Of a DNA stretch of 64,000 nucleotides, positions 1-64,000 are shown in pieces. Within the stretch, counting starts at the first letter, position 1. Every line of letters starts with the position of its first letter. Made by a program: the position numbers and the translations under genes. Location of the stretch: contig NIVC01001101.1 of the NCBI GenBank assembly GCA_002269645.1, positions 186,001 through 250,000 on the forward strand, read 5' to 3'. The notes below the pieces were generated by a model that saw only the letters and a program-made list of their open reading frames with translations, had not been told where the DNA came from and made no database searches. Origin of the DNA: Macrostomum lignano (Eukaryota).

Positions 1-326
1 CGCTGCGTAGAAATGCGCCGTTCGGCCTCCAGACGGGCTCGTCGTTGTATCTCCGACTCGACTAAACGGCGCTCCGTACCGCGGGCTTTGTCCCTGGCCT
101 GTCGTGAAACTCGCTCAGTCTCTGATTCGCCTGTGCGTCGGGCCGCAGTATCCAGGCGATCGCGTTCCAGACGCGCTTCTCGAGAGCTTTTGCTCTCCGT
201 TTCACGGCGTATACGCGCGCGTTCTTGGTGCTTTTGTAACCGTAGCTCCCTATCTTCTGCAGTTTCTTCCTTCCTACGTTGCTTGGCTTCGCGACTTTTC
301 TAAGCAACGCTCTTACGTTTAGCCAT
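1..326 (-). pseudogene. Helitron RepHel-like N-terminus (E/R-rich ETxExRxxRL repeats) with an in-frame stop
   Basis: Hand translation from ATG 326: MAKRKSVA*KSREAKQRRKEETAEDRELRLQKHQERARIRRETESKSSREARLERDRLDTAARRTGESETERVSRQARDK... The TAG is at 302-300. The repeats resemble the STPR-like coiled coil of Helitron proteins. Confidence 0.5.
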
Positions 327-852
327 GGGACCAAAAAATGCAAGATAGCAGTTCGATTCGATTCGAAATTGACGTAAAAGAATTACGTCAAACGATAAAG
401 TGATATATATATATGTATAGCCAAAGAAACCAAAGAAATCGCGACCGCACCGCGTTTGCGCTTACGACACAAAAGACCATAGACTCTTTAGCAGAAAAGC
501 AGAATAGCAGAATTTAGCAGAATAGCAGAACCATGGATGAATGAATAGAATGGATTGCTATTCTGGCTCTGGCTATTTTCGTTTTTGACTCTTTTGCATC
601 CGGTTCCCCCCCCCCGTGCCTTTTCATTGGTTGATGATTGCCATAGACAATTTTGTTTGTCTCGCTCGTGTTTTGAAATAAAGGGGGAAGATTCGAGAGT
701 CGATTCGTCTACAATTAAATCAGTTCTTTGCGCTTGTGCATCGAAAGAAAGGGGCGAAGGCAGATTTATTTCAAAACACGATAAATCTCAATGTTCATGA
801 GTTCATTGGTTGCTAGGGTCCTCGAATTGGTTGCTAGGGTCCTCGAATTGGT

Positions 853-1125
853 AAAGGCGCGACAAAATCATGAACGTAGACCCCATCAGTCAAGGTGTCC
901 CGTACCACCTGCTCGATGGTCAGCCGCTCGACCTGCAGCAGGGCAGCCTGCTCCTGGAGCAGAGGCGGGAGTCTGTCTGCCATTGTTCGCCTGACCATGG
1001 CGTGGTCCATGGCCAGCGGCGTTCCGCGCAACTGATCCGCAACGGCGTGAAAGTAGCAGTTGCCGTCCCCACTGACAGGAGTAACCTGGGTGCAGGTTAC
1101 ACTGAGCGCGCGACCCGTGACTGAC
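853..1125 (-). pseudogene. OTU-like cysteine protease exon fragment
   Basis: After the acceptor ...aactgcag (1131-1126) it reads SVTGRALSVTCTQVTPVSGDGNCYFHAVADQLRGTPLAMDHAMVRR..., containing the OTU catalytic motif GDGNC-F-AVADQL. It is truncated at 852 by a satellite copy. Confidence 0.7.
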
Positions 1126-1242
1126 CTGCAGTTAACAACGTTTAATACTTTAAATCCAACGTTTAATCCATGTTTAGATTAAGGGGCGAATGCAGATTTA
1201 TTTCAAAACATGATAAATCTCAATGTTCATGAGTTCATTGGT

Positions 1243-1975
1243 TGCTAGGGTCTTCGAATTGGTTGCTAGGGTCTTCGAATTGGTTGCTAAGGTCCTCGAA
1301 TTGGTTGCTAGGGTCTTCGAATTGGTTGCTAGGGTCCTCGGATTGGTTGCTAGGGTCCTCGAATTGGTTGCTAGGATCCTCCAATTGGTTGCTAGGGTCC
1401 TCGAATTGGTTGCTAGGGTCCTCGAATTGGTTGCTAGGGTCCTCGAATTGGTTGCTAGGGTCCTCGAATTGGTTGCTAGGGTCCTCGAATTGGTTGCTAG
1501 GATCCTCGAATTGGTTGCTAAGGTCCTCGAATTGGTTGCTAGGGTCTTCGAATTGGTTGCTAGGGTCCTCGAATTGGTTGCTAGGGTCCTCGGATTGGTT
1601 GCTAGGGTCCTCGAATTGGTTGCTAGGATCCTCCAATTGGTTGCTAGGGTCCTCGGATTGGTTGCTAGGGTCCTCGAATTGGTTGCTAGGGTCCTCGAAT
1701 TGGTTGCTAGGGTCCTCGGATTGGTTGCTAGGGTCCTCGAATTGGTTGCTAGGATCCTCGAATTGGTTGCTAAGGTCCTCGAATTGGTTGCTAGGGTCCT
1801 CGAATTGGTTGCTAGGGTCCTCGAATTGGTTGCTAAGGTCCTCGAATTGGTTGCTAGGGTCCTCGAATTGGTTGCTAGGGTCCTCGAATTGGTTGCTAGG
1901 GTCCTCGAATTGGTTGCTAGGGTCCTCGGATTGGTTGCTAGGGTCCTCGAATCGGTTGCTAGGGTATTTTTGATT
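1243..1975. repeat. 21-bp minisatellite (ttggttgctagggtcctcgaa)n; a short 2-copy array also lies at ~808-852
   Basis: Directly visible tandem array of roughly 35 units. It produces the repetitive ELVARVL, EDPSNQF and GSSNWLL ORFs. Confidence 0.95.
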
Positions 1976-2255
1976 TTGGTTGCTACGGTCTCGTGCTTTG
2001 GTTGCTGGGGTCTCGTTTTTTGTTGCTTTTAACTGCAACTTGCTTTTATGACTGCAACAAGAATGCACTAAGGAGATAGGAAAAATACAGTTTTTCCCAC
2101 ATTGCCAAGCTCCCTGTCAATATTAAGGCGATTTGAAACATGCCAAATTGTCCCAGAAAGATGTGCCATCGAATGGTACAGGTCCCACGGACGGCGGACC
2201 AGCCGTTCGCCCGGAAACGTGACGCGCACAGACAAACTCAACTTTAGGTATATGA

Positions 2256-2773
2256 TTGCTTTTGCTTATTTACAGTAACATATCTTGGTTTTCCCTCTCG
2301 AACATATCGATTGAGTCTTGCTTCGGTGTTTTTCTCGCTCATTTTTAAGTTCAGAATTTCTTCAAACCATTGCCTTGTCTCAAAGACACTTGAGACTGTT
2401 TTGCTGTTCCTAGAGCCTTTTTAACAATATCTTGAATGGCCTTGTTTGATTGCGAAGCTATCTGTTGCTCTTCTTTCATTCTTTTCTTTGCTTCTTTTTC
2501 TCGGCGTTTCTTTTAATTATATTCCAGTTCCTCGCCTGCTTTAGACATGTCACTGTATGATTTCTTCGCATCAAATATGTTTTTCGCTGTGGTAGCTGTT
2601 TTACCTATTGCATCGGCTCCACTCACAATTTTACTCCCATGATTTGATAAAAAGTTTGTGACACCACTGATCATATCACCAATTCCTTCACCCTCTTTAT
2701 CAGCTAGTAGTTGTGAATCAGACGTTTCAATCTGACCCTTTGCTCGTTTGCAGTTTGTTCCATAGGCGCTCAT
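2256..2773 (-). pseudogene. Polinton-like small ORFs: a K/E-rich ORF with GxG motifs and one internal stop, plus a truncated next ORF
   Basis: Reading through the TAA at 2515-2513 gives MSAYG...GEGIGDMISGVTNFL...EELEYN*KKRREKEAKKRMKEEQQ...LRQGNGLKKF* ending at 2351. MSEKNTEARLNRYVREGKPRYV starts at 2342 and is cut at 2256. Packing behind the integrase is tight and AT-rich. Confidence 0.5.
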
Positions 2774-4085
2774 TTTTAGGGGAAAATTTGCTGGTAGAAG
2801 CTGGGATTTGTAAAATGATCAAATAATTTTCTTCTCCATTTTCATCCTCAATAATGTAAGTTATGGGATTTGAGTAAACTATTTTCTTTATCCTAAACAC
2901 TTCTGAAATTTTCCAATAACCTCTTCGGCCCTTTTCAAAGTGCTCCTTGTATCTATAGATATGAACTTTGTCACCTACTTTGAAGTTTGGTTTCTCATTT
3001 GAATACTCGAAGGAAGGCTTTGGTACTCGCTCAGGGTGTTTAGATGCTTCTGAAGGAGTTATCAGAATCTCAGAATGGATTGTGTTGTTGTATTTTTCAA
3101 CAATAGTTGGCAATATGTGGAGCCACTTCTGGTTTCCTTGTAGATCAAATTCAAACCAGAGTTTATTTGTGAGAGTACGATTGAACCTCTCAATCATTGC
3201 ATTCTTAGACTCACCATAAATTGAGAACATCTTGTTAATATACTCCCCATTTTCATCTTTCTTTCTTATGTCGTCTTTTGAAAACGAGTATAGCTTGTAC
3301 ATATGCTGATTATAAAACTCCTTGCCTTCATCTACACAAAGTCTCTCTGATCGTCTTACTGATTCCTTAAATACTTTTTGGAAAGCTTCTGCAACTTCCG
3401 CTCCCGTCTTTGTTTTCAAAGGTACTGCCCAAGCGTAACGTGTAAAACCATCTATGATAGTGAGTGCATATTTGTAACCTCTTTCAGGAGGAAGGATAAT
3501 GATATCTGCATGCCAAATTGTGTCTTTTGCATAGTGAATCATTTTTCTAAATACTCTTGGCTTTCGATATTCTTTATGCAATTTCAAAGCATCTTCATAG
3601 CTAAGACCATTGCCGTATATGGTTAGACAGTCTATACAATTGTTGGGGGTGTGAGTATGAATGCCTAATCCAAACCGAACTTTAGCTTTAATAACACGCT
3701 TTACTAGATTTCTAATCAGTCTCTCTTTCACAGACAAGTCTCTGGTTGGAATAGCATCTAAATCAGCAATCATTTTTTCATCAGCAATATGCTTCTTTGC
3801 TAGGGCTTTCTCTGGAGTTGAAGACGTCTTTTCAGCATCTCTATAGCTTTTGTCATAATAGTAAGCAGTCCAATCGATTGGGTTAATTGGTAGACTATCA
3901 TACCGAGGCCTGTCTGTAATTGGATTGAGTCTTTTGTCTAAATTTGTACCTGGGCCAGTGAAAGAATACCCTGGAATATGAAATTCGCCAGGATATTTTC
4001 CAGTGGAGAAGATTGGCGGTAGTTTTGTTATAGCTGACTGAATATCTAAAGCATTTCCTAGAAATAATGGTTTACTGAAGGCCAT
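2727..4085 (-). mobile_element. Polinton/Maverick (adintovirus-like) integrase with N-terminal parvovirus-type PLA2 domain, decayed
   Basis: PLA2 motif GYSFTGPGTNLDKRL...PINPIDWTAYYYD. DDE core WHADII / VDEGKEF / IERFNRTL. The C-terminal II*SFYKSQL (GSFY-like) lies in another frame near 2830-2800. Confidence 0.9.
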
Positions 4086-4499
4086 TTTATATATATATAA
4101 TTTACTATCGTTAAACTGGATGACACGTTCATATTCTATATACCTGAAATTGCATTGAATTGACGCGTGAATCCAACTTTTCTCATGGTTTTAGAGCTGG
4201 AATCGTGAAAATTGCACTTTTTCAAAATTTTTGAAAATCACAAAAAATCGCTGTTTTCAGACCATTTTCACCTGTTTTTAGTCATTTTTTTACTTATTTT
4301 TACTGATTTTCAAAATGAGTGAGGGCATGAGGGCGAGGGCACCCCCCTTTTTTAAAAGTATAAAAATTCCGGAAAATCTGTGTTCTGTGAAATATTCCAC
4401 AGGCCAATGCCCCCACATGCCCTCACCCTCAACATCCTCACTCACAGATATATGTATATTTATATATTACACACTTGCAACTCTGACCTCCTGGTAGTA

Positions 4500-4590
4500 G
4501 TAGTATGTTATAAGGGGCTGAGTCATCCAGCGAGCTGGCGCGCAATGCGCCCGAGCAATAAGTGTGGCGCAGCCCCTTATGACATACTAC
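4500..4590. repeat. 21-bp inverted repeat (20/21 match) with AGT-repeat ends around a ~49-bp loop
   Basis: gtagtatgttataaggggctg (4500-4520) pairs with cagccccttatgacatactac (4570-4590). Confidence 0.85.
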
Positions 4591-4629
4591 GAGACTACGA
4601 GACTACGAGGCTACGAGACTAGCGCTGTC

Positions 4630-5500
4630 TGGGATTTTGATGAGGATTACCGCAAGCTCATGCCTGATTCCACAGGGAGCCAGTGTACTCCCTGTGGAAT
4701 CAGGGAGAGACAAAAAGAGACAAAAATAAATTAAATTATTAGGCCATCACACAGAACAAACAAACACAGAGCAAACAATATTGGCGGGGAGAGAGCCGCA
4801 AACCCACACCAAGCCTAGAAAACTTTGAGCTGTAAACTCGCTCCTCCGCCTGCAAGCTGAGTATTCAGACTTGGTCTATGATGCTTAATGTGCAAGGCTT
4901 CCAGCTCTGAGTTTGCCATTAAATCTACATCTATCCAGAACAGTGAAAATCTCATGCTCACAACAAGCATTACAACTAAGCAATTGGTCATGCACTGCAG
5001 AGTTATTCATTCTATGCTCCCTAGCCGTAGTGTACAGTTGCCTTTTGGTTTTCCTATGTAGGAAATGCTCTGATCACCAGAGCAACAAAATTGATGGATG
5101 ACACCAGCCGACAGGGCTCTAGGGGCCTTCGACTTCAACCTGCTAACAAACTGGCCGATTTTGGCGGTCTGAAACACAACCATGATCCGAGAGTTAAAAT
5201 ACTTCAAGAAAGTTCTTTTAAGCCTCTTTTTTCCAGACAGGACAGGACACCAAGGAAGGAGAGTTTGATCAGCACATCACTGGAATTCGACCTCTTAGCT
5301 TCGTCAGTCAAACCAGACTCAGTCATTTTCTTAGTCAGAAATCTGTTCAGCACTTTACCAACAAATCCCTAGGGAAACCATTACGTTGAAAAATGTCAGT
5401 GAGCTTGACCACTTCTTGGTGGAAAGATTGCCAGGTACTACAGATATTGAACGCTCTGTGCATCATGAAACGGACAAGACCAGCCTTCCATTGACTGAGC
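4630..5500 (-). mobile_element. Penelope-like retroelement 3' fragment (RT thumb + GIY-YIG endonuclease), frameshifted
   Basis: Minus frames give WKAGLVRFMMHRAFNICSTWQSFHQEVVKLTDIFQRNGFP, then GVIHQFCCSGDQSISYIGK/TKRQLYTTAREH, then LHIKHHRPSLNTQL. A perfect 17-bp hairpin (4663-4704) sits in the 3' UTR. Confidence 0.85.
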
Positions 5501-5697
5501 TGCTCGGTATACAGGTTTATAACCTCGAAGATTTGGGAGCACCATCGATTGAAGATTCAGATACTGGCTGTGCAGTGAGAAATTCATTGCTGCACTACGA
5601 GTACAGTTGGCTTAAGCCAAAGTTCTGCATCAACTTAAGAAGCGAGCAGTGTCCGTGGCACAGGGGCAGTAAAGTTGGCAGAAGATTTGGTGAATAA
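5500..5697 (+). pseudogene. C-terminal remnant of an ORF, possibly Polinton-associated, truncated by the Penelope insertion
   Basis: GIQVYNLEDLGAPSIEDSDTGCAVRNSLLHYEYSWLKPKF..., with the stop 13 bp before the TBP-like ATG. The resemblance to the NLEDxGxP...CAxxN tail of Polinton-associated proteins is from memory and unverified. Confidence 0.3.
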
Positions 5698-5710
5698 ATA
5701 AAGGATCGAA

Positions 5711-6292
5711 ATGAGCCCACCTGCAGCTACAGCCCTAACAGTGACCAATCTGGTTGGCGGAGTGGATCTGAGCCTGGGTGGAGACGGGTGCCCAGCTGCC
5801 TCTACGGGAACTGGCTCTCAGCATGGCTCATGTGATCTACCGCCCGTCTGGCCCCGGGTGCTCATCAAGCGGATGCGAAGTCCCAGAGTGACTCTGCTAC
5901 TCTACCCTACTGGGCAACTGAGCATCTGCGGTGCCAAGACCCACGCTGACACCAAAAGGGCTGCCCGTCGCTCCGTGGCTATGCTGCATCGGAGAGTGCC
6001 GGCTCAACTGCTGCCTCATTAAACTATTTGTGTTCGAATTAAAACTAATACTGCTCATGGACGGTTTAAGCTCCAAAATGCGCGACCGCTTACCGAACTT
6101 GTTAAAGTATTGCCCAAAGCCCAGTATGAGCCATAAACATTTTCAGCTTTAGTTTGTCAACTTAAGTATTGTAAATGCTTGCTTCTCCATAATGCCTCTT
6201 ATATTCTTAGTGGGGCGAAATCTCTGCGTATGCTAAAATCCGACAGTTCTTCCCTGTTTCGCTCTGTTAACACACTTATGCAACTAAAATAA
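5711..6292 (+). pseudogene. Intronless minimal TATA-binding-protein-like (TBP fold, two repeats) pseudogene
   Basis: Repeat 1: TVTNLVGGVDL../LPLRELALSMAHVIYRP/..VLIKRMRSPRVTLLLYPTGQLSICGAKTHADTKRAARR, with compensating frameshifts. Repeat 2, same frame after the TAA at 6020: VRIKTNTAHGRF...KAQYEP*TFSALVCQLKYCKCLLLHNASYILSGAKS. It ends at TAA 6290-6292, overlapping AATAAA. Confidence 0.8.
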
Positions 6293-8569
6293 AGCACAAG
6301 AATTATCCGCCTTTAATCGGACTCTGAAAACTCGCTTGAGTCCTGCTCTGCCACTTTGCCTGTTATTTGGTTCCCTTAGCTGCAAGTTGTGTGGTCAAAT
6401 ACATCTCTAATGCTCTAATGCTTAAACTTTTAAGCTATTTTATTCATGCGAGAAACCAATATTGAAATTGATTAAATAGAAACGAAATTCCAACTTATCC
6501 AGTCGCAATGAAGTAAAAAATCGAAGGCATTGCGAAATTCTAGCAGTATATTTTTACTGCAAATTTCTGCATCAAAGTACAGGGAACTGAATTCGTTAAC
6601 TAAAGAATTGCACACTAAGCACACTCCGAAACGTCAACTGATGTTGAACCAACGCATGTTGATCCCACAATTTCTTAGACTTACAATGCTAACAGAGTAA
6701 GCTTTCGAATGTCAAAATATTTGTTTTTTAAAAATGAAAAATTGAAAAGCTCACAATGGAACTAATGTAACAGTGTTTATACCAAAATAAATGGCATATC
6801 CAGCACCAGAAATTGGTGGTAGGACAAGTTGTAGCCGGCTGCTAAGATTGCTTACAGGAACCGACTCTAGGGCAGCAATTGGGTTTGTAGCGTACTTTAA
6901 TACTTTCTCGGAATTTCGTCAGATTTCTAAAAGTCAATACATTATTATTTTTCTAGAAACTTCTTCGAGTTAGCAGCTTATTTAAGGTACGCATTACGAG
7001 CTATAAATAGTAAATAATTAATTGCGACCTAACTTTTTATATTCTACTTGTATTTGCGCAACGTATATAATTAAGTGTTTAATCACTTTGTTAAGATGTG
7101 TTCAATCTTCCTAGAAATTTCCGGAAAGCTTTATAAGTCTACAAATATACGGCGACGGCAGTGACATCAATCACGCCGCCTTATTTTTCTCTCTTCGAAT
7201 CCCCGATCTAATTTGCGTCGATAAAAAACCAAAAGAACCACCGCTTTGCTGTCATTCAATAACCAACAAAGCCGTCAACAGGTTCATTGTCCCAAAACTG
7301 GGGGCAGCATCGGCTTGTCCTTGGATCAGAAATTCCAGGAGGGACTCAGCCATCTCGTTTTCAGGTTGCTGTTTCTGCTGCTGCTCGCTGATGCTCCTTG
7401 CTTTGCTACCTGCCTCTCACAGTGCAGCAGAGTTGCATAAGCGTTTCGCCACCCAGCCAATCACACCTACCCCACGCCCCTTATTTCCATTGGCTATCTC
7501 AGCTGGCTCTTTTACGCCCTCCTATTCTTTTACATTACCGCCTATCTCCGCCGTGCAGGTGCGGCAGAGTTGCATATACTCATACTACCCCCTTTACGAT
7601 TGGCGATCTTAGTCTGGCTGTACATTTATATGCTCTTTGTAAAACATTTCGGTTGTAAAAATGTTTGTGGGAACTAAAAATTTTATTCAGTGCTGCTACA
7701 CCAAAAGTGTTCGCAGACTTTATGAGTTGTTTTTGTTTTCACCCTCCTGAAAACCGGGTTCTGTTGTCTGTACCCAGCCCTAAAATTCCCCAAACTTTCT
7801 CAGACATCTTGTATCAATAATATTCCACAGGGGGTGCTGCTTAGTGCTTGCCTTCCACCTAACCGACCAACCCCACGCTAGGCGCGCTGGGCCTCTCCAA
7901 GTTTTCCAGTTCAACCAACCCCACACTCTGACTTGCACTCCTACCCCCAATTGCCCCGTACGCTCGCTCTCCTATCTCCACACTGTTCGGCAGGGTTGCT
8001 GCTCTCACTTTTCTGCTCTGTATCGGCTGGTTCACTTTCGAGCTGCTTCGATGAGTCAGTCTCAGAGTAGTGGACCTCCGACTCGGAGTAGTTATACGCC
8101 GCCGGCTTTAAGTCTTCCAACTCACTCCAGTCTCCAGCCTCTGCTTCATCAGTTTCACTCCAATCCTCTAATTCTGATTCACTCCAGTCTCTAGAGCTGC
8201 CCCTACTATTGGAACCGCTATAGCTAGATTGAAGCTGCAATGTTTGAGTATTTTTAACAGCAATAGAAGTTTATATTTGGAAAAAATGTTGCTAACATAA
8301 TTTGAAGTTTTTTTTGTATAAAACAATCAGAGGAATTTTTATCCAAAGATAAAAATGATTCCAGTCTTTCATTTCACTTTCTAATTCAACAGTTCTTATT
8401 CAATATAACAAAAGTGATTTTGTCTTTTATATAGCTGGATGAACCATAAGCATCAAATGACACAATAAGCTGTTAAAAGCAATTTGAGGAAGTTATTAGG
8501 GGAAATGGTGAAATCAGGAAGCCAGCTGAACAATTACAAAGAGACAAATTTAATTGAATTTCCTTTAAA

Positions 8570-8940
8570 ATACTTGTTGGCCTCTGTGAGGTGATGGGGC
8601 ACCCATACCGATGTGACACAACGCAGCTCCAGGTCTTCTCTCAAAATTCGATGCACCGTTGACTTGTCAACCTCCAGCCAGTCAGCAAGGGTCCGTACTG
8701 ACACTTTTGGATCGTCTTCAATCAGAACACGCACATCGCTGATAAGCTCTGGTGTTCGAGTTGATCGAGGTCTCCCGGCACCGCTGGCACTCGGGCAGTC
8801 GCCTGCTCCTTTAGTGGGGCTGGTCTTGGCATCAGCGGTGGCTGCCTTGAAATAATTAAATACAGTTGCACGGCATGGAGCTCCACTGCCATACGCGGAA
8901 GACAACTCTTCAAAGCACTGTTGAGCACTGATTCCAAGCT
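8570..8940 (-). mobile_element. mariner transposase N-terminal fragment
   Basis: GRPRS...VLIEDDPKVSVRTLADWLEVDKSTVHRILREDL...WVPHHLT (HTH plus a WVPHEL-like motif). Confidence 0.8.
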
Positions 8941-9164
8941 GCTGCTGCGTCCATGCGTAAAATTTAAAGTTTTATTTGCTTGGCTCCAATCGTTTTTGCA
9001 CTGGCGTTGCAGTAGGCAAAACTGAGCTATAAAAATCTATAGTGATGCGCAAGAGAGGGTGCAGTGATACTTAAATCTCTTGTGCGTCTTCGGTACTGTC
9101 TATGGTAGCATGTGGTGCGCTGACAGCTGTAGCTATTGTTCACTCTTCAAATAGCAGCAGTAAT

Positions 9165-9719
9165 CTAAATAAATCTGGGACACCTGAAGTACAGCGCATA
9201 TCCACCATCAGAAATTGGTGGCAAAATGAGTTGCAGTCCTCCTTGCCAGCTACTCAAAACATTCGCGGCTACATTGTTTGGCTGCTGCTGCTGGGTTGAG
9301 CCAGGCAGTTCCATCTCAGCGGGCAGCTTAGTGAAGCCGGTCTGCTGCATCTTGGCGGGCAGCTGGGCGAAGTCGGTCTGCTGGATGCAGGTGCCGGTGG
9401 TGACTTCTTCGCCAATGATGACGAAATCCTCTTCATCCTTACCATCGAGGTCTACGTCTTTCTCCTCCGAGATGTCGCTGATATGCGGGTCATTAATTCG
9501 GAGAGTCTTGTCCTTGATCTCAGGACGACGACGATGAGAGCCAGTTGGCTGCTCAAATACATCCTGCTGCCGACTTGGTTGTACAACCAAGTCGTCATCG
9601 CTGTTGCTGCAGGCCTCTCTCACCTCCTCGATAACTTGGCTTAAAGCCTGCCGAGTTGCCTCCCCATCGGCCGCCAACTGCTGTGCCTTCTGCATTACCA
9701 TGCGCCTCAGATTGCACAT
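9165..9719 (-). CDS. Hypothetical acidic/Q-rich ORF or exon of unknown function
   Basis: 184-aa ORF with GC-rich, coding-like composition and internal QQTxFxxLPAxM repeats. No recognisable family. Confidence 0.25.
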   Translation of the reverse strand: MCNLRRMVMQKAQQLAADGEATRQALSQVIEEVREACSNSDDDLVVQPSRQQDVFEQPTGSHRRRPEIKDKTLRINDPHISDISEEKDVDLDGKDEEDFVIIGEEVTTGTCIQQTDFAQLPAKMQQTGFTKLPAEMELPGSTQQQQPNNVAANVLSSWQGGLQLILPPISDGGYALYFRCPRFI

Positions 9720-10649
9720 GCCTCCATCTCCACTGGGCAGTTGCTGGTGTTGTGAGCCCCGTCCTCCGGAGCAACGCCTACAGCTTTAACCTGTCGGGAA
9801 GCTGCGACCTCCAGGTCCCCAGTCAGAGCTCCCGTCCCGCGCCCTAGGGAGAAGCAGAAAAAGGACAGTAACTCGCGAACACGAACTTACACCCCGTAGC
9901 CGATGCAGTTCGCCGTGCACTTTTTATGGTAGATCGACGAGTCGTTTTATTCAATAGCCAACGGAGGCGGACCAACGCGCGCAAGGGAGGAGTCTGCCCT
10001 CCAGACAGCGACTATATATTTTTCATTGGTCCTACGCGTACATGAATATAAATTAAGAACAAATGTACGGTACAGCAGGGGAGGTGGGGCGGGGTGGCGT
10101 GATCGGCGTACGCATTCATTATTGATTGGAGGGGTAGGGCAGACTGGAAGGTTGGGGCGGGGCAGGAGGGCGAGAAAGGGCACGATTGCACAACACTGGT
10201 GTCCACTGTGCCCTCGCAGCGTTTCGAGTTTAACTGTACGTTTTTTTTATAACCCCGAGCTGCTGTGAGCTGGCCCACAGCAACTTTGTGGCAGTTAAGA
10301 CAAACCTCGAATTGAGCACAGTTGCTGCTTTTTGTTTTCATTGTAGCAGATTTAAATTCAGAAAAACACGAAATTCACTACTTTTCAGTCGTCTAAGGAA
10401 CACAATTTGGGTTTTCAAAAACTACCAAATTGGGGGTTTATATAGCTGCAAAAGTTGATTAATAATAATACGAGCTATTTACTATCTTTGTTATATTTAT
10501 TTAACATTTGCTATCAATGTCCATTTTATTTTTTCAGCATAGCCCCCCCTTCAGAGTTCAACCAAAAAACAAACATTTCCACCCTATCCTCAACTACATT
10601 GCGAACTCCCACCCCTCCTTTCGATTAGCGGTCTGTTGTACATATTTTT

Positions 10650-11330
10650 GAAGTGCTGTCCCGGAAGGTTTCGCGAAGAAAACATTGGGCTACTGCCCGA
10701 GCCTATACTGGCCCATCATCCGGGTAGCATATTAGCTGGTTTTATGGCGTGGAAACCGCTGGAAAACCGGTACAACCCCCCGTCCAGGTGGTCAAGTTGG
10801 CCAACTCTTTATCTAGAGCAGCGTCATGAACATGGGACCAGCCGGGACTGCTGGGCGGATGCCTGAAACTGGTCCGGACGTTACCGAACGCCGGAGCCAC
10901 CAACACGCTAACTACTCTCTCCGATTACGACCTCCAACCTGCGCAAAATTAATCCCAGTCCTCTTTCTGAAAACCTCCGCGCACCAGACCGAGCCTTCTA
11001 GAACTCTGACCGAGGCCAGCCTCCTAGACTCGAGCGGTACGCCCATCTTCTTAAGCCACTCATCAGTCTTCTTTTCACAACATCCCCTCCAGTTCCAAAC
11101 CAAACCAATCACGCTCTGGGCACCTGGGCCCGCCACCTTCGCGACCTCAGTCGCAAGACCCTCGTCTGAATAATATTTGATTTTATTGTCCCTAGCGAGG
11201 GCCATAGGCCCCGCTCCTCTGTCCGCACAGATCGTAACGTCAGCAATCCAAACCTTCTCCTTATTAAATATTATTAAATCAGGTCGTCTATGCCCCCTAG
11301 GAGTCGCTCTAGGAGTCACTGAACCCAAGA
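10650..11330 (-). mobile_element. R2/NeSL-like non-LTR retrotransposon 3' fragment (restriction-like endonuclease)
   Basis: RRPDLIIF...VWIADVTI...ARDNKIKYY...GLVWNWRG matches the PD-(D/E)xK RLE C-terminus. It is 5'-truncated. The 3' UTR boundary is approximate. Confidence 0.8.
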
Positions 11331-11338
11331 CGCTCTAA

Positions 11339-14300
11339 CTGGCTCGCAATGAACTCTACCATCCTATCGTCCCTCGCCCCTCTCTTATCCCAAGTCCTGT
11401 TGCACTGCTGCAGAATATGCCCCAATCCCACAATTTGCCTGCATCCTGCATCACACAGAGGCGCTTGCCTCCTACCTCTGGACGCACGAGCTGCATTCGG
11501 CCAAACAAAACAAGCTGAACAAGTGGGATGACACCGCTCAGAAGTTCGCCCTCATCGCACACCTCGGCAAGAAGGCCTTCGCACTGTTGGCGGATGCGCT
11601 ATTGCCAGATAAGCCTGACGCCAAGACCTACGCTGATCTGAAAACTCAGCTGATCAAGGAGACGAAAGCAGCGAAATCCGAGATTGCATACCGGTACGCG
11701 TTTCATCACCTCAAGCAGGACGACGGCGAAGACGTTTCTGCCTACGCAAGAAGGCTGCGACTGGGTTCGGAGAACTGCAGCTTTTCAACTGCCGAACTGA
11801 ATGACCGCCTGCGGGACCAATTTATCTTCGGATTGTCGAACAAGGAGATCGTCAGAAAGTTGCTCACGGAGAAACTGAAAGATCTGACGTGGGAAAAAGT
11901 AACTACGGTGGCAAATGCATGCGAGGCCGTAAGTCGCGGCGAGAGACAGATCTCAGGAGGCGAAATTCTACATGTCAAGACAGATCCTCCTTCGACATCG
12001 AAAGCCCAGAAACCAGCGTACCAGAAAAGCGACCAGAAGAACGGCCAATTGCGCCAAGTCAAGTGCTTCTGCTGCGTCAAGGAAGGACATACAAAGGGCC
12101 AGTGCCACCACCGGACTAAGACATGCCTTCAGTGTGGTAAGGTTGGTCATCTCAAAGCAGTTTGCAGGTGCGGACTGAACAAAGGTGGACAACGGCCTTC
12201 AACGAGCAACAAATGGTCACAAGGAGGCGGACGGCATCCAAGGAGCAGAGTCAGAGCAATCGACGATGCAGCTGATCAAGTCGGGCACATTTTCTCGATG
12301 ATGACGCCGGAAGATGATCGTGGAAGCAGAAGGATAACGCGACATGTAGTAGTCAATGGTACGAAAATCAAGATGCTACTGGACACCGGGTCGTGCTCAA
12401 CGTTCGTGTCAAGCTCGGTGTTTCAAAGCCTACTCGAACCAGCAAATGTAAGGCCCACAAGCAGACGATTCGCTGCGTATCAAGGGGATCCAGTGCTAGT
12501 GAAAGGCGAAGCTATTGTGAACGCCAAGCTAAACGCCAAGCCAAGTTCCGACCTGACTCTGTTTGTGGTGGACAACCCAAAAGCCGAATCTATCTATGGC
12601 CTAGATTGGACTGCTGCCCTTGAGCCAGACCTCTACACTTTTATTACAAAATGTACGGTGCCTGAGGAAGACGGCTCGAATCCTACAACGGCGTGCTCTG
12701 TAAACAGATTTTCCGTATCATTGGCCATTGAGGCGGGAGCAAAGCTTATCTTTTTTAAACCTCGGCATATTCCATACGGGATTCAGGACGATGTCAAGGC
12801 CGAGTTGAAGAGAATGGAAGAGGCTGGACAGCTCCAGAAGGTGGAATCCAGCGAGTGGGCTACACCCATTGTCTGTGTTCGAAAGCAGTCTGAAAGGTTC
12901 GGATTTGTGGTGACTACAAGGTTACCCTCAACCCACTGCTGAAAGACATGGTGTCAACAACGCCCACAATTGACGAAGTTCTGTCAAAGCTAGGCCGTGC
13001 CCACCGATTCTCTACGCTGGACCTATCAAATGCGTACCTCCAAGTACCGGTGGATGAAGACAGCAGCGTGATGCTGACGTGGAGCACTCCGTTCGGCTTA
13101 TACAGGCCCACTGCATTGGCATATGGAGTAAAGCAAGCACCAGCAATTTTTCAGTCATTCATGGACAGGTTGCTTCTAAACATAGAAGGTGTCATTTCCT
13201 ACCAAGATGACATTCTTGTGTGGGGTTTCAACCAACAGAGTCATGACAACAGACTGTCCAATTTTAAAGGAGAGTGGACTGAGCATTAACGAGGAGAAAT
13301 GCACTTTCAACAAGCCATCTATCATGTTCCTGGGATATGAGATCAGTGAAAACGGCATTCGTCCACCACCAAAGAAAGCCAAGGAGATTTCAGGATTAGA
13401 AGAGCCAAAGAATCTCAAGCAGCTGCAGTCATTTATCGGGATGGTCGATTTCTACGGACGGTGTATCAAGAATCTCGCGAGCCTGAAAGAACCTCTAACG
13501 AAACTGACCAGGTCAGGAACGAAGTGGGCATGGGGCCCAATCGAGCAGAGAGCCTTTCAGAGCATCAAGGACGAACTAAACAATGCAGTCGCTCTCAAGC
13601 CTTTTGATCCATCAGATAAGATCGTTCTCACTACTGACGCGTCACCATCGGGACTTGGTGCAGTCCTCGAGCAGTCGTCCGGGCCCGTAATATTCATTTC
13701 AAAGACTCTGACTCAATCAGAGCGCAACTATGCTCAAATTGAACGCGAAGCCCTCGCCATTGTATGGGCTGTGAAGCGCTTACACAAGTATTTGCTGGGA
13801 CACAAGTTCGTCATTCGCACAGACCACCAACCGTTAACGTTCATCTTTGATCCTGGCAGATCCTTGTCAACTGTTGCCGCAGCGAGAGTGCAACGCTGGG
13901 CAATCACTTTAATGAGCTACGAATACGCCATTGAGTGCAAGAGATCTACTGAGATTCCCGTGGCCGATGCCCTGTCAAGACTGCAGAACAGCACATCTGA
14001 AGGGGAGCAGTTTGACATTAGCTCAGTGCAGGACTGCCTACTAGATTTTCCAATCAACAAGGAGCGTTTGAGAAGACAATCGAAAGAGGATTCAGAGCTC
14101 CGGAAGTTATTTGCTCAAGTCAAGTTTGGCTGGAATGCAGGACTTCGAGGACTACAACAGTTTAGCCGATTCAGGGACGAGTTAGTCATTGAGAATGGAT
14201 TGCTGTACAGAGGTATTCGGCTGGTTGTACCAAAGCAGGAGCGTTCTGCAACTTTGCGATTGCTGCACGAAGGACACATCGGACCAGAAAAGATGAAATC

Positions 14301-15300
14301 CATAGCTAGACAATGCGTCTGGTGGCCTGAAGTAGATCGAGACATCGAAAAGTATGCGAAAGGATGTAGTTCGTGCCAGGAAAACAAGGATCATGGGGCC
14401 ACCCGACAATGGACTTCGCGGCCGGATGAGACCGAATGCTGGTCAAGAGTTCACATGGACTACGCAGGGCCTATGAAGGGAGGAAACTACATGTTGGTAC
14501 TGATTGATGCGTTCAGTAAATGGGCTGAAGTTCACGTGACTAAGGGAACCACTTCATCTGAGACAATCAAGCGACTGCGAAGAACGTTCGCCCAAGAAGG
14601 CGGGCCCGTGACTATTGTTTCCGACAATGGACCTCAATTTGTATCGAAAGAAATGCAAGGTTGGTTAAAAGGAATCAACTGCCGACATGTTCTCACACCA
14701 CCGTATCATCCAAGGTCAAATGGACTGGCCGAGCGCTTTGTGAGAGATTTAAAAAATCACGTCCGAGCCGCTGAAGAAGATGACCTTCAGAGTTGCGTCG
14801 ACCGGTTTCTGCTTCAATACCGGAACGCGAAACATTCTACGACCGGAAAATCGCCCTCTGAGCTGATGAGAGGTCACCTACTTCGCACCCCTGCATTTTC
14901 TCTGGCACGTGAGCCAGTCTGGGTGAAAACCTACAACAACGAGATGACAAAGTGGAAGTCTGGCGAAGTGGTGGCAACAGAGGGAAAGGTTGTGGTCGAC
15001 GTTGAGCTGGAGGACGGAAGGCGTGGACGCTACTACCGTGAACAGACAAAGCCAAGGAGTTCCGGTTCCGATGACCTGGTGGAGATGGAGACTGAAGAAC
15101 ATGTGCACACGGATCAAGAGTCTGGTCTTCGGAGAAGTAATTGCCATCGGCAAGTACCAAGGCGACTTGAGTGCCGCATGCTTGGTGTACCTACCTAGCT
15201 GTTAACTAATGGGAAGGAGTGTTAGCACTGTAATGAACTTTTATTTATTAGAGAATGCACTTTGCTTAGTAGCCGTCAACGGCTGAGAATTCTATTGATG
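11339..15300 (+). mobile_element. Ty3/Gypsy LTR retrotransposon, decayed, 5' LTR not found
   Basis: PBS-like actggctcgca at ~11339, gag-pol, polypurine tract gggaaggag (15211-15219) and TGTTA LTR start at 15220. The right boundary is approximate. Confidence 0.9.
11417..15198 (+). pseudogene. Gypsy gag-pol with frameshifts (~11420, ~12890, ~13260)
   Basis: Two CCHC knuckles (CFCCVKEGHTKGQC, CLQCGKVGHLKAVC), protease LLDTGS, RT YQDDILV, RNase H TDAS, and integrase HHCC plus MDYAGP / SDNG / NGLAERFV. Confidence 0.92.
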
Positions 15301-16259
15301 TCTATGGACATTTGTACAGTTCAATTCGGTGGCTTAAAGAGTTGCCAAAATATAATTGAAAAGACCAAGTGTCTGCAGAGTTAAGCTAAAGGCTTAGACT
15401 CGATCAATTTTCTTACTCGTCCCAAAAAAAACGAACAGGGAATTTTTAATAGCTAATAGGAAATGCTGAAATCGGAGAGATGCGCTTTAATAGGGAATTA
15501 GATAAGGGCAGGGCGCCTAAACAGACAGTGCATCTGGATGAGGAGTTGGCAGATCGCCAGGTTAATCAGAGATCTGGGGGGAGGGAGGCAACACGCCTGT
15601 CCAACTGATAAAGGAAAAATGGGGTTAGAATTATTACTCGGGAAGAGACTGTACGTTCTCTGGGGAAGAGGGAGAAAGGCTGTACGCTTATAGCTGAACA
15701 AATGCCTTCTAGGGAAGAGAGGAGAGGCGACTGTACGCTTAAAGCTGAACAGGACCTCTTGGGGAAGGGGAAAGGCGGGCGCCTTCAAAGGAATGACACA
15801 AAGACTGGTCTATTTTTAGAACAACTGTTCATTCTGGCCGAAAGGCAAAGCCTAATGCAAAGAGGCGGCCACAGAAGTTGGGCTTCTACCAGTCTATTTC
15901 GCTCTTATTTATACTCAATTTGACAATAATGGCGGACATTGTTAAACAAAATATATAAGGTTTTTTGTATAAAATATATAAAGCGCGCTTTTTAAGGCAT
16001 AATATAATATTTCAGGCGATTCTAATAAGCAAAAAGAGAGAATTGATTCGATGACAAGAAGATATATGAATTTTATGACGAGTTTAACGAATAATATGGC
16101 TACAGCATACAATCATATAAGGTAACATTTATTACTATAACACATAGTAAATGAATTCTTAGGAGGCTCACCCATTGTTCATTCTCAGGGTGTTCGGGCC
16201 ATTGCCGCACCTCCTGCAATGTAAAATTCCAGGTTACGTCCTGTCGATTTGCGTTTCCC

Positions 16260-16527
16260 AATGTAGAGATAGGGCTCATATCTCCGCAGTGCTTAGCCGT
16301 CCCCAATGTAGAGATAGGGCTCATATCTCCGCAGTGCTTAGCCGTCCCAATGTAGAGATAGGGCTCATATCTCCGCAGTGCTCAGCCGTCCCCAATGCAG
16401 AGATAGGGCTCACATCTCTGTAGTGCTCAGCCGTCTTCAATCTATCCATAGAGATGGGTCTCACATCTCCGCAGTGCTCAGACATCCCCAATGCAAAGAG
16501 ATAGGGCTCATATCTCCGTAGTGTATT
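16260..16527. repeat. ~45-bp minisatellite (tgtagagatagggctcatatctccgcagtgcttagccgtccccaa), ~6 diverging units
   Basis: Directly visible tandem array. Confidence 0.9.
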
Positions 16528-17707
16528 TTTCCTTCATTTGCATTGCCGCCTATCTCGCCAGTGCTAGTGCGGCAGTACCATAATTCGCCCTACTACTGTC
16601 ACAAAAATTGACCTTCTGGCCGTTTTTGGCGTTTACCTTGATACCGTTTTTGCCAAGCCAGTATTGGAGGATTCGTATGTATTTTTGGAGGTGTGTAGAA
16701 GCAATTTCGTTGTTTAGTGAATAAGAGCAAGGCGGTGGTTTGTTTAGGTTTTTTTAACAAAAATTAGATCAGTATAAGAGTTAGAAATCTGAAGTTTTTA
16801 TACTACGCCATAAGATAGGTAGGAAAGTATGAAATGCCCAGGTGCAATGAAGGGCGAGGCAGAAAAGCACAATGTAACGCCCCAGATAGCCTTTAAAAGG
16901 GCAAACAGAAGCAGCATTAAGATAATTAATCAACTGTCAAGTCAAATTTGAATGACCGAATCTAATAAAGCCCCTTTCCATTCCAGTGAGTAGCAACACC
17001 CCGCCTCAGGCACAATGGCGCTCAAACCGGCCGGGAGAAGCAAACCGAGGAGAGGCCCGGTTGAGACAGCAATGACGTCAAAAAGAGCAATCGGCCCGTG
17101 GCACGCGTCAGAACCTGGCGAACTTTGGAGGAGAAACGCACGGCCCGCCCACGGACTTCTATTCAACCTGAAGCTGCACAAGAGGGCGAGATCAACCCCA
17201 AGTAGCTTGACAACTGAGAGAGAGAGAGAGAAAGGACTGCATCAACCATATCAACCATGGACAGAGTTAAGAGAAGGAAAATTAAGCTCTTTGTCTTTGT
17301 AATCCTTCTATCTCAAAATTTACCTAACTCAACGCATAGATTTGCAAAACTCCCAAATAATCTCTAACCCACACACTTAGCAACTTACTAGAACTAACTA
17401 AATTCGTGTACAACTAGGAGAATGAGTCTCAGATTTTTTATTGCTGAAAACCCCCGCCGTTGCTAACCACGCGAAGACACTTCACCGGCGGCGGGGAGGT
17501 CAAAAATGCCAATCTGTATAAAATAGACGCCCATCTCAAACCGGAGCGGTGCTACTTTCTCGCGCGGTTTCAGATCTTAACCCACTCTATTTGTGTTGGT
17601 CTCATGGATTATCCAGTTGGCTCAAATCTAAGTCTTGAAATCAATTATTTGCCTTAAAAGTTTACGCAGAGCGAATTAATATTCGTGTGATTCAATTCAG
17701 CCTAGAT

Positions 17708-18268
17708 CAGGGGTCGGCAAACTCCGGCTCGCGAGCCACATGCGGCTCGCAAAGACTTTCTATCCGGCCGTCGGGTCTTCTGAAACTTCACAGTTCTCAG
17801 TCTCTTCTCAGCTCTCTTCTCTCGCCTCTCTGCTCATCTCTCTTTCCTCTCCATTCTCTTCTCCCTTCTCTCCTTTCTCCTCTCCTCTCCTCTCCTCTCC
17901 TCTCCTCTCCTCTCATTTCATCTCCTCTCTCCCCTCCTATCCTATCCTCTCCTCTTCTCTCCTCCCTATTCTCTCCTCCCTCTTCTCTCCTCCCTCTTCT
18001 CTCCTCCCTCTTCTCTCTCTTCTCCTCTCCTCTCTCTTCTCTCTCTTCTCCTCTCCTATCCTCCCCTCTCCTCTCCTCCTCTCCTCTCCTCTCTATTTCA
18101 TCTCTATCTCATCCTATTTCATCTCTCCTCTTGATCTTTTCCTTTATTCCTTTGCTTCTCCTTTCTCCTATTTCTCTTCCCTATTCCCACTCCTCTCTCT
18201 CCTCTGGCCCGCAGTCATGCGCTAGGTTCTCTTTCTGGGCCTTAAATTTAAACGTTTGCCGACCACTG
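17708..18268. mobile_element. hAT-type non-autonomous element with an internal CT-rich simple repeat
   Basis: TIRs caggggtcggcaaac / gtttgccgaccactg. The flanking 8-mers gcctagat / gcctactc match only partly. Confidence 0.7.
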
Positions 18269-18869
18269 GCCTACTCGTAGATACTAGGAGATCCCGTCAG
18301 TTTATACGATTTTCTCTGACTGTCTGAAAGAAGAATTCAAGAGCTGTAAGAACGTTAGACTGCTAGTCCCACATTATAGAGAGTGAGAACGCCAAACCAA
18401 TAGGCACCAGAGAACAACGCGTATAATCAGGGATTTGAAGATAGGAGAAGAATAATTTTGTCACTGCAATCACCGTAAATTTATAAAAAAAATGTGAATG
18501 CTTTCCGAAAATTTTTATAAGTATTGGATGCATTTTAGGAAAACGATTAGATAATTATATTCATTATGCAACTTCAAGTAGAATGTTGGCAGTTTAGTAA
18601 ACATTAATTATGTATTATGCATACAATATGAATAAGCTGGACTCGAAGAAGGTTTCTAGAAAGATATTGAATGTTTGACTTTTAGAAATTTGGCGAAAAT
18701 CTAAAAGGTTATTAAAGTGCGCTACAGGTGTTCCGCAGCATACTTAAAGATCCGGCCCAGATGACCGTACTCGTACATGTCGAAGACATGGCTAAAAGTA
18801 GAACAAGGGCTAGGGGGTAAGAGTTACACCAAGTCAATCCCAATAAAGTCAGTCACGCAGCATCGCCAT

Positions 18870-19330
18870 TGCCATCGACTAAAGACTTTTCGACGAATTC
18901 ACCCTTCAGCTTGCAGCACTTGGTCCATCGCGTGAAGAGTGCATTAATGGCATCTGCATGAGCTTGACGCGGAATCTCGTGCATCAGAACTCGCCGGAGT
19001 TGTCACGGTGATCGAAGATGCACCAACGCAGGTGCTTCTTCAACAGAGAAAAAAATTCTGTGAATTGAGGTTGTTGGTCTGCCGAGTCTCTTGCAGTCAC
19101 ACGGGGGAATGATTTCCGACACATTTTTAACCAGTGTCACGAACTCTTCAAGCCAGCGATAGACAGCACTCTTTGAGATCGCGCTTACTCCGTGGATTTC
19201 AGTCAGCTGGCTAACAATTTCGCTACCTCGCTTCCCCAATTTCTACTGGGAGTACACGAACTGGCGCTGACCTTCTTTCGACGAAACGCTAAACATATTG
19301 AACAATTGAATATGGAAAAAAGAAAATCCA
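18870..19330 (-). mobile_element. Internally deleted mariner remnant
   Basis: N-terminal GKRGSEIVSQLTEIHGVSAISKSAVYRWLEEF and C-terminal LFTRWTKCCKLKGEFVEK in minus frames. Confidence 0.7.
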
Positions 19331-20409
19331 CTCAAGCACCACATCGATTTCCGAGATTGTCTATTGTTTCTGTTGGTGTCAGTGCTGTTTCTTTTGTCGT
19401 CAACTCTGCTTCTGGTTTTACTGCTTCTGCCTTCTTTTTGCCTAATTTTCCCACTATTTTTGGGACACCCATTGTATGAGTTATCTAGACTTTAGAGTGA
19501 TGCACGGCTATCTCATAACTGTTTACACTTAAATTAGACATTTAATATTGGAGTAAAATTTGCTCATTATAGTGTAATTTGTACCTAAGTTTCTCTACTA
19601 AATCTGGAGCACAAGCACTTACATGTAACTCGCGCAGCATACGGCTGGATATTATCAAATAATGATTAAAAGTAATGGAAATCGTTTAAGTCACTGCACT
19701 AGTCCTTAAACTCCGCGTGTCCAACGTTGATATTTATTGGTGACAGTGAAGAATTATTTAATAAATTAGATAGTACAAATTGTGGGCAGAAGGGGTATAT
19801 GCAGGAAACAAATTATATCGTATGATCGTATCGTCCAGGGTGAGCATGAATCTGCGTCAGGTGATTTCCGAGGTGGGGACTGGTCTACTAGCAGCAGATC
19901 GCGAAAGGTACTGGGAACATCAGGTGGGGAAAGAAACGAATTATTTCAGATATCAGGCAAAATGAGCAGCTTATATAGAGCTGGAATCGCGTCTTATGCG
20001 CGTGGCTAGTGATGCACAAGACCTTGAACTGCCCTGGACCTCGCCTGCCTAGCCCTACGTTGATTGGCTAATAGAATCTGGTTTGGAAGAGATGGCTTAT
20101 GAGAGGGGGAGTTCATTTGGTGAATTCCGGTTCAGTGATTTCGAACAATGGAACGGAGGTTGAAGAAAGAGGAAAGAATGGGATTTGCGTAGTGATGAGT
20201 TATCTGATGAACCTTATGGCGGAAGGGGCCTGGATATCCAGGGTTCTGATCGCGTTCGGTGGACTTAAACCGTCATTATTAAGGCGTTGGTTTGGCTACC
20301 AAATCATAATAATAATCAGCCTGGTTGATCTTTGTTACCATAAAAGTCATTAGCTTGTACATACACGCATTTTCTGTCTTTCACTAAGTTACGTCAATTG
20401 TTGATAACA

Positions 20410-22010
20410 TCAGTCAGAGTGTACTTGACGCTCCGGATCCAGCTGCCAAGTAATGAAAAGGACGCCTCTGCCTTTGATCTGCACCAACTTGAACTCTGTC
20501 TCACCATCAGCGGTCAAAGTGTATCGGGGTTTCTTAGACAATGGTGGTAATATTGCCAGAGCCGATATGCTACGGACCAGATTGAAGTCAGCCGAGGTTG
20601 GCTGGCTACCGGTAATCGTATAAACCCTATCAATTGTTTTGTCTTCACTGATCAGTAAATTGTTCCATATGTCATCTCTAAATGACCTGCAGCAAACAAG
20701 CTTTTCTGTGATAGTACAGATGGTGAACACATCGCAGCGGTCAGACAATGTTAACATTCGATCTCGAACTGCCATGCGAGTGTCTTTCTTAATAAGCTCG
20801 CAATCATGAGGCACTGGAAAAGTCATTTGAATCTGATTAGAATCTTTGTTGAGCCCCAAAATTGTTAGATCATCACTCTGCTCTTTAATCAGGGTGAACA
20901 ACTTGTCACAGTTTCCAGCGATGCAGTACAGCTTCTTAGCACTTTCGTGCAACTCGGTGATGCAGATTCCTGACTTGTGAGCTCCGCTGAGGTCGGTCAC
21001 TGTCACCGCTTGCTCCTGAGCGATGAACAGCAGCTGTCGCTCATTGTCGCAGTGGAGATCTCGGATTGGCTGATCGGCCTCCCAGCTGCAGGCCAGGCGA
21101 CCCACAATGTCCGCATCAGGAGACAGGAGCAGAATTTTGGATTCAGGAAAGTTTTTGACGCCTCTAGTATCGGCTTCGCTATCCGAGCTCTCCGAGGCAA
21201 CCTGAACCTCAACAGCTACAAAATGCTCGGCTGAGGCAGTCGGCTGGGATCTGTACAATGCTCGGCAGACTTCTTAACGATATCCAAGTCATGTATGACG
21301 AACCCAGCGGTGTTGTTGCACACAGTAAGACACGTGGCTTTCTCGCTTTCTTGAAGCTTTGCTTCTTTTCTGCTTTCCTTTGCTTTCAGCTGAATTTTAT
21401 TGCATCGGACAGAGTCCGAAACGTCGATCTGTTCAACATACTTTTTTAACATTGTCAGCTCGGATTTTACGGCATTTTGCAGCTCCCTTACTGACGAGTT
21501 CAAATCTGGATAAGCGACAAGCTCGACTTCCCCTTCATCCTCATCCATTCTCACCAGCTTCGAGTCCAACTGAAGCGTCCTTAGCGATGCCTCCAAGCTC
21601 CTGTTGACGAGGAAGACCTGCCTCATATTGTTGTTATTCTTTGCTTGCTTTAACTCTCTCTCAGAGTCTCCCAGCTCCGAGACACTTGATAGAGAGACCA
21701 TTAGCTCGTCATGCTGTTTAGTAACGACAGCACAGAGCTCACTTTGGCACCGGTCCAATGTCTCTCTGAGTTCGGCGAATGAGTCATCAAGAAGCTGCAG
21801 GTCAGACGTGAGTCTCTGCTGCATCAGTCTCATTGACGCTCGATATGCCTTGAAGTGATGTATCCTCTCAGCGACTGAGGCTTCCAACGCGTCTAATTCA
21901 GCAAAATCGTTTTGCAGGTGCGAGACGCAGAGAGGCTGGCAGGGGATTGGAGAATCGCTTGTAGCAGCACTGCGGCAGAGTCGCACGGAACAGCGACAAG
22001 GTGACTCCAT
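20410..22010 (-). CDS. Zn-finger / coiled-coil / beta-rich (TRIM/NHL-like) protein, paralog 1, split in two frames near 21240
   Basis: ORFs 21216-22019 (ATG at 22010) and 20410-21258 are collinear with the 549-aa ORF at 23983-25632. Shared motifs include CxVRLCR...QPLCxxH and DQPIRDLHCD...QLLFIAQ. Confidence 0.7.
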
Positions 22011-22829
22011 AGCTTGCAATTGGTTTTAATTTCGAGGCAGTTACAGGTAGCTCGTCTTCATTTCTGTAAGGAGTTTATTAAGTCTAAGACTCGTACGGTC
22101 ATTTTAAAGTGTACTGCGCTGTACGTTCACAATGCGAATTAAAGCTGATGAAGGCTTCATTTGTGCTTTTTACGAGCGCTCGTAGTAGTAGGGTTCTAAT
22201 TTCCTGCACTAGAGGGCCAAAATTGCAGGCTATTCATGCAAAACTTAATTGTACTTAGAGAATGCTCTGTAGGATAGAAAAGCTGAAATATCAGGCCAAA
22301 CCTTACAAATACTGCTGTAGAGGCTGCGTCAGAACATTTTGTGGGCCGTTTTGATGCAGTTGGTGCAGATATGATGCTAGAGATGCAAATTGATAACTGA
22401 AAAGCATAAGAATAGCGGGTCATAGCTGGGTTGCAGACAGTCTAAGTAGTATGCTAGTAGAAGGACGGTTTTTTATTGTTCTAACTAAATATGAACAATT
22501 AATGGCTAAAAGTGAAATTTTATTGATTTTTCTGTCCAGAAGACACAAACAAAGTTTTTTTGACTGATCAAACTTACTGACACTTGGTTTTTACCAGGGC
22601 AAAAAAACAAAAGCACCAAAAAATTACAACTCATCGTTTTTCTCATTTGTTCTTTGTAATAAATTAAACCTCGTATGCTTTGATCTTTCAATTAAAACAA
22701 TACACTCGGAAAAGCATCGCAATGCCGCCGATAGTCTAGCAATGAAAGTGATAGCGATGCATAATAATAGGCGATGGTTTGTCCTGATAGAAACGATTCG
22801 TTGTCTTTAGTGATCACTATTATCCCCCT

Positions 22830-23000
22830 CTTAAAGCAGCCTTCTCAGACAGCCTCCACCTGTAGCAACGCACTTCTCCCGTCGCGTGAAACGCATCAAA
22901 ACAGCATGTCTGGGAAGACAATAGGGGAGACTGCGCCGGAATTTCTCTCCCAAATGATCTCTGCTTGCACCAACTCACCTCAAACGATCAAGGAAGTTAC
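22830..23000 (-). mobile_element. Possible Tc1/mariner C-terminal remnant
   Basis: Minus frame ...LMRFTRREKCVATGGG resembles transposase C-termini. The match is short. Confidence 0.3.
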
Positions 23001-47044: not shown

Positions 47045-48250
47045 TTGTAATGCAAAACCTAATTTGAGAGCAGTTGATTTGATGATGCAAAACCTGATTT
47101 GAGAGCAGTTGATTTGATGATGCAAAACCTGATTTGAGAGCAGTTGATTTGATGATGCAAAACCTGCAGATTTGAGAGCAGTTGATTTGATGCAAAACCT
47201 GATTTGAGAGCAGTTGATTTGATGATGCAAAACCTGCAGATTTGAGAGCAGTTGATTTGATGATGCAAAACCTGATTTGAGAGCAGTTGATTTGATGATG
47301 CAAAACCTGATTTGAGAGCAGTTGATTTGATGATGCAAAACCTGCAGATTTGAGAGCAGTTGATTTGATGCAAAACCTGATTTGAGAGCAGTTGATTTGA
47401 TGATGCAAAACCTGATTTGAGAGCAGTTGATTTGATGATGCAAAATCTGCAGATTTGAGAGCAGTTGATTTGATGCAAAACCTGCAGATTTGAGAGCAGT
47501 TAATTTGATGCAAAACCTGCAGATTTGAGAGCAGTTGATTTGATGATGCAAAATCTGCAGATTTGAGAGCAGTTGATTTGATGATTCAAAATCTGCAGAT
47601 TTGAGAGCAGTTGATTTGATGATGCAAAATCTGCAGATTTGAGAGCAGTTGATTTGATGATGCAAAATCTGCAGATTTGAGAGCAGTTGATTTGATGATG
47701 CAAAATCTGCAGATTTGAGAGCAGTTGATTTGATGCTGCGAAATCTGCAGATTTGAGAGCAGTTGATTTGATGATTCAAAATCTGCAGATTTGAGAGCAG
47801 TTGATTTGATGATGCAAAATCTGCAGATTTGAGAGCAGTTGATTTGATGATTCAAAATCTGCAGATTTGAGAGCAGTTGATTTGATGATGCAAAATCTGC
47901 AGATTTGAGAGCAGTTGATTTGATGATGCAAAATCTGCAGATTTGAGAGCAGTTGATTTGATGATGCAAAATCTGCAGATTTGAGAGCAGTTGATTTGAT
48001 GCTGCGAAATCTGCAGATTTGAGAGCAGTTGATTTGATGATTCAAAATCTGCAGATTTGAGAGCAGTTGATTTGATGATGCAAAATCTGCAGATTTGAGA
48101 GCAGTTGATTTGATGCAAAATCTGCAGATTTGAGAGTAGTTGATTTGATGCAAAATCTGCAGATTTGAGAGCAGTTGATTTGATGCAAAACACGCAGATT
48201 TGAGAGCAGTTGATTGAATGTAAAACCTGCAGATTTGAGAGCAGTTGATC
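47045..48250. repeat. ~30-38-bp minisatellite (gcagatttgagagcagttgatttgatgatgcaaaatct) filling the intron
   Basis: Directly visible. Confidence 0.95.
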
Positions 48251-48270
48251 CATTAATCAAAGCGTCTCAC

Positions 48271-48516
48271 CATTTGACTAGAATTGGCCAAGCTCAAAGC
48301 CAACCTCGCCAGTTTCTCTCGCTGCTCCAGTCGTTCTCTGGTGCGCTGCCTGCTTCGCCAAAACATATAGGAAACGGCGCCCATGGAGACGCAGGTGAAC
48401 AGGTAGCCAAAGAGTTTGACGGGCCGGCTCAGGAGCGGCTGGGACAGGCCGCCCCGCGACTGAGCAGAGGCTGATCGCTTCTGGGCACGCTGTGGGGGGA
48501 GAATTCGGTTTGATGC
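48271..48516 (-). CDS. COA1/TIM21-like paralog, upstream exon (presequence-like stretch + TM helix)
   Basis: accag|ASNRILPPQRAQKRSAS...LFGYLFTCVSMGAVSYMFW...LANSSQM|gtgag; 82 codons. Confidence 0.6.
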
Positions 48517-48534
48517 CTGGTTGGCACTGGGAGA

Positions 48535-49030
48535 TCTGTAAGGCTGGCCTAGCAACTGAGGATCTGGGAGGCTGGCCCAGCAACTGAGGATCTGGGAGGC
48601 TGATGGCCCAGCAACTGAGGATCTGGGAGGCTGGCCTAGCAACTGAGGATCTGGGAGGCTGGCCCAGCAACTGAGGATCTGGGAGGCTGGCCCAGCAACC
48701 GAGGATCTGGGAGGCTGGCCCAGCAACTGAGGATCTGGGAGGCTGGCCCAGCAACTGATGATCTGGGAGGCTGGTGGCCCAGCAACTGAGGATCTGGGAG
48801 GCTGGTGGCCCAGCAACTGAGGATCTGGGAGGCTGGACCAGCAACTCAGGTTCTGGGAGGCTGGACCAGCAACTGAGGATCTGGGAGGCTGGCCAAGCAA
48901 CTCAGGTTCTGGGAGGCTGGCCCAGCAACTCAGGATCTGGGAGGCTGGACCAGCAACTCAGGATCTGGGAGGCTGGACCAGCAACTCAGGATCTGGGAGG
49001 ATAGCGGTGGCTCAGCAACTGAGGGTCTGA
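48535..49030. repeat. ~28-bp minisatellite (gcccagcaactgaggatctgggaggctg)n
   Basis: Directly visible; same family as 52760-53370. Confidence 0.95.
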
Positions 49031-49353
49031 GAGGGCGACGATGGCTTTGCAATTCAAAAAACAATAACCATTTGTAAAAAATTACTGCAAATACATCCAT
49101 ATGCTAAAGTAAGAGAAATGCATTTTATTAAATCTTGTTATAAAGCACAAAATGATGCAGTCACAATAAGCAAACACACAATCGCAACAGTGTTCTAAAA
49201 CCACAAAGAAAAAACAATAAGCTAAGATGTCGTGTGTTAATACTCGTAGATTTATGCTTCGTTTGATAATCGACTATTAGGTAAACAGCCGGAGTAACTA
49301 TCCGTTAAGTGACTCGTCAGCTAACTAGTGCTTTAGATTAAGATAATGCGCTA

Positions 49354-49815
49354 CTAATCAACTTTAACTTCATCGCTACCGCCTCTATCATAGAAAGTCC
49401 ATCGGCAATTTCCACCCTGCAGTTTAGGCAAAGCCAGATCGAGTCTCTCAATTTGCCAAACAGTCTCGTCCGAGTCATCCGGCTCCAGCATGTCAATCTT
49501 CTTTGCCCAGATGTACAAATAGCCGGAGCTGTGAAACCCATGAACAGGCAGTTTCAGCTTTCTCAGAGCAGATTTCGGTGTCCAAGAATTGAAGCGCTCT
49601 TTATCGCCAAAGAATACAACTCTGCCGGGAGTGACCGGACGGCCGAGGCACTTCTCAACGTGAGGATAGTCGTTAATCAGTTCTAACGCTAATTTTGTGT
49701 AGCCAGCCGTGTGGACTTTGTGCTGCATGTACTTGGTGCCGCTGTACACAACACCGACCATGCCGATTGAGAACACTGCACAGCCGCCTAGGAGACGGGC
49801 TGCTTGCATCTGCAT
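49354..49815 (-). CDS. COA1: Cytochrome c oxidase assembly factor 1-like, 153 aa
   Basis: N-terminal TM, then YTKLALELINDYPHVEKCLGRPVTPG...LKLPVHG...SGYLYIWA...WQIERLDL, which is the Coa1 family pattern. Confidence 0.75.
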   Translation of the reverse strand: MQMQAARLLGGCAVFSIGMVGVVYSGTKYMQHKVHTAGYTKLALELINDYPHVEKCLGRPVTPGRVVFFGDKERFNSWTPKSALRKLKLPVHGFHSSGYLYIWAKKIDMLEPDDSDETVWQIERLDLALPKLQGGNCRWTFYDRGGSDEVKVD

Positions 49816-49899
49816 CACTCTGCTTTGGTGAGTAGATAAGACTGTAATATGCTCTGAAATGCGGCACATTGATCAGCAAGTATGAAGCATCATTGCCGA

Positions 49900-50320
49900 G
49901 CATAGGGGGAGAGATGGAGAGAGTAAATATGGGACAGTAGATATGGAAGAGTAGATACAGAGAGAGTAGATATGGGACAGCAGACAGGGGAGAGTAGATA
50001 CAGAGAGAGTAGATGCAGACAGGGGAGAGTAGATGAGAGAGAGAGAGAGAGAGTAGATATGGGACAGCAGACAGGGGTGAGTAGATGAGAGAGAGAGAGT
50101 AGATATGGGACAGCAGACAGGGGAGAGTAGATGAGAGAGAGTAGATAGAGGAAAATAGATGAGGATAGAGAATAGATGACAAATAGCAGATAGGTGTAAG
50201 TAGATAAGGGAGAGTTGATAGGGAAGAGTAGATAGGGGACAGTGGATAGGGGACAGTAGATGACAAAGTAGATATGGGAGAGTAGATATGGAAGAGTAGA
50301 TGACAGAGTAGAGTAGACAG

Positions 50321-50361
<41 letters not shown>

Positions 50362-50420
50362 AGGTAGGGGAAGTTTGAAGAGTGGATTGATACGATAGAG
50401 TAGATAGGGAAGGGTAGATA
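49900..50420. repeat. GA-rich degenerate repeat / (GA)n
   Basis: Directly visible. Confidence 0.85.
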
Positions 50421-51089
50421 AGATGAGTAGTCAGTGTTAAAAAAAGACAAGATAAAGTACAATAGAGACAAGACAGAAAGGGTAGATAGAGGATTAGAGT
50501 AGAGATTAGATAAACAATAAGCAGATAGAGAGTAAGAGTAAGTAGTAAGTACTTCTAAAATAGTGAAATAATTAAGAAATAAAACAGACGACAAATTCAT
50601 AACAAAATCAAGTGGCGCATGCAGTTACATCATCAAGAATGTATTTTTTTCATTTCTAACAATAAAAAAAATTTGCAGAGCATCTGAATATGAAAACAAT
50701 CAAAGTTGAGGTCAACTCACTCTAGCGTGAAATATTGCAAAGCAATGGTTGAAATAAGTTATTCAAAATACTATATGTTATTATTTAAAGCTTCATTATA
50801 CATGGTGCTTATGAGAGTAGCGAAGTTGACATTAGGAATCATAATTTACTATTCCACACCTGAAGATTATGCAAAAAAATAATTCAGATAATTAAATTAC
50901 TGTTATTGCACAATATTAGCGCTAAAAATCTTACATTAGACTGCCCATTGAGATTAGTGTGAAAAGTTCGGCGTTTTTATACCGATATGTCGCGTAAAAA
51001 CTCTTTATAAAGTATGAAAATGAATTACTAAGTTTTTGGTAAAACACAATTGGATATTAATTGAGTTATTAAGTAACTTAATGATTTAT

Positions 51090-51725
51090 CACTCAGATTA
51101 GCGAGGAATTCCTTACTCAGATTTGCAGGGAATTTCTTACTCAGATTATCGAGGAATATCTCATTCAGATTATCGGGGAATTTCTCACCTAGATTAGCGA
51201 GGAATTCCTTACTTAGATTATCAGGGAATTTCTGGCCTAGATTAGCGGGGAATTTCTCACCTAGATTAGCGAGGAATTCCTTACTTAGATTATCAGGGAA
51301 TTTCTAGCCTAGATTAGCGGGGAATTTCTCACTTAGATTATCGGGGAATTTCTCACCTAGATTAGCGAGGAATTCCTCACTTAGATTATCGGGTAATTTC
51401 GCACCTAGATAATCAGGGACAGACAGGGAGTTCCTCACTTAGATATTAGGGAATTCCTCACTTAGATTATCGGGGAATTTCTCACTCAGATTATCAGGAA
51501 ATTCCTCACTTAGATTATCAGGGAATTTCTCACTCAGATTATCAGGAAATTCCTCACTTAGATTATCGGGGAATTTCTCACTCAGATTATCAGGAAATTC
51601 CTCACTTAGATTATCAGGGAATTTCTCACTCAGATTATCAGGAAATTCCTCACTTAGATTATCGGGGAATTTCTCACTTAGATTATCGGGATAATTTTCA
51701 GTTAGTTTATCAGGGAATTTCTCAA
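51090..51725. repeat. ~24-bp minisatellite (agattatcggggaatttctcactt-like)
   Basis: Directly visible. Confidence 0.9.
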
Positions 51726-51740
51726 ATCTCTAAAAAAGCA

Positions 51741-52697
51741 TCAGTTGGAAGGCAGCGCCAGAAGTCCAGTAGATCGCAGTCCTTCAACACCGCCCTGCAG
51801 CAGACAGACTCTTGTGACGCCCCTCATCACCAGGTGGTTAGCAACGGAAATTGCCTCCTCTTCTAGCCGATAAATCAACACTTTAACATTGGCTTGTACA
51901 ACAGGATCAGACAGTCGGGCGAGATCGCACTGGTTAGACAGAACCGTCTCAGCAGGCAGGTGGATGGAGTTGGGCAGGCAGCCTCTGCCGTACTCACCAG
52001 CTGGCCGGATGTCGATAATGCTGAGTCTGGACCGAGCAATGCAGGACACCTTGGCATCCAGGTGACCTGCGATAGTGAGGAACTCTTCCTGACTAATCCT
52101 GGGAGCCCGGCACCTCTGCAGAGCCTCAATGTCCAGCGTATCAATGGGGAACTGCTGGCCGCACAGCTCCAAGTCCGAGCCGTCGAACTTCCGGTAGGAG
52201 CAGCTGTGCGGAGTGTCCCGGTACATCCGGGTAGCATCCGACAGGCACAGCTCCAAGTTGACATTGGCCACCTGCGGCAGGATGTCGTGTACAGCCTCAT
52301 TAAAATCGTGCTCCATCAGGCCTAACCGGCGCTTCAATTGCAACAGGATGGCCAAGCCGACGAACAGAGGAAAGCTGCTGTTGCCTAGCAACAGGGCATC
52401 CCAGATGTGCACCACGCTGGGCAGGGAGAAATGATGAGCGAACATAGTTAGGAACCATGGGAACGCGTAGTGATCAGGGAACAGGCCGATCTGTTCCAGG
52501 TAAACAGCCAGGGTGGGGCAGTGAAACGCCAGCAGCTGTTGAAAGACAGCAAAGTACTCCTGCGTCACCTCTTTGTTGTTGTCGTTGGCAAAGAAGTTGG
52601 CCTGGTACTTGTCGATGAACCGTTCGAGACAGGCCAAGGCCAGCGGCTCGTCTGAGAAGTTCAGGTGAAGGAAGACAGCCGCCACGGAGTCCACACC
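51741..52697 (-). CDS. TBCK: TBC1 domain-containing kinase, exon 3 (TBC C-terminus + rhodanese-like)
   Basis: ttag|GVDSVAAVFL...YAFPWFLTMFAH...IIDIRPAGEYGRGCLPNSIH...VCLLQGG. Confidence 0.9.
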   Translation of the reverse strand, partial: GVDSVAAVFLHLNFSDEPLALACLERFIDKYQANFFANDNNKEVTQEYFAVFQQLLAFHCPTLAVYLEQIGLFPDHYAFPWFLTMFAHHFSLPSVVHIWDALLLGNSSFPLFVGLAILLQLKRRLGLMEHDFNEAVHDILPQVANVNLELCLSDATRMYRDTPHSCSYRKFDGSDLELCGQQFPIDTLDIEALQRCRAPRISQEEFLTIAGHLDAKVSCIARSRLSIIDIRPAGEYGRGCLPNSIHLPAETVLSNQCDLARLSDPVVQANVKVLIYRLEEEAISVANHLVMRGVTRVCLLQGGVEGLRSTGLLALPSN

Positions 52698-52759
52698 CTA
52701 AGGCATGAGTTATCAGGTGCGATCGTTTGCTTAAAATGGGATTTGCTGATTTTAATGGG

Positions 52760-53370
52760 GATCTGGAAGGCTGGCCCAGCAACTGAGGATCTGGGAGGCT
52801 GGCCCAGCAACTGAGGATCTGGGAGGCTGGTGGCCCAGCAACTGAGGATCTGGGAGGCTGGCCCAGCAACTGAGGATCTGGGAGGCTGGTGGCCCAGCAA
52901 CTGAGGATCTGGGAGGCTGGCCCAGCAACTGAGGATCTGGGAGGCTGGTGGCCCAGCAACTGAGGATCTGGGAGGCTGGCCCAGCAACTGAGGATCTGGG
53001 AGGCTGGCTCAGCAACTGAGGATCTTGGAGGCTGGTGGCCCAGCAAATGAGGATCTGGGAGGCTGATGGCCCAGCAACTGAGGATCTTGGAGGCTGGTGG
53101 CCCAGCAAATGAGGATCTGGGAGGCTGATGGCCCAGCAACTGAGGATCTGGGAGGCTGATGGCCCAGCAACTGAGGATCTGGGAGGCTGGCCCAGCAACT
53201 GAGGATCTGGGAGGCTGATGGCCCAGCAACTGAGGATCTGGGAGGCTGATGGCCCAGCAACTGAGGATCTGGGAGGCTGGCCCAGAAAATCAGGATCTGG
53301 GAGGCTGGAACAGCAACTCAGGATCTGGGAGGCGGGCCCAGAAACTGAGGATCTGAGAGGCTGACCCAGA
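52760..53370. repeat. ~28-31-bp minisatellite in TBCK intron 2
   Basis: Directly visible. Confidence 0.95.
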
Positions 53371-53383
53371 AACAGCAAAATAC

Positions 53384-55048
53384 CTGATAATATGCGCACG
53401 AAGGCCTCCGCAGCACCCAGGCCTTGATCAGCTTGCGCAGTTTGGCGTGCCCGTGCGGCGAGGCCATCAGCGGGTTGTACTGGTGACACCTGGGAATGTC
53501 GCTAGCCAGCTGCTTATCGCTAATCCGTCGACTCTCCCTAGGCGTGACGGTGTCCAGAGCGCCGTATCGAGACCGGACATCGCCGGACACGCCCAGCAGG
53601 TGAGCCCAGGTCAGAGCTCGGTACAGAGGAGGGATGTCCTTGGCGGACTCAGCCAGGAGCAGCGGTCTGGCATAGGGGCAGCACAGCAGCAGCTGGTGGA
53701 ACAGAACGCACCGCTCGATCTGGTAGGCCACGTCGCGCTCTTTCACAGCTTTCGGCTGCGAGGACGTGTCCGCGTAGGCCCCGTGCCGGCCGGGAGCTGA
53801 CGAGGTGGCAGCGGTGGCGGCAGCGGATGTAGCGCTGACAGACTCCGGCTGCCGAGGCACAGGGAAGAACACCAGAGGATTCAGCTTTCGTACCCGATCG
53901 CGAAGCTCTCGATCGTTCAATGCCACGACGAATTCGTGCAGCAGGTGCGGCTTCGGCTGCTCCAGGTAGAGGATGAGGCCGGCGCTGCCGCCTAGGTAGC
54001 AGGGCAGCTGGGTGATGGGGCGGTGGCGCTGGACCAGGCCGGCCTGACGAATCGGCTGCACAGGATCGCCTCCGGCCAGCGTCCACCAGTGGTAGAACTC
54101 TTCAACAGAGCGGAGGCTGGCCAGCTCCCCGCGCGTGATCAGCCGCTTCTCCGACGGGCCAATATCAACATCATCGTCAGCATCCAGCTGCTTTCCGAGA
54201 GCTGCTGCATCTCCGTTCGAGACAGACGATTTCTCCGGACGAAACTGTCCGAATCTTCGTCTGCAACGAATATCAACTCGAGGCTGAAAGCCGCCGAGCT
54301 CTGAGGAACTTCGCGATCGGAGCTGCTCCAGCTTAGCGGCCAGGGGGGCTTCGAACTTGGCCGAGACCAGGTCGGACACGAACGGTCTGTGACTCGGCCA
54401 GCCAGACAGACAAGACCGAATCATGTCAAGAGTGCCGCCCAGGCCAATGCCCAGCTCCTGGTCAACAGCCGCCCAGTCGAAAGATTTAAAAGCGTTGGTA
54501 AAGTCGCTATCCACTGCCAGCAGGGAGTCTAACAAGCAGTCGCCAGTACATCCGCATCGGATCAGCATAGCAACCGTTGCTAAGGCCTCATCAGAGTCTG
54601 GCAACGCAGCCGGCAAAGGCGGCACTCCAACCAGCAGGTGCAGAGCCAGTAGTCCCAAGCCGAAGCTGTCCATTCTGGAGTCCACATTTGAGCAGTCCAG
54701 CCGGGGACACTCGGGATTCGGTTTCTGACGAGTTGACTTCGAGTTCTGCGTCGATTTGGCCTCGTCAGCGGTGGCGAAGTTGGCGAAGGCGACAGCGGAG
54801 TCAAGCAGAACCTCGGGCGCAGCGCAGTCCAGACGGTGGACAGGAAAGTCGACCTCCTCGCCGCAGCCAGTTAAATAGTACATCGCGTAATTAAACAGTT
54901 TGGCTCGGTAGGCATTCTCAGAAATCGTATCGGACGCTTCTTCCGAATCCGTGAGCATTTCTAAGAAAATGCAAGACGCCGAGATGCGAGCGCAGACAAT
55001 GGAGCGACTGTGGAGATAAGCAACACTGTCCGCCACCTCGCAGAGAAT
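53384..55048 (-). CDS. TBCK: TBCK exon 2 (pseudokinase C-lobe + TBC N-terminus)
   Basis: ttcag|ILCEVADSVAYLH...DIPPLYRALTWAHLLGV...QLASDIPRCHQYNPLMAS...YYQ|gt; 555 codons. Confidence 0.92.
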
Positions 55049-55372
55049 CTGAAGTTAAATAGGGGAGTTTTTAAGGGAACTCGGCTAACCCGTTTTAGAG
55101 GAGTTTCTTATTCGGGAGATTCTTAAAGACTTCTTGAGGATTTTTCAGTTAAGGAATTTTCAATATGTCTCTGATTTTGGTCAATTGGGAAAGTTTTGAG
55201 TTTTGGATTTTTTTCAGATTTATGATTTTATGGGCTTTTTTTCTAATTATTGATCTGTGGGATTTTGGTGCATTTTGAGGACTTCTGAGTCTTGGGAGTT
55301 TTTAGTTTATTTATGATTTCGGGGACTACTAGTAATTTCAGGAGCTACTAACTAATTTAAAGGCATACAAAC

Positions 55373-55642
55373 CTGAACTCTTTGAGCCAAAGTCAGCTCG
55401 GCCAGACAGTCAAGCAGCGACCTCTTAGTGAGCTCGGACACCACAATCAACTGCTCATCTTTGCACCTGACAATATCCAGATAGCGGCAGAGACCCGGAT
55501 GCTGCAGGCCATCTTTGATGGCGTGAAATCGGCCAACAATTTTCACCGAGTTCGGCGTCAAAGGCAGGCCGTCGCTGCCGCACTCGTCACCCTGGTGGGA
55601 TCGGGAGTAGAAAGTGAAGGCGCCCAACCGGTGCGTTCGCAT
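55373..55642 (-). CDS. TBCK: TBCK exon 1; the full model gives ~963 aa
   Basis: MRTHRLGAFTF...CGSDGLPLTPNSVKIVGRF...HPGLCRYLDI is the conserved TBCK N-terminus; donor CAG|gtttg. Confidence 0.9.
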
Positions 55643-55856
55643 TATTTGCAGCCCTGAGCCTGCAGATAATTTGTTACCCAAATTCAAGCAGGTTTCCAAG
55701 GCCAGGGGTTTCGATGGTAAAACATTGCATTTATAATACATAAATTACATAATTTTTTATAATTCAATGAGCATTTCAACTAAAACTAAGGAAAAAGAAA
55801 TTCTTACATTTCATTTTAAACTTTAATGATCCGTATGTAACTTTTCAGTCATACAT

Positions 55857-56012
55857 GCGCAACTTTGGGAATCACCCGGCCGCCTCTATTGGCAACACGC
55901 ACATGCAAGTCGCTATTGGCTGATACCAGTCACGTGACTACTTTTCCGTCCAATAGCGACTTACATGTGCGTGCTGCCAATAGAAACGGCCGAGCGAATC
56001 CCAAGGTTGCGC
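55857..56012. promoter_or_regulatory. 63-bp imperfect inverted repeat enclosing AGTCACGTGACT, upstream of TBCK
   Basis: Arms 55857-55919 and 55950-56012 have ~8 mismatches. The palindromic E-box is at 55928-55939. Regulatory function is inferred only. Confidence 0.45.
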
Positions 56013-57084
56013 CCAAGCATGTTTTCAGTTACTGAATTTTTTCCTTTACTTTTGCAATAGAACAAAATTGAAAAAAAATGTTTGTAAATCAACTGACTAC
56101 ATGCATTGGTATTAAATTAAAAATCAAAAGGTTTTGTATTGTTACAAATATAGGTAATATTTTGTGTATAGGAATATTTTAAGCTTTTGAAAGTTTTTCT
56201 AAACTTATGTTTATATTAACAATTTGAAATTCTAATTTGGCTCTAAATAATGTACAAATAATCTTCAATTTATATTTTAAATACTCTAGGTATGAATTTT
56301 TAATGCTAGTTTTATTTGATCAGATTATGATTTTAATTGGCACACATTAATTTTAAGTCTTTAGACTTTAAATGCCTACTTCACAAACAGTCATATATGC
56401 TTGCATACATATTTTTGTAGACCATTATATATTACTTTTTATCAGTTTTTGCTTTATACCACTGAATGCCAAAATTTTCTGCCTTGTTGAAGTATGCTAG
56501 AATTTTATACCATATTAGTAAATGAAGTTAAGGTATTCATATCTTAGAAAACTACTGTTCTAAGTCTAAAAAATACTATTATAATGAAATTTTTGTGAAT
56601 TAGATATTTACACATCAACTTTTTAACATTACAAAACTCAAACTATTATTGACATAATCTTACTTGCTTTTTAAAGTACAAATCTCTTAGTAGATTGGTT
56701 AGGAATATATATACATGCATAACTGTTGGCTGACCTGGCCAATCCAGGTGGACCATAATTTAAAACACCATTGTGGTAGTGTTTTTATATCTGATATAAC
56801 AGCAATTAGCAAGACATTAAGTCTTTTATGGCAATTAAACAAAAAATATGGAACATACATGCATCCACCCATATACTAAAAATGAAAATTATACACTCTT
56901 CATTGCCCACTTTATAAAATATTAAATGTTGCTTGAGTGGATTCTTATTTAAATTTTACTGATTTTACTAATATTATTATAAAATTAAACAGATATCCCT
57001 CTCAGTTTTATCTTACGAGTATATTAAAATCACCTTCATATAAATACAATCTCTTCATTTAAATGATTACACAACAGAAATGAA

Positions 57085-58395
57085 TATGAGAGATATTTGA
57101 AAAGTTTCCAGACTACATGAAAAAACTGGTTCAAGTCTGCACACAATGTATTTAACTAAAATATATATGTCCCAAGCTTACTCATCAAATATAAAGGCTC
57201 CACTTTCAACCCTGCCACTTAGAATTTTATTTTAGTCCCCTCATTATCAAACCTATCTGCAATGGAACTGTTGTGCACTTATTGAAAATGGATGATTTAC
57301 TGATTTACAACTACAAAAGTGGTCTGATATAGTCAAAGAGCTTGAGATGGCTTTACCAGGCCTTTGGCAACACTGCACCTTCTAGAACAAATGTTTTTGA
57401 CTGGTTTGCCAAATTTTGTAAGGTTTGGCTGTGGCTTGAAGATGAAGCTCAAGAGGGACAACCTCCAAGCTTGACAACTGATAAAAACATTGCTGCAGTG
57501 CAAGCACTGATTGAAAAAGATCCACAAATGACAGTTTAGCAATTAGCCACAGCTATTAGCATTTCATTGGGAAGCATTCTGCAGGCTTAGGCTTAGGCTA
57601 AGCAGGGTATCCACCTGTTAGGTACACTACCACCTAACCTAGGAGCAAAAGCAGGCCCAGGTCAGTTGGTGCCAAGACATGCTAAACAGATTTAACAGTG
57701 GGAGATCAATGAGCACCTGGAAGATTGTCACTGGTGATGATACCTAGGTATACAATTTTGACCCCAAAAGCAAGTAGCAGTCAACTCAATGGACCCTAGT
57801 TGGCAGCCCATTGCCTTTAAAGTTGGTGTGGTCCCAAAGCATTGCCAAGCAGATAGTTGCTGCTTTTGTGGCTCATAGTGGTCCTGTGACCTTGATCTCA
57901 CTGGTAAAATAGCAAATAGTGACTGCCAGATAGTATGTTAGTATGTTACTGAATGCTACAGTCTATCAACAAGAAGCATCCAAGGACTTGAACTAGGACA
58001 ATGCCCTAGCCCACATTACACAACAAACAATCAAGTTTATAGAGCAGAACTGCATCTAGCTGCTTCAACATCTACCCTACAGTCTAGACCTGGCCCTATG
58101 CAATATCTTTGTATTCCCTTGGGTCAAGTGCCTGCTCAAAGGAGTTTGGTTTGAGTTGCTGGAATTGGCTGTCAAGGCCTTTTATAGTCACCTGTATAAT
58201 ATATTTTAGTCCAAATGGAGTGGCTGTTTTTCTACTTGGTTTGAGAGGATGAGGAAGTGCATTGAAGCTGCTGTACTGGGGAGTACTTTGAAAAGACCTA
58301 ATAATATTAATTTTTTATTTGCCATTTTTTATTTTAGAAGCTATAGATATACTAGATATTTTTTATATCTAAAAACTCATTGAATATCCCTCATA
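57085..58395 (+). mobile_element. Full-length (~1.31 kb) heavily mutated mariner element
   Basis: TIR-like tatgagagatatttgaaaagtt / aaaactcattgaatatccctcata. Remnants include FDWFAKF...EDEAQEGQPP...IVTGDDT*VY...DNALAH...YSLDLAL (YSPDLAP)...YFEK. Confidence 0.85.
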
Positions 58396-58624
58396 TATCT
58401 AGATATTCTAGGCTTTGTTTGTAGCCACTTGTTATATTGCATAGTACTATATAGCTATACTCCACTTATATTTGATGACAATTAATCATTTTGAAAGTGA
58501 ATGTGTCTAATTTTTATTTCTTTTGAAACACCATTTGTATTTTGCAATATTTTATATTTTTATATTTTTTAGTTTTTTATAATTTTATATTTGCAATGTT
58601 TTTATAATAAAAACAAGTTCTAAG

Positions 58625-59451
58625 CAGTGTTAGGCATAGGTCTGATACTTTGATACTCTGATAGTATTGCCAATACCATTTGAGTATTGGAGTATCAGAC
58701 CTCGTTACTTTTTTCTCAGTATTGGGCCTTGGTATTGCCAATACATTTTCTTAAGTCCAATAATCCAATGCATTTAATCAAACTAATTGTAATAAATTTG
58801 ACTAAAAAGCCTAGAAAGTATTAAAGAAAGTAACAGGAAGTAAGGAAAGGACATTCTCCGTGCAAAGCGCACTCCACTGGCCAATTTGACGCTCATCAGG
58901 CTAGTACTTCTCCAGGGCAACCAGCATATCCCACTTGAGCCACTCTGAATTGAATTCTAAAATGATATTAGCTATTAAGCAAGTAGGTTCCTGTTAAATT
59001 GTTCATAAATTTAATTTAGTGAAAGTCAAGTAACATCTCATTTCTAATTAATGAGTTTGAATTTTTACTTATCATGCACATTATTATTTTTATATCATCT
59101 ATTATGTAGTCTTTTCATCTTAATGTACTATGTAGGTGCAAATGCTAATATAAATATAATGAAAATTTATAACAATATTTTGCCTATTTAATCTTCTTCT
59201 CTGGTCAGCCAACAGCCATGTCTCACTAGTCTTTAGTGTCTAAAAATTAAGTAGCTAAGAGCTTTTTCTTCAATTTTGGCTTGATAGATGCAGAAAAGTG
59301 AGAAAACGTAAAAAATGATATATTGGATCAAGTATCGGAATAAAGTATCGCATGATACTCAAATTTTTGTATTGGACCAACAAATATCGCCAATATCTTT
59401 TAGAGTATCACTTTAAAATGATACTTTTTTAAAGTATTGTGCCCAACACTG
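58625..59451. mobile_element. hAT-type non-autonomous element with a perfect 8-bp TSD
   Basis: TIRs cagtgttaggca / tgcccaacactg. TSD gttctaag at 58617-58624 and 59452-59459. Confidence 0.85.
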
Positions 59452-60148
59452 GTTCTAAGCTATAAATATAAATGTATACAAACTATATCTATCATCTGAG
59501 CATTAAAATAGTATTTTAGTTACCCAAATAACCTTTGCTTATTACCAAAAGGACTGTACTAGCTATTATTTAAATGGTAACTAAAACAAATACTAATTTT
59601 ATCTAATATATAACACTTATAGGCCTAGCCTAGCTATGCCTATGTACCATGGTATAATTATATTTGACTATAGATAAATCTAACTTTTTAAAGTGAATAG
59701 GCCTAAGTTGCATTTTTATTTGTTTCTTTTGAAACATCATTCATACATTGCATTATTAGTAGTATGAGCTAATAAAAATGCAATAAAGTGCCAACTTTGT
59801 AATCATTTTCTAAAGTAAACACCTTAATAAGCAAAGTCCTGCCAAAAAAACTGGAAGACCATAGGCCTCTTTGGTCAAGAAATGATGTTTATATTGACAA
59901 CTCTAACTTTAGGACTCAAACATTGCATGGTAAAATGGAATAACCAAGGACAACTAAAGCAACGCATCTACTTTAGTTGTTCTTGGAAATTAACATTGTA
60001 TTATAAAAATTGTGGTCTCAGCTTTTTGAACATTGTTATTGTTGTAGATCTAAGATATTAGGACAGATATAATGGTTTAAGCACATTAGACCATGATCCT
60101 AAGACAATAAAAAGTTGTTTCCCTCCTGTTATACCAATATACTTCACC

Positions 60149-60351
60149 CAGTGGCGTAGCCAGGATTTCCTTCTAGGGGGGGGGGGGTCACAGACACAGT
60201 CAGTCAGGCTCACAGCGTCAGCAGCAACCGTGGCCCGGGGGCAGGGGGTGCTAGGCCTCTGGGGAGGGGGCATGGATCAGCCTGGCCTTGATCAGCCGGC
60301 GGGACTCGGGAGGGGGGTCATAACCATGACCCCCCCTTGGCTACGCCCCTG
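60149..60351. mobile_element. Small hAT-like MITE
   Basis: TIRs cagtggcgtagcca / tggctacgcccctg; no clean TSD. Confidence 0.65.
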
Positions 60352-60789
60352 GTCCTCACCTGAACTCAACTGAACTGCAGTGTGTCACTATGTACGAATG
60401 TTACGAATACGAATACGATTAAACAGTGTTTCTTGGAAAAAAACAATTTTAGAATTTTAGAATTAAGATACAAGAATCGAGATTTTTCAAGAATTTTCTA
60501 GTTTACCTTATATATGAAACAATCATGTAAAAATACTTTTAATTACCTAAAACAAAAATATACAAATTTTTAAAAAACATTTTTGTTTGTTTTGTTTAAA
60601 TACGTTCAAACCGTCAGGTTTAGATTTATCGAATTATCTGTGTGCGGAAAGTACACTTATTAACAAGGCCATCCGCGCTGAACAAATCCGCGACTTTGAT
60701 GGCACTGACTTAAAGGCTCTGACTGAGCGCCTCACAACCTTAGAGAAAACAACAAAGGAAGCCAATCAACAGGTGGTTTCCAAGGACCA

Positions 60790-61090
60790 CTGTATATAGC
60801 TATATACAGTGGTCCTTGCTCTGAGGCTGGCCTTCAGTGTGCGATGAACTCGCTCGATCATGCCGTTGGCCTTAGGATTATATGCGGCCGTGCGGATGTG
60901 ACGGACGCCGAGAAGATTCACCAGGTTAATTTGCCCATTAGTTCCGAGCGAAATTGAGCTCCTTGGTCTGCATGTGATGAGTGTTAACGGTGGGCCAAAT
61001 CGACAAACCCAGTGGGCAACGAAGGCTTGTGCAACAACCGTACTGGTGATCGATTGCAATGGGATTGCTTCGACCCAGCGGGAGTACTCA
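60790..61090 (-). mobile_element. LTR-retrotransposon integrase core fragment
   Basis: SRWVEAIPL...FVAHWVCRFGPP...TAAYNPKANGMIERVHRTLKASL. Confidence 0.85.
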
Positions 61091-61569
61091 AAAGAAAGTA
61101 CTTTTATTAAACGCAAAGGACAGTGGGAAAAAGGCGCTACAAACTAATTAATAATTTTGCTGCATGGGGACAAAACATAGCTAAAATGAGTGCCTGTGGC
61201 GCTAAAATGGTGCCTGCGGCGCTAAAATGATCGTGTTTGCGGCGCCAAAATGAGTGTCTGCGGCGCCAAAAGAATGCTGACAACACCGATTCTGGAAAGA
61301 ATGTACATATGTAGGGATTTAGTCGTGTACGATTAGCCGTCATCACAATAGGCTAGAGCTTTCTGAATTGTTGGAGTAAAGTAAATTGCAAAAGTTTAGC
61401 AGGGACACGGTGGAAGCCAAACAATTTTTTGAATCCTCCAGCCTCCACAAACTGCTGAGGTCCACTTGCTGCCTGAAGGCCGCCTCGATGCGCTCATCGC
61501 GGGGGACTCGCCTGAAGCCCTGCAGCTGGAGCTCAGTGAGCCTCGATGCTGGTGAGGGCGGCGGCAGTC

Positions 61570-62385
61570 AGTCTGAGCATCTGGGAGAGCAGCAGTCTGA
61601 GCATCTGGGAGAGCAGCAGTCTGAGCATCTGGGAGAGCAGTCAGCAGTGAAAGCATCTGGAAGAGCAGCAGTCTGAGCATCTGGGAGAGCAGTCAGCAGT
61701 GAAAGCATCTGGGAGAGCAGCAGTCTGAGCATCTGGGAGAGCAGTCAGCAGTGTGAGCATCCGGGAGAGCAGCAGTCTGAGCATCTGGGAGAGCAGTCAG
61801 CAGTGTGAGCATCTGGGAGAGCAGCAGTCTGAGCATCTGGGAGAGCAGTCAGCAGTGTGAGCATCTGGGAGAGCAGTCAGCAGTGTGAGCATCTGGGAGA
61901 GCAGCAGTCTGAGCATCTGGGAGAGCAGTCAGCAGTGTGAGCATCTGGGAGAGCAGCAGTCTGAGCATCTGGGAGAGCAGTCAGCAGTCTGAGCATCTGG
62001 GAGAGCAGTCAGCAGTGTGAGCATCTGGGAGAGCAGTCAGCAGTGTGAGCATCTGGGAGAGCAGTCAGCAGTGTGAGCATCTGGGAGAGCAGTCAGCAGT
62101 GTGAGCATCTGGGAGAGCAGTCAGCAGTGTGAGCACCTGGGAGAGCAGCAGTCTGAGCATCTGGGAGAGCAGTCAGCAGTGTGAGCATCTGGGAGAGCAG
62201 TCAGCAGTGTGAGCATCTGGGAGAGCAGACAGCAGTGTGAGCACCTGGGAGAGCAGCAGTCTGAGCATCTGGGAGAGCAGTCAGCAGTGTGAGCATCTGG
62301 GAGAGCAGTCAGCAGTGTGAGCATCTGGGAGAGCAGTCAGCAGTCTGAGCATCTGGGAGAGCAGTCAGCAGTCTGAGCATCTGAC
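61570..62385. repeat. ~25-28-bp minisatellite (gagcatctgggagagcagtcagcagtgt)
   Basis: Directly visible. Confidence 0.93.
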
Positions 62386-62695
62386 ATAATCTGACATCAT
62401 ATGATATCGTGTCATATGAACATAAGTAGTTTATGTGATATCATATGTAATGTACATGTAGGAATTTACAGTATATACATGTAGTCATGTATGAAATTCT
62501 GGGCCTCCCCCCTCCCCCCCCCACTATAGACGTGGGCCATTTAATGGAAACAAAAAATTACACAGCAGTAGCTATATTGTTAACAGTATCTAACAGCTAG
62601 ATGTCTCAAACTTATATTTATATATATTCTTGAAAATCAATCAAGTTACACGCATTTATAGACACATGCATCTCTGTAGTATTCAGGGGCAAGCT

Positions 62696-63100
62696 TTAAA
62701 CTTGTGTTATTTTAATGTGCATGAAAGTATTCTGACGATCAAGTGTTGTAGTGTCAGTCCGGATCGTTACACCAGAACTATCCGCAATATCGCTTAGAGC
62801 CGGAAAGCCGACAGGCAATTTGAAACGTAAATCTTCACCTGCCATATCATTGTTGGGCTCGCCGCTGCCCCACACAGTCGGGCTGACGCTGGTGTTGCAG
62901 CCAATCCAGAAAAATCTGTCATCTGGCTCAGTACTGCCAGGGTACTGGCGGCCTCCAGAGTTGTAGGTGGATAAAATCACGTCGATGTGGCTCAGTTCCT
63001 CAGCGCTGGTCACGTCGGCCATGATGACCAGACCGCTCGGCGCTCTCTGACTCGCACTTCTGCCTGCTCTGCAACCACGTCCCGATGCCAGAGTACAGCA
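62696..63100 (-). pseudogene. C-type lectin-like domain exon with a 1-nt frameshift
   Basis: [13 protein letters not shown]...[16 protein letters not shown]...FWIG...WGSGEPNND (EPN motif). The C-terminal cysteines are not evident. Confidence 0.55.
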
Positions 63101-63102
63101 GA

Positions 63103-63320
<218 letters not shown>

Positions 63321-63517
63321 TACTGACTGTCTGTTTTTCTTTCCCGCCTGTCTATCTAGCTTGTTCTGCAAATAACAATCGAATTTTCCACAAAACTTTG
63401 ATATTAAAAAATTAGTAAGCAAGGCACTCTACTAACAGTAATAAAGTATTGAGTAGACTGTAAAAGTTGTAGAAACTGTGGAAGTAAACATTTTTTCTAA
63501 GTTTGATCAACGAGCTT

Positions 63518-64000
63518 TAGCACCAGGGGCTTTAGCACCAGGGGCTTTAGCACCAGGGGCTTTAGCACCAGGGGCTTTAGCACCAGGGGCTTTAGCACCA
63601 GGGGCTTTAGCACCAGGGGCTTTAGCACCAGGGGCTTTAGCACCAGGGGCTTTAGCACCAGGGGCTTTAGCACCAGGGGCTTTAGCACCAGGGGCTTTAG
63701 CACCAGGGGCTTTAGCACCAGGGGCTTTAGCACCAGGGGCTTTAGCACCAGGGGCTTTAGCACCAGGGGCTTTAGCACCAGGGGCTTTAGCACCAGGGGC
63801 TTTAGCACCAGGGGCGCCAGCACCAGGGGCGCCAGCACCAGGGGCGCCAGCACCAGGGGCGCCAGCACCAGGGGCGCCAGCACCAGGGGCGCCAGCACCA
63901 GGGGCGCCAGCACCAGGGGCGCCAGCACCAGGGGCGCCAGCACCAGGGGCGCCAGCACCAGGGGCGCCAGCACCAGGGGCGCCAGCACCAGGGGCGCCAG
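63518..64000. repeat. 15-bp minisatellite (gcaccaggggcttta, then gcaccaggggcgcca)
   Basis: Directly visible; runs off the right edge. Confidence 0.96.

What the first reader, a model, noticed from the sequence alone, without database searches (positions are those of the whole stretch)
5711..6292. Minimal intronless TBP-like gene in a Polinton-like neighbourhood: candidate virus/transposon-encoded transcription factor
Seen: a ~193-codon frame with both TBP repeats and almost no N-terminal extension (repeat 1 RSPRVTLLLYPTGQLSICGAK; repeat 2 YEP*TFSALV...ILSGAKS). It is hidden from the ORF track by two nonsense codons and a compensated frameshift, and lies 1.6 kb from the PLA2-integrase. Known: TBP genes are carried by some large DNA viruses, while host TBP/TRF proteins are highly conserved, unlike this divergent sequence. 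Inferred: a mid-size endogenous dsDNA element carries its own TBP-like factor, possibly to direct its promoters or compete with host TBP. I do not know of this being characterised in flatworm Polintons.
Basis: partly seen in the sequence, partly recalled or inferred. Interest (0 to 1): 0.8.

Follow-up and report, generated by a model that had tools for sequence, protein, structure and literature searches.

The report
Flatworm Polintons carry their own TBP
The window holds a broken copy of a TATA-binding-protein gene that two families of virus-like Polinton transposons in this flatworm carry intact, and the protein likely switches on the element's particle-building genes by reading a TATA-variant motif that stands in front of them.

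Summary
The TBP-like frame is real but dead here: two stops, two frameshifts, inside a 2-kb Polinton remnant. The genome (Macrostomum lignano by named hits) holds 94 open full-length matches of family A and 17 of family B (about 38% identical), in TIR/TSD-bounded Polintons. The gene is under purifying selection, folds as TBP and does not group with host TBP. A sister lineage lies beside Polinton genes in 13 of 13 metagenome loci. All Polinton-linked copies share changes on the DNA-reading face; the TFIIB stirrup is kept in both families. A motif, YWTAAGAA, stands before most genes of the integrase-capsid-ATPase-TBP array, whereas the terminal PC4-like gene has a canonical TATA box. Best reading (0.6, inferred): an element-encoded late-promoter factor using host polymerase II. 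Binding and start sites are untested, and the motif was found post hoc. Ten literature searches found only a figure-legend mention of TBP in a MELD virus. This scan reported the same pattern in three other genomes (unchecked AI notes).

The parts
5711..6292 (+). TBP-like pseudogene (family A); stops at 6020 and 6134, frameshifts near 5784 and 5842
5634..5641 (+). YWTAAGAA motif (CTTAAGAA), 77 nt before the TBP ATG; candidate promoter
   Evidence: same position in open copies
5492..5710 (+). 3' part of the conserved upstream gene (no Pfam family; exonuclease-like by a recalled motif); left edge of the family A remnant
6315..6579 (+). piece from the far side of the polymerase gene, joined after an internal deletion of about 4.9 kb that removed pPolB
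7390..7591 (.). outer end of a family A terminal inverted repeat; right edge of the remnant
2727..4190 (-). PLA2-integrase of a SEPARATE Polinton, not part of the TBP element
3961..4590 (.). terminal inverted repeat of the PLA2-integrase Polinton; its partner lies 14.0-14.6 kb upstream of the window

Best explanation
The window frame is a decayed copy of a TBP-like gene that Polinton families A and B carry intact, and the intact protein likely acts as the element's own promoter-specificity factor for its particle-building genes. Shown: linkage to Polinton core genes, purifying selection, predicted TBP fold, shared N159-to-T and V161-to-T/S changes (yeast numbering, recalled) on the DNA face, the two kept stirrup glutamates, and two promoter classes in the element. 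Inferred cascade: host TBP would read the canonical TATA boxes of the terminal genes (PC4-like, ORF1); the element's TBP would then bind YWTAAGAA, recruit host TFIIB and RNA polymerase II through its kept C-terminal stirrup, and drive integrase, capsid, ATPase and, in family A, its own gene. The window copy itself makes no full-length protein.
For: 94 of 150 scored matches are open over nearly the whole query (counted by hand); 17 full-length open family B matches. 65 of 72 loci examined have pPolB, ATPase, protease, capsid or integrase nearby; 70 of 72 have the same upstream gene. TIRs with AGT ends and exact 6-bp TSDs in 5 of 11 A and 3 of 6 B stretches. dN/dS about 0.07-0.27 between A sublineages. 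AF2 pLDDT 96; Foldseek TM 0.78-0.84 to TBPs. 13 of 13 metagenome loci of a sister lineage sit beside integrase, capsid, ATPase or pPolB, two of them by weak hits. Polinton-linked rows form one side of a branch, 97/84. YWTAAGAA on the sense strand: 7 and 8 hits against 0.4-1.4 expected, 0 antisense, 6 of 7 and 8 of 8 within 150 nt of an ATG in two A elements; 6 and 5 hits against 0.5 and 0.3 in two B elements; 39-47 nt before integrase in 6 of 7 A copies, in four intergenic sequence types only 50-57% alignable; not enriched in the TBP-less PLA2-type Polinton (1-2 hits, 2.4-2.6 expected). Canonical TATA and no YWTAAGAA before PC4-like in 8 of 8 and before ORF1 in 3 of 4.
Against: No binding or start-site data. 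The motif was picked by eye from the same upstream regions, so the p-values are not corrected for that choice, and the A elements are related. The 8-mer is not enriched in the seven metagenome contigs tested; only the shorter TAAGA is, clearly in 1 of 7 (L151, 11 of 20 upstream, p 4e-5), borderline in 2. The only TBP-less control is one Polinton type. Protease and the gene upstream of the exonuclease-like gene lack the motif within 150 nt. One of four intercalating phenylalanines aligns with P or L in A and B, so DNA binding may be weak or lost; family B lacks the basic helix-2 residues. The one family B pair compared gives dN/dS 0.83 and 0.38 on few changes. The fold was predicted from an alignment rich in cellular TBPs. 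Long branches could pull the Polinton rows together.
Confidence: 0.6

Rival explanations
1. The protein is a real element-encoded TBP but works as a decoy or general supplement: it binds host TFIIB, TFIIA, NC2 or Mot1, or ordinary TATA boxes, and the motif is read by host TBP as a weak TATA variant.
For: Stirrup glutamates and, in family A, the basic helix 2 are kept while DNA-face residues changed. Solved structures exist of wild-type TBP on T(-30) and G(-26) TATA variants (titles). Several motif copies read TATAAGAA, close to canonical.
Against: The same DNA-face changes are held across all 12 Polinton-linked rows rather than drifting. The element keeps two distinct promoter classes, which a decoy does not explain.
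Confidence: 0.2
2. The motif is read by something else, such as the RNA polymerase of a helper large DNA virus (TAAG late promoters of baculoviruses, recalled; virophage precedent) or an RNA-processing machinery, and the TBP-like protein has another job such as binding the termini or steering integration.
For: The core TAAG matches the recalled baculovirus late motif. Promoter motifs shared with helper viruses are a theme of the virophage and PLV papers listed (listing and abstracts only). Motif-to-ATG distance varies from 12 to 149 nt.
Against: No helper virus is known to me for this host and none was sought. The conserved flanks (YW before, AA after) make an 8-bp TATA-length site. The motif is absent from the TBP-less Polinton in the same genome.
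Confidence: 0.14
3. A processed pseudogene or retrocopy of host TBP or TRF2 that landed among transposons.
For: The window copy is broken and intronless. The test against grouping with TRF2 is only marginal (p-AU 0.049).
Against: 22-28% identity to host TBP; grouping with host TBP rejected, p-AU 0.000125; over 100 open copies at a fixed position in Polintons under purifying selection.
Confidence: 0.02
4. The TBP-like gene is cargo of the PLA2-integrase Polinton next to it.
For: 1.5 kb apart in the window and in C620.
Against: Outside that element's TIR; absent from three other copies of it as far as fetched; sister locus C859 has the TBP fragment without the element.
Confidence: 0.02

Closest known systems
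Cellular TBP and paralogues TRF2/TRF3 (Pfam PF00352)
   Same: Two-repeat saddle, N69, V71, F190, F207, E186, E188 (yeast numbering, recalled) kept; TM about 0.83 to solved TBPs.
   Different: About 25% identity; no N-terminal extension; F99 aligns with P or L, F116 is Y, N159 is T, V161 is T/S; multi-copy and mobile; outside the host TBP and TRF2 clades.
Beta/gamma-herpesvirus TATT-binding proteins (EBV BcRF1, KSHV ORF24, CMV UL87; mechanism recalled)
   Same: Closest functional analogue: a virus-encoded TBP-like factor that reads a TATA variant in late promoters and uses host polymerase II. A member annotated U58 appears as a weak fold match (rank 42, TM 0.39).
   Different: Those are proteins of about 750-1000 aa in a six-subunit complex; this is a bare 190-aa TBP core closer to cellular TBP, in a 10-17 kb element. 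No sign of common descent.
TBPs of Nucleocytoviricota and Mirusviricota
   Same: Virus-encoded TBP homologues (fold matches; 59% of mirusvirus genomes, PMC10132985, passages read).
   Different: Those viruses encode their own RNA polymerase; these Polintons show none. The three NCLDV-like TBPs in my tree do not join the Polinton branch and keep N159.
Polintons/Mavericks/adintoviruses (Starrett et al. 2021, PMC8502044; sections 3.1, 3.2, 3.4 and the held supplement searched)
   Same: TIRs, 6-bp TSD, pPolB, rve integrase, ATPase, adenain-type protease, capsid genes. The Fig. [quoted passage not shown]
   Different: That mention sits in the section on non-animal datasets, is not discussed in the text, and no function or promoter motif is given; the figure itself could not be seen.

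Membership tests
TBP family (PF00352) | Two TBP repeats over the Pfam cut-off | tested here: met
   48.4 bits window, 74.8 and 87 bits open A copies, 70.2 bits B
TBP family (PF00352) | Saddle fold | tested here: met
   pLDDT 96, TM 0.78-0.84 to solved TBPs; alignment included cellular TBPs
Canonical TBP | Four intercalating phenylalanines | tested here: not met
   C-terminal pair kept; N-terminal pair aligns with P/L and Y in families A and B; feature as described in PMC10005294
Canonical TBP | Symmetric Asn/Val pair on the DNA face (N69/V71, N159/V161; recalled) | tested here: not met
   N69 kept; N159 is T and V161 is T/S in 12 of 12 Polinton-linked rows
Canonical TBP | C-terminal stirrup glutamates that bind TFIIB | tested here: met
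   E186 and E188 kept in all 6 A/B-type rows and 4 of 6 metagenome rows; role from PMC10005294 passages
Canonical TBP | Binds TATA DNA and nucleates a preinitiation complex | not testable with these tools
   needs binding and transcription assays
Retrocopy of host TBP or TRF2 | Nests with the host gene | tested here: not met
   p-AU 0.000125 with TBP; 0.049 with TRF2, marginal
Polinton/Maverick (carrier) | TIRs with AGT ends and 6-bp TSD | tested here: met
   exact in 5 of 11 A and 3 of 6 B stretches, one more B at 5 of 6 bases; window keeps one TIR end
Polinton/Maverick (carrier) | pPolB and rve integrase | tested here: met
   PF03175, PF00665 with chromodomain; in B, pPolB in 1 of 6 wide stretches; both absent from the window remnant
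Polinton/Maverick (carrier) | Packaging ATPase, protease, double jelly-roll capsid | tested here: inconclusive
   adenain PF00770 met; ATPase 33-35% identical to a Pox_A32 hit; the capsid genes of A and B hit no Pfam family and are named from gene order and recall
Herpesvirus TATT-binding protein family | Large multidomain protein in a six-subunit viral initiation complex (recalled) | tested here: not met
   190-aa bare core; fold match weak
NCLDV/mirusvirus TBP system | Viral RNA polymerase encoded with it | tested here: not met
   no such ORF between the TIRs

The most novel reading that the evidence does not exclude
A widespread lineage of animal Polintons encodes an altered-specificity TBP that, with a PC4-like gene, forms a minimal early-to-late switch: host TBP reads canonical TATA boxes at the termini and the element's TBP redirects host polymerase II to YWTAAGAA promoters of the virion and integrase genes. 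It would be the smallest known viral late-transcription system, a convergent counterpart of herpesvirus TATT-binding proteins, and a natural orthogonal TBP-promoter pair.
Probability: 0.5. Interest if true: 0.85.

Novelty: new variant of a known kind. Interest (0 to 1): 0.72.

Why it matters
How Polintons time their gene expression, and whether animal Polintons still make particles, are open questions. A dedicated TBP with its own promoter class makes both testable in a laboratory flatworm that has RNAi and many recent insertions. It would also give a natural TBP with changed DNA specificity for studying TATA recognition. Practically, more than 100 TBP-domain copies in this genome are mobile-element genes, not host paralogues; some are already annotated as host 'TATA-box-binding protein' or merged into host gene models.

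Tried and rejected
PLA2-integrase as carrier: rejected. 'Intronless' as an argument: host TBP and TRF2 cores are single open frames too. IMG/VR: no relative of the A/B profile (27 pattern matches, 0 confirmed); the sister-lineage profiles brought only giant-virus-like and archaeal-virus-like contigs (14 and 1 loci; ORFs read for 10). First metagenome scan with the A/B profile: 42 matches, 0 confirmed. So genomic context for P0003-5, P0010 and P0015 is unknown. Sequencing runs: no holder is on record as RNA. A third, decayed Polinton type (three sister loci) showed no TBP but is truncated, so it is no control. The upstream gene: no Pfam family and a fold model too poor to search (pLDDT 36.9). 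Atlas look-alikes were TBP clusters only, recognition 2279, under the 2300 mark. No complex prediction was run: TBP-TFIIB needs DNA, is a textbook pair, and the host TFIIB core is split over exons. The primary TBP-TATA variant paper was not held, so residue-to-base assignments are recalled. Papers searched for TBP/TATA/PC4 with no relevant passage: PMC11161782, PMC10748475, 10.64898/2026.06.19.733378, PMC11662393, PMC12220804 (find passages only).

Full report
Observation. Window 5711-6289(+) reads as one 193-codon frame with stops at 6020 and 6134. With X at the stops it matches Pfam TBP in two stretches (48.4 bits, cut-off 22.9) and 35 solved TBP sequences. Two frameshifts, near 5784 and 5842, cancel out. 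Two sister loci exist (C620, C859), in line with three copies each of host TBP and TRF2. The stop at 6134 is in all three, the stop at 6020 and the shift near 5784 in two, and the shift near 5842 only in the window. The decay is therefore real, though the last shift may be an assembly error. A 99% identical database protein is named Macrostomum lignano.

The neighbourhood is two elements. DNA identity to TBP-bearing copies covers only 5492-6318, 6315-6579 and a TIR end at 7390-7591; about 4.9 kb including the polymerase is deleted at the 6315 junction. The PLA2-integrase belongs to another Polinton with a PF21738 capsid and 632-bp TIRs at 3961-4590 and 14.0-14.6 kb upstream of the window. Three other copies of it showed no TBP as far as fetched. 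C859 keeps the TBP fragment without that element. Of 150 listed PLA2-integrase hits (788 candidates), 2 lie within 5 kb of a listed TBP hit and one at 8.5 kb.

The family. The genome search gave 324 candidates and scored 150; 94 are open from residue 10 or less to 179 or more (hand count). A second lineage, B, about 38% identical, has 17 full-length open matches. Counts include the genome's own duplicated segments. Of 72 loci examined (those fetched, biased to top hits, 24 with only 1.5-kb flanks), 65 have pPolB, ATPase, protease, capsid or integrase nearby; the 7 others are the window, its two sisters, two decayed loci and two with short flanks. Family A elements span 16.5-17.4 kb (one deleted copy 12.1 kb); B elements with paired TIRs span 9.6-11 kb. 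Exact 6-bp TSDs flank AGT ends in 5 of 11 A and 3 of 6 B stretches. Both share the same-strand array integrase, minor and major capsid, protease, ATPase, two conserved unknown genes, TBP, plus a PC4-like gene (26.8 bits in A, 23 in B, cut-off 25). Capsid labels are from gene order and recall, not Pfam. In B, 1 of 6 wide stretches has a full pPolB; four TIR-bounded copies lack it but keep TBP.

Selection and fold. Between A sublineages dN/dS is about 0.11-0.21 in the first repeat (pairs with dS over 0.3) and 0.07-0.27 in the second where dS can be computed; the one B pair gives 0.83 and 0.38 on few changes. AF2 on an 82-row alignment gives pLDDT 96. Foldseek ranks cellular TBPs first (TM 0.78-0.84) and giant-virus TBPs lower (0.74 or less).

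Origin and spread. In a 43-row tree A and B join (99/93) apart from host TBP and TRF2. Grouping with host TBP is rejected (p-AU 0.000125), with TRF2 only marginally (0.049). Their neighbours are short unnamed TBPs; a profile found about 30 such clusters on contigs under 18 kb. A metagenome scan returned 13 loci of this lineage, and all 13 lie beside Polinton integrase, capsid, ATPase or pPolB, two by weak hits; 4 of 5 neighbouring ORFs tested hit PC4. The loci are not independent; several are near relatives. With six of them added, all 12 Polinton-linked rows form one side of a branch (97/84) and all have T at N159 and T/S at V161, against N and V in the named cellular rows. The shared characters make long-branch pull less likely but do not exclude it.

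Residues (yeast numbering, recalled). In A and B, F190, F207, N69, V71, E186 and E188 are kept; F116 is Y and F99 aligns with P or L. A review (PMC10005294, passages) states that four phenylalanines kink the TATA box, that TRF2 lost TATA binding with them, and that the C-terminal stirrup glutamates bind TFIIB. So TFIIB recruitment is plausible and DNA recognition is probably altered, or possibly weakened.

Promoter motif. Reading upstream regions showed YWTAAGAA. In the array of two A elements it occurs 7 and 8 times on the sense strand, never antisense, against 0.4-1.4 expected; 6 of 7 and 8 of 8 hits lie 9-150 nt before an ATG (p 2e-4, 3e-6). Two B elements have 6 and 5 hits against 0.5 and 0.3, 4 upstream in each. 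Where it overlaps a gene end it uses rare TTA-AGA codons (4 of 21 Leu-Arg pairs, 0.41 expected). It stands 39-47 nt before integrase in 6 of 7 A copies, in four intergenic types 50-57% alignable. PC4-like (8 of 8) and ORF1 (3 of 4) instead have canonical TATA boxes, as does family B TBP. The TBP-less PLA2-type element shows no enrichment. Against: the motif is post hoc, the A elements are related, there is one control type, and in seven metagenome contigs the 8-mer is not enriched and TAAGA clearly so in one.

Expression. Four runs from four studies, flagged as guessed RNA, cover a host exon with loose ends at both borders and leave the flank almost empty, as spliced RNA would. Their contigs cover a family A TBP frame fully or nearly so in three runs and partly in one. 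They also cover non-coding parts, contigs give no strand or level, and 25 or more near-identical copies could show through DNA carry-over. This is weak support only.

Mechanism. Best reading (0.6): host TBP starts the terminal genes at canonical TATA boxes; the element's TBP binds YWTAAGAA, recruits host TFIIB and polymerase II and drives the integrase-virion array. Linkage, selection, fold, residues and the two motif classes are shown; binding, recruitment and timing are inferred. Rivals: decoy or supplement (0.2), motif read by a helper virus or RNA machinery (0.14), retrocopy or PLA2-element cargo (0.02 each).

Prior knowledge. Viral TBPs are known from giant viruses and mirusviruses (PMC10132985, passages); herpesvirus TATT-binding proteins are the recalled functional analogue. 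Ten searches found one link to Polinton-like elements: the Fig. 5 legend of PMC8502044 and its preprint, in the section on non-animal datasets, without discussion. Its one held supplement had no hit; its figures and gene maps, bioRxiv supplements, Repbase and most subscription papers could not be seen and may hold an earlier annotation. This scan noted TBP-carrying Polintons in three other genomes, two with a shared TATA-like motif; I saw those notes after finding the motif and do not count them as support. Verdict: the window copy is a dead remnant of a real, widespread Polinton gene; new variant of a known kind; interest 0.72.

Noticed in passing
L020, L002, L017, L018 around TBP codon 100-115: A sublineages are about 97% identical upstream of and through the first TBP repeat, about 80% in the second, and 50-60% beyond the stop: a recombination crossover inside the TBP gene swaps polymerase modules onto a shared virion module.
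   Followed up: partly
L002:1751-2665(-); L015, L016; P0009: The upstream gene's frame stays open about 110 codons into TBP in another frame, and several copies fuse it to the later part of TBP by a frameshift in the same zone as the window's. Recurrent error or a real fusion form is unresolved.
   Followed up: partly
G000 C738, C255, C460, C1131 versus C1978: Family B copies with intact TIRs and TSDs lack pPolB but keep TBP, PC4-like and most virion genes: mobile deletion derivatives of a polymerase-bearing form.
   Followed up: partly
L046:6788-7549(-); L098:733-1425(-); L145, L150, L152, L153: PC4-like genes accompany TBP in both families and in metagenome Polintons, some with two PC4 domains; a literature search for Polinton plus PC4 found nothing relevant.
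   Followed up: partly
window 1-4590 and 14.6 kb upstream (L031, L032): A 19-kb PLA2-integrase Polinton with OTU, PF21738 capsid and F5/8-type domain, interrupted by insertions; 788 candidate hits suggest a very large family.
   Followed up: partly
P0007, P0008: Database gene models that join half of the Polinton TBP to unrelated exons; mis-prediction or exonisation not checked.
   Followed up: no
window 8534-8971(-), 10912-11334(-), 11353-15198(+): Mariner-like transposase fragment (HTH hits), a non-LTR endonuclease-like end and a Gypsy-like gag-pol (by motifs, recalled) follow the remnant.
   Followed up: no
window 16257-16597: A TIR-like piece of another family A sublineage (87% to C530 and C100 termini), apart from the TBP remnant.
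   Followed up: no
window 35987-45412: Five copies of a 1.5-kb unit with repeated minus-strand ORFs of 250-290 aa; not identified.
   Followed up: no
window 20410-22025(-) and 23983-25647(-): Two paralogous coiled-coil plus beta-repeat ORFs; not identified.
   Followed up: no
P0021, P0032, P0061, P0120, P0084, P0091: Further short unnamed TBP lineages near the Polinton branch; P0084 and P0091 share the N159-to-T change; genomic context not obtained.
   Followed up: partly
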